The notes: generated by a model from the sequence alone, not told the origin. Positions 1 through 64,000 are shown, counted from the first letter of the stretch. The stretch is 64,000 nucleotides of DNA from Spirochaetia bacterium (GCA_965203905.1 CBDBDQ010000005.1:5248001-5312000), one strand, 5' to 3'. Numbers and translations are program-made.

Positions 1-246
1 GCGGGCGACGTGGGCGGCGAGGGCGTGCCCGTCCGCCTCCGTGGCCCAGGGAGCCGACTCGGTCCGCGAGCGGTTGTTGGCCTTGGAGAGGATCACCAGC
101 GGATACCCGCCCAACCGTGCGGCGGACCACTGGTCGGGATCTTCGAGCCAGTCGAAGCGGCAACCGCAGTCGCCCAGTCCGAGCAGCCCGTCACGGGTCA
201 GCGATGCGGGGTGGGCGGTGTCGTCGCACAGCACGAGCGTATCCAT
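1..246 (-). CDS. ThuA-like (class I GATase-like fold) protein, N-terminal part, runs off the window
   Basis: Manual translation from ATG at 246: MDTLVLCDDTAHPASLTRDGL...FDWLEDPDQWSAARLGGYPLVILSKANN; resembles ThuA-domain N-termini; absent from the ORF track because there is no stop in the window. Confidence 0.6.
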   Translation of the reverse strand, partial: MDTLVLCDDTAHPASLTRDGLLGLGDCGCRFDWLEDPDQWSAARLGGYPLVILSKANNRSRTESAPWATEADGHALAAHVAR

Positions 247-600
247 GGCAGTTCCTTGGGCGCATCATACCGCACCCCGATATCTGTCCGATAGCTGCTA
301 ACACCGCCAGGGCCGGCCACCCAGGCGGACGCGGCTCCTGGCAGCGGGCGGCGTCAGCCTCTGGGGCAGTCGTCGACGAGATGTCCCCAGGCCGCGCGCG
401 GGGAGTTGGCATTGGTCAGTGACCCGGGTATCGGCGTGCGACTCGATTGGGAGGCGGTCGAGCGCCATACGGAACAGTGCGTGGAGGTTGTGTAGCCTCA
501 CGACGCTACTTTGATGGTAGGCGTCTCCCCGCGCCGATACTATGAAAGAACCGCCCCGGCGGCCATAATGTGCGACCAGCGAACCTCGGGAGTTGCTGCC

Positions 601-1692
601 ATGTCCAAGCCGGCCCCTGCCAAGATCAGTCTGGTGGACTGCGACGTGCACCACACCATCGAGAAACCGGATGATCTGTTCCCCTACCTGCCGCGCCACT
701 ACGTCGAGTACATCAAGGACTTCGGCACCATGCTGTCGAGCGTGGGTTACACCAACATGCCGTTCAAGGGCGTGCGCAACGAGCTGTGGGCCAACGGCCA
801 GAAGCAGCATCCGGCGTCCGACGTGGAGCAGACGCGCAGCGCGCATCTGGACGCGTGCCGGATCGACCTGGCGCTGCTCACCGGAAGCGGCGTATACGGT
901 GCCGCGGTCCATCCCGAGGCCGACTACGCGGCCGCGCTGTGCCGGGCCTTCAATGACTTCACCCTCGACCGGTGGATCGCGGCCGACGACCGGTTCCGCG
1001 CCTCGATCTCCATTTCTCCGACCGACCCGCAGCAGGCGGCGGCGGAGATTCATCGTCTTGGCGAACATCCGCGGGTGCTGCAGGTGATCATGCCGGCCGG
1101 CGCGCGCATGCCGTTCGGCAACCGGTTCTACCATCCCATCTACGCGGCAGCACAAGAGCACGGGTTGCCGATCTGCGTGCACTTCGGTGCCGAGGGCGCC
1201 GGGGTGGCGAACGCGCCCACTGCTGCGGGCTATCCGTCCTACTACCTGGAGATGCGCATGGCGCGCCCGCAGATTGCCATGGCCCATACCGCCAGCCTGA
1301 TCTGCGAGGGGGTGTTCGAGCGCTTTCCGCAACTCAGGTTCCTGTTCATCGAGCACGACACGTTCTGGGTGCCGGGCATGATGTGGCACATGGACGCAGA
1401 CTGGAAGGCGGTACGCGACTACACGCCGTGGGTGAAGAAGCTGCCCAGCGAGTACATCCGGGGGCACATCCGCTTCGGCAGCCAGCCGATGGAGCAGCCG
1501 CCGACGCGTGGCGATCTCAAGACCTTCCTGAAGTGGCTGCGGGCGGACGAGATCCTGGTGTACGCCAGCGATTATCCGCACTGGGACTGGGACGATCCCA
1601 AGACGGTGCTGCCGGGGATCGACGGCGATCTGCGGCGCCGCATCTTTGCCGAAACCGCCTGCGAGATGTACGGGCTCGTCGGCGCCGGCTGA
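601..1692 (+). CDS. Amidohydrolase-2 family TIM-barrel metalloenzyme (possibly an amidohydrolase-related dinuclear oxygenase)
   Basis: DCDVHH, CVHFG, FIEHD and YASDYPHWDWDDP motifs. Confidence 0.88.
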   Translation: MSKPAPAKISLVDCDVHHTIEKPDDLFPYLPRHYVEYIKDFGTMLSSVGYTNMPFKGVRNELWANGQKQHPASDVEQTRSAHLDACRIDLALLTGSGVYGAAVHPEADYAAALCRAFNDFTLDRWIAADDRFRASISISPTDPQQAAAEIHRLGEHPRVLQVIMPAGARMPFGNRFYHPIYAAAQEHGLPICVHFGAEGAGVANAPTAAGYPSYYLEMRMARPQIAMAHTASLICEGVFERFPQLRFLFIEHDTFWVPGMMWHMDADWKAVRDYTPWVKKLPSEYIRGHIRFGSQPMEQPPTRGDLKTFLKWLRADEILVYASDYPHWDWDDPKTVLPGIDGDLRRRIFAETACEMYGLVGAG

Positions 1693-1714
1693 GCACCGGT
1701 TTCGATTGCACCCG

Positions 1715-2077
1715 ATGCGCCGGTACGTGGTCGCCAAGCGCAGCGAGCTTGAGACGGGTCAGCGCCGGATCGTGCCGGTCGGCGGTCGTGGCGGGATCGG
1801 CGTGTTCAACGTGGACGGCAGCTACTACGCCTTGCGCAATCGCTGCCCGCACAAGGGCGGGCCGCTGTGCCAGGGGCGGCTGCGGCCGCACGTGGTGGCG
1901 GACGCCGTCTACCGGGTGCAGCAGGAGCGCGGGGGTGAGATCCTGAAGTGTGCCTGGCACAACTGGGAATTCGACCTCAAGACCGGCGTGGCGCTGTACG
2001 ATCCGGCGCTGCGGGTAAAGACCTATCGAGTGCAGGTGGAGCACGACGACGTGGTCCTGTACCTGGACGGCACATGA
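1715..2077 (+). CDS. Rieske [2Fe-2S] ferredoxin
   Basis: NRCPHKGGPL and KCAWHNWEFD Rieske ligand motifs. Confidence 0.92.
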   Translation: MRRYVVAKRSELETGQRRIVPVGGRGGIGVFNVDGSYYALRNRCPHKGGPLCQGRLRPHVVADAVYRVQQERGGEILKCAWHNWEFDLKTGVALYDPALRVKTYRVQVEHDDVVLYLDGT

Positions 2078-3228
2078 GCCAGCACCAGTCGATCGCGGGG
2101 GAGCTGTTTCCCAGCGAATACCGCCGCGGCACCGACCGCCACACCGGTACCACGATACATCAGCTCACCTCGGCTCCCTGCATCAACCATCCTCCCTACT
2201 TCCTGACCTCGGCGCTTACCCCGGACGAGCGGCACCTGCTGTTTACCTCCTACCGCACCGGCGCGCCGCAGCTCTACGAGATAGCGCTGCTGGATGGGCC
2301 CATCCGCCAGCTCACCGCGGTCGCCGGCCTGCACCCCTACTCGGCGATCCTGACCGGCGCTGGTGAGGAGGTGCTGTATACGCGTCGTGACGAAGCGGGC
2401 GGGGGGATGATCGAGGCGCTGCGGCGCGACGACCTCACCTGCCGCCCGGTGTGCCGGCTGCCGGGGGCGCAGCTCGGCGAGTGCAGCGTGTCGGCGGACG
2501 GGAACTGGGTGGTGACGGCCATGAAGCGGGGAGAGCGCCACGGCATCGCGGTGGCGGCCACCTCAGGGGCCGGCGAACCCGTGCTGGTGGAGTTTCCGCG
2601 CATGGTAATCCACCCGCAGTTCCACCCTGCGGACAGCGACTGGATCGAGCTGGCCGCCGACCCGGCACCGCGCATGTACCGGGTGCGGCGTGATGGCAAC
2701 GGCCTGGAGTGCCTCTACGAGCATGGCAACGATGAGTTCGTGGTCCACGAGACGTTCCTCGGCAGCATCGGCGATGTCGTGTTCACCGTGTGGCCCCGCG
2801 CCCTGCGCCGGCTGTCGTGGGCCTCGGGCGCAATCAGCACCATCGTCGAGTTGAACGCGTGGCACATTTCGCCGAACCGTGCCGGGACCCGAATCGTGTG
2901 CGACACCAACCACCCGGATCGCGGCATGCTCACCATCGACGTGGCGACCGGTGCCACCCGCGTGATCTGTCACCCCGGCAGCTCCAACGGCGGCAGCCAG
3001 TGGGCCAGCTCGCGCTACGCGCTGGCCGAGGACTTCGCGCGCGCCGCGCGCACGGCGCAGGAAGGCACAGCCGCGAAACCGGCGCTGAGCTGGATGGAAT
3101 CGCCCACCGACACCGTCTACGGCCCGCAGTGGTCGCATCCGCACCCCGCCTTCAGTCCGTCCGAACGCTTCGTCAGCTACACTTCCGACGCCAGTGGATT
3201 CCCGCAGGTGTACCTCGCCGAGTTGTAG
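2074..3228 (+). CDS. Oligogalacturonate lyase / TolB-like beta-propeller protein
   Basis: TIHQLTS..NHPPYF N-terminus, HPQFHP, VHETF, C-terminal SHPHPAFSP...SYTSD; ATGA overlap with the Rieske gene. Confidence 0.75.
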   Translation: MSQHQSIAGELFPSEYRRGTDRHTGTTIHQLTSAPCINHPPYFLTSALTPDERHLLFTSYRTGAPQLYEIALLDGPIRQLTAVAGLHPYSAILTGAGEEVLYTRRDEAGGGMIEALRRDDLTCRPVCRLPGAQLGECSVSADGNWVVTAMKRGERHGIAVAATSGAGEPVLVEFPRMVIHPQFHPADSDWIELAADPAPRMYRVRRDGNGLECLYEHGNDEFVVHETFLGSIGDVVFTVWPRALRRLSWASGAISTIVELNAWHISPNRAGTRIVCDTNHPDRGMLTIDVATGATRVICHPGSSNGGSQWASSRYALAEDFARAARTAQEGTAAKPALSWMESPTDTVYGPQWSHPHPAFSPSERFVSYTSDASGFPQVYLAEL

Positions 3229-3608
3229 TTCAAGTGCAAGATCGGACTTGATTCGTGTTCTAATGTTGAGTGATTGCAGAGCTCTCGTGGGGTTATTGAG
3301 CGCCCTGCGTCTGGCCCTAGTTGGTTTACACTGGGATATGAGAACAGTACAATGTAGTGGTAGATCGCACTCTTTTTTTTGGTGCTTCGGGAGGCTGCCA
3401 GCATAGCCAGCAGAAGTGATCCCATGATCGTCCCAACAGAATCCTCATGTTCGGGATTTTTGCCGCGCATCGAGCTTGGAGGTTCACCAATGGCACCTGC
3501 CAGGCCCGTTCAGATGAGTTACCACGATCGCTCCGTGACACGGGAGACCATGAAAACGGCGCATGGGGCAGTGCCGGGTGGCCGCCATTTTCGGACCAGG
3601 CTTGCGAA

Positions 3609-4571
3609 GTGAGTCGTTACGGGTCCCAGGAATCCGCGTATCGGGAAATGGTAGAACCCTTTCTGATCATCATTTCGTTCACCGTTGCGGTCGTCTTGGT
3701 GGCTGTGTTTGCGATCTCAGCGCCACTCAGTACGGCCGGCACCCTGAGTCCGGTGGGACGCATCGGCTATTTTGCATCAGTGGTCGCGCTGTGTTGGCCA
3801 TTGGACCATGCCTTTGCCGCGCTGCTGCTCCATAACGTCCGCCGGCCGAGCTGGTTGCGGCTGGCACCGGTGACGCTGGCGGCCGGGTTGTTCGCGGCGG
3901 CCAACGTGGCCACGGTCGCGTATGGCCTGTTCTGGTTGTTCGTGCCGCACTACACCGGTGACATTCGTTGGTCCCGGATCTATCTGCTCTCCGCGGTGGT
4001 TACCGTCCCATATATCGCATTGCTCTACCTGCTGGCATGCCAGCGTACCGGACTCAGGCCGGTAGTCGAGGGTGCCGTTGCGGCCGGGCGCCTGGCGCCG
4101 GCCACGGCCGGTGCTGAAGCGGCCGCGTCCATGGCTGGCGTAGCGGTCGGACCGGAAGCGCGTCCGGAGGTAAGCGTGGCCCGGAGCCAGGGTACCGGCG
4201 CACTGCAGGCGTCATCTCCTGGCGGGCAAGAGGGGAGGCCGCAGGTGCGCTTCCTTGACCGCCTTCCTGCGGCACTGGGCCGCGACATCGTGTATCTCAA
4301 GGTGCGAAGCCACTACGTCAACGTGGTCACGACCGCCGGCTCCGGTGCGCTCCTCATGCGTTTCGCGGACGCGGTTGCAGCGCTCGACGACCTCGGGATG
4401 CAGGTCCACCGTTCCTATTGGGTGGCGCGGCGCCATGTGGTCGGCATCGAGCGCCGGGCCGAGCGCACGGTGCTGCTACTCACCGGTGGCGAGGAAGTGC
4501 CGGTGAGCCGCACCCATTTGGCCGCCGTGCGCGATGCCCTGCCGGCAAACACCGTAAAGGCGCCGGAGTAG
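3609..4571 (+). CDS. Membrane-anchored LytTR DNA-binding domain regulator (copy 1)
   Basis: About four hydrophobic segments, Ala/Gly linker, then FLDRLP..IVYLKVRSHYVNVVT..QVHRSYWVA..VPVSR LytTR domain; start codon uncertain. Confidence 0.85.
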   Translation: MSRYGSQESAYREMVEPFLIIISFTVAVVLVAVFAISAPLSTAGTLSPVGRIGYFASVVALCWPLDHAFAALLLHNVRRPSWLRLAPVTLAAGLFAAANVATVAYGLFWLFVPHYTGDIRWSRIYLLSAVVTVPYIALLYLLACQRTGLRPVVEGAVAAGRLAPATAGAEAAASMAGVAVGPEARPEVSVARSQGTGALQASSPGGQEGRPQVRFLDRLPAALGRDIVYLKVRSHYVNVVTTAGSGALLMRFADAVAALDDLGMQVHRSYWVARRHVVGIERRAERTVLLLTGGEEVPVSRTHLAAVRDALPANTVKAPE

Positions 4572-4792
4572 CGCCACACTTCGTGAAAGTGTGAAAGTGT
4601 ACACCCTGTAGACTCACTCTTGAGAATCACGCTATGATTTGCGCTTTCGGCGCGCGGACGCTGGCAGGAAAAATCAGTGATCTACGGTGTTCTTGGCCCA
4701 GGGTCACAGCCTGGATGGCAACCATGAAGGCGTGAAAGTGCGCGCGAATGACGAAGGCTCGTGGATTCCGAATGTTGCGCGGAGGTGAGTGC

Positions 4793-5749
4793 ATGGATGA
4801 CGCTCACGCAGGTCGATCCGGTCCGAACCTAAGACTCGCGTATCGCGAGTTGTTCCGAAGGCAGCTTATGCTCATTTCGGTCAGCATTTCATGCGTACTG
4901 GTACTGTTTCATGCCGTTGCCGGGCCAGGCGGAGAGGTTCTTCCGCAACTGCTGCCGCGCCTCGGGTACTTTGGACTGATGGCCGCCCTCTCCTGGCCCA
5001 TGGGCCACGGCATGGCGGCGCTGTTGCTCTACTTTGTGCGTCGCGGCCGTCCCTACCACGTGATTCTGGTGTCGCTGGCGGGGGCGCTTTACATCGCCGC
5101 CAACCTGGCTATGGTCGGATACGCCATCCACCGCTTGCTGGTCGGCGCCGGACAGGAATTGTACCCGTGGTCGGACTACTATCTGCGCGCATTATTGCCG
5201 AGCCTCCTGCACGTCGGCGTGATCAACTACCTGGCGTGCCAGCGTGCGTCGCTCAGGCCCATCGCCGGGGGTGTGCACGCCGCCGCGGCTGAAACCCGGA
5301 CCCCGCCGGAGGCTACGGGAGTGATCGTCGACACTCGTCCCGTTGTCAGTGGCGCGCCCGGTGCGGCAGGCGCGGCGCCGGGCGCGACTTCGAGCAGTGC
5401 CGATCAAGCCGCCACACTCCAGGCACGGTTTCTTGACCGCCTGCCCCCGGAGGTCGGCCGGGACGTGGTCTATCTCAAGGTGAGCGGCCACTACATCACG
5501 GTGGTCACGACAGCCGGGTCAGGCAGTCTTCTGATGCGGCTTGCGGACGCCGTCGCGGAACTCGAAGGTGAAGGTATGCAGGTGCACCGCTCGTTCTGGG
5601 TGGCCTATCGCCACATCACCGCGATTGAGCAGCGCGACGGGCGCACCGTGGTGTGCCTCACCGGAGGCGAGGAGGTGCCGGTGAGCCGCACCTTCGTCGC
5701 TGCCGTGCGCGCGGCCGCCGCCCGCCAGTCCATATCGTTGGTCAGTTGA
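4793..5749 (+). CDS. Membrane-anchored LytTR DNA-binding domain regulator (copy 2)
   Basis: Same architecture as copy 1: FLDRLP..VYLKVSGHYITVVT..QVHRSFWVA..VPVSRT. Confidence 0.85.
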   Translation: MDDAHAGRSGPNLRLAYRELFRRQLMLISVSISCVLVLFHAVAGPGGEVLPQLLPRLGYFGLMAALSWPMGHGMAALLLYFVRRGRPYHVILVSLAGALYIAANLAMVGYAIHRLLVGAGQELYPWSDYYLRALLPSLLHVGVINYLACQRASLRPIAGGVHAAAAETRTPPEATGVIVDTRPVVSGAPGAAGAAPGATSSSADQAATLQARFLDRLPPEVGRDVVYLKVSGHYITVVTTAGSGSLLMRLADAVAELEGEGMQVHRSFWVAYRHITAIEQRDGRTVVCLTGGEEVPVSRTFVAAVRAAAARQSISLVS

Positions 5750-5872
5750 GAGACGCCGCGCGACCGTCGCGCCCGGCGGTGCCGCGCCGTGCCCCGAGTG
5801 TGCGGCTGGCAGCTCGCTGCCGCCAAGTGCGTTTGCGCGCGGCGCGGAATGCTACTACGATGCCCGCCACCG

Positions 5873-6868
5873 ATGCGCGTCTACATCTTGAGAAGACTGC
5901 TGCTGGCAATACCCACGGTGTTCCTGGTCAGCCTGATCGTCTTCTTCATGATTCGCTTCATCCCCGGAAGCGCGATCGACGCGGCGGTGGTGCGCATGGG
6001 CATGGTTGGCGGCGAGGTCGATATCTCGGCCGCGCGGGCCAAGTTCGAGCACGCACTGGGACTGGACGTATCTCCCATCATCCAGTACGGGCGCTGGATC
6101 GGAGTGCTGCCGGGGGCTGACGGCCGGGTGAGCGGCCTGTTGCAGGGGGATCTGGGCCATTCCTACTGGAAGGCCACCACCGTGCTGGAGGAGATCGCGG
6201 TGCGCTGGCCGGTCACCCTGGAGCTGGGCCTGATGGGAATGTTCGTGGGGCAGCTCATCGCGCTGCCGATCGGCATTCTCTCCGCCCTGCGGCAGGACTC
6301 GTGGGCAGACTACATCGCCCGCAGCTTCGCCATTCTCTGCATCTCGGTGCCGGGATTCTGGATCGGCACGGTGGTGATCGTGTTCCCGGCGATCTGGTGG
6401 GGATACATGCCGCCGATCATGCACGTCCCGTTTCTCGAAGATCCGCTGCGCAACATCCGCATGTTCATCGTGCCGGCGACCATCCTGGGAATGGCCATGG
6501 CCGGCGGCAGCATGCGCATGACGCGCACCATGATGCTGGAGGTGCTGCGCCAGGATTACGTCAGGACCGCCTGGGCGAAGGGGCTGCGTGAGCGCCTGGT
6601 GGTGCTCCGCCATGGCCTCAAGAACGCGCTCATCCCGGTGGTGACCTACGTCGGCCTGTGGCTGCCGGTGCTCATCGGGGGGACGGTGATCATCGAGCGC
6701 ATCTTCGCCCTGCAGGGCATGGGCTACCTGATAGTGGACGCCACCGAGTTCCGCGACTACCCGATCATGAGCGGGGTGATGCTCCTGTTCGGGCTCGGAA
6801 TGGTGATTATAAATCTCTTGGTGGACATTACTTACGGATTCCTTCAGCCGCGGGTGCAGCACACCTGA
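5873..6868 (+). CDS. Peptide/nickel ABC transporter permease (DppB/OppB-like)
   Basis: MRVYILRRLL start, GDLGHS, QDYVRTAWAKGL EAA-type motif. Confidence 0.92.
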   Translation: MRVYILRRLLLAIPTVFLVSLIVFFMIRFIPGSAIDAAVVRMGMVGGEVDISAARAKFEHALGLDVSPIIQYGRWIGVLPGADGRVSGLLQGDLGHSYWKATTVLEEIAVRWPVTLELGLMGMFVGQLIALPIGILSALRQDSWADYIARSFAILCISVPGFWIGTVVIVFPAIWWGYMPPIMHVPFLEDPLRNIRMFIVPATILGMAMAGGSMRMTRTMMLEVLRQDYVRTAWAKGLRERLVVLRHGLKNALIPVVTYVGLWLPVLIGGTVIIERIFALQGMGYLIVDATEFRDYPIMSGVMLLFGLGMVIINLLVDITYGFLQPRVQHT

Positions 6869-6889
6869 CGGGGCCCGCCGAAATCGCCG

Positions 6890-7792
6890 ATGGAAACCAG
6901 GAGCCGCTTCAGGCCGGCCGAATTCATGAATCGGCTGTGGCGCGAGAAACCGCTTGGCATGGTCGGCGCGGCAATTACCGTGCTGTTGCTGATGATCGGC
7001 CTTCTCGCCGACCTGCTGGCCCCCTACGGCATGAACGAGGTGTTCCGGCGCGAGTTGCTGGAGAAGCCGTCCGCCAAGTTCTGGCTCGGCACCGACAACT
7101 TCGGGCGCGACATCTTCAGCCGCATCATCTACGGCGCCCGCATCTCGGTGGTCGTGGGCCTGTCCGCCTCGGCGATCGCGGCGGTCTCGTCCGCGCTCAT
7201 CGGCATTGTGAGCGGCTACGTCGGCGGCCGCTTCGACCTCTGGATCCAGCGCCTGGTCGACGCCTGGATGTCCCTGCCGGGCCTGGTATTGCTGATCTTC
7301 ATGATTTCCGTGGTGGGACCGGGCATGTTCCAGCTCGTCGTCGTGCTCGGGCTGCTGCTCGGGATCGGCGGCTCGCGCGTGATCCGCAGCGCGGTGATCG
7401 CCATCAAGGAGAACGAGTACGTCGCGGCCGCGGTGGCGGTAGGCTCGCGCACCTCGGAACTGCTGCTGCGCCACATCCTGCCCAACATCATGGCGCCCAT
7501 CATCGTCCAGTTCACCACCAACGCGCCGCAGGTGATCCTGATCGAGGCGAGTCTCAGCTTCCTCGGGTACGGGATTCCGCCGCCCGCGCCGAGCTGGGGC
7601 AGCATGCTCGGCTTCAACGCCCGGCGCTACATGTTCCAGGCGTGGTGGATGGTGGTGTGGCCGGGCGTGGCGCTCAGCGTGGTAGTGTTCGGCGTCAACA
7701 TGTTCGGCGACGCGGTGCGGGATCTGCTCGATCCCAAGCTGAGAGGCGGAGCCGGGCGCTACGGATTGCGCAAGCGGAAGGTGCGGCGGTGA
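6890..7792 (+). CDS. Peptide/nickel ABC transporter permease (DppC/OppC-like)
   Basis: LGTDNFGRDIFSRIIYGARIS, EASLSFLGYG..PSWG. Confidence 0.92.
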   Translation: METRSRFRPAEFMNRLWREKPLGMVGAAITVLLLMIGLLADLLAPYGMNEVFRRELLEKPSAKFWLGTDNFGRDIFSRIIYGARISVVVGLSASAIAAVSSALIGIVSGYVGGRFDLWIQRLVDAWMSLPGLVLLIFMISVVGPGMFQLVVVLGLLLGIGGSRVIRSAVIAIKENEYVAAAVAVGSRTSELLLRHILPNIMAPIIVQFTTNAPQVILIEASLSFLGYGIPPPAPSWGSMLGFNARRYMFQAWWMVVWPGVALSVVVFGVNMFGDAVRDLLDPKLRGGAGRYGLRKRKVRR

Positions 7793-7869
7793 GCTGCCGC
7801 GGGCCGCCGTGCCGGCGGCGCTGTCCTTTCGTGTTCGAGAGCTATACGGGTAATTTGGAGGAGTAAACC

Positions 7870-9612
7870 ATGTATAAGAGAGCTTTAGTGTTGCTGGCTT
7901 CGCTGCTGGCGGTGGCCCTGTTGCCGGCGCTGGCATTCGCCAGTGCCGCGGCCGATGCGGAGCCCGAGCCGGCCACCGCGGCCATGGCCGACGGCGAGCC
8001 ACAGTACGGCGGCACGTTCACCTACCTGATCTGGGGTACGGGAGACGCGGAGAGTGCCGACGTCCACGTCGACATCTGGCCGGCGCTGCAGTACGTCAGC
8101 CCGGTGCTGGAGAAGCTGGCGAACGGCAACATCGACAAGTACGGGCCCAAGGGTACTGGTGAGTACACCTTCGGACCGCAGCCCACGGTGCCCTACAAGT
8201 TCGTCGAGGGGAACGTGGTAGAGAGCTGGGAGGTAACGGCGGAGAAGGCGACCCTGCACGTTCGTCCCGGCGTGTTCTGGACCGGATTGAGCGTGAATCC
8301 GGGAGTGATGGACCGGCGCGAGTACACGGCCCAGGACCTGGCGACCATTCTCCAGCGTATCCTGGAGTCGCCGCGCGGCGGCGGAGTCGTGGCCAGCGAC
8401 TTCATAGCTACTCCCTATTCCGAATCGATCTACGCGCAGGACGATTACACGGCCATCATCGAGTTCAAGCAGTTCTACTTCGAGTGGTGGACCAACATCC
8501 TGCTGAGCTTCGAGCAGATGGCACCGGAGACGATCGCGGCCGGTCCCAAGGACTGGCACAACCTGGTCGGTACCGGTCCGTTCGTGATCAAGGAATACGT
8601 GTCGGGCTCGCACATTGCCTACCAGAGGAATCCCGACTACTGGAAACGCACCGTCATCGACGGCAAGGAGTACCAGACCCCGTTCGTGGACGAGATGGTG
8701 TGGCCGTTCATCGCCGACGAGTCGACCCAGATCGCGGCGCTGAGGACGGCAACGCTCGATGCCCACCTCAACGTCGACGTATCGCACCAGGAGTCGTTGG
8801 ACCGCACCAATCCCGATCTGCTGAAGACGGAGCAGCCGTCGGGCGACGCCAACTTCATCGTGTTGCGCGCGGACAAGGAGCCGTTCACCGACGTCAACGT
8901 GCGCCGCGCGATGATGATCGGAACCGACCGCGGGGCGATCTTCGACGCCGTGACCGGGATCGGCGTCGGCTACTCGTGGCCAATCTTTCCGGGCAGCACC
9001 GGTCACGTGCCGATGGAGGAGCTTCCGGAATCGACTCGGATGCTGTTCGACCACAACCCGGAGCTGGCCAGGAAGATGCTGGCAGACGCCGGCTACCCGG
9101 ACGGCTTCGACCTGGAGATTACCGTTCCGACGGTAGAGCTGGAGATGATCGATCTGGCGGAGATGCTGGCCGGGCTGTGGGAACAGGACCTGGGCGTCAA
9201 GCTGAACATCAACATCGTCGACCACAACGCCTACGGTGCGATGCGCGAGCAGCGAACCTACGGCAACATCATCATGTGGGAAGGCTATCCGCTGCTGTCC
9301 TCGTCGGTGATCGACTACTACAAGACCGGCGCGTACAGCAATTACAGCATGTACTCCAACGCGCGGATCGACGAGCTGGCCGCGCAGGTGTCGGTGTTGA
9401 GCGAAGTGTCCGACCTGGATCCGTTGCTGCAGGAGATGTTCACCATCGCCCTCGACGAGGTGGCGATCATTCCCCTGGCCATGGCGTCGCAATACACCTA
9501 CTGGTGGCCGTGGGTGAGGAACTACCATGGCGAGCGCAACGCCACCATCATCCAACCCCCGGTCGAGACCTTGTGGATCGATCAGGCGCTGAAGCAGGAG
9601 ATGGGCTACTGA
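7870..9612 (+). CDS. ABC transporter substrate-binding protein, family 5
   Basis: Signal peptide, PQYGG, VGTGPF, PFTDVNVRRAM, AGYPDGF; GGAGG RBS. Confidence 0.92.
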   Translation: MYKRALVLLASLLAVALLPALAFASAAADAEPEPATAAMADGEPQYGGTFTYLIWGTGDAESADVHVDIWPALQYVSPVLEKLANGNIDKYGPKGTGEYTFGPQPTVPYKFVEGNVVESWEVTAEKATLHVRPGVFWTGLSVNPGVMDRREYTAQDLATILQRILESPRGGGVVASDFIATPYSESIYAQDDYTAIIEFKQFYFEWWTNILLSFEQMAPETIAAGPKDWHNLVGTGPFVIKEYVSGSHIAYQRNPDYWKRTVIDGKEYQTPFVDEMVWPFIADESTQIAALRTATLDAHLNVDVSHQESLDRTNPDLLKTEQPSGDANFIVLRADKEPFTDVNVRRAMMIGTDRGAIFDAVTGIGVGYSWPIFPGSTGHVPMEELPESTRMLFDHNPELARKMLADAGYPDGFDLEITVPTVELEMIDLAEMLAGLWEQDLGVKLNINIVDHNAYGAMREQRTYGNIIMWEGYPLLSSSVIDYYKTGAYSNYSMYSNARIDELAAQVSVLSEVSDLDPLLQEMFTIALDEVAIIPLAMASQYTYWWPWVRNYHGERNATIIQPPVETLWIDQALKQEMGY

Positions 9613-9638
9613 TCACCGCGGGCCGGTGCCGGCGCGCA

Positions 9639-9676
9639 GGCGCTGGTGCGACGTGGCATCGCGTTGCACCAGCGCC
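9639..9676 (+). terminator. 15-bp stem-loop after the SBP gene (terminator or mRNA stabiliser)
   Basis: ggcgctggtgcgacg / cgttgcaccagcgcc (one G-U pair); no U-tract. Confidence 0.45.
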
Positions 9677-9739
9677 CGGCGCGCCCGCCGGCCGGCGTGA
9701 GCCCACGATGACGGAATTGCGCCGCGCGAGGCTCCCCGC

Positions 9740-10657
9740 ATGTCGGTAGTGCCGGCGGCCGCCACGGTGCCGGTGCACGTGCTGTCGGGGTTTCTCGGTT
9801 CCGGCAAGACCACGTTGCTGAACCGGCTGCTGGCGGCGCTGCCGGCGGGGACGCGGTTCGCCGTCGTGGTGAACGACTTCGGGGCGGTGGCGGTGGACGG
9901 CGCCCTGGTCGACCGCGGCAGCTACGCGGTGGCCGAGCTGGCCTCGGGGTGCGTGTGCTGCACCCTGAGCGCACCCATGCAGGAGGCGCTGAGCGAATTG
10001 CTGGACGAGGAGCAGCCGGACACCATCCTGATGGAGACCACCGGGCTGGCGGAGCCGGCGGCGTTTCCGGCGCTGTTCGCGGCACCGGAGCTGGCCGCCC
10101 GCATCCGCCTGGGAAACGTGGCGTGCGTGGTGGACACCAGCACCTATCTCCGCTACGCCGACCACCTGCTGGTGCTGCCGCGGCAGGTGGAGCAGGCCAA
10201 CACGGTGATCATGAACAAGGTCGACCTGGCCGACGCGGCCACGCGGGAAGCGGTTCGCCGCCGCCTGCTGGAGACCTGCCCTCCGGGCACGTTGCTGCTG
10301 GCCGCCGAGCGCTGCGCCGTCGACCCGCGCGTGGTGTACGACGAGCGTCCGGTCTACTTCATCGGCGGCGGCCACCGTGCCGGCCACGACCGGGAGTTCC
10401 AAAGCCTGACCGTTGAAACCGCGCACCGGGTGCGGCTGCCGGCGTTGCGGCAGCTCCTGCAGGGGCTGGCCGGGGAAGTGGAGCGGGCCAAGGGGATGGT
10501 GCACACGGAGGCCGGCCCGAAGCTGGTGCAGCTTACCCTGGCGGGAGTGGAGATCGAGGACTGGCCGGAGCCGCCGGCGGACGCGCGCATCACCTTCGTC
10601 GGCCGCGACCTCGCGGCGCTGGAGCTGCCGGACCGGGTGGCCGCACTCGGCCGATAG
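9740..10657 (+). CDS. CobW/COG0523 family GTPase (metal chaperone)
   Basis: [33 protein letters not shown]-terminal RAKG. Confidence 0.92.
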
Positions 10658-10664
10658 TCATCCC

Positions 10665-12353
10665 ATGTACGACTACGAGGCCATCCTGGCTTCCCAGTCC
10701 CTTCGCGTAGAGCGCGCCTATCCGACCCAGATCACGGACCGGTCGCATCCCGCGCACGGTGCATTCCTGTCCGAGACGAGCGGCGCCCATCCCAACGCCG
10801 ACCACGGCGCCAATGCGTCGCTGCTGGCCAGTGCCTGCTGCGTGCTCCTGGCCGACGGTTCCCGGCTGAAGGGTGACGCCGAGCTGTTCGACCGGGTGCA
10901 ATGGAGCGTCGCGTTCCAGCGCCGCTGGCAGCGGCCGACGGGCCTGATCGACCTGGTCGGCATGAACTTCGAGTCCCCGCCCGACACCGGCTTCGCGGTA
11001 CAGCTTCTGGCGCCGGCCGTGGCGCTTGCCCGCGGCCTTGCCGCCGGCGGCGACAGCCAGGCAAAGGCGATCGCCGAATCGCTCGGCGCGTTCGTCCGCA
11101 CCGCTGCCGGCGGGATGATCGATCGGGGTTTCCACACTCCCAATCATCGGTGGGTGGTGTGCTCCGCTCTGGCCCAGGCCATGACGCTGTTCCCGGAGAT
11201 CGGGGCCGGGCCCTACGTGGAACGCATCCTCGCCGAAACGGTCGACATCAACGAGGACGGGGAATACACGGAGCGCAGCACGGGCGTCTACAACGCCGTC
11301 TGCAACCGGTCACTGCGCTTCATGGCCCACCACCTGGGAAAGCCCGACCTGCTGGATCCGGTGAGGAGGAACCTCGACATCATGTCCCACCTGTTTCACC
11401 AGGATGGGACCGTCGACACCAGCTTCTCCGGCCGGCAGGACCGCGGCCAGCGCATCGTCCCGGTCGCGATCGCCGATTCCTTCTTCGACCTGGCCCAGCG
11501 TGATGGAAACGGTGTCTGGGCCCGGATCGCCGACGAGTTGGTGGCGGCCGGGGAAGCCGCCGCGCACAGTCCCTGGCTGCTCCAGCCCTTCCTTGCGAAT
11601 CCGGAATACCGGCGGGAGAGGCTGGCGCGCAAGCCGCGTCCGGATCACTACGCGAAGCACTACCCGGCCAGCGGTCTCTGGCGCGTGCGGCGCGGGCCGC
11701 TCTCCGCCACCGCCGCAACCGGCAGCCGGGCCGCCTTCGCGGTGCGCTACGGCGATGTCAACCTGCGCTCCGTCAAGTTCTCGGGGACCTACCTGCGCAG
11801 CGCGAACTTCTCCGCGGACCGGATGGCACCGATCGACGGCGGGGTGCGGCTGGAACGGGCGGGGAGGGCACACCCGCTGCCGGGATACGAGCTTCCCCTG
11901 GGACGGCCGCTGGCGTTCGGTTCGGTGCACGCGGCCCGGCCCTCGCGCGGACGCTGGACCCTCCCCCCGATCGACCTGCGACTCGACATCCGCGAAGTCG
12001 AGAACGGGTTCGACCTGCGCTACCTGACCCGCGGCGGGCTCGACCGGATTCCGATAGAGATCGAGTGCGCCTTCGAAGGACCCGGAGAGTGGGAGACGGC
12101 CGACCAGGTCACCCAGGTGACCGCCGGCATGACCTCGGTGCTCAAGTCGGGCCATGGCACCTTCCGACGCGGCGATCAGGCCATCCGGATCGGGCCGGGC
12201 AGCGGCGTGCACTACGATTGGCAGATGCGGGAGTCGGAGCCCAGCCTGGACAGCTTCAGAGTGCTGATCACGCTGCAGACGCCGGTCGACCGGACGCTGG
12301 AGATCCGGTACGGCTCCTGGTCGCTCGCGACCCGCTCTCTGGCGGGCGCCTGA
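10665..12353 (+). CDS. Conserved hypothetical protein, possibly heparinase II/III-like lyase fold
   Basis: 562-aa ORF in an operon; GFHTPNHRWV and DGEYTERSTGVYN motifs; fold is inference. Confidence 0.6.
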   Translation: MYDYEAILASQSLRVERAYPTQITDRSHPAHGAFLSETSGAHPNADHGANASLLASACCVLLADGSRLKGDAELFDRVQWSVAFQRRWQRPTGLIDLVGMNFESPPDTGFAVQLLAPAVALARGLAAGGDSQAKAIAESLGAFVRTAAGGMIDRGFHTPNHRWVVCSALAQAMTLFPEIGAGPYVERILAETVDINEDGEYTERSTGVYNAVCNRSLRFMAHHLGKPDLLDPVRRNLDIMSHLFHQDGTVDTSFSGRQDRGQRIVPVAIADSFFDLAQRDGNGVWARIADELVAAGEAAAHSPWLLQPFLANPEYRRERLARKPRPDHYAKHYPASGLWRVRRGPLSATAATGSRAAFAVRYGDVNLRSVKFSGTYLRSANFSADRMAPIDGGVRLERAGRAHPLPGYELPLGRPLAFGSVHAARPSRGRWTLPPIDLRLDIREVENGFDLRYLTRGGLDRIPIEIECAFEGPGEWETADQVTQVTAGMTSVLKSGHGTFRRGDQAIRIGPGSGVHYDWQMRESEPSLDSFRVLITLQTPVDRTLEIRYGSWSLATRSLAGA

Positions 12354-12358
12354 CGAGC

Positions 12359-13177
12359 ATGGGACCGCGCTTGACCGATGATGTGTTCGACCAGCTCTGC
12401 ACGCAGGGCTACGCCATCGTCCCGCGCTACTTCCCGGAACCACAGCGGGCGGCCATGGCCGCGGCCCTGCGCCGTGTGCTCAGACCCTGGGACCAGGTGC
12501 GGGACGATCCGCCGGCCGACCGCCGCGACACGTATTTCTTTCCCTATCCCGAACAGGTCCTCAACCGCGCCATCGTCGACCGCGAGGCGATCGCCTTTGC
12601 CCGCCGCTGGCTGGGCACCGACCGCATCCAGTACCGGCCCGGCCTGGGCCTGGTCACCTACCCGGGGTTTCGCGGCAACGGCGACCGGGCGCACATCGAC
12701 AACGGCAACAACTCGCTGTTGCCGCCGACGCTGGAGGACCGCGGCCACAGCCAGATCATCTTCTGGTTCTACCTGGAGGACGTGGACGAGGACCAGGCAC
12801 CCACCCGCTTCCTGGCCACGGCCGACGGGCAGGACATGAGCCGCGCGGTGCCGATGGTGGCGCCCGGCGGCTCCGTGGGCATTTTTCACAACTACACCTG
12901 GCACGCGGCCACGGACTATACACGCCCGAGCGGCCAGCGCTACGTGTGGAAGTTCGCCTTCGGCCGCGCCGACCACTACTGGGAAGGCACCGCCCACTAC
13001 ACCCAGGTCGGTGAGGATCCCCACTTCCGTGCCTTCATCAGCGGCCTCGGCGCCCGTGACCGCGAGCTGTTCCGCTTTCCGCCGGCCGGCCATTCCTACT
13101 ACACGGCGCAGACGCTGCGGGCCCTGGAGGAACAGTACCCGGGCTGGAACCGGGACGGCGAGTACAGGCCCGCCTGA
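12359..13177 (+). CDS. Phytanoyl-CoA dioxygenase (PhyH) family 2OG-Fe(II) oxygenase
   Basis: QGYAIV, HID and distal TWH (HxD...H triad), YLEDVDE..PT. Confidence 0.82.
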   Translation: MGPRLTDDVFDQLCTQGYAIVPRYFPEPQRAAMAAALRRVLRPWDQVRDDPPADRRDTYFFPYPEQVLNRAIVDREAIAFARRWLGTDRIQYRPGLGLVTYPGFRGNGDRAHIDNGNNSLLPPTLEDRGHSQIIFWFYLEDVDEDQAPTRFLATADGQDMSRAVPMVAPGGSVGIFHNYTWHAATDYTRPSGQRYVWKFAFGRADHYWEGTAHYTQVGEDPHFRAFISGLGARDRELFRFPPAGHSYYTAQTLRALEEQYPGWNRDGEYRPA

Positions 13178-14205
13178 TGCCCGCTCCGGCCGCCACGGTG
13201 GGTGTGATCGCGAATCCCATGGCTGCCACCGACATTCGGCGGGTGACCGCCAACGCGACCGGCATGCCGATCGGGGACCGCGCCAACACGGTATTGCGGG
13301 TCATGGCGTCGCTGGGCGCCTGCGGGGTGTCGCGCGTGCTGATGATGCCGGAGAACGGCGGCATCCGCAGGCACCTGGTGCGCAGCCTGGAGCGTGAACG
13401 CCGACTGGGCGAAGCGGAACTGCCGCGTCTGGACTTCACCGACACCCCGGTTGCCGGCACCGTGGACGATACCTTCGCCGCCACCCGGGCGATGGTCGCG
13501 GCGGGCGTGAACGCGATCGTCGTCCTCGGCGGCGACGGTACCCACCGAGCGGTGGCCAGGTGCTGCGGAGCAGCGTGGATCGCCGGCATCTCGACCGGCA
13601 CCAACAACGCCTTTCCAGAACAACGCGAACCCACCGTCATCGGTCTGGGCGTGGGGCTGGCGGTGACCGGACGTGTCCCTGCGGCGGTGGCGCTTCGCCC
13701 GAACAAGATCCTGCAGGTGACGATCAACGGCGGCCAGCAATCGGACATCGCCCTGGTGGACGTGTCCGTGACTACCGAACCGTACGCGGGCGCCCGCGCA
13801 CTGTGGCGCAGTGAGCAACTGCGCGAGATATTCGTCACCTTCGCCGATCCCGAGACGATCGGCCTGTCCGCGGTCGCCGGATTCCTGCAGCCCGTGGGCC
13901 GGCGCGAGCCGTTCGGTCTGCGCGTCCAGTTGCGCCCTCCCGCGGAGGCGGCCACCGTGCTGCGGGTGCCGATTGCGCCCGGGCTGATCAAGCCGATCGG
14001 CGTGCGGCGCTACGAGACGCTGGCGGCGGGCGCGACGACGCCCCTGCACCACGAGTCGGGCATGATTTCCCTGGATGGCGAGCGCGAGCTGCACGTCCGG
14101 CCCGGCGACCGGGCGGAAATCACCCTCCGCCCGAATGCGTTCCACACGCTCGACGTGGGCGCGGTGATGCGCTACGCCGCGCAGCACCGCCTGTTGACGC
14201 TCTAG
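13177..14205 (+). CDS. ATP-NAD kinase / AcoX family protein
   Basis: VGVIANPMAATDIRRV, VLGGDGTHR, STGTNNAFP, LDGERE. Confidence 0.85.
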   Translation: MPAPAATVGVIANPMAATDIRRVTANATGMPIGDRANTVLRVMASLGACGVSRVLMMPENGGIRRHLVRSLERERRLGEAELPRLDFTDTPVAGTVDDTFAATRAMVAAGVNAIVVLGGDGTHRAVARCCGAAWIAGISTGTNNAFPEQREPTVIGLGVGLAVTGRVPAAVALRPNKILQVTINGGQQSDIALVDVSVTTEPYAGARALWRSEQLREIFVTFADPETIGLSAVAGFLQPVGRREPFGLRVQLRPPAEAATVLRVPIAPGLIKPIGVRRYETLAAGATTPLHHESGMISLDGERELHVRPGDRAEITLRPNAFHTLDVGAVMRYAAQHRLLTL

Positions 14206-14323
14206 CTTGCAGCCCGTGCTCGCGCCGCGGTTAAAGTGCCGCAGCAGCCATGGGTTCACCAGCAGGACCGGCACCGTGGCAACCGTCTGATTCAGAACAC
14301 CATAAGCCTCCGGGGACTTAACC

Positions 14324-15949
14324 TTAACGGTACTGGCGCTGGTAGGCGGCGGTGGTCATCTCCAGCACCTTGTCGATGCCGATGTCCTGCAGCCCCTTCA
14401 CGAACTCGTCCCAGTCGCCGTCGATGTCCTTGCGGCCGGTGATGAACATGGCGTTCCACTCGTCCATGTGCTGGCGGACCAGCGCCAGCGGCTCGCTCAG
14501 CTCCTGCACCATGTCCAGGTCCAGGAACAGCGGCGGCAGCGCCTTGTTCTCGATGCCGTAGGGTTTCATGGCGTAGGTGCTGGCCTTCCACAGCTCGTGC
14601 TCCAGGTTCCAGGCGCCTTGCTCGGCGGCCACGCTGAAGTAGTAGGTGTTGCCGTCGGCGATCTGCGGAATCGACTGCCCCCAGTGCGAGTTGTGCGGCA
14701 CGCCCCACTCGGTCAGGCGCACCCAGGTGGCCTGCTCGCCGGTGATGCCGAGCTCGCCCGGCTTGGCCGGCCGCCAGTCCTCGCCCTCCTGGCCCCAGCC
14801 GCCGAGGATCGCCTTCGTCTCGTCATACATCATGTCGCCCCAGCGGTAGGCGATCTCCGGGTGCTGGCTGTCCTTGGTGACCACGAAGATCGGCGTGATG
14901 CCGACGTAGTACACCGGCGTCTGCCGGCCGGCCGGGCCCTCCAGCGGCGGCATCGCCTCGTAGTCGTTCTTGGCGCCGTCGGCGTCGAGCGCCGCGAACA
15001 TGCCGTGGTAGCCGCCCAGGCTCATGCCGACCTGGTTGCCGTCCGGGTTCTCGGTGAGTTGGCGCAGGCTGTTCTGGTCGATGGAGAAGCTCTCGGGGTC
15101 GAGCAGCCCCTCGTCGTGCAGCATCTTGAGGTAGCGCAGGCCGTCCTGCCAGCCGGGCTGCAGCGGCGCGAACACGATCTCGTCGCCCTCGACGTAGCGC
15201 CACATGGTGGAGTTGCCGGGGTTGAAGGCGAACGGGTTCATCAGGAACGCGGTGCTGTCGCTGTGCCAGCTATTGGCCAGCGACAGCAGCGGAATCTCGT
15301 CCTCCTTGCCGTTGCCGTTGGCGTCGTTCTCCTTGAATGCACGCAGCACCTCCACCAGCTCGTCGGTGGTCTGCGGCATCTCCAGGCCGAGCCGCTGCAT
15401 CCAGTCCACGTTGATCCAGGCGCGCTGCGCGTAGCGGCAGTGGTAACAGTCGTTGTAGTAGGGCAGCGCGTAGATGTTGCCGTCCGGCGCGGTGATCACG
15501 TTGCGCGCGTTGGGCTCCAGCTTGAACACCTTGTGGATGCCGTGGCCGTACTCATCGATCAGGTCGTTGAGCGGGGTGAACAGCCCCTGCGCCCCGTACA
15601 GGATCACCTGCTCGAAGCTCAGCGGGGTCGAGATGATGTCGGGCAGATCGGAGCCGCTGGACAGCATCAGGGACAGCTTCTCCTGCTTGTCCTGCGCCGG
15701 CACCTGGATCCACTCGATGTTGACGCCGGTCATTCCCTCCCAGTAGATCGTCGCCTTGTTGGTGTTGAAGTCGCCGATGAACGGCGCCGGGGCCACGAAC
15801 ACCGACAGCGTCACCGGCTCCTCGACGATCGGCAGCACCCCGGCCGGGGTCGGCAGCAGGCGCTCGGCGGCGGCCTCCTCCCCGGCGGCGGCGCCGAACG
15901 CCTGCACCGGCACGATCGCCAGCGCGAACAACGTAATGAGCTTTTTCAT
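14324..15949 (-). CDS. Carbohydrate ABC transporter substrate-binding protein (family 1, LplA-like)
   Basis: Start MKKLITLF after AGGAG RBS; SGSDLPD, APDGNIYALP, FKENDANGNGKEDEIP. Confidence 0.9.
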   Translation of the reverse strand: MKKLITLFALAIVPVQAFGAAAGEEAAAERLLPTPAGVLPIVEEPVTLSVFVAPAPFIGDFNTNKATIYWEGMTGVNIEWIQVPAQDKQEKLSLMLSSGSDLPDIISTPLSFEQVILYGAQGLFTPLNDLIDEYGHGIHKVFKLEPNARNVITAPDGNIYALPYYNDCYHCRYAQRAWINVDWMQRLGLEMPQTTDELVEVLRAFKENDANGNGKEDEIPLLSLANSWHSDSTAFLMNPFAFNPGNSTMWRYVEGDEIVFAPLQPGWQDGLRYLKMLHDEGLLDPESFSIDQNSLRQLTENPDGNQVGMSLGGYHGMFAALDADGAKNDYEAMPPLEGPAGRQTPVYYVGITPIFVVTKDSQHPEIAYRWGDMMYDETKAILGGWGQEGEDWRPAKPGELGITGEQATWVRLTEWGVPHNSHWGQSIPQIADGNTYYFSVAAEQGAWNLEHELWKASTYAMKPYGIENKALPPLFLDLDMVQELSEPLALVRQHMDEWNAMFITGRKDIDGDWDEFVKGLQDIGIDKVLEMTTAAYQRQYR

Positions 15950-15984
15950 ACAGCTCCTCCTCTCGGGCTTGATTTGGGTCCAAG

Positions 15985-16890
15985 CTACCCCTTGATTGCC
16001 CCTATCATGACACCTTTCACGAAGTAGCGCTGGACAAACGGGTACATGATCATCACGGGAACGCTGGCCACCACGATGAGCGAGTACTTCAGCAGCGCCA
16101 CCAGGCCCTGGCGCGCCTCCAGCGCCTCCAGGTCGACACCGGTCAGCATGCTCTGATCCACCTCGTTGAGGATCAGGATCTCGCGCAGCACCAGTTGCAG
16201 CGGGTACAGCCGCTTCTCGTTCAGGTAGATGAACCCCTGGAAGAACCCGTTCCAGTGGGTCACCACGCCGTAGAACAGGGCGTTGACCGCGATGATGGCG
16301 CCCGACAGGTGCAGCACCACGTAGAACACGAACTGGAAGTCGCTGCAGCCGTCGATGCGCGCCGCCTCCAGCAGCTCGGGCGCGAGGGTGCTCTGGAAGA
16401 AGGTGCGGGTGATGATCACGTTCCACACGCTCAGCGCCACCGGAATGATCATCACCGCGCGCGTGTTCACCATCCCGAGATTCCGAATCAGGATGTACGT
16501 CGGGATCAAGCCACCCTGGAAAATCAGGGTGAAGACGAAGAACATCATGATCGCGTTGCGCGCCTTGAAGTCGCGCCGCGACAGCGGGTAGCCGGCCAGG
16601 ATCGTCATCGCCACGTTCACGGTGGTGCCGACCACCATGTAGAAGAACGAGTTGTAGTAGCCGCGCATGATCCCCTGGTGGGTGAACACCGCCTCGTAGC
16701 CGCGCAGCGACGGCTCCACCGGCCACAGCCATACGCGGCCGGAGATCACCGCATCGGTGGAGCTGAACGAGGAGCTGAGCACGTAGATCAGCGGATACAG
16801 CACCACTATCAGTGTCAGGATCAGGAAGGCGTTGTTGGCCGCGTAGAACACGCGGTCGGCGGCGGAGACGGTGATCGACGGCCTCGCCAT
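15985..16890 (-). CDS. Carbohydrate ABC transporter permease (LplC/MalG-like)
   Basis: ELLEAARIDGCS EAA motif; PFVQRYFVKGVMIGAIKG. Confidence 0.93.
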   Translation of the reverse strand: MARPSITVSAADRVFYAANNAFLILTLIVVLYPLIYVLSSSFSSTDAVISGRVWLWPVEPSLRGYEAVFTHQGIMRGYYNSFFYMVVGTTVNVAMTILAGYPLSRRDFKARNAIMMFFVFTLIFQGGLIPTYILIRNLGMVNTRAVMIIPVALSVWNVIITRTFFQSTLAPELLEAARIDGCSDFQFVFYVVLHLSGAIIAVNALFYGVVTHWNGFFQGFIYLNEKRLYPLQLVLREILILNEVDQSMLTGVDLEALEARQGLVALLKYSLIVVASVPVMIMYPFVQRYFVKGVMIGAIKG

Positions 16891-16891
16891 G

Positions 16892-17908
16892 CTACCAGAG
16901 ACTCTGCCCGGAGATGGTCTTGGCCAGCCGGTTGACCGCCAGGATCAGGAGCAGGTTGATCACCGCGTTGAACAGGCCGATTGCGGCGCCGTAGGAGTAG
17001 TTGGGGATGCTGCTGACCAGCCCCACCTTGTACACGTAGGTGGCGATGATCTCGGAGCGCGCCAGGTTGAGCGGCACCTGCATCAGGTACACCTTCTCGA
17101 AGCCAAGGGTCATGATCTGGCCGCACTGGATGATCAGCAGCACCACGATGGTGGGCAGGATGCTGGGGATGTCGATGTGCAGGATGCGGCGGAAGCGGTT
17201 GGCGCCGTCGACGATCGCGGCCTCGTGCAACTCCGGATCCACGGTCGAAAGCGCCGCCAGGTAGATGATCGAGTTCCAGCCGGTGAGCTGCCAGACGCCG
17301 GACCACACGTACACGGAGCTGAACAGGGCGGGCTCGGAGAGGAACCTCACCCGCTCGAAGCCGAGCGCGGCGATGATGTCGTTGACGAAGCCGATGCGGG
17401 GCGAGAGAAACTGGATCAGCATGCCGACCATCACCACGGTGGAGATGAAGTAGGGCGCGTAGGTGACCATCTGCACCGTCTTCTTGAAGCGGCGGTTCAG
17501 GGAGCAGTTGAGCCCCAGGGCCAGCAGGATCGGGAACGGGAACCCGGCGGCCAGCGTGTAGAGGCTGATCTCCAGCGTGTTGCGCACCACGCGCACGAAG
17601 TAGGGCGAGTCGAAGAATTTCTGGAAGTACTTGAGGCCGACCCATTCGCTGCCCCAGATACCCTTGATCGCCAGGAAATTGCGGAACGCGATCTGGGTGC
17701 CGTACATCGGGATGTACATGAACACGAAGATGTACACCACCGGCAGCAGCACCAGCAGGTAGAGCTGATAGTTCACCGTCAGGTCGCGCCGCCACGACAG
17801 CAGGGAGCGGGCTAGCGGGCGTGATTCGGAAGCGTCGAGTGCCGCGCGCGGGTTACTCACAACGGTGCAGGAGAGGCTTGCACCGGCCGGCGCCGCTGTC
17901 AAGTTCAC
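16892..17908 (-). CDS. Carbohydrate ABC transporter permease (LplB/MalF-like)
   Basis: YIPMYG, WVGLKYF, ELHEAAIVDGA; start codon uncertain. Confidence 0.92.
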   Translation of the reverse strand: MNLTAAPAGASLSCTVVSNPRAALDASESRPLARSLLSWRRDLTVNYQLYLLVLLPVVYIFVFMYIPMYGTQIAFRNFLAIKGIWGSEWVGLKYFQKFFDSPYFVRVVRNTLEISLYTLAAGFPFPILLALGLNCSLNRRFKKTVQMVTYAPYFISTVVMVGMLIQFLSPRIGFVNDIIAALGFERVRFLSEPALFSSVYVWSGVWQLTGWNSIIYLAALSTVDPELHEAAIVDGANRFRRILHIDIPSILPTIVVLLIIQCGQIMTLGFEKVYLMQVPLNLARSEIIATYVYKVGLVSSIPNYSYGAAIGLFNAVINLLLILAVNRLAKTISGQSLW

Positions 17909-17958
17909 CGCGCCGCCGCGGTTCCGTGGCGGTGGACCAGATCGCGATGGTGAGATAG

Positions 17959-17976
17959 ACTTAGCTCAACTTAGCT
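17959..17976 (+). promoter_or_regulatory. Putative TA autoregulatory operator (ACTTAGCT direct repeat, 10-bp period)
   Basis: acttagct at 17959 and 17969, immediately upstream of the antitoxin ATG. Confidence 0.4.
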
Positions 17977-17984
17977 ACAGAGAG

Positions 17985-18242
17985 ATGGCAATGCGCGTGA
18001 ACATGCACGAGGCGAAGTCGCAGCTCTCGCGGCTGGCGGAGTTGGCGTGGCAGGGTGAGGAGGTCGTGATCTGCAAGGCGGGCAAGCCGTGGCTGAACCT
18101 GATCCCCTACCGGGAGCGCCTGCAGGAGCGGAAGCCGGGAGGACTGGAAGGCCGGATCCGGATGTCTCCCGACTTCGACGACGAGGATGCGGAACTCATC
18201 GCCGATATCGAGAATTCGAAGATCCTGCCGGACGAGAGGTAG
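17985..18242 (+). CDS. Phd/YefM family antitoxin
   Basis: VNMHEAKSQLSRL..GEEVVICKAGKP. Confidence 0.9.
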   Translation: MAMRVNMHEAKSQLSRLAELAWQGEEVVICKAGKPWLNLIPYRERLQERKPGGLEGRIRMSPDFDDEDAELIADIENSKILPDER

Positions 18243-18245
18243 AGG

Positions 18246-18626
18246 ATGCAGCGGTTGCTGTTGGACACCCACGCGTTTCTGTGGTGGGTGTCCGAGGTGG
18301 ACCGGCTGACGGCCGGCGCGCGCGCCGCCATCGCGGATCCGCGCAACGAGGTCTTCATCAGCGCCGTTACCGGCTGGGAGATCGCCGTCAAGAAAGCCAA
18401 GGGCAAATTGACCGCTCCCGACAACCTGGCGGCCATGGTTGACCGGAAGGGCTTCACGCACCTGCCACTGACCTACCACCACGCCGAGCAGTCGGCAGGC
18501 CTCCCCATGCATCATCGCGATCCGTTCGACCGCTTCCTGGTCGCCCAGGCCCAGGCCGAGGGCCTCATCCTCGTCACCCGTGATCGGAACATCCCACGGT
18601 ACGGGGTGCGTACCATAGGGGCTTGA
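18246..18626 (+). CDS. VapC-like PIN domain toxin
   Basis: LLLDTHAFLWW, SAVTGWEI, HRDPFDRFLVAQA, LVTRD. Confidence 0.92.
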   Translation: MQRLLLDTHAFLWWVSEVDRLTAGARAAIADPRNEVFISAVTGWEIAVKKAKGKLTAPDNLAAMVDRKGFTHLPLTYHHAEQSAGLPMHHRDPFDRFLVAQAQAEGLILVTRDRNIPRYGVRTIGA

Positions 18627-18645
18627 ACCGGCGGTCGTCGCAGCG

Positions 18646-19780
18646 TCAGGCGTCGGCTACCTCGAACGCGGTGATGTTGCGCGTTGCGCGGCTGAACTCC
18701 ACTCCGACCAGGTGGATCGGTTCGCCGCCGCCCCGGTACTTCGCCACTTCCCGGTTCGGGTAACCCAGCCGGAACAGCGCCTTGCCGCCCAGCTCCTCCT
18801 CCCCGGTGATCGTCAGGTAGCCGGTCTGGAACAGCAGCGCCTCGGTGCCGATGTGCTCCACGTCGAACGCCGACAGCAGATCCTCCGTGCTGATCGTCTG
18901 GTCCAGTGACATCGACGACACCCGTCGCTCGAACAGCTCTTGCACCAGGAATGCCGGCGTGCCGGTCTCGAACCAGTGCGCGGCGAATCTGCGCCGCCTC
19001 AGCAGCAGCAGCACATCGTGCGGATTGTATACCTTCTCGCCGCCCAGCCAGGTATAGCCGTTGTACCACTCCCGCACCCGCTCCCGGTCCAGCCCGGCCA
19101 GCTCGGGACCGAACACGAGGTCCAGGTCATGCTCGGTGTAGCCGCAAATCGACGAATACACCGGATCCAGGGTGATGTCGGTGAGATTCACCTTCGAGAA
19201 CTTGGTGATGCCGGTGAGGAACGCGAACCGCACGTGCGCGTCGCTGTCCTTGATCACCCCGTACAGGCCGCTCAGGTAGTCGCGGTTGGCAGGCGCCACC
19301 TCCGGATTCTCCAGCGCGTCCAGGATCGGCTTGTCATACTCGTCCACGAGCACCGCCACCCGTTGCCCGCTTTCAGGTGCAGCGCTTCCAGCAGGTGGGC
19401 GAATCGCTCCGGTGCCGTGGGTAGTCCGACTTCACCCGGTGCGCCGCTGCACCGCATCCAACTGTGCCATCACGTTAGGTTCGACCGAACCGCGCTCTCC
19501 GAAGTGGTGGCCGCCGAAGCTCAGCCGCACCACCGGATGACGCTCCGACCAAGTCCAGCGCTCATGGATGTACAGCCCCGCGAACAGCTCCTCGCTGCCG
19601 TCGAACAGCTCGTTCTACGTGTCCAGGAACAGGCTCTTTCCGAACCGCCGCGGCGGCGACAGAAAGGAGTACTTGCCTTCGTCGAGCAGCCGTTTTACGT
19701 AGGCCGTCTTGTCCACGTAGTAACAGTTCGCGCAGCTCGCGGAAGGTCTGGATGCCGAGCGGCAGCCTGCGCGTGGTCAT
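18646..19780 (-). pseudogene. Degraded AAA-ATPase-like / PD-(D/E)XK nuclease family gene
   Basis: [13 protein letters not shown], then a frameshift to YYVDKT..PRRFGKS followed by an in-frame TAG; later LVDEYDKP, LTGITKFS, YNGY; GYPNREV is joined directly to the terminal PIHLVGVEF, so the nuclease region appears deleted. Confidence 0.85.
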
Positions 19781-19793
19781 CGCGTACTCCTCG

Positions 19794-20450
19794 TCACGTG
19801 GCCGAGCCGATCGACGGCGGAAACCAGTCTCGAAGGGTCGCCCTCAACTCGCTGAAGGCGGGATCTCTGCAGCTCCTGAAGTCTATCCTCTGCGCAAGAT
19901 CATGGAACTTCGTCGGCGAGCGCCGTACGCGCTTTCCCAACGCGGCCCGTTCCATCGCTCGTTGCATTGCGCGCTTCGGATCGAGTGGTTTCGGGAGTTC
20001 GGACGGCCACAGCCCCTGCGACTCAAGCCATGCCCGAAGCTGGTCGTAGCGCGCCTCCCAACCCAGGGCTCGAGACACGTGGGAGGAGCGAGTCCAGACC
20101 CACGCTTCTAGCTCCGGTTCGATGACGACGGCCTTGGAACGCTCTTTCCAACCGTTCGTTCCCAGTCGATTCTCAACTGCCTGCTGCGTTTCCTCGCGTG
20201 ATGCGGTGCTGCCCGATCCATGAAGGTCGAATACGACCATCGAGCGCTGGTAACGACCGACGAATGGTCGCAGATACTCAGCGGCCTGCGTCCTGCATCC
20301 GGGATCGCGGTTTGGGTGCCTCCTGACATCGAAGCTGACGTTCCCGACCCTGATACGACGCGGACGCGAAAGCAGGCCTCTGATGGCTTGTTCGATGTCG
20401 AGATCCGCAACGAGGACGATCAGATCACCAGATTCGTGGTTGCCGCTCAT
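19794..20450 (-). CDS. MAD4-like protein of the methylation-associated defence system (DUF4276/TOPRIM-like ATPase partner)
   Basis: DLIVLVADLDIE, HPNRDPGC, PELEAWVW, CRDPAF motifs; overlaps the ATPase gene; family call is from recognition, not a search. Confidence 0.65.
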   Translation of the reverse strand: MSGNHESGDLIVLVADLDIEQAIRGLLSRPRRIRVGNVSFDVRRHPNRDPGCRTQAAEYLRPFVGRYQRSMVVFDLHGSGSTASREETQQAVENRLGTNGWKERSKAVVIEPELEAWVWTRSSHVSRALGWEARYDQLRAWLESQGLWPSELPKPLDPKRAMQRAMERAALGKRVRRSPTKFHDLAQRIDFRSCRDPAFSELRATLRDWFPPSIGSAT

Positions 20451-21709
20451 CCGATGACACCGGTCGCGAACAACAGGCTCATGTCCGCTGTACCGTGCCA
20501 GTCCTCGAGATGGGGATGGTCGACCCCACGGACGATGTCCGTCGCTCCTTCGTCGTCCTTCGCAAAACAGAGCACCTCTTCCGGGTCGGCGAGCCTCAGG
20601 AACGCAGGGGAATGCGTTGCCACCAGTACCTGCGAATCGTAAACCGAAGCAAGTGAATCGTAGACTGCATCGAGCGCCAGCGGATGCACGCCGTTCTCCG
20701 GTTCCTCCAGGAGATACACCTCATCACTGGTCGGAAGATAAGGGAGGAGGGTGAGTGCCAGAAACCGGAGCGTCCCGTCAGAAGTCATCCACGATGGCAC
20801 TCGTACACCGGTCTCGTACCGCAGCCTCAGGTAACTGTGTCTATCGTCTTTGCGTATGGCAACACGTATGTCTTCCAAATCCGCCAGGATCGTTTGCACG
20901 TGTCGTAACCAATCATCGTAGTCCTCGCTGTGATTCTTCCTGAGATGTGTAACGGCCCAAGGAAGATTAGAGCCGTCGGGTGCGAAGTCGGCGCGACGCA
21001 GGTGCGGTGGACTTGCCTGACGCATCCTTACGGTATCGAGAAACAACGGCTTGATCCGTCTCTGTAGAATTTGTTTCACATAGGTGGCGGCAGGAAACTT
21101 CTCGGATGACTCGGGCAGGTTTCCCAACGCAGAACGTCGCGTTCCAAACGACACACTCGTGACCCATCCGGCTCTCGATCGTTCGGAGACTTCGATGTTG
21201 AAGGTATCTCTGCCTTGCCTGGACTTGCTCAGGATCGTCCTGATGCCACGCGGCTTTCCCATCAGCACCGTGTCGGGAGTCGGCATGGGATCAGGAAACA
21301 TAGACCTCTGGTGCACGTCGGGCTTCGGCTCCGGCATCAGTATTCCTCGTTCGGACTCGATGATCACGCCCTCATCGTCTTCGCTGATTGCCAGTTCGTA
21401 GCGAAACACCCGAAAGTCCCTTGCCGCGGGAAGCTGATCCTTCACCTCCTGTGGCAGGTCGAACTCCACGGCCAACTCGAATCCGCACTCATGATCGGGG
21501 CGTCCCCACACCAGGTCCTGAAAATTGCGCGTGCGCTGCTCCACGGCAGCTTCAAGTCCATCCTCGACCAAGTCGCCGAGGAATGCCACGACATCGAATA
21601 GAGTGCTCTTGCCGCTCGCGTTGGGCCCTACCAGGACGTGAAAGCGGTCCAGACGGACGTCCACGTAGCGCAGACAACGATAGCCGAGAGCCTGGATACG
21701 GCGAATCAT
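20447..21709 (-). CDS. ABC/AAA_21-type ATPase, MAD3-like
   Basis: VLVGPNASGKST Walker A, SDGTLRFLAL, LLEEPENGVHP, VATHSP. Confidence 0.85.
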   Translation of the reverse strand: MIRRIQALGYRCLRYVDVRLDRFHVLVGPNASGKSTLFDVVAFLGDLVEDGLEAAVEQRTRNFQDLVWGRPDHECGFELAVEFDLPQEVKDQLPAARDFRVFRYELAISEDDEGVIIESERGILMPEPKPDVHQRSMFPDPMPTPDTVLMGKPRGIRTILSKSRQGRDTFNIEVSERSRAGWVTSVSFGTRRSALGNLPESSEKFPAATYVKQILQRRIKPLFLDTVRMRQASPPHLRRADFAPDGSNLPWAVTHLRKNHSEDYDDWLRHVQTILADLEDIRVAIRKDDRHSYLRLRYETGVRVPSWMTSDGTLRFLALTLLPYLPTSDEVYLLEEPENGVHPLALDAVYDSLASVYDSQVLVATHSPAFLRLADPEEVLCFAKDDEGATDIVRGVDHPHLEDWHGTADMSLLFATGVIG

Positions 21710-21914
21710 GGGCACTGCCATCTTATCATGTGAACGCGTAGCAGCATGTCGCCGCGTTACCGCGGCCCGGTCGCTCTCAAGCCGAAGATGGTGGTCACGA
21801 CGTCCTCAGATCCCGGTGCATCTGCCGGGGTGTATGGGCTCTGCCGAGGGTGAGCACGTGGTTCCGGATCGACTCCAGTGCGCTCGGGCAGTACTGGGTC
21901 CAACCGTCGTCCGG

Positions 21915-22292
21915 TCACCCGTCGTGCCAGCGGGTGTCGCTGCCGGTGCCGGTGAAGCGGTTGTAGCGGTTGACGTAGTCCTCGCGTACGGGGCTGAAGA
22001 TGTCGAGGACGCGCGCCGGCCCCTCGGTCACCACGCCGGAATGAACCACGTGGCTGGGGATGATGAAGGCGTCGCCGGGCACCAGCTCGCGTTCCTCGTC
22101 GCCGATGCGCAGGCGCAGCCTGCCCTCCAGGACCAGTCCGGCCTGCTCGTGCGGGTGGCTGTGCTCCGGCACCACGCCTTCGTGCTCCATCTCCAGTGCC
22201 GACAGCATGAGCTGGCTCCCGGCGGCCAAGGCACTCCGCACCCCCGGAAACAGCTCCATCTTGGGCAACTCGTTCAGTGCAATGAATGGCAT
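21915..22292 (-). CDS. Cupin domain protein
   Basis: HSHPHEQAG and PSHVVH motifs; DIFSPVREDY. Confidence 0.9.
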   Translation of the reverse strand: MPFIALNELPKMELFPGVRSALAAGSQLMLSALEMEHEGVVPEHSHPHEQAGLVLEGRLRLRIGDEERELVPGDAFIIPSHVVHSGVVTEGPARVLDIFSPVREDYVNRYNRFTGTGSDTRWHDG

Positions 22293-22422
22293 CGGTTCCT
22301 CCCGTGGCGGGGGTTAGCGCCCCAAAACCGTCCCCTTCCGGTGACGCTCTTGGCCCATCCCGTCCGCGCACTACGAGTCTGTCGCAATGCGACAGACTCG
22401 TAGTGTACCATCCGTGGGCGTG

Positions 22423-23592
22423 ATGCGGGCGTTGGCGCAGGACTACGTGGTGGTGGCGGAGTCGCCGGACAAGGAGCGGGTGTACGCCGGGTCGCCGGGG
22501 TTGGCGCGGCTGCCCGGAGGGGAGCTGGTCGCCAGCTACGAGTGGTTCCGGGCCAAGCCGCACACGGAGACGATCCCCAACCAGACCGAGGTGCGGGTCA
22601 GCGGCGACGGCGGCGCCACCTGGGAGCTGCGCGGCAGCACCGACATCATCTGGCCGAGCACCTTCGCCCACGGCGATGCGCTCTACATGATTGGCAACCG
22701 GCGCCGGTCGCGGGAGGTGGTGATCAGCCGCTCCCGGGACGGCGGTCACACCTGGACGGCTGAGGTGACGATCTGCGAGCGACGCAGCCACGGCGCGCCG
22801 ACCGCGATCACCTTTCAGGGAGGCCAGGTGTACCGCGCCTTCGAGACCTGTCCCCACACCGGGCGCGGCGGCGGCGGGCGCTCCTCCTGGGAGTCGTTCG
22901 TGATGGCCGGCGACCTGGGGCGGGACCTGCTCGATCCGGCGGCCTGGCGCGCTTCGCCGCAGGAGCGGTTTCCCGGGGCGCCACCCGGCCTCAATACGCG
23001 CAGCTACCCGGCGGACACCGGCACCGAGGACTGCTGGATCGAGGGCAACATCATTTCGGTGCAGGGGCAACTCCGCAACCTGTTGCGGGTGCACCTGTAC
23101 GGGCGCGCGACGGTGGGCATGGCGGGGATCTGCGACCTGGACGACGACGGCACCAGCATGCACTACCGCTTCAGCCAGTTCTGCCCGATGCTCGGCGGGC
23201 AGTGCAAGTTTCACATCCTCTACGACGAGCCGTCCGGGCTGTTCTGGAGCGCGGTGAACCCGGTCAGCGACTCCTGGACGCCGGTGGAGGACGAGCTGCG
23301 CGCGATCCGGTTCCAGGGCATTCCGGGCAACGAACGGCGCATCCTGATGCTGATCTACAGCGCCGACGCCCAGAACTGGTTCCAGGCCGGCTGCATCGCC
23401 ATGAGCCGGCGCATGCTGGACGCCTTCAGCTATGCCTCCAACCTGGTGGACGGCGACGACCTGCTGGTGTTGTCGCGCACGTCGGTCAACGCCTACAACC
23501 AGCACAATGGCAACCTGATCACCCTGCACCGGGTAAGGAACTTCCGCGACTTGGCCCTCGACTTGAGCCGCGACTTCAGCCCCTCCACCTGA
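22423..23592 (+). CDS. Sialidase/BNR-repeat beta-propeller protein
   Basis: Asp-boxes SGDGGATW and SRDGGHTW, YSADAQNW; SPGLARLP.GELVASY. Confidence 0.75.
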   Translation: MRALAQDYVVVAESPDKERVYAGSPGLARLPGGELVASYEWFRAKPHTETIPNQTEVRVSGDGGATWELRGSTDIIWPSTFAHGDALYMIGNRRRSREVVISRSRDGGHTWTAEVTICERRSHGAPTAITFQGGQVYRAFETCPHTGRGGGGRSSWESFVMAGDLGRDLLDPAAWRASPQERFPGAPPGLNTRSYPADTGTEDCWIEGNIISVQGQLRNLLRVHLYGRATVGMAGICDLDDDGTSMHYRFSQFCPMLGGQCKFHILYDEPSGLFWSAVNPVSDSWTPVEDELRAIRFQGIPGNERRILMLIYSADAQNWFQAGCIAMSRRMLDAFSYASNLVDGDDLLVLSRTSVNAYNQHNGNLITLHRVRNFRDLALDLSRDFSPST

Positions 23593-23594
23593 CC

Positions 23595-23846
23595 ATGGGT
23601 CGCCGAACCGACTCCGCACCGGGCATTGACAGTCTTCCAGGTGTATGCGGTGGCGAGCCCTGCATCGTCAGGACCAGGATCCCGGTTTGGCTTCTGGAGC
23701 AGGCACGGAGGTCGGGAACCAGCGAAGCCGATCTGTTGAGTGCTTATCCAACACTCCACGCGGAAGACTTGGCGAACGCATGGGCATACGTTCGCTCCCA
23801 TGGACCAGAGATCGAGCGTGTCATCCGGGAGAACGAGGACGTGTAA
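23595..23846 (+). CDS. DUF433 domain protein (antitoxin-like), orphan
   Basis: PGVCGGEPCIVRTRIPVW..YPTLHAEDL..AWAY. Confidence 0.82.
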   Translation: MGRRTDSAPGIDSLPGVCGGEPCIVRTRIPVWLLEQARRSGTSEADLLSAYPTLHAEDLANAWAYVRSHGPEIERVIRENEDV

Positions 23847-23868
23847 GTGGTGTAACGGGTGAACGCGG

Positions 23869-24504
23869 TCAGCGGGCGGTGTCGGAGACCTCGTGGATCA
23901 TGCCCTGGAACTCCAGCACCAGGCGCGAGCCGTCGTCGCGGGTCAGCTCCAGGCGGGTGCCTCCGCGCGCCGGGGAGCGGCCCTGGCTGACCTTGCCGTC
24001 GGTGAAGCAGCCGACCACCTCGCCGAGGAACAGGTCGTGGGAGCCCAGGGGCACGATCTTGCCGACCTTGCACTCGTAGCTGATGGGACACTCGGCGATG
24101 TGCGGCGAGCGGATGCGGCGCCCGGGCGCGGCGGTGAGGCCGGTCTCCTTGAACTTATCGACCGTCGGGTCCTTGCCGCGCGAGAGCCGGCCGCATTCCA
24201 CCACCTGTTCCCGCAGCCGGTCGGTGGGGATGTTGAGGGCGAAGTCCATGCTGCGCTGCAGCAGCTCGTGGGTGCCGCGCTTGTAGTACTCGAAGGTGTG
24301 CTCCTCGACGCTCACCGCCACACCGAGGTAGAAGGGCAGGCGGTTGAGCCAGCCCCAGCCCACGGCGGGCATGATGTTGGGGATGCCGGTGACGTCGTCG
24401 GCCACGCTGACCAGGGCCGGCGTCACGGGGAGGAAGCCGGGGGTCGCGAAGTGCTGGTCGAACGGGGGGATGCTGCGATCGTGCTCGGTGTAGATCTTGG
24501 CCAT
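23869..24504 (-). CDS. Flavin reductase-like FMN-binding protein
   Basis: PNIMPAVGWG, FALNIP, DKF..GLT, IAECPISYECKV..LGSHDLFLGEV. Confidence 0.87.
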   Translation of the reverse strand: MAKIYTEHDRSIPPFDQHFATPGFLPVTPALVSVADDVTGIPNIMPAVGWGWLNRLPFYLGVAVSVEEHTFEYYKRGTHELLQRSMDFALNIPTDRLREQVVECGRLSRGKDPTVDKFKETGLTAAPGRRIRSPHIAECPISYECKVGKIVPLGSHDLFLGEVVGCFTDGKVSQGRSPARGGTRLELTRDDGSRLVLEFQGMIHEVSDTAR

Positions 24505-24587
24505 GGATCGCGTGCAGGATGGTGGCGGCGGGCGCGGCCGTCAACGCCGTCCTGGCGGGAAATCGCGTTGCCGGCAAAGGGGTATCC

Positions 24588-25760
24588 ATGGGAGCACTGG
24601 CCGAACAGTACCTGCGAGCCATAGAGGCGCGGCTTGCCGGCCTGGGTGCGCAACTGCCCGCCATCGCGGCCACGGCAGCGGTCGCCGCCGAGCGGGCCTG
24701 CGCCGGCGGTCGGATCTGGGCGGTCAGCGACGAGGAGGGCTTCATCGGCGAGTACCAGCAGCGGGCCTCGGGGCTGATGATGATGAGCGGCCTGCCGGGG
24801 AATGGCGCCCTGCCTCTCGACGAAGCCGTCGGAGCCGGGGACGCCGCGCTCGCCGGCACCCAGCATCACGACCCGGAGCGCCAGGGTGAGCTGCTGCGCG
24901 CGCTCTCCGAGCGGGGCGTGCACGTCACCCTGGTAGGCGCGGCCGCATCGCCGTTGCGCGAGTACGCAACCGCCTTTATCGACAGCGGGCTGCCGGTCGG
25001 CACCGCACCGCTGCTGGAGCACGAGGGCGCGGCCGTGTGCCCCGCGGCCAGCGTGGTGAACATCGCCGCCGGCTGGCTGTGGGCGCTGGAGATGGCCAAC
25101 GCCTGCCACCTGCGGGGCAGGGCGCCGGTGTTTCTGGTCAGCGGCGGTCTGGCCGCCGGCGCCGACCGCAACCGGCAGCACCAGGGCAAGGCGTTCCACG
25201 ATTCCGGTGAGTACGAGGTGGTACCGGCGCCCGCGGGCCAGCGGGGCACCGAGTTGCTCGCGGAGTGGATGCGCTGTCTCACCAGCATCCGCGCCACGGA
25301 GATGGACAAGCTCGCCGAGATCGGTGCTCTTGCCGCCGCCACCCGCGCCGCGGGGCACACCGTGTGGTGCGCCTCGAGCGGTCACAACCTGCCGGCGCAG
25401 CGTGGCATCGAGGGCGACCCGGGCCTGTTCCGGCTGCAGTTTCCCGAGCGCGGCGAGGAGCCCGACTTCGCCCCAGGCGACTGCTACATCTACAACGGCT
25501 ACTACCTGTTCCCCGCGGAGCAACTGGCCGCGGCACGCGCGGCCGGGGTGCGCTCCGCCTGGATCATGGGCGGCAGAGAGATCGAGGTGATCTACGCGCA
25601 CCCCGGAGAGATCCACGTCGACGGCTACTGGCGCTACGGCGACGCCAGCCTGCACCTGCCCGGCTACGACTACCGCGTGATCCCGCCATCCGGCGTCATC
25701 ACCACCACCCTGCTGTGGCTGCTGCAGGCCGTCGCCATCGACGCCGGCGCACGCCGGTAG
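24588..25760 (+). CDS. Hypothetical protein with apparent tandem SIS (sugar isomerase)-like domains
   Basis: Two halves, each of the form (helix)-A..GG/GH.(I/V)W...; E..RASGLM motif; fold is inference. Confidence 0.55.
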   Translation: MGALAEQYLRAIEARLAGLGAQLPAIAATAAVAAERACAGGRIWAVSDEEGFIGEYQQRASGLMMMSGLPGNGALPLDEAVGAGDAALAGTQHHDPERQGELLRALSERGVHVTLVGAAASPLREYATAFIDSGLPVGTAPLLEHEGAAVCPAASVVNIAAGWLWALEMANACHLRGRAPVFLVSGGLAAGADRNRQHQGKAFHDSGEYEVVPAPAGQRGTELLAEWMRCLTSIRATEMDKLAEIGALAAATRAAGHTVWCASSGHNLPAQRGIEGDPGLFRLQFPERGEEPDFAPGDCYIYNGYYLFPAEQLAAARAAGVRSAWIMGGREIEVIYAHPGEIHVDGYWRYGDASLHLPGYDYRVIPPSGVITTTLLWLLQAVAIDAGARR

Positions 25761-25774
25761 CCTGCGCGCAACCG

Positions 25775-26200
25775 CTATTCCGCAGCGTTGAAGGCGTTCA
25801 GGAATGCCGCGGGGGTCAGGATCGGGATACCGCGGAACGGTGTCATGTCCAGGAGGTCGCGGTCTCCCGTGATCAGACAGTCGGCCTCGCCGGCCAGCGC
25901 CGTCTCCAGGAACTTGTCGTCGTCCCGGTCGGGGCATCCGAGCTTGGCTCCCGTGATCGAAGTGCGCTCGGACACTCCCATCAGCTGGACGAGGTACGTC
26001 AACCTGACCCGCTGACTCACGTTACGGCCGAACTTCGGTCGCAGCAGACGGCTGTGCAACTCCTGGAAGGTCTCGTTGGAGAACAGGAGCACGCCGCTCG
26101 TCGGGCGGATGGCATCCACCACGGCACGTGGCGTTCGCCTCGGCTTGAGTGCTGCGCTGATCAATACGTTGGTGTCGACAACGATGCGCTCAGCTCTCAT
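25775..26200 (-). CDS. PIN-family toxin
   Basis: IVVDTNVLISA, CPDRDDDKFLETA, LITGDRDLL. Confidence 0.9.
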   Translation of the reverse strand: MRAERIVVDTNVLISAALKPRRTPRAVVDAIRPTSGVLLFSNETFQELHSRLLRPKFGRNVSQRVRLTYLVQLMGVSERTSITGAKLGCPDRDDDKFLETALAGEADCLITGDRDLLDMTPFRGIPILTPAAFLNAFNAAE

Positions 26201-26450
26201 CCGCAAGCAGGGCTTTGAGCTCGGCGTCGGTCAGGCCTCTTGCCGATGCCTCCTCTCCCATGGCGTCCATGGTCGCGGTGAGACGTTCCCACGCCGAGCC
26301 GCGGAGTTGATCGTAGAGCTGCGTCGACAGCATGACCGTGACTGCTCGGCCGTTCCTGGTGACGCGCACGGGAGCGCGTTGCGCGGCATCGAGCAACTGA
26401 CCAAAGCGGTTCTTGGCTTCTCGCGCACTGATGTCATTCATGCGCGCCAT
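26190..26450 (-). CDS. Phd/YefM family antitoxin
   Basis: ISAREAKNRFGQLLDAAQRAPVRVTRNGR; overlaps the toxin start. Confidence 0.88.
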   Translation of the reverse strand: MARMNDISAREAKNRFGQLLDAAQRAPVRVTRNGRAVTVMLSTQLYDQLRGSAWERLTATMDAMGEEASARGLTDAELKALLADES

Positions 26451-26552
26451 AGTAGCTACAATGGCTCTTCCGGTCAATGGAGGAAAGGGGAGGCAACGTC
26501 CGCTGCGGGACGCTGCCCCCCCTGTAAGGCGGGTTGCCTACTCTGGGTTACG

Positions 26553-28298
26553 CTACTTGACGGTGGCGAACCACTCGTTGGCTTCCTGGGTGAGCACGTC
26601 GCCGCCGTTGCGGCGCCACTCGGCGACCACGGAATCGTAGTCGTCGACGCTCTGGGTGCCGAGGATCACCTTGTAGAAGAATTCCTTCAGCACCTTGTCG
26701 ACGTCCGCGTACTCGGCCTGCGACGGGAGCGCCACCTTGAGCGGCTGCTCCACGGTGTTCTGGCTGGCGATGGTGTCGTACAGCATCTGCCGCTGCACCC
26801 CGCCGGCGCCGCGGCTCACGTTGTACCACGGTGCGTAGACCCAGAACGGGTTGGTCGAGAAGCCGCCGGCCAGGTTCTGGCCCAGCTCGCCCTGGCGGCG
26901 CGGGTCGGCCAGCCATTCGTCGGTCTGGCCGAAGTAGTTGCCATACTCCGAGCCGTCCCAGGGAATCCAATGCCACGGCGTCGCTTCCTCGCACACCTCC
27001 GTCGTGTCGCCGACGAAGCAGCCGAGCGCGGCCGAATAGTACAGCTCGCGGTCGGTGGCGATGCTGTTCAGCACCTGCAGCAGGCGCCCGTACTTGGGCT
27101 GCTCGTTCTCGAGCTGGCGCCCGAAGGCCACGTACAGCGGCTGCAGGCCGCGCACCGACATGCCGGCGTCGCCGCGCGGTCCGATCGGCGGCTCGGCGTT
27201 CACGTAGGGATGGTAGTCGGTCACGTCCGCGTGGGCGGCCGGATCGATCTCGGTAAAGGCGATGATGCTGTAATGCCCCTTGCCGGAGCAGTTGTCGGGC
27301 CAGCAGTCGGGATCGGTGTAGATGTAGGAGCGGTGCTCCGGATGGGCGGTATGCCACTTGCGGTTGAGGTGGCCGCCGCCGTCCCACTCGGAGTCGTCGC
27401 TGCCGAGCGACGAGACGTAGCCGATCTTCTCGTTGGCAAACTTCCACGACACGTCGTTGGCGCCGTCCTTGCGCCCGATCTCGGTGACCCATTCCGGGTC
27501 GATGATCTCGCGGGCATACCAGTCGGCCAGCAGCGCCAGCGCCTCCTTGGTGCCGGGATCGGTGAACCCGTACTGCAGCTCGCCGTCCTTCTCGATCCAT
27601 TGGAAGGCGAAGGTCCCGTGGGCGCCGAAGATCTCCTGGAAGAAGCCGGCCGGGGCGGTCTCCTGGTCACCCGGCGCGGTGAACGCGTAGGTATCCTTGC
27701 TGCCGCTGCGGTTGGGGTCCTCGTGACGGAACTTGAGGAACGCCTCCTCGAATTCGTCCAGGGTCTCCGGCACCTTGGTGATGCTCACGTTGTACAGCCA
27801 CTGCGCGTTCCAGGCGATTCCCCGCCGGTACACGTTCCACGGGCTGATGATGGGCAGTCCCATGTGCTTGCCGCCGATCTCGCCGTACTTCCAAACCCGC
27901 GGATCCCCGAACGACTCCACGTGGGCGTAGTACTCCGGCATCACCTCGCGGATGCTTTCCACGGGCAGCTCGGCGAGGACGCCCTGGTCGGCGTAGGTGG
28001 CCAACTGCACCGGGTTCAGGCGCATGGCGATCATGTCCGGCACTTCGCCGGCCGCCAGCAGCACGTTGAGCTTCTCGAACTGGTTCTCCGTGACCACCCA
28101 GTTGATCTTGATGTTGAAATACTCGTCGAGCCAGCGCTTGGTCATGTTCAGCTCGGGGTTGCGGCGGTGCATGTTGGTGGCGGCGACGTCGTACTCGTAG
28201 ACGGTGTCCGCGCCCGCCTCGCCTTCCCCGGCGGCGCTGGCGCTGAAGGCAGTGCCGACGATCAGCAGCGGCACCAGCCAGATGATGTGTTTCTTCAT
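26553..28298 (-). CDS. Carbohydrate ABC transporter substrate-binding protein (family 1)
   Basis: Signal MKKHIIWL.., AAGEVPD, PETLDEF..DPNRSGSKDTY, EWRRNGG. Confidence 0.88.
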   Translation of the reverse strand: MKKHIIWLVPLLIVGTAFSASAAGEGEAGADTVYEYDVAATNMHRRNPELNMTKRWLDEYFNIKINWVVTENQFEKLNVLLAAGEVPDMIAMRLNPVQLATYADQGVLAELPVESIREVMPEYYAHVESFGDPRVWKYGEIGGKHMGLPIISPWNVYRRGIAWNAQWLYNVSITKVPETLDEFEEAFLKFRHEDPNRSGSKDTYAFTAPGDQETAPAGFFQEIFGAHGTFAFQWIEKDGELQYGFTDPGTKEALALLADWYAREIIDPEWVTEIGRKDGANDVSWKFANEKIGYVSSLGSDDSEWDGGGHLNRKWHTAHPEHRSYIYTDPDCWPDNCSGKGHYSIIAFTEIDPAAHADVTDYHPYVNAEPPIGPRGDAGMSVRGLQPLYVAFGRQLENEQPKYGRLLQVLNSIATDRELYYSAALGCFVGDTTEVCEEATPWHWIPWDGSEYGNYFGQTDEWLADPRRQGELGQNLAGGFSTNPFWVYAPWYNVSRGAGGVQRQMLYDTIASQNTVEQPLKVALPSQAEYADVDKVLKEFFYKVILGTQSVDDYDSVVAEWRRNGGDVLTQEANEWFATVK

Positions 28299-28385
28299 TT
28301 CTTCCCTTCTTGGCGCATGCCACGAAGGCATGCCAATCCGTGCGAGAACCCATCCCGGATCCCGCGTGCGACGGCCGAGCCCGGC

Positions 28386-29273
28386 TCAGCCCTTCAGCGA
28401 TCCGATCATCACCCCCTTCACGAAGTACTTCTGAATGAACGGATAGACTATCAGAATCGGTCCGATGGCGACGAAGATCGCCGCCGAGTGCAGCGTCTCC
28501 GGGCGCAGCGGCGAGCCGGCGGCGTCGCGCAGGTCCTGCTCGGCGCGGATGGTGAGCTGGTCGGTGGCCTCGATGATGATGCGCCGCAGCCAGATCTGCA
28601 GCACGTGCTTCTGCGAGTCGTTGACGTAGATCAGCGAATCGAACCAGGAGTTCCAGTGCCACACCGCGCTCCACAGCCCGATGGTGGCGATCACCGGCAT
28701 CGACATCGGCACGATGATGCGGAACAGGATCAGGATGTCGTTGGCGCCGTCGATGCGTGCCGAGTCCTCCAGCTCGTCGGGAATGGTCATCAGGAAGTTG
28801 CGCATGATCAGCAGGTAGAACGCCGGCGCCAGGTTCCACAGGATCAGCACCAGGCGGGTGTTGATCAGGCCCAGGCTGCGTATCAGCAGGTAGGTGGGGA
28901 TCAGCCCGCCGCTGAAGAACAGGGTGAACACGAAAATGGAAGTGTAGAGGTTGCGCTGCGGCAGGTATTTCTTGGACAGCGGGTAGGCCGCGCACAGCAG
29001 CACGACCAGGGTCGCCACGGTGCCGGCCACGGTGCGCACGATGGTGTTGTAGTAGCCCCAGTAGAGGTCGCGGTCGGTGAAGATCGCCTCGTACGACTTG
29101 GTGGTGAAGGGGTGCGGCCACAGCAGCACGTTGCTCAGGTTGCCGCTCGCCCCGTGGGTCAGCGATACCGCCAGCAGGTTGACGAACGGGAACAGGATGG
29201 TCACCGAGAACGCCACCAGGAACAGGCTGTTGAAGATGGCGAAGATGCGCTCGCCGGTGGTGCGCAGAACCAT
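28386..29273 (-). CDS. Carbohydrate ABC transporter permease (LplC-like)
   Basis: ELEDSARIDGA; YPFIQKYFVKGVMIGSLKG. Confidence 0.93.
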   Translation of the reverse strand: MVLRTTGERIFAIFNSLFLVAFSVTILFPFVNLLAVSLTHGASGNLSNVLLWPHPFTTKSYEAIFTDRDLYWGYYNTIVRTVAGTVATLVVLLCAAYPLSKKYLPQRNLYTSIFVFTLFFSGGLIPTYLLIRSLGLINTRLVLILWNLAPAFYLLIMRNFLMTIPDELEDSARIDGANDILILFRIIVPMSMPVIATIGLWSAVWHWNSWFDSLIYVNDSQKHVLQIWLRRIIIEATDQLTIRAEQDLRDAAGSPLRPETLHSAAIFVAIGPILIVYPFIQKYFVKGVMIGSLKG

Positions 29274-29283
29274 GGCCGCCCGC

Positions 29284-30252
29284 CTACCAGATCCCGTATT
29301 CGCCGAAGATCTTGGCGATGCGGTTGACGATCACCACCAGGATCAGGCCGATGACGTTCTTGAACAGGCCCACCGCGGCCGAGAAGCTGAAGTTGAGCTC
29401 CACCAGGCCGACGCGATAGACGTAGGTGTCGATGATGTCCGCGACCTCGTAGACCGCCGGGTTGTAGAGGTTGAAGATCTGGTCGAAGCCCGCATCCAGG
29501 ATGTCGCCGACGCGCAGGATGAACAGGATCACGATCACCGGGATGATGCCCGGGATGGTGATGCTCCAGGTCTGGCGCAGCTTGCCGGCGCCGTCCACCA
29601 CCGCCGCCTCGTAGAGCTGCGGGTCGATGCCGGCGATCGCCGCCAGGAAGATGATCGAGCTCCAGCCCACCTGCTGCCACACGCCGGTGGTGATCAGCAC
29701 CGTCACGAACCAGTTGGAGTTGGCCAGGAAGTAGATCGGCTCGCCGCCGAGCCCGGTGATGATCGAGTTCACCACCCCGGTGGAGGGCGACAGGATGGTG
29801 CGGATCACGCCGCCGAGCACCACCCAGGAGAGGAAGTGGGGCAGGTAGCTGATAGTCTGCACCACGCGCTTGAAGTGGCGCTGGTAGACCTCGTTGAGCA
29901 GCAGCGCCAGGATGATTGGCGCGGGGAACCCCCAGAACAGGCGGTAGAGGCTGATCAGCAGGGTGTTGCGGAACACGGTGCCGAACTCGGTGGTGCCGTT
30001 GAACAGCTTGATGAAGTTGGCCATGCCGACCCACTCGCTGCCCCAGATGCCGTCGAAGATGCGATACTTCTTGAACGCGATGATGACCCCGTACATCGGG
30101 CCGTACTTGAAGATGATGGTCCAGATCAGGGCGCCGGCGAGCAGGAGGAACAGGTAGCGGTGCCGGTAGTAGGTCTGCAGCAGGCTCCTGCGCTTGGCGG
30201 GGGCCGCGGCGACCTGCTCCGAGGCCGCGGTATCGAGCCGACCTTCAGCCAT
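29284..30252 (-). CDS. Carbohydrate ABC transporter permease (LplB-like)
   Basis: YGPMYG, YLPHFLSWV, QLYEAAVVDGA; start codon uncertain. Confidence 0.92.
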   Translation of the reverse strand: MAEGRLDTAASEQVAAAPAKRRSLLQTYYRHRYLFLLLAGALIWTIIFKYGPMYGVIIAFKKYRIFDGIWGSEWVGMANFIKLFNGTTEFGTVFRNTLLISLYRLFWGFPAPIILALLLNEVYQRHFKRVVQTISYLPHFLSWVVLGGVIRTILSPSTGVVNSIITGLGGEPIYFLANSNWFVTVLITTGVWQQVGWSSIIFLAAIAGIDPQLYEAAVVDGAGKLRQTWSITIPGIIPVIVILFILRVGDILDAGFDQIFNLYNPAVYEVADIIDTYVYRVGLVELNFSFSAAVGLFKNVIGLILVVIVNRIAKIFGEYGIW

Positions 30253-30395
30253 CAGGGCGCGCACGGTAGCACGCACCTCGGGAGCGGTCAAACCACGGTG
30301 ACACGGGCGGCACGGGCTGGCACGCGCTGGCCGGGGCGCGTTGAGCCGGGGACGGCGCGCGTTATATCGTGCAGCGCGCCAGCGGGGAGGACGCC

Positions 30396-31211
30396 ATGGG
30401 CACGAGCCGGGAGATCGACTTCGACCTGAAGCTCGCCGAGTACCGGATCAACGGCTACGCCGTGTTCGAGGAGATGCTTCCGCTGGAGACCGTCGACCGG
30501 CTGTATGCGGCGTTCCTGCCGTTGCTGGAGCACGTGCGGCAGCGTGACACCGAGGTCTCGCGGGTGGAACGCGGCGACGTCCGCACCGGCCTGGGCCGGC
30601 TGCAGACCACCAGCCGCTACACGCTGACCGTTCCCTGGGTCGCACCCTTTTCCGCTCCGGAGATCTTCGCGCACCCGGTGATGCTGGAGTTCATCGAGCG
30701 TTACTGGGGCGACGCCGAGTTCATCCTCACCTGCTACCACTCCAACACGCCGTACCCCGGCAGCGAGTACCAGCCGTGGCACCGCGACACCCGCCTGGCA
30801 CAGGAGATACCTCACGTCGGCCTGGAGACCTGCCCGACCCTGTCGATCAAGTTTCCCCTGGTCGACACGTCGGAAGAAAATGGCAGCTTCGAGCTGCTGC
30901 CGTCGACGCAGTACCTCGCCGATCCCAACCTGGAGACGCGCTACGACGACCTGCTGCGGCGCGGCCGGTTCCCCTCCGTCCAGCGCCTCAACCTGAAGCG
31001 CGGCACCATGTGGGTGCAGGACGTCCGCACCCTGCATCGGGGCACGCCCAACCGTTCCGCGGGGCCGCGGCCGGAGCTGTGCCTGTGCTACTGCCGCGAC
31101 TGGTACGCCATCAGCCAGAATGTGGAGATGGCACGGGCCGGCTACGACGCCCTGTCGGCCCGCGGCAAGCGGCTGCTGCAGCGCTGCCGCATCGTCGAGT
31201 GGGACCGGTAA
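30396..31211 (+). CDS. Phytanoyl-CoA dioxygenase (PhyH) family oxygenase
   Basis: [33 protein letters not shown]. Confidence 0.9.
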
Positions 31212-31215
31212 GCTG

Positions 31216-31497
31216 ATGGCAATGCACGATCCCCCGCACCCGGGCGGTGTTCTGCGGAGACAGTGGTTCGAGCCCATGGGTGTTTCCATCACCCAGGCAG
31301 CCAGGCATCTCGGTGTTTCCCGTAAGGCGCTTTCCGAGCTTGTCAACGAACACGCCGGGATCAGTCCCGAGATGGCGGTGAGGCTTTCCATTGCGTTGGA
31401 CACCAGTTCCCAGATGTGGATGAACATGCAGTCCAGCTACGATTTGTGGCAGGCGGAGCAGCATAGGAACGACCTCACGGTAGCGTCCCTTGTTTGA
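31216..31497 (+). CDS. higA: HigA family antitoxin (HTH), orphan
   Basis: [49 protein letters not shown]. Confidence 0.88.
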
Positions 31498-31544
31498 ACA
31501 ACCCCTAACGACTGAAGAACAGATGGTTCAGGTGACCAGGAGTA

Positions 31545-31575
31545 GGGGAGGCGGAAGATTCATCCCGCCTCCCCC
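31545..31575. terminator. GC-rich hairpin between the convergent higA and SBP genes
   Basis: ggggaggcgg / ccgcctcccc inverted repeat. Confidence 0.55.
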
Positions 31576-31639
31576 TTGCTGCTGACAATCAAGCTCATGT
31601 CGAGCAATTGCCAAGGCCTTCGTGCAGTGACCCCGCCGC

Positions 31640-33376
31640 CTAATATCCCATCTGTTTTTTCAGGTCCTGATCGAGCCACCAGTTGTGGTAGTCAGGGCTA
31701 TGAATATGGTACCAGGTCTCACCAACGAAATTCTGAACCCACGGCCACCAGTAGATCATGATGGGGGGAAGAGCCATGGGGATAGCGGGAACATCCTCCG
31801 TGATGCGTACGAAAGCTTCCTCCATCATCTGGATTCGCCTGGCGTCGTCAATCTCCGAGACTGCCTCGCTTAACCGCGAGTCGACGTATTCGTTGCCATA
31901 ACCTGGCCAGTTTCTGGTACCCTTGGTACCGTAATGGATGTTCGCGAACAGAATCGGAGTGTGGGTGACGGCGATCTCCAGAAAGGTGTCCTCGTAATCC
32001 TGCTTGGGCCCTCTGCTACGGACTACGGAGACGTCACCCGTCTCTATTTCGACCTCGATGCCATAATCCGCCCAGTTGGCGGCCAGCAGTTGCGCAATGT
32101 CAGGGAGTTGCCAGCGAGTGGAAGTGAGCATCTTGATTTGGAAGCCATTGGGGTAACCGGCATCCGCCAGCATCTGCTTCGCCTTCTCCGGGTCATACGT
32201 ATACAACTCCTGGGCTGACGCGGGCAGGTCTTCTATTGGGACCCAGCCTTCCCAGCCTGTCCCCATCGGCCACATGTGATACACCGGGTCCTGTTCCATC
32301 ACCATTTCACTTACGGCTGCCCGATTCGTGCCGATGAACAATGCACGCCTGACGTTGATGTCATCGAACGGCGGCTGGTCGAGCTTCAAGGCTACGGTAG
32401 CTGCAAGACCCCATCGAAAGGAGTGTTTCATCAACTCGGGATTGGTTTTGTCCAACGAGGCCACGTGCGGCATATGCATCTGCAGGAAGGCATCAAGGGT
32501 CGCGGTCCGCAGAGCGGCTACTACGGTGGCTTCGTCCTTGATCAGGGGTATGGTCATCTCGTCCAAGAACGGTGTGTCATATTCTTTGCCATCAATCGGC
32601 GCTTTCTGCCAGTAATGAGGATTCTTGGCGTAGCCAATATGCGAACCCGGGACGTAATCCTTGATGTAGAATGGTCCGGTTCCGACCACGTTCTCCCACT
32701 TGTCAGGACCGGCTTGTACGGTTTCGGGGGCGCACTGCTGACCGCCTCCACCCTGAAGGATTCCATCCCAATCGGCATGAAAATAATTGGTCTCGATTAC
32801 GACCGTGTATTTGTCCTTGGCGTAGATGTGCTCCTCATACGGCTCCTTGACCCATTCAATACCTCGAAAATAGCTGCCCTGGGGCGCGTCTGGTGCCAAC
32901 CGCCGGGTCAGGTTGAATACGTAATCTTCGGCAGTGTATTCTCGCCTTTCATCCATTACGGGATTTATGCTCAGACCCGACCAGTAAACACCCTTTCGGA
33001 AGTTGAATACTACCGCATCCGGGGTAATATCCCAAGATTCGACCAAGCCGCCTTTCTTGTACTTCAGAGGGAGTCCGTAGTCATTCGAAAACGTGAATTC
33101 GCCGGTGCCTCTTACCCCGTACTGGTACACGTCTCCCACGTGAATCTTCTCACAGACGTGGTTGATCCAATATACCACGGGTCCGCTTCCGTAGGCTCGG
33201 TCAGGATTTCCCAGTTTGTCCGTGGGAGCATTGATCACGGTAACCGAACCACCGTATTGGGGCTCTCCCGGCGCTGCGGCCGCTTCTACCTGTACTTCGC
33301 TTCCTCCAGTAGCATATAAGGGCAAGCTAACAAGCGCGAAACCTGCTACCAGCAAAGCCAACCATTTAGTCTTCAT
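31640..33376 (-). CDS. ABC transporter substrate-binding protein, family 5
   Basis: PQYGG, VGTGPF, PFDDINVRRAL; paralog of 7870..9612. Confidence 0.92.
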   Translation of the reverse strand: MKTKWLALLVAGFALVSLPLYATGGSEVQVEAAAAPGEPQYGGSVTVINAPTDKLGNPDRAYGSGPVVYWINHVCEKIHVGDVYQYGVRGTGEFTFSNDYGLPLKYKKGGLVESWDITPDAVVFNFRKGVYWSGLSINPVMDERREYTAEDYVFNLTRRLAPDAPQGSYFRGIEWVKEPYEEHIYAKDKYTVVIETNYFHADWDGILQGGGGQQCAPETVQAGPDKWENVVGTGPFYIKDYVPGSHIGYAKNPHYWQKAPIDGKEYDTPFLDEMTIPLIKDEATVVAALRTATLDAFLQMHMPHVASLDKTNPELMKHSFRWGLAATVALKLDQPPFDDINVRRALFIGTNRAAVSEMVMEQDPVYHMWPMGTGWEGWVPIEDLPASAQELYTYDPEKAKQMLADAGYPNGFQIKMLTSTRWQLPDIAQLLAANWADYGIEVEIETGDVSVVRSRGPKQDYEDTFLEIAVTHTPILFANIHYGTKGTRNWPGYGNEYVDSRLSEAVSEIDDARRIQMMEEAFVRITEDVPAIPMALPPIMIYWWPWVQNFVGETWYHIHSPDYHNWWLDQDLKKQMGY

Positions 33377-33434
33377 TTCTTTCCTCCTGGTTGATCGATA
33401 AATGAAACCTTGTTGTCATTGTATCTTTATCATC

Positions 33435-34430
33435 CTATGGGCCTCCTTCAGCTAAAGATTGTCGCTCGTCGCGGCGCCATGCCCGGCCCTGGGCTCGCTT
33501 CTTTTTCAGAGCAGTCTTCCCTAGTTTCAGGCCATAGCGCCCGCCGCCGCTGCTCAACCTCGGATCCAATATGTCTCTGGCAGCATCGCCATACATGTTT
33601 ATCCCGTAGACCACGATCGCCAGGGCCAGTCCGGGCCATATCACCATCCATGGCGCCGACAGCATATAAGGCCGGGCCATGGAGCCAAGCATACCTCCCC
33701 AACTGGGTGTCGGCGGGGGTATGCCAAAGCCGAGAAAGCTCAAGCTTGCCTCCGTTACGATTACCGCCGGCACCCGCAGGCTGAAAAGGATAATTACGGG
33801 CGCCATGATATTGGGCAGGATATGTCGCGTAAGGATTCTGCTGGTGGGACAGCCGACAGCTGTCGCTGCCGCCACGTATACGTTGTTCTTGATGCCTATC
33901 ACGGCACTCCTTATGATCCTCGAGCTGGAAATACCGAATAGCACTCCCAGAGTGAGGATTACTGACCACATACCCGGTCCAATCATGGAGATTACGACCA
34001 TTAGCAGAACCAAGCCGGGCAAACACATGACGCCATCAACGAAGCGCTGCACAAGCAAGTCAAAGCGGCCACCGATATACGCGCTCAGGGTACCTATAAG
34101 GATGGCGATGAGCGTGCCAATCGCAGAACCGGCCAGACCGACGATCACCGAGACCCGAGCGCCGTAGATGACACGACTGAGCATGTCTCGCCCGAGCTGA
34201 TCGGTGCCCAGCCAGAACTGCGCGGACGGCGGTGCCAGGAAAAACCCCGTGTTGGCCTCGTTCATTCCAAAAGGAGCTAGGAAATCGGCAAAAATTCCGG
34301 TGAAGAGCAGCACCAGGCTGATGACCGCCCCGAAGGTGCCCAGCGGCTTCTCGGTGACCAGCCTGAGCACGAAGTCAACCGGCCTGGAGTGTCTCTTCTT
34401 GTTTGCCTGCACTGTCGCTCGTACTCTCAT
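33435..34430 (-). CDS. Peptide/nickel ABC permease (DppC-like)
   Basis: LGTDQLGRDMLSRVIYGARVS; EASLSFLGFG. Confidence 0.92.
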   Translation of the reverse strand: MRVRATVQANKKRHSRPVDFVLRLVTEKPLGTFGAVISLVLLFTGIFADFLAPFGMNEANTGFFLAPPSAQFWLGTDQLGRDMLSRVIYGARVSVIVGLAGSAIGTLIAILIGTLSAYIGGRFDLLVQRFVDGVMCLPGLVLLMVVISMIGPGMWSVILTLGVLFGISSSRIIRSAVIGIKNNVYVAAATAVGCPTSRILTRHILPNIMAPVIILFSLRVPAVIVTEASLSFLGFGIPPPTPSWGGMLGSMARPYMLSAPWMVIWPGLALAIVVYGINMYGDAARDILDPRLSSGGGRYGLKLGKTALKKKRAQGRAWRRDERQSLAEGGP

Positions 34431-35425
34431 TTTTTGGCTTCTTCATGAGTCCGGGGGTCCAGAAAGGTGTAGGTCAGGTCCACGACTATATTGATGAGCA
34501 CCAGTCCTACGCCAAAAAACAGCATGGCGCCGCTGAGCACGGGGTAGTCGCGCTGGCTGGTGGCATCCACTATCAGCGAGCCCATCCCGGGCAGCGCGAA
34601 TATGGTCTCTATGATAACCGTGCCCCCAATCATAACCGGCAACTGAAGTCCGATAATGGTAACCACTGGAATCAGCGCATTCTTGAGCGTGTGGCGGAGC
34701 ACCACCACCTTCTCCCTGAGCCCCTTTGCCCAGGCTGTCCTGACATAGTCCTGGCGCAACACTTCCAGCATCATGGTACGGGTCATGCGCATGGTCATGC
34801 CCGCCATTTCCATGCCCAGGACAGCAGCCGGGACGATGTACATTCTCAGATGACGTAGTGGATCCTCAAGAAACGAGACGAACATTATTGGTGGCATGTA
34901 GCCCCACCATATAGCGGGGAAGACCATCACCATCGTCGCTATCCAGAAACTGGGGACGGCGATAAAAATTATGGCAAAGCTACGGCCAATAAGGTCACCC
35001 CAGCTATCCTGCCGTAATGCTGAATATATCCCTATTGGCAATGCGATAATTTGGGCGATCAGGATGCCCATGAGACCAAGCTCAATGGTAACCGGCCACC
35101 TTCTCGCGATTTCTTCGACGACGGTGTAGGGTGACCAAAATGACTTCCCGAGGTCGCCTTGAAAGATGCCGCTGAATCTGCCATCGTCCTGGGGAAGAAT
35201 CCCGAACCAGCGTCCATATTGTTGCAGGATCGGGACATCCAGGCCGAGCATGTGCTCAATCTGATCTCGTGCCGAGTCGATGTCAACGCCCTGCAGGGCC
35301 AGCTCTACTGCCATCGCGTCTACGGCGTCGCCGGGAACCAGCCGTACCAACAGGAATACTATGAGGGTGACGAGAAAAAGGGTGGGTACGGCTAATAGTA
35401 GTCGTCTGATGATATAGGCACGCAT
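34427..35425 (-). CDS. Peptide/nickel ABC permease (DppB-like)
   Basis: MRAYIIRRLL; QDYVRTAWAKGL. Confidence 0.92.
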   Translation of the reverse strand: MRAYIIRRLLLAVPTLFLVTLIVFLLVRLVPGDAVDAMAVELALQGVDIDSARDQIEHMLGLDVPILQQYGRWFGILPQDDGRFSGIFQGDLGKSFWSPYTVVEEIARRWPVTIELGLMGILIAQIIALPIGIYSALRQDSWGDLIGRSFAIIFIAVPSFWIATMVMVFPAIWWGYMPPIMFVSFLEDPLRHLRMYIVPAAVLGMEMAGMTMRMTRTMMLEVLRQDYVRTAWAKGLREKVVVLRHTLKNALIPVVTIIGLQLPVMIGGTVIIETIFALPGMGSLIVDATSQRDYPVLSGAMLFFGVGLVLINIVVDLTYTFLDPRTHEEAKK

Positions 35426-35695
35426 GTTGTCAAAAGATCACGCTTGCAGGCCCAAGACTAGAGCATTTCACAGTAGCAGAACCATCGATTCAAACAGGCC
35501 CGCGAGAAAAACAGAGTGCTGACTGTTCTGTCAGCACTGCTGGCCGCAAGATGGCAGTCCAACGCGCGGCTAGAACCCGAGGATGCCCATAAACGCACAG
35601 TTTAGCATACGCGGAACCGCTGTCAACCGCGCGAATCCGACCCGGTGACCCGGTGCCGCCGGCGGCCCGCGCCCGTCGTCGCTGCCCGATTCCTA

Positions 35696-36808
35696 TCACC
35701 GTCGGTACGGATCTGCAGCGTCGCGCAGTCCGTCCCCGACGAAATTGAACGACAGTACCGTGAGGATCACGAACAGCCCCGGTATGAGGAGCCAGGGGGC
35801 CAGAGCGAGGGCGTGGACGTTCTGCGCCTCACTTAACAACACTCCCCAACTGACTACCGGTGGTCGCAATCCGAGCCCGAGAAAACTCAACGCCGTCTCC
35901 GCCAGGATCATCTCCGGCACCGCCAGGGTCAGCGCGACAATGATGTAGCTCAAGATGCCGGGGAGCAGGTGACGCGCGATGATCGCCGTGTCTTTGGCGC
36001 CGGCGATCCGGCCTGCCATGATATAGTCCTCCTTGCGCAAGGACAGGGACATGCCTCTGACCACGCGTGCGATCCGGGTCCAGCCGACCACCGAGAGAAC
36101 GATGGTGATACCGAAATAGACCCGCAGCGGCGGCCACCGGGGAGGTACCGCCGCCGCCAGCGCCATCCACAATGGGAGCGTTGGGACCGAGCGCATGAAC
36201 TCGATCAGGCGCTGGAGAAGATCGTCGATCCGCCCGCCGAAATACCCGGAGATACCGCCCACGGCCAGGCCGATGACGAAGCTGAGCAGCACGCCGACCA
36301 GACCGATCGAGAGGGAAATCCGGGAGCCATACACCACGCGGCTGAACATGTCCCGCCCGAGGCCGTCCGTGCCGAACAGGAATATGGTTCCGTCCCTGGT
36401 CCCGAACAGGCGCACGGCACTGTCGAACTGGCCCCACAGTTCATACTCCGAACCGCGTACGAAGAAGTACACGGGATGCTTCTTGCTGAGATCCGGCGTG
36501 TAGGTCTTTCTGAAGGTAACCGGATCCCGGGTGAGCTGTAGCCCATACACGAAAGGTCGCAGGTGGAATCCGTTCTCGTCGATGAAGCGGATCCGCTGGG
36601 GCGGTGCAGAAAGGTGATCGCGATGGCGTTCTGCTACCGTGTAAGGCGCAATGAACTCGGCGAAGATCGCCCCAAGGTAGAGAACGATAACAACCGTTCC
36701 GCCGACTTGGGCCAGCACGTGGCGGCGTAGCCGCAGCCACGTGAGTCGGAAATGCGAGGCCAGGTAATACTGCTCTGCGGCGGTGGTCTTTGGCCTAGCG
36801 CCGGACAT
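35696..36808 (-). CDS. Peptide ABC permease (DppC-like)
   Basis: Start MSGARPK overlaps the upstream stop; FGTDGLGRDMFSR; ETALSFLGLG. Confidence 0.9.
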   Translation of the reverse strand: MSGARPKTTAAEQYYLASHFRLTWLRLRRHVLAQVGGTVVIVLYLGAIFAEFIAPYTVAERHRDHLSAPPQRIRFIDENGFHLRPFVYGLQLTRDPVTFRKTYTPDLSKKHPVYFFVRGSEYELWGQFDSAVRLFGTRDGTIFLFGTDGLGRDMFSRVVYGSRISLSIGLVGVLLSFVIGLAVGGISGYFGGRIDDLLQRLIEFMRSVPTLPLWMALAAAVPPRWPPLRVYFGITIVLSVVGWTRIARVVRGMSLSLRKEDYIMAGRIAGAKDTAIIARHLLPGILSYIIVALTLAVPEMILAETALSFLGLGLRPPVVSWGVLLSEAQNVHALALAPWLLIPGLFVILTVLSFNFVGDGLRDAADPYRR

Positions 36809-37806
36809 CAGTCGCCTTCCATCCGGATTCGAGGATCCAACAGTGCCAGCAATATGTCGGAGATAAAGGTGCCTACGATGGTGAGCACCGAGAGCAACAA
36901 TATGAAAGAACCGGCGAGAAACATGTCCTGACTGAGCAACGATCGCAACAGAATCGGACCGGTCGTCGGGAGGCTCAGCACGACCGCCACGATCGGCGCG
37001 CCGGAGATGACCATGGTGAGGCTCCAGCCCAACGTGCTGACGATCGGGTTCAATGCAATGCGCACCGGATACTTGAAGATGAGATTGCGTTCGCTCAGGC
37101 CCTTGGCGCGGGCGGTAACCACATACTGCTTGCCCAACTCGTCGAGCAGCATCGCCCTCGTGATGCGGATCTGTTCCGCGGTTCCCGCGGTTCCCAATAC
37201 GATTACCGGAATCCACAGGTGAGCAAGGAGGTCGCCAACTTTCGCGATGCTCCAGGGAGCCTCCAGGTATTGCGGCGAGAACAGCCCACCGACACTTGCT
37301 CCAAAATATCTGAAGCCGATAAACATCAGGATAAGTGCCAGCATGAAGTTCGGGGTCGCCAATCCGGCGTATCCGAGAGCCGTGAAGGCGAAGTCCCCGG
37401 GAGAGTATTGGTGCAGTGCCGAGTAGACCCCGAGGGGGATAGCCACCGCGTAGATGAACAGCGTTGTCATCATCGCCATGATGGTGGTGAGGGCGATTCG
37501 CTCTCCTATCAGCTCGTTCACGGGCCTGTTCCACTCCATCGAAAACCCGAGGTCACCGCGGCTGACGATGTTCCAGACCCATTTCAGGTATTGCGCAGGG
37601 AACGGCCGGTCGAGGCCGTACTGATGGCGCAGCGCTGCGACCTCCTCCGGAGACATGACGTCTTCTCCTCCTCCGGTGTCGCGTTGCGCCTGGATCGTCG
37701 TGATGAAGTCTCCCGGAGGCAGTTGAATCAGGACAAACGCCACGACCGAGACGAACACGAGAGTCGAGACCATGTAGATCAGCCGGCGCATGACGTAACG
37801 TAGCAT
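36808..37806 (-). CDS. Peptide ABC permease (DppB-like)
   Basis: LIQLPPGDF, GDLGFS, QYVVTARAKGL. Confidence 0.92.
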   Translation of the reverse strand: MLRYVMRRLIYMVSTLVFVSVVAFVLIQLPPGDFITTIQAQRDTGGGEDVMSPEEVAALRHQYGLDRPFPAQYLKWVWNIVSRGDLGFSMEWNRPVNELIGERIALTTIMAMMTTLFIYAVAIPLGVYSALHQYSPGDFAFTALGYAGLATPNFMLALILMFIGFRYFGASVGGLFSPQYLEAPWSIAKVGDLLAHLWIPVIVLGTAGTAEQIRITRAMLLDELGKQYVVTARAKGLSERNLIFKYPVRIALNPIVSTLGWSLTMVISGAPIVAVVLSLPTTGPILLRSLLSQDMFLAGSFILLLSVLTIVGTFISDILLALLDPRIRMEGD

Positions 37807-37891
37807 CGACCTACCTGAACGCGTAAAAAGGTAGGGGGACCCCCGCAGCGCGGCAGGCCCCCCGGTTTGTCAGAGCCGGACTACCGGCCGA

Positions 37892-39937
37892 TCAATTCGC
37901 CCAGAACCATGTCTCGGGAGCCGTATTGTAGAACCACGCTCCTTCCGGCCAGTATGCATCGCGCTCGGGGACGTTCATCAAACCGTTTTTTACAATTACC
38001 GGCTGTGGAGCTCGTCCCCCAGCACCGATCTGATACAGATTATTGGTGTTGCGGGTCAGGATTTCCTTGCCCAGCCGTTCTGATTCTGCAGACAGGAGGG
38101 GTGTCACTTGCCACTGGTCGATCATGTTCTGCAGCTCTTTGATCTCCGCGGGCGGCTCTTCGCCACTTGCCCCACCGGTCGTTTTCCAAAGGAACCATGC
38201 CGGAGCCCAGTGCCTGTGTGGCTGCAGTTCGGCCATCGCGTGTGATACCCATCCGCGTGGGAAGTCACCTTCGTCATAGTGATGGCCACCCATCTCGAAC
38301 TCGTTGTTTATGTGCATCAGATAGTTGTTCTCCCTGGTGACCTCCTTGAGAATCATCTCGATGCCAATGTCTTCCAGGTACGTCTTCGTGAGCTCGGCGA
38401 TCGGCCACTTCGGCCCCTCCTGGCGGAAGTTTATGTAGAGAACACTCAGACGCTCCCCGTCGGGCCGCAGGCGCCAGTTCCGCTCTGCATCCCACTGCAA
38501 GCCCATCTCGTCCAGCAGCTCGTTGGCTCTGTCCGGGTCGTGCTCAGCCATGTGCTTCACCATCCAGTCTTCGACGTACGGGTTCAAAGATGGTGGCGGT
38601 GTGGCCTGGCCCTGATCCGCCTCGCCGTGGAATACCGCCTTGTTGATGTCGTCCCGGTCGATGGCAAGCGATACCGCTTGTTTGAAGCGAACATCGTTGA
38701 AAATCTCTCTGAGCACGGGATCCTGCGCCGTATGGTTGAAATGGAATACCATCTCCATCCGCGCGGAGTCCCAGAGATGCGCGCGATAATCACCGCGTTC
38801 CTCGTTCTCCTTGTACAGCGGCCAGTCCTGGAGCGTAAGCGCGAAGCTTGAAACGCTGGCTTCACCGGAAATTGTCTTCAATGCCACCACCTCCTGGCTC
38901 TCGACCAGCAGCAGGACGTTTCGGTCCAGGTAGGGGAGCTGCTGTCCTGCGGTATCGACTTTGAAGTAGTACGGATTGCGCTCGTAGAACTTGTTGCCCG
39001 CGTCATCTATGCGGGTCTGCACCCACGGCTCGTGCCAGGCGTAATTGACGTTCGGCGAGGCGTCCTGCTCGGGATTGAACTCAAACAGGAACAGCTTGCT
39101 CCAGTCCTCGAATCCGCGCTCCTTTGCCAGTTCGTTCGCCTTTGAGTTATGCGTGATGTGAAACTGCTTCAAGTAATGTGCCGGTGCCAGGATTGCACCG
39201 TTCTTCCTCCGCAGTCCGATCTGGTCCCCGAACCGGACCATCATGGTGGGATTCGGCGCGGCAAATCGAAACCGAACGGTATAGTCATCCAGCTTGTCGA
39301 CTACCATGACTTCGCCACCGGGTCTGAACTCCGCTCGAACCGTCGGGAAGAGGTCCTCGTTCAACATGATGTCTTGGTACCAGAACACGAAGTCATCCGC
39401 CGTCGTGGGCGCGCCGTCGCTCCACCTGAGCCCCTCTCGGAGATTGATGATCAGCGCTTTGAAGTCGTCCTGCCACTCGGAGCTTTGGGCGATGTTGGGA
39501 ACATCGTAGGTCTGCAGGTCAGGGGACGGCCCGAACAAGTTCTGCATCCGTGTCCACTGGAAATCCGCCGCCGACTCGAACGGAGCGGACATGAAACCGG
39601 TCCAGTCCCCGCCATAGGTGCCGATCCCGTGGAGCGGATCTATGACCACCGGCTCTGCCGGCACCCGCTCTTCGACTGGCGGGAGCTCCCCACTGGCCAC
39701 CCTCGCCGCGAGCGAGGGAGCTTCCGTGTAGGGCGGTAGAGTCCTGCCGGTGGTGCTCTCGAACTCGGTTCGAGTCCCATAAAAGACAAGCTGGCCGGGG
39801 ACGACGACCTCGGCCATCGTGGCTGCACCGGCAACATCAGGCGCCTCTTCGGCTGCCGCGCCGTACGCCGCAACCGATGCGAGCAGCACCAGGATCGTAG
39901 CGAGTCCTGGTACCGTATGTTGTTTGTTCACAACCAT
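37892..39937 (-). CDS. ABC transporter substrate-binding protein, family 5
   Basis: EAPSL..GELPPVEERVP, WSDGAPTTADD, RNPYYFKVD..GQQLPYLD. Confidence 0.92.
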   Translation of the reverse strand: MVVNKQHTVPGLATILVLLASVAAYGAAAEEAPDVAGAATMAEVVVPGQLVFYGTRTEFESTTGRTLPPYTEAPSLAARVASGELPPVEERVPAEPVVIDPLHGIGTYGGDWTGFMSAPFESAADFQWTRMQNLFGPSPDLQTYDVPNIAQSSEWQDDFKALIINLREGLRWSDGAPTTADDFVFWYQDIMLNEDLFPTVRAEFRPGGEVMVVDKLDDYTVRFRFAAPNPTMMVRFGDQIGLRRKNGAILAPAHYLKQFHITHNSKANELAKERGFEDWSKLFLFEFNPEQDASPNVNYAWHEPWVQTRIDDAGNKFYERNPYYFKVDTAGQQLPYLDRNVLLLVESQEVVALKTISGEASVSSFALTLQDWPLYKENEERGDYRAHLWDSARMEMVFHFNHTAQDPVLREIFNDVRFKQAVSLAIDRDDINKAVFHGEADQGQATPPPSLNPYVEDWMVKHMAEHDPDRANELLDEMGLQWDAERNWRLRPDGERLSVLYINFRQEGPKWPIAELTKTYLEDIGIEMILKEVTRENNYLMHINNEFEMGGHHYDEGDFPRGWVSHAMAELQPHRHWAPAWFLWKTTGGASGEEPPAEIKELQNMIDQWQVTPLLSAESERLGKEILTRNTNNLYQIGAGGRAPQPVIVKNGLMNVPERDAYWPEGAWFYNTAPETWFWAN

Positions 39938-40124
39938 ACTGTCCTCCTCACCTTGGATTGATTCAACTGTGCGGGTAACCGCTCAGCAACTCTCGGTGAA
40001 CGGGCGAGTAGCGGTTTATCAGGATGCGCCGGCTGCGTCACCGCTACCCGGTGGCGGCCCGGAGCGTGCTGTTACGCGTATCCGTCCCCGTAACCGCACA
40101 GGCTAACAATGCGCGGCAGCACCG

Positions 40125-40748
40125 TCAACAGAGCGTTGCCGTGCAGCGCTCCCTCCACAGCGTCTCTACCTGGTCGCGCAGGCGATCCAGGCTGCCGCTG
40201 TTGTCGATGACGACGTCGGCGTAGGGGAGCCGTTGCTCCGGCGTGAGCTGGGCCTCGATCACCGCCCGGATGGTGGCTTCGCTCATGCGGCCGCGGGCAC
40301 GCACCCGCTCGATCACCTGCGGCTCCGATGCCGTGACCACCCAGATCTGGTCGAACATCCGCGTCCACTCCGATTCGCTGCGGATCGCCTCGATCAGCAG
40401 CGGCACCTCGGCAACCACGACCTTCGTCCCTTGGCGCTGCAGGCCGGCAATCCGTTCGCTCAGCAGGCGGCGCACCAGCGGATGGACGATCGCATTCAGC
40501 TTGTTGCGGGCGTCTGCGTCGTGGAACACGATCGCGGCGAGCTTCTTGCGGGAGATGCTGCCGTCGTCGTGAAGGATGTTGCGGCCGAACGTGGTCACGA
40601 TCTGGTGCCAGCCCTCGGTTCCCGCCCGGTACACCTGGTGTGCGGCGGTGTCGGAATCGACGACGGCGGCACCCCGTTCCGCCAGCAGGCTCGCCACCAC
40701 CGATTTACCGCTGCCGATTCCCCCGGTGAGGCCGATTACCAGGCTCAC
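40125..40748 (-). CDS. coaE: Dephospho-CoA kinase
   Basis: IGLTGGIGSGKS, LNAIVHPLV, EVPLLIE, ADVVIDNSGS. Confidence 0.92.
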   Translation of the reverse strand: MSLVIGLTGGIGSGKSVVASLLAERGAAVVDSDTAAHQVYRAGTEGWHQIVTTFGRNILHDDGSISRKKLAAIVFHDADARNKLNAIVHPLVRRLLSERIAGLQRQGTKVVVAEVPLLIEAIRSESEWTRMFDQIWVVTASEPQVIERVRARGRMSEATIRAVIEAQLTPEQRLPYADVVIDNSGSLDRLRDQVETLWRERCTATLC

Positions 40749-40904
40749 GGCAGCGGCCACCGGGCGACAGGATGGATCGGCGGCTCCTCGCTCATGGGAT
40801 GGAATCGATGATGGGCGGAGTCGGAAACGGTATGCAAGGACCGGCTCCAAACGTTGACACGCGGCGAGCCGGCAGCTTAGCGTGCCCTCGGCACGGATGG
40901 GCGT

Positions 40905-41807
40905 ATGTGCGGGATCGTTGGGCTGTATCTGAAAGACCGGCGCATGGAGCGCGAGATGGGCAGTCTGTTCGCCACCATGCTGGTGTGCATGAGCGACCGC
41001 GGGCGCGACAGCGCGGGGTTCGCCGTGTACGGCAACGAGCCGCCCGAGGGCTTCGTCAAGGTCACGGTGCGCCACTCGGGAGACGGCTACGACTGGCAGG
41101 CGCTGAGCGGGCAGCTCGGACGGCGCTTCTCGTGTGAGGCGCGGCTGCAGGTGAACGCAAACTACGCGGTGATCGCGGTACGGGCGGCCGCCGGCGAGCT
41201 GCGTCGCGCGCTGGCCGAGCTGGATCCCGGCCTGGCGGTGATGAGCATCGGCCGCAGCATCGAGATCTTCAAGGAGATCGGGTCGCCCGCTTCTATCGTC
41301 GAGCGCTTCTCCATCCACAAGCTGCGCGGCTCCCACGTCATCGGCCACACCCGGATGGCCACCGAGAGCGCGGTGACCACCGACGGCTCGCATCCCTTCT
41401 CCACCGGCATGGACCTGTGCCTGGTGCACAACGGGTCGCTCAGCAACCACAACCGGCTGCGCGCCCGCCTGCAGCGCCGCGGCATCGAGATCCGCACCGA
41501 GAACGACTCTGAGGTCGCGGCCGGTTACCTGATGTGGCGCCTGCAGCAGGGCGATTCCCTGTCCGCAGCGCTGCACGCCTCGCTCGAGGACCTGGACGGC
41601 TTCTACACCTTTGCCATCGGCACCTCCGGCGGTTTCGCGGTGCTGCGCGACCCGATCGCCTGCAAGCCCGCGGTGCTGGCGGAGACCGGCGACTACGTCG
41701 CCATGGCCAGCGAGTTCCAGGCGCTGGCGGCGCTGCCGGGGATCGATGCCGCCCGCGTCTGGGAGCCCAAGCCGGCACAGGTCTATACCTGGGACCGCGC
41801 CGCGTGA
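40905..41807 (+). CDS. mgsA: N-methylglutamate synthase subunit A (class II glutamine amidotransferase, GlxB)
   Basis: MCGIVG N-terminal Cys, RGRDSAG, GHTRMATES, HNGSLSNH; pathway context. Confidence 0.85.
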   Translation: MCGIVGLYLKDRRMEREMGSLFATMLVCMSDRGRDSAGFAVYGNEPPEGFVKVTVRHSGDGYDWQALSGQLGRRFSCEARLQVNANYAVIAVRAAAGELRRALAELDPGLAVMSIGRSIEIFKEIGSPASIVERFSIHKLRGSHVIGHTRMATESAVTTDGSHPFSTGMDLCLVHNGSLSNHNRLRARLQRRGIEIRTENDSEVAAGYLMWRLQQGDSLSAALHASLEDLDGFYTFAIGTSGGFAVLRDPIACKPAVLAETGDYVAMASEFQALAALPGIDAARVWEPKPAQVYTWDRAA

Positions 41808-42526
41808 GCGCCGGGGCTGCGACCGCCGGAGCCGCGACCGCCGAGGTGTTCGACCTGGCCACCGGCACCCTGCGCGAGCTCAACCAGCGGCTGCACGACC
41901 TGACCCCGGAGACGGCGCGCATCCCGTGGCGCATCCTGCACCCGCGCGGCGCGCACGCGGTTGCGGCCGGCGTCGACGCGGCGGTACGGATCGAGATCGA
42001 GGGGCACGTCGGCTACTACTGCGCCGGCATGAACCAGCAGGCGGAGATCACCGTCCACGGCATGGTCGGCGTCGGCGTGGCCGAGAACATGATGTCGGGC
42101 GTGGTGCGGGTCAAGGGCAACGCCAGCCAGTGCGCCGGAGCCACCGGGCACGGCGGCCTGCTGGTGATCGAGGGCGACGCCTCTAGCCGCTGCGGCATCT
42201 CCATGAAGGGCGTCGACATCGTGGTGCACGGCTCGGTCGGGCACATGAGCTGCTTCATGGGCCAGGCCGGCACCCTGGTGGTGTGCGGCGATGCCGACGA
42301 GGCGCTCGGCGACTCGCTCTACGAAGCGAACATCTTCGTGCGCGGCCGGGCGCAGGGGCTGGGCGCCGACTGCGAGGAACAGCCGCTGGAAGCGGCGCAC
42401 CGGGAGCTGCTGGGCGAGCTGCTGGAACGGGCGGCGGTGCGCGGCGCCCGGGTCGACCAGTTCCGCCGCTACGGCTCGGCGCGCCGGCTGTACCACTTCC
42501 ACGTGGACCACGCGGACCAGTACTGA
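41804..42526 (+). CDS. mgsB: N-methylglutamate synthase subunit B (GXGXG domain, GlxC)
   Basis: GYYCAGMN, GVAENMMSG, RCGISMKG, LGDSLYEA. Confidence 0.87.
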   Translation: MSAGAATAGAATAEVFDLATGTLRELNQRLHDLTPETARIPWRILHPRGAHAVAAGVDAAVRIEIEGHVGYYCAGMNQQAEITVHGMVGVGVAENMMSGVVRVKGNASQCAGATGHGGLLVIEGDASSRCGISMKGVDIVVHGSVGHMSCFMGQAGTLVVCGDADEALGDSLYEANIFVRGRAQGLGADCEEQPLEAAHRELLGELLERAAVRGARVDQFRRYGSARRLYHFHVDHADQY

Positions 42527-42534
42527 GCGCCAGC

Positions 42535-43881
42535 ATGTCCTCCGACCGGCCCCCTCCCGGCCTGCGCGAGTCCGCCACCTTCGACCGCTACACCATCCAC
42601 GAGATCCAGCGCGCGGCGCGCACCGGCATCTACCACATCCGCGGCTGGGGCGCGAAACGGCCGCTGCCGCACTTCGACGACCTGGTGTTCCTCGGCGCCA
42701 GCATGTCGCGTTATCCACTGGAAGGCTACCGCGAGCGCTGCGACACCGACGTGGTGCTGGGCACGCGCCACGCGCGCAATCCGATCCATCTCGACATTCC
42801 CGTCACCATCGCCGGCATGAGCTTCGGCGCGCTCTCGGCGCAGGCCAAGGAGGCGCTGGGCCGCGGCGCCAGCGCCGTGGGCACCAGCACCACCACCGGC
42901 GACGGCGGCATGACCGCCGAGGAGCGCGCCCACTCGCGTACCCTGGTATACCAGCTCCTGCCCTCCCGCTACGGCATGAACCCGGACGACCTGCGCCGCG
43001 CCGACGCCATCGAGGTGGTGCTCGGCCAGGGCGCCAAGCCGGGCGGCGGCGGGATGCTGCTGGGACAGAAGATCAGCGAGCGGGTGGCCGAGATGCGCAC
43101 CCTGCCGCCCGACATCGACCAGCGTTCCGCGTCACGCCATCCCGACTGGACCGGACCCGACGACCTGACGATCAAGATCGTCGAGCTGCGCGAGATCACC
43201 GACTGGCGGCTGCCGATCTTCGTCAAGATCGGCGCCACCCGGACCTACTACGACACCCTGCTGGCGATCAAGGCCGGCGCCGACGTGGTGGTGCTGGACG
43301 GCATGCAGGGGGGCACCGGCGCCACCCAGGAGGTGTTCATCGAGCACGTCGGCATCCCCACCCTGGCGGCGCTGCGCCAGGCGGTGGAGGCGCTGAACGA
43401 GTTGGAGATGCACCGCAAGGTGCAGTTGATCGTGTCCGGCGGCATCCGTAGCGGCGCCGACGTGGCCAAGGCGCTGGCGATGGGCGCGGACGCCTGCTCC
43501 ATCGGCACCGCGGCGCTGATCGCCCTGGGCGACAACAGCCCCGAGCTCGACGCGGAGTACCGCAAGATCGGGTCGGCGGCCGGGTTCTACGACGACCTGC
43601 AGGACGGCCGCGACCCCGCGGGAATCTCGACCCAGGATGACAACCTGGCCCGGCGCCTGGACCCGGAGGTGGGCGGGCGCCGGATCGCCAACTACCTGCG
43701 GGTGATGACCATGGAAGCCCAGACCATCGCCCGCGCGTGCGGCAAGTCGCACGTGCACAACCTGGAACCGGAGGATCTGGCCGCGCTGACCGTGGAAGCG
43801 GCGGCGATGGCCAGGATCCCCCTGGCCGGGACCGACTGGGTACCGGGTGCCGGGGATCACCACCCCGAGACGAAACGCTGA
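42535..43881 (+). CDS. mgsC: N-methylglutamate synthase subunit C (FMN-binding glutamate synthase family, GlxD)
   Basis: GMSFGALS, GQGAKPGGGG, RHPDWTGPDDL, DGMQGGTGA, SGGIRSGADVAKA. Confidence 0.88.
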   Translation: MSSDRPPPGLRESATFDRYTIHEIQRAARTGIYHIRGWGAKRPLPHFDDLVFLGASMSRYPLEGYRERCDTDVVLGTRHARNPIHLDIPVTIAGMSFGALSAQAKEALGRGASAVGTSTTTGDGGMTAEERAHSRTLVYQLLPSRYGMNPDDLRRADAIEVVLGQGAKPGGGGMLLGQKISERVAEMRTLPPDIDQRSASRHPDWTGPDDLTIKIVELREITDWRLPIFVKIGATRTYYDTLLAIKAGADVVVLDGMQGGTGATQEVFIEHVGIPTLAALRQAVEALNELEMHRKVQLIVSGGIRSGADVAKALAMGADACSIGTAALIALGDNSPELDAEYRKIGSAAGFYDDLQDGRDPAGISTQDDNLARRLDPEVGGRRIANYLRVMTMEAQTIARACGKSHVHNLEPEDLAALTVEAAAMARIPLAGTDWVPGAGDHHPETKR

Positions 43882-43894
43882 AAGGAGCCATGTG

Positions 43895-45253
43895 ATGGCC
43901 GATCGTGACGCAGTACGGAAACGCCTCGCCGACGAGGGCATCGAGTTTCTCCTCGTCCAGTTCGTGGATGTGACCGGCGCCGCCAAGGTGAAAATGGTGC
44001 CGGTAGCCGCCTTCGACGACGCCCTGGAGGTGGGCGCGGGATTCGCCGGCGCCGCGCTGTGGGGCATGGGGCAGGGACCCCACTCCCACGACATGCTGGC
44101 GCGCATCGATCTCGACTCCTACACCCGGCTGGCCTGGCAGCCCAACACCGTGCGCTTCGCCAGCGACCTGTTCGTCGACGAGGAGTCGCATCCGTTCTGC
44201 GCCCGCACCAACCTCAAGCGGGTGCTGGACGACGCCCGCGCCCGCGGCTACGTGTTCAACGTGGGGATGGAGCCGGAGCACTTCCTGGTGAGCCGCGGCG
44301 ACGACGGCGCGATCCGGCCGTGGGACCCGGACGGCGTCGACTCGCTGGCCAAGCCCTGCTACGACTTCCGCTCCATGTCGCCGGCGATGGCCTACCTGCA
44401 GGAGCTGACCCTGGCGCTCAACTCGCTGGGCTGGGGCGTCTACCAGTGCGACCACGAGGACGCCAACGGCCAGTTCGAGGTCAACTTCGAGTATGCCGAC
44501 GCCCTCACCAGCTCCGACCGCATCATCTTCTTCAAGATGGCCACCTCGCAGGTCGCCAAGCGCCACGGCGCCATCGCCACCCACATGCCGAAGCCGTTCG
44601 CCGACCGCACCGGCAGCGGCCTGCACGTGCACTACCACCTGGCCGACGCCGCGACCGGCGAGAACGTGTTTCTCGATTCCGCGGACGCGCGCGGCCTGGG
44701 CTGCTCGCGGCTGGCCTACCACTTCATCGGCGGCATCGTGCATCACGCCCGCGCCCTGTGCGCGGTGACCAGCCCCACGGTCAACTGCTACAAGCGCCTG
44801 CAGCTCGGCGCGGGGCTCTACTCCAGCCGCTCGGGCTTCACCTGGACCCCGGCGTTCATCACCTACGGCGACAACAACCGCACCCAGATGATCCGCACGG
44901 CGGGGGAGGGCCACTTCGAGGACCGCACCGTGAGCGCCGCCGCCAACCCCTACCTGGCGCTGGCCGCCTACCTGAGCGCCGGCCTGGACGGCATCGACCG
45001 CGAGCTGGAGCCGGGCGAGCCCAACCTGGGCAACATGTACGAGCGCTCGCTGGACGAGATCCGCGCCTCCGGGGTGGGGGTGCTGCCGCAGTCGCTGTCC
45101 GAGGCGGTGGACGAGTTGCGGAGCGACCAGGTGGTGCAGGCGGCGCTGGGGCCGATCGCGGCGGAGTTCATCGCGTGGCAGGCCGCGGAGTGGGCCGCCT
45201 ACGACAGCCAGGTGAGCCGCTGGGAGGTGGACCGCTACCTGACCTCCTTGTAG
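43895..45253 (+). CDS. gmaS: Gamma-glutamylmethylamide synthetase (type III glutamate-ammonia ligase, GlnT)
   Basis: GAGFAG, GMEPEHF, KPCYD, YQCDHEDANGQFE, MPKPF..TGSGLH, YGDNNRT. Confidence 0.85.
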   Translation: MADRDAVRKRLADEGIEFLLVQFVDVTGAAKVKMVPVAAFDDALEVGAGFAGAALWGMGQGPHSHDMLARIDLDSYTRLAWQPNTVRFASDLFVDEESHPFCARTNLKRVLDDARARGYVFNVGMEPEHFLVSRGDDGAIRPWDPDGVDSLAKPCYDFRSMSPAMAYLQELTLALNSLGWGVYQCDHEDANGQFEVNFEYADALTSSDRIIFFKMATSQVAKRHGAIATHMPKPFADRTGSGLHVHYHLADAATGENVFLDSADARGLGCSRLAYHFIGGIVHHARALCAVTSPTVNCYKRLQLGAGLYSSRSGFTWTPAFITYGDNNRTQMIRTAGEGHFEDRTVSAAANPYLALAAYLSAGLDGIDRELEPGEPNLGNMYERSLDEIRASGVGVLPQSLSEAVDELRSDQVVQAALGPIAAEFIAWQAAEWAAYDSQVSRWEVDRYLTSL

Positions 45254-45333
45254 GAGGCTGCCGGCGGGCCGCCTGCCGTCGCCCGCGCGCGGCGGGTGCT
45301 TCGTGGGCCGGTCCGCCTGCCGTGGTCCAGACG

Positions 45334-46578
45334 ATGCCGTTCCGTCTCCTGAAATTCGGGCTCTCCAAGGAGTATCGGGAGCCGCGCATGTTCCGTTCGC
45401 CGGAGCGTCTGCGCGACCGCTACGACGTGGTGATCATCGGCGGCGGTGCGCACGGCCTGGCGGCCGCCTACTACCTGGCCACCGAGCACAACATTCGCGA
45501 CGTGGCGGTGCTGGAGCAGCGCTACATCGGCCACGGCGGCACCGGCCGCAACACCGCCATCATCCGCTCCAACTACCTCACCGAGGAGGGCGCCCGCTTC
45601 TACCAGTTCAGCGTCGACCTGTACCGCGACCTGGCACGCCGCCTCGACTACAATCTGTTCTACTCCGAGCGCGGCCACTTCACCCTCGCACATTCCTCGG
45701 CGGCGCTGCGCACGCAGCGCTGGCGGGCGGCGGTCAACAAGCACCTGGGGATCGACTCCGAGGTGGTGGGCCGGGAGTTCATCAAGCGCACCATCCCCGA
45801 GATCGACCTGGACTGCGGCGGCCACCAGCCGCCGATCGAGGGCGCGCTGTACCACCCGCCGGGCGCCATCGCCCGCCACGACGCGGTGGCCTGGGCCTAC
45901 GCCCGCGGCGCCGACAAGGCGGGCGCGGAGATCCACCAGCAGACCACGGTCACCGGCATCGAGCTGGCCGACGGGAAGGTCGCGGGGGTGCACACCGACC
46001 GCGGCTACGTCGCCACCGGCAAGGTGCTGAGCGCGGTGGCCGGCTGGACGCCCCAGGTCACGCGCATGGTGGGGTTGCGCACCCCGCTGGTGGTGCATCC
46101 GCTGCAGGCGTTCGTCACCGAGCCGTTCAAACCGTGGCTGGACGCCATCGTGGTGTCGGCCAGCCTGCACACCTACATCAGCCAGTCGGCGCGCGGTGAG
46201 CTGGTGGCGGGGGCCTCGCTCGACCCCTACGAGCTCACGGACATGCGCTCCACGCTGGACTTCGCCGAGGGGCTGGCCGGGCACATGCTGGACCTGTTCC
46301 CCTGCCTCGCCGACGTGCGCGTGCTGCGCCAGTGGGGCGGACTGGCGGACATGACGCCCGACTTCTCGCCGCTCATGGGCACCACCCCGGTGCCGGGGTT
46401 CTACCTCGACGCCGGCTGGGGCACCTGGGGCTTCAAGGCCTCGCCGGCCAGCGGCTACACCATGGCCGCCACGGTGGCGGCGGACGCCGACCATGAGCTG
46501 ATCGAGGCGTTCAACCTGTCCCGGTTCCGCAGCTTCGACCTGGTGGGCGAGAAGGGGGCGGCGTCCGTTGGTCACTGA
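45334..46578 (+). CDS. mgdA: N-methylglutamate dehydrogenase / sarcosine oxidase beta-like FAD subunit
   Basis: IIGGGAHG, GRNTAIIRSNY, ARHDAVAW, GWGTWGFK. Confidence 0.82.
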   Translation: MPFRLLKFGLSKEYREPRMFRSPERLRDRYDVVIIGGGAHGLAAAYYLATEHNIRDVAVLEQRYIGHGGTGRNTAIIRSNYLTEEGARFYQFSVDLYRDLARRLDYNLFYSERGHFTLAHSSAALRTQRWRAAVNKHLGIDSEVVGREFIKRTIPEIDLDCGGHQPPIEGALYHPPGAIARHDAVAWAYARGADKAGAEIHQQTTVTGIELADGKVAGVHTDRGYVATGKVLSAVAGWTPQVTRMVGLRTPLVVHPLQAFVTEPFKPWLDAIVVSASLHTYISQSARGELVAGASLDPYELTDMRSTLDFAEGLAGHMLDLFPCLADVRVLRQWGGLADMTPDFSPLMGTTPVPGFYLDAGWGTWGFKASPASGYTMAATVAADADHELIEAFNLSRFRSFDLVGEKGAASVGH

Positions 46579-46590
46579 GGGGAGGATGCG

Positions 46591-46845
46591 GTGAAGGTCC
46601 TGACCTGCCCGGTCAACGGCCCGCGGCCGCTCGACGAGTTCTACTTCGGCGGCGAGGTGCGGGAGATGCCGGATCCGGCCGCGGCGGGCGACGCGGAGTG
46701 GGCCGACTACGTGTGGTGCCGGCAGGGCGAGCCGGGGCGGCGCCGCGAGTGGTGGTACCACGTGCCGAGCAGCACCTGGTTCGTGGCCGAGCGCGACACC
46801 GAGCGCGACGAGGTGCTGCGCACCTACCTGTGGGGGCAGTCGTGA
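46591..46845 (+). CDS. mgdB: N-methylglutamate dehydrogenase / sarcosine oxidase delta-like subunit
   Basis: CPVNGPRPLDEF.GGE, EWWYH..S..WF..ERDT. Confidence 0.85.
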   Translation: MKVLTCPVNGPRPLDEFYFGGEVREMPDPAAAGDAEWADYVWCRQGEPGRRREWWYHVPSSTWFVAERDTERDEVLRTYLWGQS

Positions 46846-46906
46846 AGCCGCGCGCCCGTGCCCTGGCGCCGCGGCACGCGGCTGGTGGGCGCCCCGGGGG
46901 CCCGCC

Positions 46907-49903
46907 GTGAGCGAGCGCCTGCCGCCGCAGCCGGGCGAGTGGATCGATCGCTCGCGGCCGCTGGAGTTCCGCTTCGAGGGACAGCCGTTGCGCGGCTGCG
47001 CGGGCGACGTGATCGCCAGCGCGCTGCTGGCCAACGGCGTGCGGGTGCTGGGGCGCAGCTTCAAGTACCACCGGCCACGCGGCCTCGTCAGCCTCGCCGG
47101 ACACGACGCCAACGCTATGTTCACCGACGGCGTGCGCACCAACCTGCGCGGCGCCGGCACGCCGCTGGAGGCGGGCATGGAGCTGCGCGCCGTCAACACC
47201 GTCGGCGGGGTTCGCCGCGACCGGCTGCAGTGGCTGGAGCGGCTGGCGCGGTTCATGCCGGTGGGCTTCTACTACAAGGCGTTCCACCGCCCGCGCTGGC
47301 TGTTCCCCCGCTTCGAGCGGGCGACGCGGCGCCTGGCGGGACTGGGCCGCATCGACCGCGCGGCGGCGCCGGCCACTGCCGCCGGTGCCTATGCCTGGTG
47401 CGACGTGCTGGTGGTGGGCGGCGGGCCCGCCGGGCTGGAGGCGGCCCTGGCCGCGGGCCGGGCGGGCGCGAAGGTGCTGCTGGTGGAGGAGCAGGCACGG
47501 CTGGGCGGCAGCCTGGGGTGGCAGTACGGCGCCTGCGAGGATGCGCGGGCTGCGCTGGAAGAGCTGTGCCGGGAGCTGGCTGCGCTGGAGAACGTGGAGA
47601 TCCGCTGCTCCACGACGGCCGGCGGCCACTACGCCGACCACTGGGTGGCGCTGTTCGACGCCCGCCGCATGACCCGCGTGCGCGCGCGGGCGGTGGTGTA
47701 CGCCACCGGGGCCATCGAGCAGCCGGCGGTGTTCGGCAACAACGACCTGCCCGGCGTGCTGCTGGGATCCGCCTGCCAGCAGCTCGTGCGCTGGTACGCG
47801 GTGCGGCCGGGCCGGCGGGTGGTGGTGCTGGCGGCCAACCGCGACGCCTACCGGGTGGCCCTGGACCTGCAGGCCGCCGGCAGCGAGGTGGCGCTGATCG
47901 CCGACCTGCGCCCGGACGGCGAGCCGTCGCCGCTGGGCGCGGAGGCGCAGGCGGCGGGGATACCGGTGCTGGCCGCCTGCACGGTGTACGAGGCGCAGGC
48001 GGACCGGCGCACCGGATGGGTGGAGAGCGCGCTGGTCGCCCGGCTGGGGGTTGCACCGGCCGCCGGCAGCGGCGCGGCAGGGCGGGCGGTGGACCTGGAC
48101 TGGCGTGCCCGGATCGCCTGCGACACAGTCGTGCTGTCGGTCGGCTGGACGCCCAACGCGATGCTTCCCAGCCAGGCAGGGGTGCGGTTCCGCTACGACG
48201 AGGAGCGCGCGCAGTTGCTGCCGGCGGAGGTGCCCGATGGCGTGTTCCTGGCGGGGCGGGTACGCGGCGTCTACGAGCTGGCAGCGCAGCGGAAAGATGG
48301 CCGCGGCGCCGGCCTGCGCGCCGCGCGGGCCGCCGGGCTGGGCGACACCAAGGATCCGGAGCCGGCGCGCGGCGAGTCCGATCCCATGGTCCCGCAACCG
48401 GGGCACACGCATCCGGAGCTGGCACCCGTACCCGCGGACCGCGCACCGCGCAGTCATCCCTATCCCATCTTCGAGCATCCGGGCCATAAAAACTTCGTCG
48501 ACCTGGACGAGGACCTGCACCTGGCGGACCTGGCCAACGCCCACCAGGAGGGGTTCGACAGCGTCGAGCTGCTCAAGCGCTACAGCACGGTGGGCATGGG
48601 GCCGAGCCAGGGCAAGCTTGCCAACCTCAACGCGGCGCGCGTGGTGGCGCAGCTCAACGGACACTCCCTGGCGCAGACCGGCACCACTACCGCGCGCCCT
48701 TTCTACCAACCGGTGCCACTGGGCCACCTGGCGGGGATGCGTCACCATCCCATGCGCCGGACGCCCCTGCACGAGTGGCACCAGCAGGCGGGCGCGGTCC
48801 TCGTCCATGCCGGCGACTGGTACCGACCGGAGTACTATCCGCGCCCCGGCGCCGACCGCGGCGCCTGCATCGTGCAGGAGGCGCGGCAGGTACGCGAGGG
48901 CCTGGGGATGATCGACGTGAGCACCCTGGGCAAGCTGCTGGTCAACGGCCCGGACGCGGCCGAACTTCTGGAACGCATCTACACCGGCCGCTTCAAGAAA
49001 TTGGCGGTGGGGCGCTGCCGCTACGGCGTGGCCCTGGACGAGAGCGGCATCGTGATCGAGGACGGCGTGATCGCGCGCCTGGCGCCGGACCGTTTCTACG
49101 TCTCGGCGACCAGCAGCGGCGTGACTGCCTTCTACCGTGAGATGACCCGCTGGGCCACGATCTGGGGGCTGGATGTGACGCTCAGCGACGCCACCGGCCA
49201 CTACGCGGCCCTCAACCTGGCCGGCCCGCACAGCCGCGAGGCGCTGCAGCCACTGGCGGATCTCGACCTGAGCGCCGAGGAGTTCCCCTACCTGGCGGTG
49301 GCAGAGGCCACGGTGTGCGGGGTGCCGGCGCTGGTGCTGCGGGTGGGGTTCGTGGGGGAGCTGGGCTTCGAGGTGCACGTTCCAGCGTGGCACGGGATGC
49401 ACGTGTGGCGCACCCTGTTCGAGGCGGGTGCCGAGTGGCAGGTGTGCCCCTTCGGCCTGGAGGCACAGCGCCTGTTGCGCCTGGAGAAGGGGCACCTGAT
49501 CGTGAGCCACGACACCGACGCGCTGACCCATCCCACCGAGGTGGGACTCGACTGGGCGATCGGCAAGGGCAAGCGGTTCTTCGTCGGCCAGCGCAGCCTG
49601 CCACTCCACGCCGCCCGTCCCGCGCTGCGCACCCTGGTCGGCGTGCGCTGGCCGGACGGCCACCAAGGTCCACTGCCGGAAGAGTGCAACCTCATCATCC
49701 ACGCTGGCCGCATCGCCGGCCGCATCACCAGCATCGCCCCGGTGTCGACGCAGGGCTATCCCCTCGGCATGGCGTTCGTGGAACCCGCGCTGGCCGCCGC
49801 CGGCACCCGCGTGGGAGTGCGGCTCGACGACGGCACGACCAGCACGGCCGAGGTCGCCGAGCTGCCGTTCTACGACCCCGCCGGCGAGCGGCAGCGGCTA
49901 TGA
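46907..49903 (+). CDS. mgdC: N-methylglutamate dehydrogenase / sarcosine oxidase alpha-like subunit (GcvT-like C-terminus)
   Basis: RSFKYHRPRG, VGGGPAG, KRYSTVGMGPSQG, DVSTLGK, LRLEKGH. Confidence 0.85.
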   Translation: MSERLPPQPGEWIDRSRPLEFRFEGQPLRGCAGDVIASALLANGVRVLGRSFKYHRPRGLVSLAGHDANAMFTDGVRTNLRGAGTPLEAGMELRAVNTVGGVRRDRLQWLERLARFMPVGFYYKAFHRPRWLFPRFERATRRLAGLGRIDRAAAPATAAGAYAWCDVLVVGGGPAGLEAALAAGRAGAKVLLVEEQARLGGSLGWQYGACEDARAALEELCRELAALENVEIRCSTTAGGHYADHWVALFDARRMTRVRARAVVYATGAIEQPAVFGNNDLPGVLLGSACQQLVRWYAVRPGRRVVVLAANRDAYRVALDLQAAGSEVALIADLRPDGEPSPLGAEAQAAGIPVLAACTVYEAQADRRTGWVESALVARLGVAPAAGSGAAGRAVDLDWRARIACDTVVLSVGWTPNAMLPSQAGVRFRYDEERAQLLPAEVPDGVFLAGRVRGVYELAAQRKDGRGAGLRAARAAGLGDTKDPEPARGESDPMVPQPGHTHPELAPVPADRAPRSHPYPIFEHPGHKNFVDLDEDLHLADLANAHQEGFDSVELLKRYSTVGMGPSQGKLANLNAARVVAQLNGHSLAQTGTTTARPFYQPVPLGHLAGMRHHPMRRTPLHEWHQQAGAVLVHAGDWYRPEYYPRPGADRGACIVQEARQVREGLGMIDVSTLGKLLVNGPDAAELLERIYTGRFKKLAVGRCRYGVALDESGIVIEDGVIARLAPDRFYVSATSSGVTAFYREMTRWATIWGLDVTLSDATGHYAALNLAGPHSREALQPLADLDLSAEEFPYLAVAEATVCGVPALVLRVGFVGELGFEVHVPAWHGMHVWRTLFEAGAEWQVCPFGLEAQRLLRLEKGHLIVSHDTDALTHPTEVGLDWAIGKGKRFFVGQRSLPLHAARPALRTLVGVRWPDGHQGPLPEECNLIIHAGRIAGRITSIAPVSTQGYPLGMAFVEPALAAAGTRVGVRLDDGTTSTAEVAELPFYDPAGERQRL

Positions 49904-50451
49904 ACGAGACACGCAGCAGCCCGTTGCGGACCCTGGTCGCCGCCGCCCCGGCACCGATCCGGGAACTGCTCAGCCACCCCTCCGAGCTGGTGAAACGCGG
50001 GGTGAAGGGCCCCGGCGTCGCGGCCTGGGCCCAGCGCCACGACCTCCCCCTGCCGGCCACCCGCTATGCCGTGCTGCCGGTGGGCACCACCGGTGTGGTG
50101 GCACGGGCAGGGGAGGGCGAGCTGATCCTGGAGTGCCCCCCGCAGGATGCGCTGTGGCAGCGTTGGCAGGAGGCGCTGGCCGAGGCCACGGAAGGCGTCT
50201 ACGACATGCCGCAGCAGTCGGTCACCCTGGAGCTCAGCGGACCGCACGCCCCGCAGGTCCTGGCCCGGAGCTGCGCCGTGAACCTGGCCGCGGAGCCGGT
50301 CGACACCATCCTCTACACCAGGATCGCCGCAGTCTCGTGCGCCGTGCTGCCACGGGGGGAGGAGGCGTCACGAACCTATCGCCTGTGGGTCGACTACAGC
50401 CTCGCCCCCGACCTGTGGACCGCCCTGGCCGAACTCGCTGAAGACCTGTAA
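49900..50451 (+). CDS. mgdD: N-methylglutamate dehydrogenase / sarcosine oxidase gamma-like subunit
   Basis: ATGA overlap with the alpha subunit; GVKGPG..W, LELSGP..VLARSC, YRLWVD. Confidence 0.75.
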   Translation: MNETRSSPLRTLVAAAPAPIRELLSHPSELVKRGVKGPGVAAWAQRHDLPLPATRYAVLPVGTTGVVARAGEGELILECPPQDALWQRWQEALAEATEGVYDMPQQSVTLELSGPHAPQVLARSCAVNLAAEPVDTILYTRIAAVSCAVLPRGEEASRTYRLWVDYSLAPDLWTALAELAEDL

Positions 50452-50651
50452 GACCGCGGCTCCGCGCGGAGCCGATTCCGTGTGCGAACGCGCTGATCCC
50501 GTGTGCGCTCTGGCCCCACCCGCGGCATTGCCGCCAAGCCCTGGTACCGCGGCGCAGGCGCCCAGCTTCCAGAGCAGGGAAGCCGCGGCAAGTAGTGGCT
50601 CGGTCACTCGGCTTGGTAAGTCAGCGCCGTGTGCGCCGCGTCGCCGGTGGC

Positions 50652-50976
50652 TCAGGGAACGCCGGCGCGGGTCACGGTAGCCGGCGGCTCCCCAACCGGA
50701 AGTTCCCACAGCGCGTCGAGCGCCGCTGTCACGTTCAGCGACTCGCCGTACCACTCGGGGGTAGCGGTGTGCGGCCCGATGCGAATGCCGGCCCCCGCCA
50801 GCCGCGCCACGGTCGGCGCCAGCGGGTCCCCGCCACCCTTCCACCGTGGCGCCGGCGGCACCGCCGGCAACGGCGCGCCATCCGGGCGCAGGAACTGGAA
50901 CCCCCCTGCGCCATTGGCGACTACCTGAAAGCCTCCTCGTGCAGCGCGCGGTGATGGAATCGGCACACGAGGCGTA
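50652..50976 (-). pseudogene. C-terminal fragment of the interrupted DUF222/HNH endonuclease gene
   Basis: Minus strand reads (L)RLVCRFHHRALHEE, then after a one-base frameshift GFQVVANGAGGFQFLRPDG..W; completes the HNH motif left open at 63320. Confidence 0.8.
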
Positions 50977-50994
50977 ATGCGAAGCGTCACATTA
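50975..50994. repeat. 20-bp imperfect palindrome made of RIT-type half-sites
   Basis: TAATGCGA-AGCG-TCACATTA; each half resembles the RIT repeat unit TAATGTGAAG. Confidence 0.7.
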
Positions 50995-51335
50995 TGAGAA
51001 GGAGTCTATCCGAGCTGGCCGCGCGAACGGCTGGCGCGCTGGCCGTTGCCCCGTGGCCGGGGCCAGTTCGGATAGGGTTGATTGAACTAAACCGCGCGCC
51101 TATGGAGATTGGAACGCCGGTATTCCGGTGGCGGCGGAGTGCTGGGCGTGCTCGGGCAGGCGGGAACTCGCGGAGCAGAACGGGGAGCTGGGTGACAGCG
51201 CCGCATGACAAGGCGGCGACGAGCGGTTGACGGGCAGATCGCGACCGGCGCCGCGCAGGGGTGCGCAGGAGCAACGGCACGGCGGCGCGAAGGGATGCGT
51301 GATGAGATCGAACCGACGGTGTTCTGGAGATTGAG

Positions 51336-52305
51336 TCATGCGGCCTCAGGGGGAGCGCGGCGACCAGGCAGGTACTCATACTCCCAGGTGGGTTGAGAGC
51401 AGAAGTCCTGGATGCGGCGCATGGTTCCTGCATGGCACACCGGACAGCGTTGGTGATCGTCGCCGGGGGGTTCGAGAGAAACTGAGAGATCAGGTGCAGT
51501 GATCAGGTCCTGGCCGGAGGCTTGGGCAATCAGATAGCGGCACAGCGGCAGTTTTTCCTTGCGTGCACGATTGGCAAGAAAGCCGTAGTGACGAATGCGG
51601 ACGAAGCGATCGGGCAGGACGTGCAGCAGGAAACGACGCAGAAACTCGACCGCATCAAGTTTCATCATCCGGTGCCGGCGGCCACGGGCATAGTCCCGGT
51701 AGCGGAAGCTCACCGAGTCCGCGTCAGCAGCGGTGATTCTGCTGTTGGCGATGGCGACGCGATGGGTGTAGCGGGCGAGATACTTCAGCACCTGCTCGGG
51801 GCCGCCGAAGGGAGGCTTGGCATACACCACCCACTGCTTGGCGCGCAGTTGCTGGCACAGTGCGCGGAAGCGAGCGGGATCAGCCAACTCGGCAAGGGCA
51901 CCGTGGAACTGGAGTTGGTCGGCAGCGAAGCGTTGCTTGAGCGCCGCCAGCATCTTGCCGCGAAACAGCTGTGAGAGGACTCGGACCGGGAGGAAGAAAT
52001 CGTCGCGGCAGGATATCCAGGTGGCCGCGTCAGGTGCCAACCCACCGCCGGGGATGACGCAGTGGATATGAGGATGGTGCAGCAGCGTTTGGCCCCAGGT
52101 GTGCAGCACGGCGATGAAGCCGATGTCAGCGCCGAGATGCTTGGGATCGGCGGCGATGGTCCTGAGGGTAGCGGCGGTGGCAGCGAACAGGGCGCCATAG
52201 ATTTCGCGTTGGTTCTGCAGCGCCAGCGGCGCCAGTTCCGCCGGCAGGGTGAAGACGACGTGGAAATAGGGGACCGGCAGGAGATCTTGGCAGCGCTTCT
52301 CCAGC
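51336..52305 (-). pseudogene. IS91-family transposase, C-terminal part of the disrupted left copy
   Basis: LEKRCQDLLPVPYFHVVFT..HPHIHC..YLARYTHR, identical to 61764..62978. Confidence 0.9.
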
Positions 52306-52428
52306 TGTTTCCAGCCAGCCGGGAGTGCCAAACCCCGCCAGTCAGCGTTGCCACGACGCGCCTGGGGCTGATGCCGAGGATCGCCAGGGTCGGGCGCGGC
52401 GACCTGAGCCGCGGCGCGCCGCGCAAGG

Positions 52429-53226
52429 TCAGTCGAAGAGGTCATCGGTGACGACGTTGGTGGAGTCGATGATGGTGATGTCGTGGGCGGCGGCATGCAG
52501 GATGGAGCGGTAGCAGAGAGCGTTGACGAGGCGCGGCACGCCGCCGGCGTGGCGGTGGATGTCCGCTTTGGCGTCATCGGCGAAGATCGAGGCCGGGCGC
52601 CCACAGCGAGCGGTGTGGTGGTCGATGTAGGAGCAGGTCTCCTGCAAGGTCAGGGGCGGCATGTGATAGGAGATGCGGATGCGCTGACGGACGGCAGCGA
52701 AGGGAGCGTACTTGAGCAATTCGCGCAGTTCGGGCTGGCCGGCGAGGACGAAGGTGATGGCGGTGCGGGAGTCGAAGTGAAAGTTCACCATGCCCTTGAT
52801 GGCGGTGAGAGCGGTGCCGGCGAGGTCCTGAGCGTCATCGATGACGACGACCGGTCTCCGGTTCAGTTCGGGAATGGTCTTGAAGAACAGTTGGCTGGCC
52901 TGGCCGGAGAAGAAGGGGGGATCGATCTTGAGACCTTCGAGGACCGCCTTGACCAGCCCGGCGGCGGAGAGGCCGGAGCCGCGGACGTAAAGCGGGCTGT
53001 AGCGGTTGCTGTCCAAGGCGGCGACGAAGGCGGCCAGAGCGACCGACTTGCCGCAGCCGATGGGGCCGGAGAGCAGCAGCAGGTCCTCGTCGGCGACGCC
53101 GAAGGAGAGCCGCGAGAGGGCCTCCTGGTGGGCGCTGGACGGGAAGGTGTCGGTGGGCGTGAGGTGCTTGCCGAACGGCAGGCGGGAGAAGCCGAAGAAG
53201 GAAAGGACTTGATCATGCATCGGCAT
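52429..53226 (-). CDS. ExeA-like AAA+ ATPase (transposition helper)
   Basis: FFGFSRLPF, SGPIGCGKS, VVIDDAQ, LAGQPEL, GVPRLVN. Confidence 0.9.
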   Translation of the reverse strand: MPMHDQVLSFFGFSRLPFGKHLTPTDTFPSSAHQEALSRLSFGVADEDLLLLSGPIGCGKSVALAAFVAALDSNRYSPLYVRGSGLSAAGLVKAVLEGLKIDPPFFSGQASQLFFKTIPELNRRPVVVIDDAQDLAGTALTAIKGMVNFHFDSRTAITFVLAGQPELRELLKYAPFAAVRQRIRISYHMPPLTLQETCSYIDHHTARCGRPASIFADDAKADIHRHAGGVPRLVNALCYRSILHAAAHDITIIDSTNVVTDDLFD

Positions 53227-54634
53227 CGTGGTGCTCCTGGTTGTTGTTTTTGTCGTCGTCGGTGGACTGGAAGCGGGTGAACGAAGTCTGATTGCGGTCG
53301 CGCAGCGCGGCGTGGTGCTGCTCGCGCAGGCGGGTGAACCAGGCGCGCGCCGCGGCCGACACCTGCGCCGGCTTGGCGGCGGACTCGGCGGGGACGTTGG
53401 GTACCTGCGCGGTGACCTGCCTGGAGGCGCTGGTGGTCTCCAGCAGCACGCCGGATGAGTCGTAGATGGCAAGCTGTACCAGGTCGTAGGGATCGAAGCG
53501 CACCTCGACCACGGTGCCGTGGGCGACGCTGGTGACCGGATACTGATTGCCGTGCAGCTTGATCTTGCCGTACTTGCTGACGGTGCGCCGAGCGCGCCAC
53601 AGGAACAGTGCGTTGAAGGCATCGAGATCGGTGATGCGGCGATGATCGGGCGGCAGGCCGTCGCGGAAGCGGGCATCGGGACTCTGCCCGGTAGCAGAGT
53701 GGACGCGGGTGTTGTACTCCAATTCCATCCAGGCCCAGAAGGCGGAGTTCAACTCGTCGATGGTGCGCATGCCGGCGACCTGGGCCTCGCGTTGGAACTG
53801 GTTCTTGATGGTCTTGTTGGCGGCCTCGATTTTGCCCTTGCAGTAGGCCTGATAGGGCGGGTGGCGCACCCGCTTGATACGCAGCTCGACCAGGATGGCG
53901 AGCAGGTGGCGGGCGAGATAGACCTTGCCGCCGTCGACGTAGACGCGCACCGGGATGCCGTAGCGCAACAGGCAGTAGCGGAAGCTGTCGAGCAAGGCAG
54001 GCAGCTTCTCGTCGAAGTAGTATTTGCCGAACAGGATTTTGCGGGAGAAGTCGTCGAGCCACAGGAACAGGTAGGTCTTCTTGCGGCCAGCGGGAGTGTC
54101 GAGCCAGATGCCGTCGCGGGCGTCGGCCTGTACCAGAGCCAGGGTGTGGGGCGCCTCGAAGGAGCGGAAGGAGGTGCGCGCATCGTCGCCGAGCATGAGG
54201 TAGCGGGTGCTCTTGGTGAGGCCGTGGTCGGCCAGGAAGCGGTACAGGGTGCGATCCGAGATACGCTTGATCTTGGGGCCGAGCTTGGCGTCGGCGGCGA
54301 TCAGCTTGCGCAGTTGCGAGACGCTTCTGGTGGGCACTTCGTTGATCAGGTTCAGCAGCTTGGCACGCAGCGCCGGATCGTGGACCCGCGGCGAGGTGGG
54401 CCGCGGGCGGTAGAACAGCAGGCCGCGAGGTCCCTGTTTCCGATAACGGTGCAGGTAGCCGCGGATGGTACGGTCACCGACTCGGTGACGTTCCTGGTAG
54501 AGCCGTTGCTCGGCCCGTTTGTCGGCCTCCGGCAGCAGCGGATCGAGCAGTATCTCGACCAGGTGGAGGCGCTCGCTGAATGCCTCCACGACCGCGTCCG
54601 GGAGCTGCTCCCAATTGAGGTCGCCGCCGCTCAT
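53213..54634 (-). CDS. DDE transposase (integrase core + Mu-transposase C-like tail)
   Basis: QAD, LDDFSR, YVDGGKVY, KGKIE, YNTRVHSATG.SP, RTVSKYGKIKLHGNQY. Confidence 0.9.
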   Translation of the reverse strand: MSGGDLNWEQLPDAVVEAFSERLHLVEILLDPLLPEADKRAEQRLYQERHRVGDRTIRGYLHRYRKQGPRGLLFYRPRPTSPRVHDPALRAKLLNLINEVPTRSVSQLRKLIAADAKLGPKIKRISDRTLYRFLADHGLTKSTRYLMLGDDARTSFRSFEAPHTLALVQADARDGIWLDTPAGRKKTYLFLWLDDFSRKILFGKYYFDEKLPALLDSFRYCLLRYGIPVRVYVDGGKVYLARHLLAILVELRIKRVRHPPYQAYCKGKIEAANKTIKNQFQREAQVAGMRTIDELNSAFWAWMELEYNTRVHSATGQSPDARFRDGLPPDHRRITDLDAFNALFLWRARRTVSKYGKIKLHGNQYPVTSVAHGTVVEVRFDPYDLVQLAIYDSSGVLLETTSASRQVTAQVPNVPAESAAKPAQVSAAARAWFTRLREQHHAALRDRNQTSFTRFQSTDDDKNNNQEHHDADA

Positions 54635-55224
54635 TCGAGATCCTCGTGTTCGCCGACGACGGCGCGCCGCAGCAGCTGATCGCGGTAGTCGCACCACGCC
54701 TCGTGCAGGCACAGGCCCGCCGGGCGCGTGCAGATCTCGCGCAGCCGCTCGACCTCCTCGGCGAGCTTCTGCAGCAGCACGTCGAGGACCAGCTCCAGGT
54801 GATCGGCCTCGCTGTGCCGCGGGGTGTCGGGATCGAGGAACAACTCCAACACCCAACTGCACAGGAACGAGAGCCGGTCAGCCAGTTCTTGCAGCAGCGC
54901 TGCCAGGAGCCCGAACTCCTCCAGCAGGCACGGCGGGGTATCGAGCAGCAGAGTCAATAGCCGCTCCCGCACCAGTGCGTCCTGCCGTCCGAACGCCGTC
55001 TGCCGGCGCCAAGTGCCGGTCAGCAAGCCGGCGACGCCGGTGTGCCGGTAGCGCGCCAGCGCCTGCCACAGGTCGCGCTCATCGTCGCCGCGGCGCCGGC
55101 ACTGCTCCAGCAGCCAGCCGCGCCGGCGTGGCGGTGGCGCCGGTTCTTGCAGAATCCGTCGTATCAAAAGCAGGTGCTCTTCCAGGCGAGCCACCTGGTG
55201 GGGAGAAACCAGTATCGCATCCAC
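54631..55224 (-). CDS. Hypothetical helical protein within the DDE transposon
   Basis: GGAGG RBS before GTG at 55224; ATGA overlap with the transposase. Confidence 0.65.
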   Translation of the reverse strand: MDAILVSPHQVARLEEHLLLIRRILQEPAPPPRRRGWLLEQCRRRGDDERDLWQALARYRHTGVAGLLTGTWRRQTAFGRQDALVRERLLTLLLDTPPCLLEEFGLLAALLQELADRLSFLCSWVLELFLDPDTPRHSEADHLELVLDVLLQKLAEEVERLREICTRPAGLCLHEAWCDYRDQLLRRAVVGEHEDLE

Positions 55225-55250
55225 GTTGATGCCTCCAAGGCGTGAGATGC

Positions 55251-55895
55251 TCAACTGGTATCGAACCAGAGCCAGTACCGTAAGACCTGATTCAATGGTA
55301 GTGCCAGCGGGCTGCGGGCGCGCACCACCACGTAGCACAGACGCAGGCAGCCGATGACCCCGAGCGCGCCGCCTCGACCCTGGGCGCGGCGTCTGGCAAG
55401 CGCGAGCGCTACCAGGTAACGATGCAACTCAGCCAAGCCGCTTCCGCCGGCGCGCACCTCAGGCAGCGCCGCGAATGGCGCCAACTCCGCCAGCAGTGCG
55501 CTTGCCGCCAGCGTGCTGGTCGCGATCAGGTGCCCTACCCACTCCAGATGACGCGTTATGGTGTGCTCGCAGAAGCTGCCGATCACGCCCGCAGCGCGCT
55601 CATAGGCCAGCTTGATGCCGACCTCCGGCCCCTTCGGATGCCGTGCCACCAGCTGGTGCAGGTTCATCGCCAGGTCCAGCCGGATGTTGCATTCCGGGAT
55701 CACGAACCACGGCAGCATGCGCTTGGTGTATTGCTTGCCCTGTCGCCGCGCCTTCTCACAGATGCACGACAGGATCAGAATCCGGTGGTTCCTGCCATCC
55801 GCGCAGCGCACCAGACGCTCACACCAGGCGTGGATGCGCAACGCATGCACACACCCGCACAGCAGGCATGGGTGCTGCGCGGCGGCGCCGGTCAC
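55251..55895 (-). CDS. Cys-rich DUF6431-like transposon accessory protein
   Basis: CLLCG..LRIHAWCERLVR..CIC..T.RMLPWFVIP; first gene of the element. Confidence 0.6.
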   Translation of the reverse strand: MTGAAAQHPCLLCGCVHALRIHAWCERLVRCADGRNHRILILSCICEKARRQGKQYTKRMLPWFVIPECNIRLDLAMNLHQLVARHPKGPEVGIKLAYERAAGVIGSFCEHTITRHLEWVGHLIATSTLAASALLAELAPFAALPEVRAGGSGLAELHRYLVALALARRRAQGRGGALGVIGCLRLCYVVVRARSPLALPLNQVLRYWLWFDTS

Positions 55896-56097
55896 CGTCG
55901 CCAGATATACTTGAATGTCGAAACCTGCAAGGTTAGGATGTGCCAGTTCTCTTGGTGGGGGTCACCGTGTACCGGGCAAAGTACAGGCGGTGGCCCCTAT
56001 CTCTTTTCTTGGTCTCCGGAACCGCTTCCGGGCGAACCTATCCTATCCCTGCTGGCGGGGTTGTACAGAACCAGGAACTCTCACTTGGCGGGCAACA

Positions 56098-56348
56098 TCC
56101 AGCCACTTGGCGCGCTGCTGCGCCTGGCACTTCGGACAGTGACGATTGCGGCAGGAGTTGTACGATACGCGTAGTTCACCACAGGCGTCGCAAGCATCGA
56201 CGTGGCCGCCGAGCTTGGCAGTACGGCAGGCTGTGAGGTCGCGCATGACGCGCTGTTGTGCCTGCGACACCCGCAAGCCTGGCACGCGACCGTCGGTAGT
56301 GGCCAGGGTACGGATGACGTCGGCCACCTCGAAGGGTGGCTGGTGCAC
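56098..56348 (-). pseudogene. IS91-family transposase, N-terminal zinc-binding fragment of the left copy
   Basis: CRTAKLGGH..CDACG..YNSCRNRHCPKCQ, cut at AKWL by the insertion. Confidence 0.9.
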
Positions 56349-56355
56349 GGATCGC

Positions 56356-57198
56356 TCAGCGCAGCGGTGGCAACGACTCCAGTGGGCTCTCGACTGCGCT
56401 GATGCGCTTGCGGGTGACGTGGGTATAGATCACGGTACTCCTGATCGAGGCATGTCCGAGCAGCGCCTGGACGGTGCGCAGATCGGTGCCGGATTCCAGC
56501 AGGTGGGTGGCGAAACAGTGGCGCAAGGTATGCGGGGATACGGGCTTGCCGGCGACGACGTGGCGCACCTTGGCGATGGCCTGCGCCACCGCATCCCTGG
56601 TGACGTGGCGGTCGCGATAGGTCCTGCTGGGAAACAGCCAGTGGCGGGGCCGATAGCGTCGGTAGTGGCAGCGCAAGTGGTGCAGCAGGAGCGGCGCCAA
56701 GGTCACCAAACGATCCTTGCGGCCCTTGCCTTGCACGACGTGCAGCAGCATCCGCTCGCTGTCGATATCGGTAATCCGCAGGGAGACCGCCTCGGAAACG
56801 CGCAGCCCGGCGGCATACAGGGTCATGGCAATGACGCGGTGCTGCGGGTTGGTGATCGCATCGAGTACGGCGCGCACCTGGTCCTGGCTCAAGACCAGCG
56901 GCAGCTTCTTGGGCTGCTTGGCGAACGGGATGGACTCGATGTGCCAGTCCTTGCCGAGGGTCTTGAGGTACAGGAAGCGGAGAGCGCAGACCGCCTGATT
57001 GAAGCTGCCCCAGCCCAGATTTCGCTCCTGCACCAGATGCAGTTGATAGGCTCGTATTTCGTCGAGCCCGAGCAGTTCCGGAGAGCGGTTGAAGTAGCGC
57101 GCAAACAACGCGACCTGGCGGACGTAGTACTCGATGGTGTGCGGGGACAGGTTGCGCACCCGCATGTCTTCGATCATTCTCTGGCGCAGTGGTGTCAT
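56356..57198 (-). CDS. Tyrosine recombinase/integrase (left copy)
   Basis: MTPLRQRMIEDM, AGLRVSE, GKGRKDR, HTLRHCFATHLLE, LLGH..STVIY. Confidence 0.93.
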   Translation of the reverse strand: MTPLRQRMIEDMRVRNLSPHTIEYYVRQVALFARYFNRSPELLGLDEIRAYQLHLVQERNLGWGSFNQAVCALRFLYLKTLGKDWHIESIPFAKQPKKLPLVLSQDQVRAVLDAITNPQHRVIAMTLYAAGLRVSEAVSLRITDIDSERMLLHVVQGKGRKDRLVTLAPLLLHHLRCHYRRYRPRHWLFPSRTYRDRHVTRDAVAQAIAKVRHVVAGKPVSPHTLRHCFATHLLESGTDLRTVQALLGHASIRSTVIYTHVTRKRISAVESPLESLPPLR

Positions 57199-57518
57199 GA
57201 TGGACTCCTCCTGGTGTAGAGACGCGTGGTCCATCAGCCCCCGGAGCGCCGTTACGCTCCGGGGGCAACCACCCATCTCCCGTTAGTAGAGGTCAGACAC
57301 CATATAGGGGTTGTACGTGGGAAGGGCTCCGCGCCTCGAGACGGCCGACGCCACCCCTACCGCGAAGCGGTTTAGTTCTAGTCAGCTAATGTAAAGTGCG
57401 GGATTATGTGAAGTAGATGGCAGGACGGGTCCATTTGATGGGCTCCAGGCAGCATTAGCGGGTAATTGCGGTAGCCAGGACTTCGCATTATCGCGCTCCT
57501 TCAAGCAAGGAGGCATCC

Positions 57519-58748
57519 ATGCTTGAAGACCATCTCAAGTTGGCGAGCACTTGTCGCAGACTCCGTCGTGGGCCCGCGTGCGCGTATATAGACGGCTTCG
57601 CCGACTGGCTCCATGAGCGCGGCTATCAAGCCAAGTTTGTCCTGCGTACGTTGGCGGGATGGACCGACTGGCTCACCGCGAAATCGTTTACTGATGAGGC
57701 TTTCGTAGCCGGGTACGAGGCGTGCCGGAAGGAGTTGTCTGAGCGAGGCCGTGTCCGCTATCAGCGGGGACCCAACCGAAATTCACTGTGGGCCGCCACG
57801 GTGTTCATCCGGTTCTTGCGGGAGCAGGGCGTCGTGGCCGTCGAGCAGCGGCTGATTCTGAGCGAACGCTGGCCACTGCTGAAGCAGTTTCGGCAGTGGA
57901 TGCTGCAACACCGAGGCGTGACACACAGCACCATGGACGGCTACGAGCGCTACGTAGCCGATTTCATCGAGGCTCTGGGAGTTGTTCCGGCGCACTACAG
58001 CGCCGCTGCGGTGCGCGGCTTTGTGATCAAGCGCTGTGACGGTCATAAGGTCAAAACGGCTCAGTCGATCACCACGGCGGTGCGTGCCTTCTTGCGGTTC
58101 CTCGCCGCCACCGGGCAGTGCTGCGACGGCCTGCGGCACGCGGTGCCACGCTTCGCGTGCTACCAGCTCGCCGCCACGCCGCGGTTCCTTGAGCCTGAGG
58201 ATCTGGAGAAGGTAGTCGCCAGTTGCACCGATGAGGATGCAGTTGGGGCCAGAGATCGGGCGGTAGTCCTGCTGCTCGCTCGGCTAGGCCTGCGCGCCAG
58301 CGAGGTCGCCGAGCTGACCTTCGATGCGGTCGACTGGCAGCACGGGCGCATCGCCGTCTGCGGCAAGGGTCGGCGCCAACACTGGCTGCCGCTTCCGCAG
58401 CAGGTCGGCGACGCCATCGTCACCTATCTGCGCCGCGGACGCCCGCCGTTGCCGGTGCCACAGGTGTTCATCTCGGCTGTGGCGCCGCGTCGCCCGATGA
58501 CTCGACAAGCCGTGTCCGGTGTCGTGTGCAAAGCTCTCCGTCGCGCAGGCATCAAGGCGCCCCACCACGGTGCACATCTGCTGCGCCATTCGGCCGCCAC
58601 CGCCATGCTGCGCAACGGGGTGTCCCTGGCCGGTATCGGCAGTGTCCTGAGGCACCGCTCCCCGCAGACCACCGCCCACTACGCCAAGATCGACTTCGAG
58701 CTGCTGGGCGAAATCGCCCAGCCGTGGCCGGAGGCACCATCATGCTGA
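57519..58748 (+). CDS. ritA: RIT tyrosine recombinase A
   Basis: LGLRASEV, GKG, HLLRHSAAT, LRH..TTAHY. Confidence 0.9.
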   Translation: MLEDHLKLASTCRRLRRGPACAYIDGFADWLHERGYQAKFVLRTLAGWTDWLTAKSFTDEAFVAGYEACRKELSERGRVRYQRGPNRNSLWAATVFIRFLREQGVVAVEQRLILSERWPLLKQFRQWMLQHRGVTHSTMDGYERYVADFIEALGVVPAHYSAAAVRGFVIKRCDGHKVKTAQSITTAVRAFLRFLAATGQCCDGLRHAVPRFACYQLAATPRFLEPEDLEKVVASCTDEDAVGARDRAVVLLLARLGLRASEVAELTFDAVDWQHGRIAVCGKGRRQHWLPLPQQVGDAIVTYLRRGRPPLPVPQVFISAVAPRRPMTRQAVSGVVCKALRRAGIKAPHHGAHLLRHSAATAMLRNGVSLAGIGSVLRHRSPQTTAHYAKIDFELLGEIAQPWPEAPSC

Positions 58749-59653
58749 ACGACCACGTAGAGCGCTATCTCATGCTGCGGCGATCCCTCGGTTACAAGCT
58801 GCGGGACACAGCCCGCCATCTCCAGGCGTTCGCAGGTTTCGCCAGCGACAGGGGCGATACCCATGTCCGCGCCGCTACCGCCGTGGAGTGGGCAGCGCAG
58901 GCGTCCTCGCCGCTCATGCGCCATGTTCGACTCCATGACGTCGTCCTGTTGGCCCGCTTCTTGTACGCCGAGGACGCGACCCACGAGATACCCCCAGCTC
59001 GCTACTTCCAGGTCCGTGTGGTGCGCCAGCCGCCCTACATCTACACGCCGGCTGAGATCGGCCAACTGCTGGTGGCGGCGCACCGTCTGCCCTGCTCCTA
59101 CGCGCTGCGCCGGCCCGTCTATGCGACCCTGATCGGGCTCATCGCCGCCACCGGACTGCGGGTCTCGGAGGCGCTCGACCTACGCTTCGACGACCTGCTT
59201 CCCAACGCCGTTCTGCGCATCCGCCAAACCAAGTTCGCCAAGAGCCGACTGGTGCCGCTGCATGCGACCTCGGTCGACGCACTGACTGCGTACTTGCAGG
59301 AGCGGCAGCGCTTCGCCAGCGCCGACGACCATCTGTTCGTGTCAGCGAACCGCCGGCGCATCCCGACACCAATGGCCAGTACTACCTTCCAAAAAGTGAT
59401 CCGGCTCGCAGGCATCGCTCCTGGCCGCCAGCGCCGCCCCCGACTGGCGGATCTGCGTCACACCTTTGCCACCAGATCCCTGCAACGCTGTGCGGTCCAG
59501 CGCGATTCGGTGGCGCGCCACTTGGTCGCGCTCTCCACCTACCTCGGTCACGCTAGCCCCGCCTACACCTACTGGTACTTGGAGGCGACCCCGGAATTGA
59601 TGGCCGACATCGCCACGGCCGGCGAGAACCTGGTTGCCGGGAGGTTGGCATGA
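58742..59653 (+). CDS. ritB: RIT tyrosine recombinase B
   Basis: RRSLGYKL, TGLRVSEAL, TKFAKSRLVP, DLRHTFA, YLGH..TYWY. Confidence 0.9.
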   Translation: MLNDHVERYLMLRRSLGYKLRDTARHLQAFAGFASDRGDTHVRAATAVEWAAQASSPLMRHVRLHDVVLLARFLYAEDATHEIPPARYFQVRVVRQPPYIYTPAEIGQLLVAAHRLPCSYALRRPVYATLIGLIAATGLRVSEALDLRFDDLLPNAVLRIRQTKFAKSRLVPLHATSVDALTAYLQERQRFASADDHLFVSANRRRIPTPMASTTFQKVIRLAGIAPGRQRRPRLADLRHTFATRSLQRCAVQRDSVARHLVALSTYLGHASPAYTYWYLEATPELMADIATAGENLVAGRLA

Positions 59654-60642
59654 CTCCCATCGCACCCCTGATCACCCACTTCCTGCGCGACTACCTCCCT
59701 GTGGAGCGCGGCTATAGCCCGCATACCTGCGAGAGCTACGCCTATGCCTTCCGTCTGTTGTTCACCTTCGCCGCCGAACGCCTCGGCGTCAGACCGTCGG
59801 CGCTTCACCTTGAACATCTCGACGCACCGCTCATCGTCGCTTTCCTGACCCACTTCGAGGTGGATCGTGGTGGCAGCCCCGCCAGCCGCAACGTCCGCCT
59901 GGCAGCAGTGAAAGCCTTCATGCGCTATGTCGAGTTCCGCCACCCGGCGGCACTCGACATAGCCAGGCAGATCCTCGCCATCCCCTCCAAGCGCCATGAT
60001 CAGCCGCTCGTCCGCCACCTCACCATGGACCAGATCAACGCGATTCTGGACGCTCCCGATACCTCCACCCGGTTCGGCATCCGCGACCGCGCCATGCTCC
60101 ATCTGTGTTTCGCCGCTGCGCTGCGCGTGTCCGAACTGGTGACGGCGCAGGTAGCAGATCTGTCGCTGCGCGGAACTGCGAGTATCCGAGTCCTTGGCAA
60201 GGGCCGCCGTGAGCGCTGTCTCCCGCTGTGGAAGCAGACCACCGCTGACCTGCGCGCTTGGCTCGCCGTGCGCGGAGAGGTTTCCACGCCTGAGCTGTTT
60301 CTGAACGCTACCGACAGGCCGATGGGTCGCGCCGGGTTCAAGCACCTCCTGAACAAGCATGTGCGCGCTGCCGTAGCGGACTGCCCCTCGCTGGCCGGAC
60401 GCTCGATCTCGCCTCACCAGCTCCGCCACAGCTGCGCCGTCATCTTGCTCCAGGCTACCGGTGATATCCGCAAGGTGGCACTGTGGTTGGGGCATGCCGA
60501 TGTGCGCACCACCGAAGTCTATCTACGCGTCGATCCCACCGAGAAGTTGGAGGCCGTCGAAGCCGTGCTGCCACCGGAACTACGTCGCGGTCGTTTCAAA
60601 GCCCCTGACGCTCTGATCGCCGCGCTCCTGGACCCGAGATAA
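59650..60642 (+). CDS. ritC: RIT tyrosine recombinase C
   Basis: SRNVRLAAV, LRVSEL, GKGRRER, SPHQLRHSCA, WLGH..TTEVY. Confidence 0.9.
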   Translation: MTPIAPLITHFLRDYLPVERGYSPHTCESYAYAFRLLFTFAAERLGVRPSALHLEHLDAPLIVAFLTHFEVDRGGSPASRNVRLAAVKAFMRYVEFRHPAALDIARQILAIPSKRHDQPLVRHLTMDQINAILDAPDTSTRFGIRDRAMLHLCFAAALRVSELVTAQVADLSLRGTASIRVLGKGRRERCLPLWKQTTADLRAWLAVRGEVSTPELFLNATDRPMGRAGFKHLLNKHVRAAVADCPSLAGRSISPHQLRHSCAVILLQATGDIRKVALWLGHADVRTTEVYLRVDPTEKLEAVEAVLPPELRRGRFKAPDALIAALLDPR

Positions 60643-60845
60643 TGTGCAGCGATCTTGGACACAACTTACTTTCCTGGCAGGAGTTAAGTAGCGCTACTTT
60701 ACATAATCCCGCACTTCACATTAGAGGATCATTGAACTAAACCGCTTCGCGGTAGGGGTGGCGTCGGCCGTCTCGAGGCGCGGAGCCCTTCCCACGTACA
60801 ACCCCTATATGGTGTCTGACCTCTACTAACGGGAGATGGGTGGTT

Positions 60846-60875
60846 GCCCCCGGAGCGTAACGGCGCTCCGGGGGC
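60846..60875 (+). promoter_or_regulatory. Perfect 12-bp hairpin upstream of the integrase
   Basis: gcccccggagcg-taacgg-cgctccgggggc, also present in the left copy. Confidence 0.5.
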
Positions 60876-60913
60876 TGATGGACCACGCGTCTCTACACCA
60901 GGAGGAGTCCATC

Positions 60914-61756
60914 ATGACACCACTGCGCCAGAGAATGATCGAAGACATGCGGGTGCGCAACCTGTCCCCGCACACCATCGAGTACTACGTCCGCCAGGTC
61001 GCGTTGTTTGCGCGCTACTTCAACCGCTCTCCGGAACTGCTCGGGCTCGACGAAATACGAGCCTATCAACTGCATCTGGTGCAGGAGCGAAATCTGGGCT
61101 GGGGCAGCTTCAATCAGGCGGTCTGCGCTCTCCGCTTCCTGTACCTCAAGACCCTCGGCAAGGACTGGCACATCGAGTCCATCCCGTTCGCCAAGCAGCC
61201 CAAGAAGCTGCCGCTGGTCTTGAGCCAGGACCAGGTGCGCGCCGTACTCGATGCGATCACCAACCCGCAGCACCGCGTCATTGCCATGACCCTGTATGCC
61301 GCCGGGCTGCGCGTTTCCGAGGCGGTCTCCCTGCGGATTACCGATATCGACAGCGAGCGGATGCTGCTGCACGTCGTGCAAGGCAAGGGCCGCAAGGATC
61401 GTTTGGTGACCTTGGCGCCGCTCCTGCTGCACCACTTGCGCTGCCACTACCGACGCTATCGGCCCCGCCACTGGCTGTTTCCCAGCAGGACCTATCGCGA
61501 CCGCCACGTCACCAGGGATGCGGTGGCGCAGGCCATCGCCAAGGTGCGCCACGTCGTCGCCGGCAAGCCCGTATCCCCGCATACCTTGCGCCACTGTTTC
61601 GCCACCCACCTGCTGGAATCCGGCACCGATCTGCGCACCGTCCAGGCGCTGCTCGGACATGCCTCGATCAGGAGTACCGTGATCTATACCCACGTCACCC
61701 GCAAGCGCATCAGCGCAGTCGAGAGCCCACTGGAGTCGTTGCCACCGCTGCGCTGA
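60914..61756 (+). CDS. Tyrosine recombinase/integrase (right copy)
   Basis: GGAGG RBS; R-K-HxxR-H-Y catalytic set intact. Confidence 0.93.
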   Translation: MTPLRQRMIEDMRVRNLSPHTIEYYVRQVALFARYFNRSPELLGLDEIRAYQLHLVQERNLGWGSFNQAVCALRFLYLKTLGKDWHIESIPFAKQPKKLPLVLSQDQVRAVLDAITNPQHRVIAMTLYAAGLRVSEAVSLRITDIDSERMLLHVVQGKGRKDRLVTLAPLLLHHLRCHYRRYRPRHWLFPSRTYRDRHVTRDAVAQAIAKVRHVVAGKPVSPHTLRHCFATHLLESGTDLRTVQALLGHASIRSTVIYTHVTRKRISAVESPLESLPPLR

Positions 61757-61763
61757 GCGATCC

Positions 61764-62978
61764 GTGCACCAGCCACCCTTCGAGGTGGCCGACGTCATCC
61801 GTACCCTGGCCACTACCGACGGTCGCGTGCCAGGCTTGCGGGTGTCGCAGGCACAACAGCGCGTCATGCGCGACCTCACAGCCTGCCGTACTGCCAAGCT
61901 CGGCGGCCACGTCGATGCTTGCGACGCCTGTGGTGAACTACGCGTATCGTACAACTCCTGCCGCAATCGTCACTGTCCGAAGTGCCAGGCGCAGCAGCGC
62001 GCCAAGTGGCTGGAGAAGCGCTGCCAAGATCTCCTGCCGGTCCCCTATTTCCACGTCGTCTTCACCCTGCCGGCGGAACTGGCGCCGCTGGCGCTGCAGA
62101 ACCAACGCGAAATCTATGGCGCCCTGTTCGCTGCCACCGCCGCTACCCTCAGGACCATCGCCGCCGATCCCAAGCATCTCGGCGCTGACATCGGCTTCAT
62201 CGCCGTGCTGCACACCTGGGGCCAAACGCTGCTGCACCATCCTCATATCCACTGCGTCATCCCCGGCGGTGGGTTGGCACCTGACGCGGCCACCTGGATA
62301 TCCTGCCGCGACGATTTCTTCCTCCCGGTCCGAGTCCTCTCACAGCTGTTTCGCGGCAAGATGCTGGCGGCGCTCAAGCAACGCTTCGCTGCCGACCAAC
62401 TCCAGTTCCACGGTGCCCTTGCCGAGTTGGCTGATCCCGCTCGCTTCCGCGCACTGTGCCAGCAACTGCGCGCCAAGCAGTGGGTGGTGTATGCCAAGCC
62501 TCCCTTCGGCGGCCCCGAGCAGGTGCTGAAGTATCTCGCCCGCTACACCCATCGCGTCGCCATCGCCAACAGCAGAATCACCGCTGCTGACGCGGACTCG
62601 GTGAGCTTCCGCTACCGGGACTATGCCCGTGGCCGCCGGCACCGGATGATGAAACTTGATGCGGTCGAGTTTCTGCGTCGTTTCCTGCTGCACGTCCTGC
62701 CCGATCGCTTCGTCCGCATTCGTCACTACGGCTTTCTTGCCAATCGTGCACGCAAGGAAAAACTGCCGCTGTGCCGCTATCTGATTGCCCAAGCCTCCGG
62801 CCAGGACCTGATCACTGCACCTGATCTCTCAGTTTCTCTCGAACCCCCCGGCGACGATCACCAACGCTGTCCGGTGTGCCATGCAGGAACCATGCGCCGC
62901 ATCCAGGACTTCTGCTCTCAACCCACCTGGGAGTATGAGTACCTGCCTGGTCGCCGCGCTCCCCCTGAGGCCGCATGA
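61764..62978 (+). CDS. IS91-family (HUH/Y2) transposase with N-terminal zinc-binding domain
   Basis: SCRNRHCPKC, HPHIH (HUH), YLARY (YxxxY), RIRHYG, C-terminal CPVC. Confidence 0.93.
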   Translation: MHQPPFEVADVIRTLATTDGRVPGLRVSQAQQRVMRDLTACRTAKLGGHVDACDACGELRVSYNSCRNRHCPKCQAQQRAKWLEKRCQDLLPVPYFHVVFTLPAELAPLALQNQREIYGALFAATAATLRTIAADPKHLGADIGFIAVLHTWGQTLLHHPHIHCVIPGGGLAPDAATWISCRDDFFLPVRVLSQLFRGKMLAALKQRFAADQLQFHGALAELADPARFRALCQQLRAKQWVVYAKPPFGGPEQVLKYLARYTHRVAIANSRITAADADSVSFRYRDYARGRRHRMMKLDAVEFLRRFLLHVLPDRFVRIRHYGFLANRARKEKLPLCRYLIAQASGQDLITAPDLSVSLEPPGDDHQRCPVCHAGTMRRIQDFCSQPTWEYEYLPGRRAPPEAA

Positions 62979-63238
62979 CTCAATCTCCAGAACACCGTCG
63001 GTTCGATCTCATCACGCATCCCTTCGCGCCGCCGTGCCGTTGCTCCTGCGCACCCCTGCGCGGCGCCGGTCGCGATCTGCCCGTCAACCGCTCGTCGCCG
63101 CCTTGTCATGCGGCGCTGTCACCCAGCTCCCCGTTCTGCTCCGCGAGTTCCCGCCTGCCCGAGCACGCCCAGCACTCCGCCGCCACCGGAATACCGGCGT
63201 TCCAATCTCCATAGGCGCGCGGTTTAGTTCAATCAACC

Positions 63239-63308
63239 CTATCCGAACTGGCCCCGGCCACGGGGCAACGGCCAGCGCGCCAGCCGTTCGCGCGGCCAGC
63301 TCGGATAG
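63239..63308 (+). repeat. Terminal hairpin of the int-IS91 element (15-bp stem)
   Basis: ctatccgaactggcc / ggccagctcggatag, 1 mismatch; mirrored in the left copy. Confidence 0.7.
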
Positions 63309-63319
63309 ACTCCTTCTCA

Positions 63320-64000
63320 AATTGCTGAGCTCTGTCGCCCCGCCGTCCGCCCAATGCACGACGTGATGGGCGTCGCAGTGGCGGGAGTTGCAGCCGGGAA
63401 ACTGACAGCCGTTGCGATCCCGGCCTTCGAGAGCACGGCGCATCGCGGTCGGAACCGTCCGGGTCCGGCGCCCCACGTCGAGTACGCCGCCGTCGGGGGC
63501 GTGGATCAGCACCAACCCCCCGGAGTCGCAGCCGATGCGGCGTGCGGCGTGCTTGCCCAGGTGGATGCCTCCAGCCTGCTCAATTACCGCCTGGCCGGCG
63601 TCAAGGCCGGATCCCGCCGCGGCGTGGTGGTGAGCGTCCGCGGTGTCGACATGCGTCTGGCCCGCAACGGCATCCGCCGGCGCCGCAGGTCCCGAGGCCG
63701 CTTCGCGGGCCGCCTGCGTTTCCGCGGAAGTGGCCGCCGTGGGGGCGTCCACCGCGGGACCTTCACGTCCCGCGGCCGCCGGGCAGGTCGCGGACGTTTC
63801 CGCGGAAGTGTCCACTGTAGCGGCGTTCGCCGCGGGGTGTGCAGGTTCCGGGACCGTCGGGCGGGTCGCGCGCGATGCCGCGAAAAGGTCCGCGATGGCC
63901 GCGTTCGCCGTGGGGGCTGCAGGTTCCGGGGACACTGGGCGGATCGTGTGCGTTTCCGCGGAAGTGTCTGCCGTGGCGTTGATGGGCTCGCTGGAGCGAA
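63320..64000 (-). pseudogene. DUF222/HNH endonuclease gene, upstream part (runs off the window), truncated by the insertion
   Basis: ARRIGCD..LDVGRRTRTVPTAMRRALEGRD.GCQFPGC..CDAHHVVHWADGGATELSNL. Confidence 0.88.
63717..63967 (-). repeat. Degenerate 78-bp (26-aa) coding tandem repeat
   Basis: cgtttccgcggaag (TSAET) at 63717, 63795 and 63951, degenerate copy at 63873. Confidence 0.75.

Follow-up and report, generated by a model that had tools for sequence, protein, structure and literature searches.

An insertion element of 2,586 bp that joins an integron-like tyrosine recombinase to an IS91 Y2 transposase—hereafter X—very probably targets the edge of the 6-bp spacer in cores of the tyrosine-recombinase type, in which two inverted arms of ~10 bp enclose the spacer, and inserts there without a long target duplication. 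Two copies of X lie on either side of a RIT element in the 64,000-nucleotide stretch of a Spirochaetia genome that we analyzed (the window; GCA_965203905.1 CBDBDQ010000005.1:5248001-5312000), and the base-exact seat of X at RIT ends, both here and in distant bacteria, suggests what the job of its integrase may be. Core-site targeting combined with a step performed by X's own integrase is the best explanation overall, one that we regard as evenly poised between right and wrong.

A nest of mobile elements in an HNH endonuclease gene

The outermost layer of the structure is an HNH (DUF222-type) endonuclease gene on the minus strand, split so that its 3' end (RLVCRFHHRALHEEAFR and stop) lies at 50921..50974 and its 5' part (...HCDAHHVVHWADGGATELSN) at 63320..64000, running past the window edge. 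The 3' end was recognized by its translation and by eight intact paralogs in the genome, which read ...SNLVxxCRFHHRxxHE; within the 5' part, a 78-nt tandem repeat occupies 63674-63985. Beside the 3' end stands a 20-bp palindrome (TAATGCGAAGCGTCACATTA, 50975..50994), one arm of a target core, which resembles the first 10 bp plus the last 10 bp of the RIT. At 50995 it is touched by the ORI end of the left copy of X (XL, minus strand); throughout, TER denotes the integrase-proximal and ORI the transposase-distal end. The distal part of XL (50995..52305, X positions 1276-2586) encodes the last 324 aa of the transposase, and the proximal part (56098..57380), which comprises X positions 1-1281 and a TA dinucleotide (57379-57380), carries the int gene (56356-57276, minus strand). 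Between them, within the transposase gene, is a Mu/Tn552-like transposon of 3,792 bp (52306..56097, minus strand), with ends TGTTTCC...GGCAACA, a 6-bp duplication TCCAGC, an rve + Mu-transpos_C transposase (53213-54862) and an AAA_22 ATPase (52429-53676).

From XL, a 6-bp spacer (GTCAGC, 57381..57386) leads to the left arm of the first RIT, RIT1 (TAATGTAAAG...CTTCACATTA, 57387..60723, plus strand), with ritA (57519-58748), ritB (within 58526-59653) and ritC (59650-60642) on the same strand and 31-bp inverted repeats (57386-57416 and 60694-60724) that are 94% complementary. An 8-bp spacer (GAGGATCA, 60724..60731), made up of HNH codons on the opposite strand, separates RIT1 from the right copy of X (XR), which with its preceding TT spans 60732..63319 on the plus strand: the TER end GAACTAAACCGC at 60734, int at 60836-61756, the IS91 Y2 transposase gene at 61764-62978, an inverted copy of TER at 63219-63233, the ORI hairpin at 63239-63308, and the ORI end ...CTCCTTCTCA at 63319. 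HNH gene, RIT, X twice, and the Mu-like transposon in one X are thus nested in that order, making the window a four-layer nest.

The initial annotation had described two identical, inverted integrase–IS91 units whose GAAC ends lie 7 and 9 bp from the RIT repeats, and both statements hold to the base. XL and XR are 100% identical over 50995...57378 and 60734...63319, with fully complementary arms (50990-52305/62009-63324 and 56098-57378/60734-62014), the left unit measuring 6,384 bp against 2,586 bp on the right because XL holds the 3,792-bp insert, which the annotation did not mention, and the intervals at the GAAC ends are 57379-57385 and 60725-60733. Two further copies, X2 and X3, occur elsewhere in the genome; XL, XR and X2 are mutually 99.9-100% identical, and X3 is 91% identical. 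The annotation's claim that X makes no target duplication stands for repeats of at least 3 bp, which are absent from all four copies in this genome, and needs a qualification for shorter ones, with TA on both sides of XL and a 2-nt repeat in six of the ten copies for which both flanks are known.

Identical repeats might have produced the inverted duplication around RIT1 during assembly, given that the X copies are 100% and the two RITs of the genome 99.7% identical and that Logan contigs are short, with none across the whole structure. We nonetheless consider an artefact extremely improbable: the outer HNH halves at RIT1 are parts of a single DUF222-type gene, the second RIT is enclosed by halves of another type, the structure lies within a 7.8-Mb contig, and in run X15—possibly the source sample—one contig covers 60123-60760 unbroken and loose ends repeat the X2/RIT2 and X3 junctions. 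The long-range order of XL and XR rests on the assembly together with the matching HNH halves. Separately, one contig each in runs X1 and X16 shows a 3,009-bp skip (57515 to 60525), the shorter side of which is 20 letters; it was left unused.

RIT junctions lacking X define the RIT target

RIT1 is a standard RIT, with three overlapping tyrosine recombinase genes (409, 375 and 330 aa, PF00589 in all) and terminal inverted repeats, all of them intact, and it has a near-identical second copy (RIT2, C5:6314849-6318185) beside which the same 20-mer stands; X itself is not a RIT. Removing XL in silico yields ...GTCACATTA/TAGTCAGC/TAATGTAAAG and removing XR yields ...GGATCATT/AATTGC. In our reading against the paralogs, excision of X + TT at XR restores the HNH codons agc aat ttg atc ctc (S N L I L).

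Relatives of the host show the same junctions free of X. All 17 informative left ends in five of them (G001, G006, G010, G016 and G018) have either HNH N-L-x-L directly before TAATG or the 20-mer, 6 bp and TAATG, and all four right ends captured read RIT end, 6 bp, 20-mer, 6 bp and HNH 3' half, the 6-mers on either side of the 20-mer often being mutual reverse complements. The palindrome is built of the RIT's own terminal 10-mers, and RIT end and palindrome together form inverted arms around a 6-bp spacer. These X-free junctions define a target (HNH N-L-x-L), crossover-like 6-bp spacers and a terminal 20-bp palindrome for RIT movement. A published table gives RIT target specificity as untested, and the same article states that RIT transposition has never been reproduced (PMC10214605, Table 1); the HNH target and the 20-mer add to that account.

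Two other accounts of the junctions were rejected. X does not carry the spacer as a coupling sequence, as X-free RIT/20-mer structures have spacers of their own and the XR spacer is HNH coding sequence; nor did the RIT insert beside X, because the 20-mer-6 bp-RIT arrangement occurs without it.

X belongs to an integrase-carrying branch of the IS91 family

The X transposase has the N-terminal zinc-binding and Y2 HUH domains that characterize the IS91 family (PF14319, 3.6e-31; PF04986, 1.7e-68), scores 446 bits against the NCBIfam IS91 model NF033538 (cutoff 125), and retains H159/H161/H163 and Y257/Y261 (motifs HHPHIHCV and YLARYTHR) invariantly among 41 sequences. Directly upstream on the same strand—int stops at 61756 and tnp begins at 61764—is the recombinase gene, whose product contains PF00589 and PF13495 and has R159, K184, R252, H275 and Y284 invariant in a 41-row alignment. 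Its best match is the integron integrase (TIGR02249), at 210 bits in two stretches and under the cutoff of 265, making it a relative of IntI and not a member. Recombinases of IS91 elements are reported to group with an integron-like subgroup and to lack the IntI-specific insertion (10.1101/542381). All 79 related loci retain the int–tnp pair, which also occurs in ISAzo26, an element annotated as IS91 family in RefSeq; X is a member of this ISAzo26-like subgroup. A predicted Int–Tnp complex (41-row alignments) received no support and was counted neither way.

The resemblance to ISAzo26 extends beyond gene order: the transposases are 53.8% identical over 98% of their length, the TER motif is TTGGACTAAACCGC in ISAzo26 and TTGAACTAAACCGC in X, and both have an internal inverted TER copy ~90 nt from the ORI end, although ISAzo26 resides in another phylum and shares only about half of its residues with X. 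X also resembles IS91, IS801 and IS1294 in its zinc-binding and Y2 HUH transposase, the lack of a long target duplication, the distinct ori and ter, and GAAC at ter. These canonical elements are not known to carry an integrase, and they target the tetranucleotide GAAC/CAAG. Of 12 ORI flanks of X, in contrast, seven read TWATGY and one CAAG (CAAGTT), so X is a variant in target choice.

The two ends of X are not identical, and the ORI end has a 15-bp hairpin. Joined as in a circle, the ends give a 21-pair stem (z ~ -5.8) in which TER pairs with its internal inverted copy; the joint falls where loop meets stem. X3 and locus L045 have ORI repeats of 21 nt in tandem; these, together with solo TER ends, are indirect hints of rolling-circle transposition through single-stranded circles.

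X sits at the boundary between spacer and arm

Every copy in this genome adjoins its target in the same way, with the ORI end on an arm and the TER end, plus TT or TA (elsewhere CT), on the spacer; the dinucleotide often repeats the two bases with which the arm begins. The flanks are CATTA-GCTGAC-TA[X]TAATGTGACG for XL, CATTA-CGCCTT-TA[X]TAATGTAAAG for X2, CATTA-GAGGATCA-TT[X]AATTGC for XR, and CATAA-ATTCTA-TT[X..]TTATGT for X3. One rule therefore describes all three near-identical copies as well as the 91% identical X3 at a site resembling RIT arms, with XR deviating in its spacer of 8 bp instead of 6 bp and in AATTGC instead of TWATG. At RIT ends, the core takes the form of RIT end, 6 bp and 20-bp palindrome, or RIT end, 6 or 8 bp and HNH arm.

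To these flanks we compared background frequencies from the host genome (7.99 Mb, 66% GC). Among the 21 distinct TER ends of the host family, six are preceded by CATWA-N6..8-TW, whose background frequency is 5e-5 per oriented position; among 12 outer ORI ends, seven are followed by TWATGY, whose frequency is 1e-4 per position. Chance is excluded as the source of these motifs. Unoccupied CATWA-N6/8-TWATG sites number just three in 8 Mb, none of them RIT-like. The preference for RIT cores is not absolute: a recognizable core is missing at 15 of the 21 TER flanks, and the 20 Bradyrhizobium sp. loci examined lie at GG-ATT-CC sites and lack a RIT to a distance of 6 kb.

These results bear on the remaining claims of the initial annotation. 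Insertion specifically at RIT recombination sites is supported by the flank tabulation, from the four copies here to both mini-RIT copies of a relative and the relatives of ISAzo26 (below). For the geometry, a spacer of 6 bp between inverted arms replaces the proposed 8-9 bp, and X is placed at the spacer/arm boundary. Orientation is indeed fixed, relative to the half-site and not to the RIT: at X2, it is the ORI end and not the GAAC end that faces RIT2, and both orientations occur because the core is near-palindromic. The annotation further proposed that X could block RIT excision or hitchhike on it as a hyperparasite; the repeats and all three rit genes of RIT1 are intact. It had also named random AT-rich locations of other copies as the contrary outcome; the copies in this genome follow the rule, and the 15 family flanks and the Bradyrhizobium sites lie elsewhere.

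Recurrence in relatives and in distant taxa

The relative G008 has two copies of a mini-RIT of 84 bp, and X is present at each of them, at a distance of 6 bp in one case and 0 bp in the other; a third ORI end touches a 20-mer. None of the 17 RIT left ends in the five relatives named above has X, including those of G018 (six RITs) and G010 (three), though both genomes contain X remnants. Fragments of X near RIT-like genes in G010 and G006 are too decayed to be read.

The location of X where RIT enzymes should cleave could also reflect the action of those enzymes: recombinases of the resident RIT, or of another element, might open or mark their own cores and capture an X intermediate that has no preference of its own, in which case arms of any sequence would be usable because each RIT's enzymes match their own arms. 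This is improbable, however, given the 17 empty left ends, the mini-RITs of G008, which encode no enzyme (a search of that genome with the left end of RIT1 gave a lone weak match), and two copies, X3 and L037, whose TWATG sites lie more than 8 kb from any RIT genes. More doubtful still is a coincidence in which RIT and X merely share a taste for AT-rich patches or HNH genes, or travel as one unit so that the cases are not independent. Nested-element "junkyards" are common, and one copy in G018 (L046) touches an HNH gene at N-L/R-L with no RIT on the visible side; yet the eight intact HNH paralogs contain neither RIT nor X, and the junctions of XL, X2 and XR and the three of G008 differ among themselves in side, spacer and orientation and are therefore separate insertion events. 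Coincidence is further opposed by the reappearance of the geometry, exact to the base, in Beta- and Alphaproteobacteria.

On plasmid 2 of Aromatoleum aromaticum EbN1, ISAzo26 is flanked as 20-mer-GGGTCG-TT[IS]TTATGCAAAG..., where the right flank is the left repeat of a RIT, with a recombinase gene beyond it—the arrangement of X2. The same insertion geometry is found in Rhodocyclaceae (L197, L198 and L212), Paraburkholderia phymatum and P. sabiae, Sinorhizobium meliloti, and locus L152, and RIT-like genes adjoin five of nine close ISAzo26 relatives. In Caballeronia Lep1P3, the insertion lies in a perfect 10-6-10 core that is not a RIT's, beside a 556-aa integrase gene. Among 11 plasmid matches inspected, five have no recombinase gene adjoining the IS. 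Arm words vary by lineage (TWATG, CTATG, AAATG, TTATC) around a constant insertion point, which argues for recognition of geometry over a fixed word.

Three records stand apart. L122, an Acidobacteriaceae MAG, has a RIT at a distance of a few hundred bp from the TER end, for which no terminal repeat could be placed. A contig of run X16 leads from an X TER end into 6 nt and a near-palindromic 20-mer, a single weak record. A scan of metagenome contigs for the ORI-end pattern returned one unrelated chance match, L158, without X genes.

A possible role for the integrase

In the best explanation, X is an active member of the ISAzo26-like branch; its HUH Y2 transposase would make a circular, probably single-stranded, copy of the element, and its own integron-like tyrosine recombinase would choose the site and make or guide the joint, presumably as a one-strand exchange at the normal cleavage position. 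Tyrosine recombinases cleave at the spacer/arm boundary. This position, the integron-like grouping of Int and the stem of the circle junction argue for an integrase role, and we hold that X's recombinase selects the site and forms the joint on an HUH-made circle with confidence a little under even.

IS91-type enzymes cut beside one short word at ori, ter and target alike, and the Y2 transposase might accomplish the same targeting alone, through a single-strand hairpin of the arms or a word ending in WA, cutting at the stem/loop edge while the integrase serves elsewhere, in resolving multimers or producing circles. We think this possible but on the whole unlikely. Every lineage has the same short direct repeats of 2-5 nt at its two ends (ATT, CGTTT, GATTT, TT/TA), which fit an HUH enzyme just as well as an integrase step, and the sub-cutoff score of Int counts against that step. 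The transposase reading would also suit the one X copy at CAAG, the joint at the loop/stem edge in target and X junction alike, and the hairpin at the ORI end. It sits poorly with arms that vary while the position does not, with perfect CATTA/CATAA words left unused 8 bp from XR and 6 bp from the G008:C6 copy, and with an integrase retained in every related locus, catalytic residues intact.

Returning to an integrase step, a more specific and rather speculative version is a hybrid machine: the transposase would copy out a single-stranded circle, TER and its internal copy would fold in the manner of attC, and the recombinase would paste the circle into foreign cores, those of RITs above all. 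Integrase-carrying IS91 elements might then, just as tentatively, be viewed as self-replicating "cassettes" for which foreign att sites serve as attI.

Relation to known systems

As with integrons and attC, or CTX-type phages and dif, X inserts at one core cleavage point without duplication, and the mobile partner, here the X circle, would likewise have a folded stem; integron cassettes have the core consensus TTRRRY, which TTGAAC at the X TER end fits. Int nevertheless falls below the IntI cutoff, X has neither attI nor cassette array, and its single-stranded circle would come from the HUH transposase. The IS1111-attC group and the Tn5053-family "res hunters" target recombination sites of other elements in fixed orientation, and X similarly prefers a site of another mobile element, with its orientation fixed to that site; their enzymes are DEDD or DDE and their targets attC or res. 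Our searches of the literature yielded no description of a RIT-end hunter or of an IS91-integrase/RIT pairing.

The position of X at core sites supplies a concrete hypothesis for the purpose of the tyrosine recombinase throughout this IS91 branch, together with a defined DNA substrate. Both this question and that of RIT movement become testable, and Aromatoleum aromaticum EbN1, Paraburkholderia phymatum and Sinorhizobium meliloti are cultured hosts for such experiments. For annotation, an integrase + IS91 pair beside three recombinase genes represents two nested elements, not one island.

An integrase–IS91 element flanking a RIT within a split HNH gene

Element X (2,586 bp) carries int, the gene for a 306-aa tyrosine recombinase (Pfam PF00589, PF13495), followed 8 nt downstream by tnp, the gene for a 404-aa IS91 transposase (PF14319, PF04986) that scores 446 bits against the NCBIfam IS91 model (cutoff 125). 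Int most resembles integron integrase (210 bits, under the 265 cutoff) and XerA, and the catalytic residues of both proteins are present and invariant across 41-sequence alignments. This gene pair is kept in 79/79 loci matched by the transposase (many phyla, 50–63% identity), the closest two being titled ‘Spirochaetia bacterium’ MAGs. We define TER as the end upstream of int, TT|GAACTAAACCGC, and ORI as the end downstream of tnp, ...GGATAGACTCCTTCTCA; in the ISAzo26 group (int plus IS91 tnp), the TER motif is TTGNACNAANCCGC. A hairpin with a 15-bp stem precedes ORI, and an inverted copy of TER lies inside X at 63219-63233, with which TER pairs in a circular X (21 pairs, z ~ -5.8), placing the joint at the loop/stem edge.

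The window (G000:C5:5248001-5312000) holds two copies of X in inverted orientation—XR (60734-63319, + strand) and XL (50995-57378, - strand)—that are 100% identical over their common parts. XL measures 6,384 bp solely because its transposase gene is split by a 3,792-bp transposon (52306-56097; ends TGTTTCC...GGCAACA, 6-bp duplication TCCAGC), a Mu/Tn552-like form with an rve + Mu-transpos_C transposase, an AAA_22 ATPase, and TG..CA ends. Between the copies lies RIT1, a recombinase-in-trio element whose 31-bp inverted repeats (57386-57416 and 60694-60724) and three tyrosine recombinase genes (products of 409, 375, and 330 aa) are intact. The initial annotation had described two apparently identical, inverted copies with GAAC ends 7 and 9 bp from the RIT repeats; we confirm this arrangement, and the junction sequences match. 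Since the repeats and genes of RIT1 are intact, the suggestion that X could block RIT excision or hitchhike on it is no more than a hypothesis.

A single DUF222-type HNH gene is split between the outer flanks, with its 3′ part at 50921-50974 (left, RLVCRFHHRALHEEAFR-stop) and its 5′ part at 63320-64000 (right, ...HHVVHWADGGATELSN). Public contigs that could be placed on the structure are short, with one (sequencing run X15, possibly the source sample) spanning 60123-60760, and loose contig ends reproduce other X junctions; the assembled order is favoured because the HNH halves match. Excising XR together with its TT restores the in-frame S-N-L-I-L of the HNH gene, which indicates that the RIT inserted first and X afterwards, and that the TT is part of X. 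Within the split gene, the region encoding the protein's N-terminal part also carries four 78-nt tandem repeats, 65–72% alike (63674-63985).

X inserts at the spacer edge of recombinase-type cores

The source genome contains two more copies, X2 (99.9% identical) and X3 (91%), as well as RIT2, which is 99.7% identical to RIT1; the 20-bp palindrome TAATGCGAAGCGTCACATTA (hereafter, 20-mer) lies left of both RITs. In X orientation, the flanks read ...CTTTACATTA-GCTGAC-TA[X]TAATGTGACGCTTCGCATTA for XL, ...CTTCACATTA-GAGGATCA-TT[X]AATTGCTGAG for XR, ...GTCACATTA-CGCCTT-TA[X]TAATGTAAAGTGCGGG for X2, and ...GTTCATAA-ATTCTA-TT[X]TTATGTCG for X3, where the X3 end carries a 21-nt tandem copy. X occupies the spacer/arm boundary of an arm-spacer-arm core, with ORI against the arm and TER, together with TT/TA, against the spacer, which is 6 bp long (8 bp at XR). 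The right flank of X2 is the left end of RIT2, so X2 meets its RIT through ORI, the reverse of the window arrangement.

The flanks of further copies in the source genome, its relatives, and distant taxa support the earlier proposal that X inserts into RIT recombination sites, although the geometry originally drawn required correction. Orientation specificity, also proposed, holds relative to the core but not to the RIT, as the reversed X2 demonstrates; insertion at the spacer edge is base-exact, free of duplication, and occurs both ways round with respect to the RIT.

A related genome, G008, adds three events. Its 84-bp mini-RIT is present twice and is joined by X each time: TER stands 6 bp from the end of one copy, and the other reads 20-mer-AGAATC-TT[X]mini-RIT. 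In the third event, the ORI end of a partial X meets a 20-mer. This miniature form (L039:14008-14091; L038) retains both terminal repeats and no genes, and both copies lie inside HNH genes. Across 24 family genomes, CATWA-N6..8-TW occurs at 6/21 distinct TER flanks (background 5e-5 per position), and TWATGY starts 7/12 outer ORI flanks (background 1e-4 per position). Only three unoccupied CATWA-N6/8-TWATG sites exist in the source genome, none of them RIT-like.

At the ORI end, the terminal 19 nt of X together with TT are repeated in tandem in X3 (twice; G000:C5:2165848-2165890) and in a copy from another relative, G018 (four times; L045:14937-15020); more than one round of initiation or termination may have left this trace.

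RIT ends without X and the HNH target

RITs related to RIT1 were found in five relatives (G001, G006, G010, G016, and G018), and X was absent at all 17 informative left ends. Nine of these ends directly follow HNH-endonuclease codons N-L-x-L (...aayctnnnnctc|TAATG), and the remaining eight have a 20-mer exactly 6 bp before them, e.g. TAATGCGAAGCTGCGCATTA-GAGTTG-TAATGCGCAG. The 20-mer resembles the first 10 bp of the RIT fused to its last 10 bp and, whichever way the RIT points, is located on the side toward the 3′ half of the HNH gene (window 50975-50994; L173-L176, L180); all four captured right ends of opposite-orientation RITs read RIT end-6 bp-20-mer-6 bp-(R)C.AHH. Eight intact HNH paralogs read ...SNLVxxCRFHH, none with a RIT or X.

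RITs of RIT1's clade follow the conserved N-L-x-L codons in two HNH types (window 50921-50974, 63320-64000; L054-L078; L173-L176). Their 6-bp spacers differ from side to side and resemble carried-over coupling sequence, and the 6-mers flanking the 20-mer are often reverse complements (CAACTC/GAGTTG), yielding a 32-bp palindrome. A palindrome beside ritA/ritC was noted by Van Houdt et al. 2012 (PMC3414803), and RIT target specificity is listed as not tested in PMC10214605.

Copies away from the core motif

The core motif was absent at 15/21 TER flanks in the family. These include five solo TER stubs, two flanks against a Mu-like end, and two inside HNH genes where no RIT is visible. G018 contains six RITs and G010 three, and the X remnants of both genomes lie elsewhere. 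Solo TER ends of 24–40 bp (GAACTAAACCGCTTCGCGGTAGGG, TT before), with the rest of X absent, are scattered in G001, G015, G019, and G020/G023 (L159-L163, L050). MuA/MuB-like genes interrupt or adjoin X copies in G008, G018 (twice), and G010 (twice) (L039, L041, L042, L045, L046), and in the G010 copies the TER end sits directly on a Mu-like end, ...TGTCGA; X itself may be a preferred target of Mu-like transposons.

Beyond the family, the 20 loci inspected in one Bradyrhizobium genome occupy GG-ATT-CC sites with no RIT, and in other lineages both ends of the element carry repeats of 3-5 nt. In Alphaproteobacteria, a related int-IS91 element lies inside a ~3,975-bp unit with inverted repeats CTAGCACTACTTTGGCAGAT (L134, L141, L142; L089, L090, L225); one MAG has this unit at three separate sites, and in Bradyrhizobium the IS is preceded by the same repeat.

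The same geometry in distant taxa and candidate enzymes

The geometry is much wider taxonomically than one MAG. On Aromatoleum aromaticum EbN1 plasmid 2, where RITs in complex arrays are described by Van Houdt et al. 2012 (PMC3414803), the annotated ISAzo26 (Tnp 53.8% identical to that of X) lies in TTATGGAAAGCTTTCCATAA-GGGTCG-TT|GGACTAAACCGC...[int, tnp]...CCCTCTGCA|TTATGCAAAGTTCTCGATTATGGAAAG. In order, these are the 20-mer, a 6-bp spacer, TT, the IS, and a RIT left repeat, as at X2, followed by a recombinase gene. Among 251 Rhodocyclaceae genomes we found nine loci with at least 73% DNA identity; RitA/B/C-like genes directly adjoin the IS in five, and two (L197, L198) read arm-6 bp-TT/CT[IS]20-mer on both sides. 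In 11 of 354 plasmid records, picked by taxon rather than randomly, RIT genes adjoin the IS in five (Aromatoleum; Paraburkholderia aromaticivorans, P. phymatum, and P. sabiae; Sinorhizobium meliloti), with the exact 6 bp + TT geometry legible in P. phymatum, P. sabiae, and S. meliloti. In a sixth, Caballeronia Lep1P3, the IS lies in GGCCCGATAA-GAACAA-^-TTATCGGGCC, next to a 556-aa integrase gene, and in the other five no recombinase gene adjoins the IS. A Spirochaetaceae-titled contig (L152) reads 20-mer-AGGAAA-TT|TER. The literature searched (IS91 with RIT, tyrosine recombinase, ISCR, or phage integrase) held no description of the IS91-integrase and RIT pairing, though earlier RIT work or IS databases may already record it.

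Arm sequence varies by lineage (TWATG, CTATG, AAATG, TTATC), and insertion position is constant. We tentatively favour, at somewhat under even odds, that X's own integron-like recombinase would choose the core and make the insertion, given that tyrosine recombinases cut at that spacer edge, that the geometry is conserved and the arms are not, and that the integrase is universally retained; IS91 recombinases are assigned to an integron-like subgroup in 10.1101/542381. A serious rival, if the less probable of the two, is the HUH transposase: cleavage by it where stem meets loop, or behind a short word, would account for the same position, and the joint of circular X does fall at such an edge. 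We regard as improbable a further rival, in which the enzymes of the RIT open the sites and X is captured there.

On P. aromaticivorans pBN3 (L217), a group II intron separates the RIT from the int-IS91 element, an extra layer of nesting at this location.
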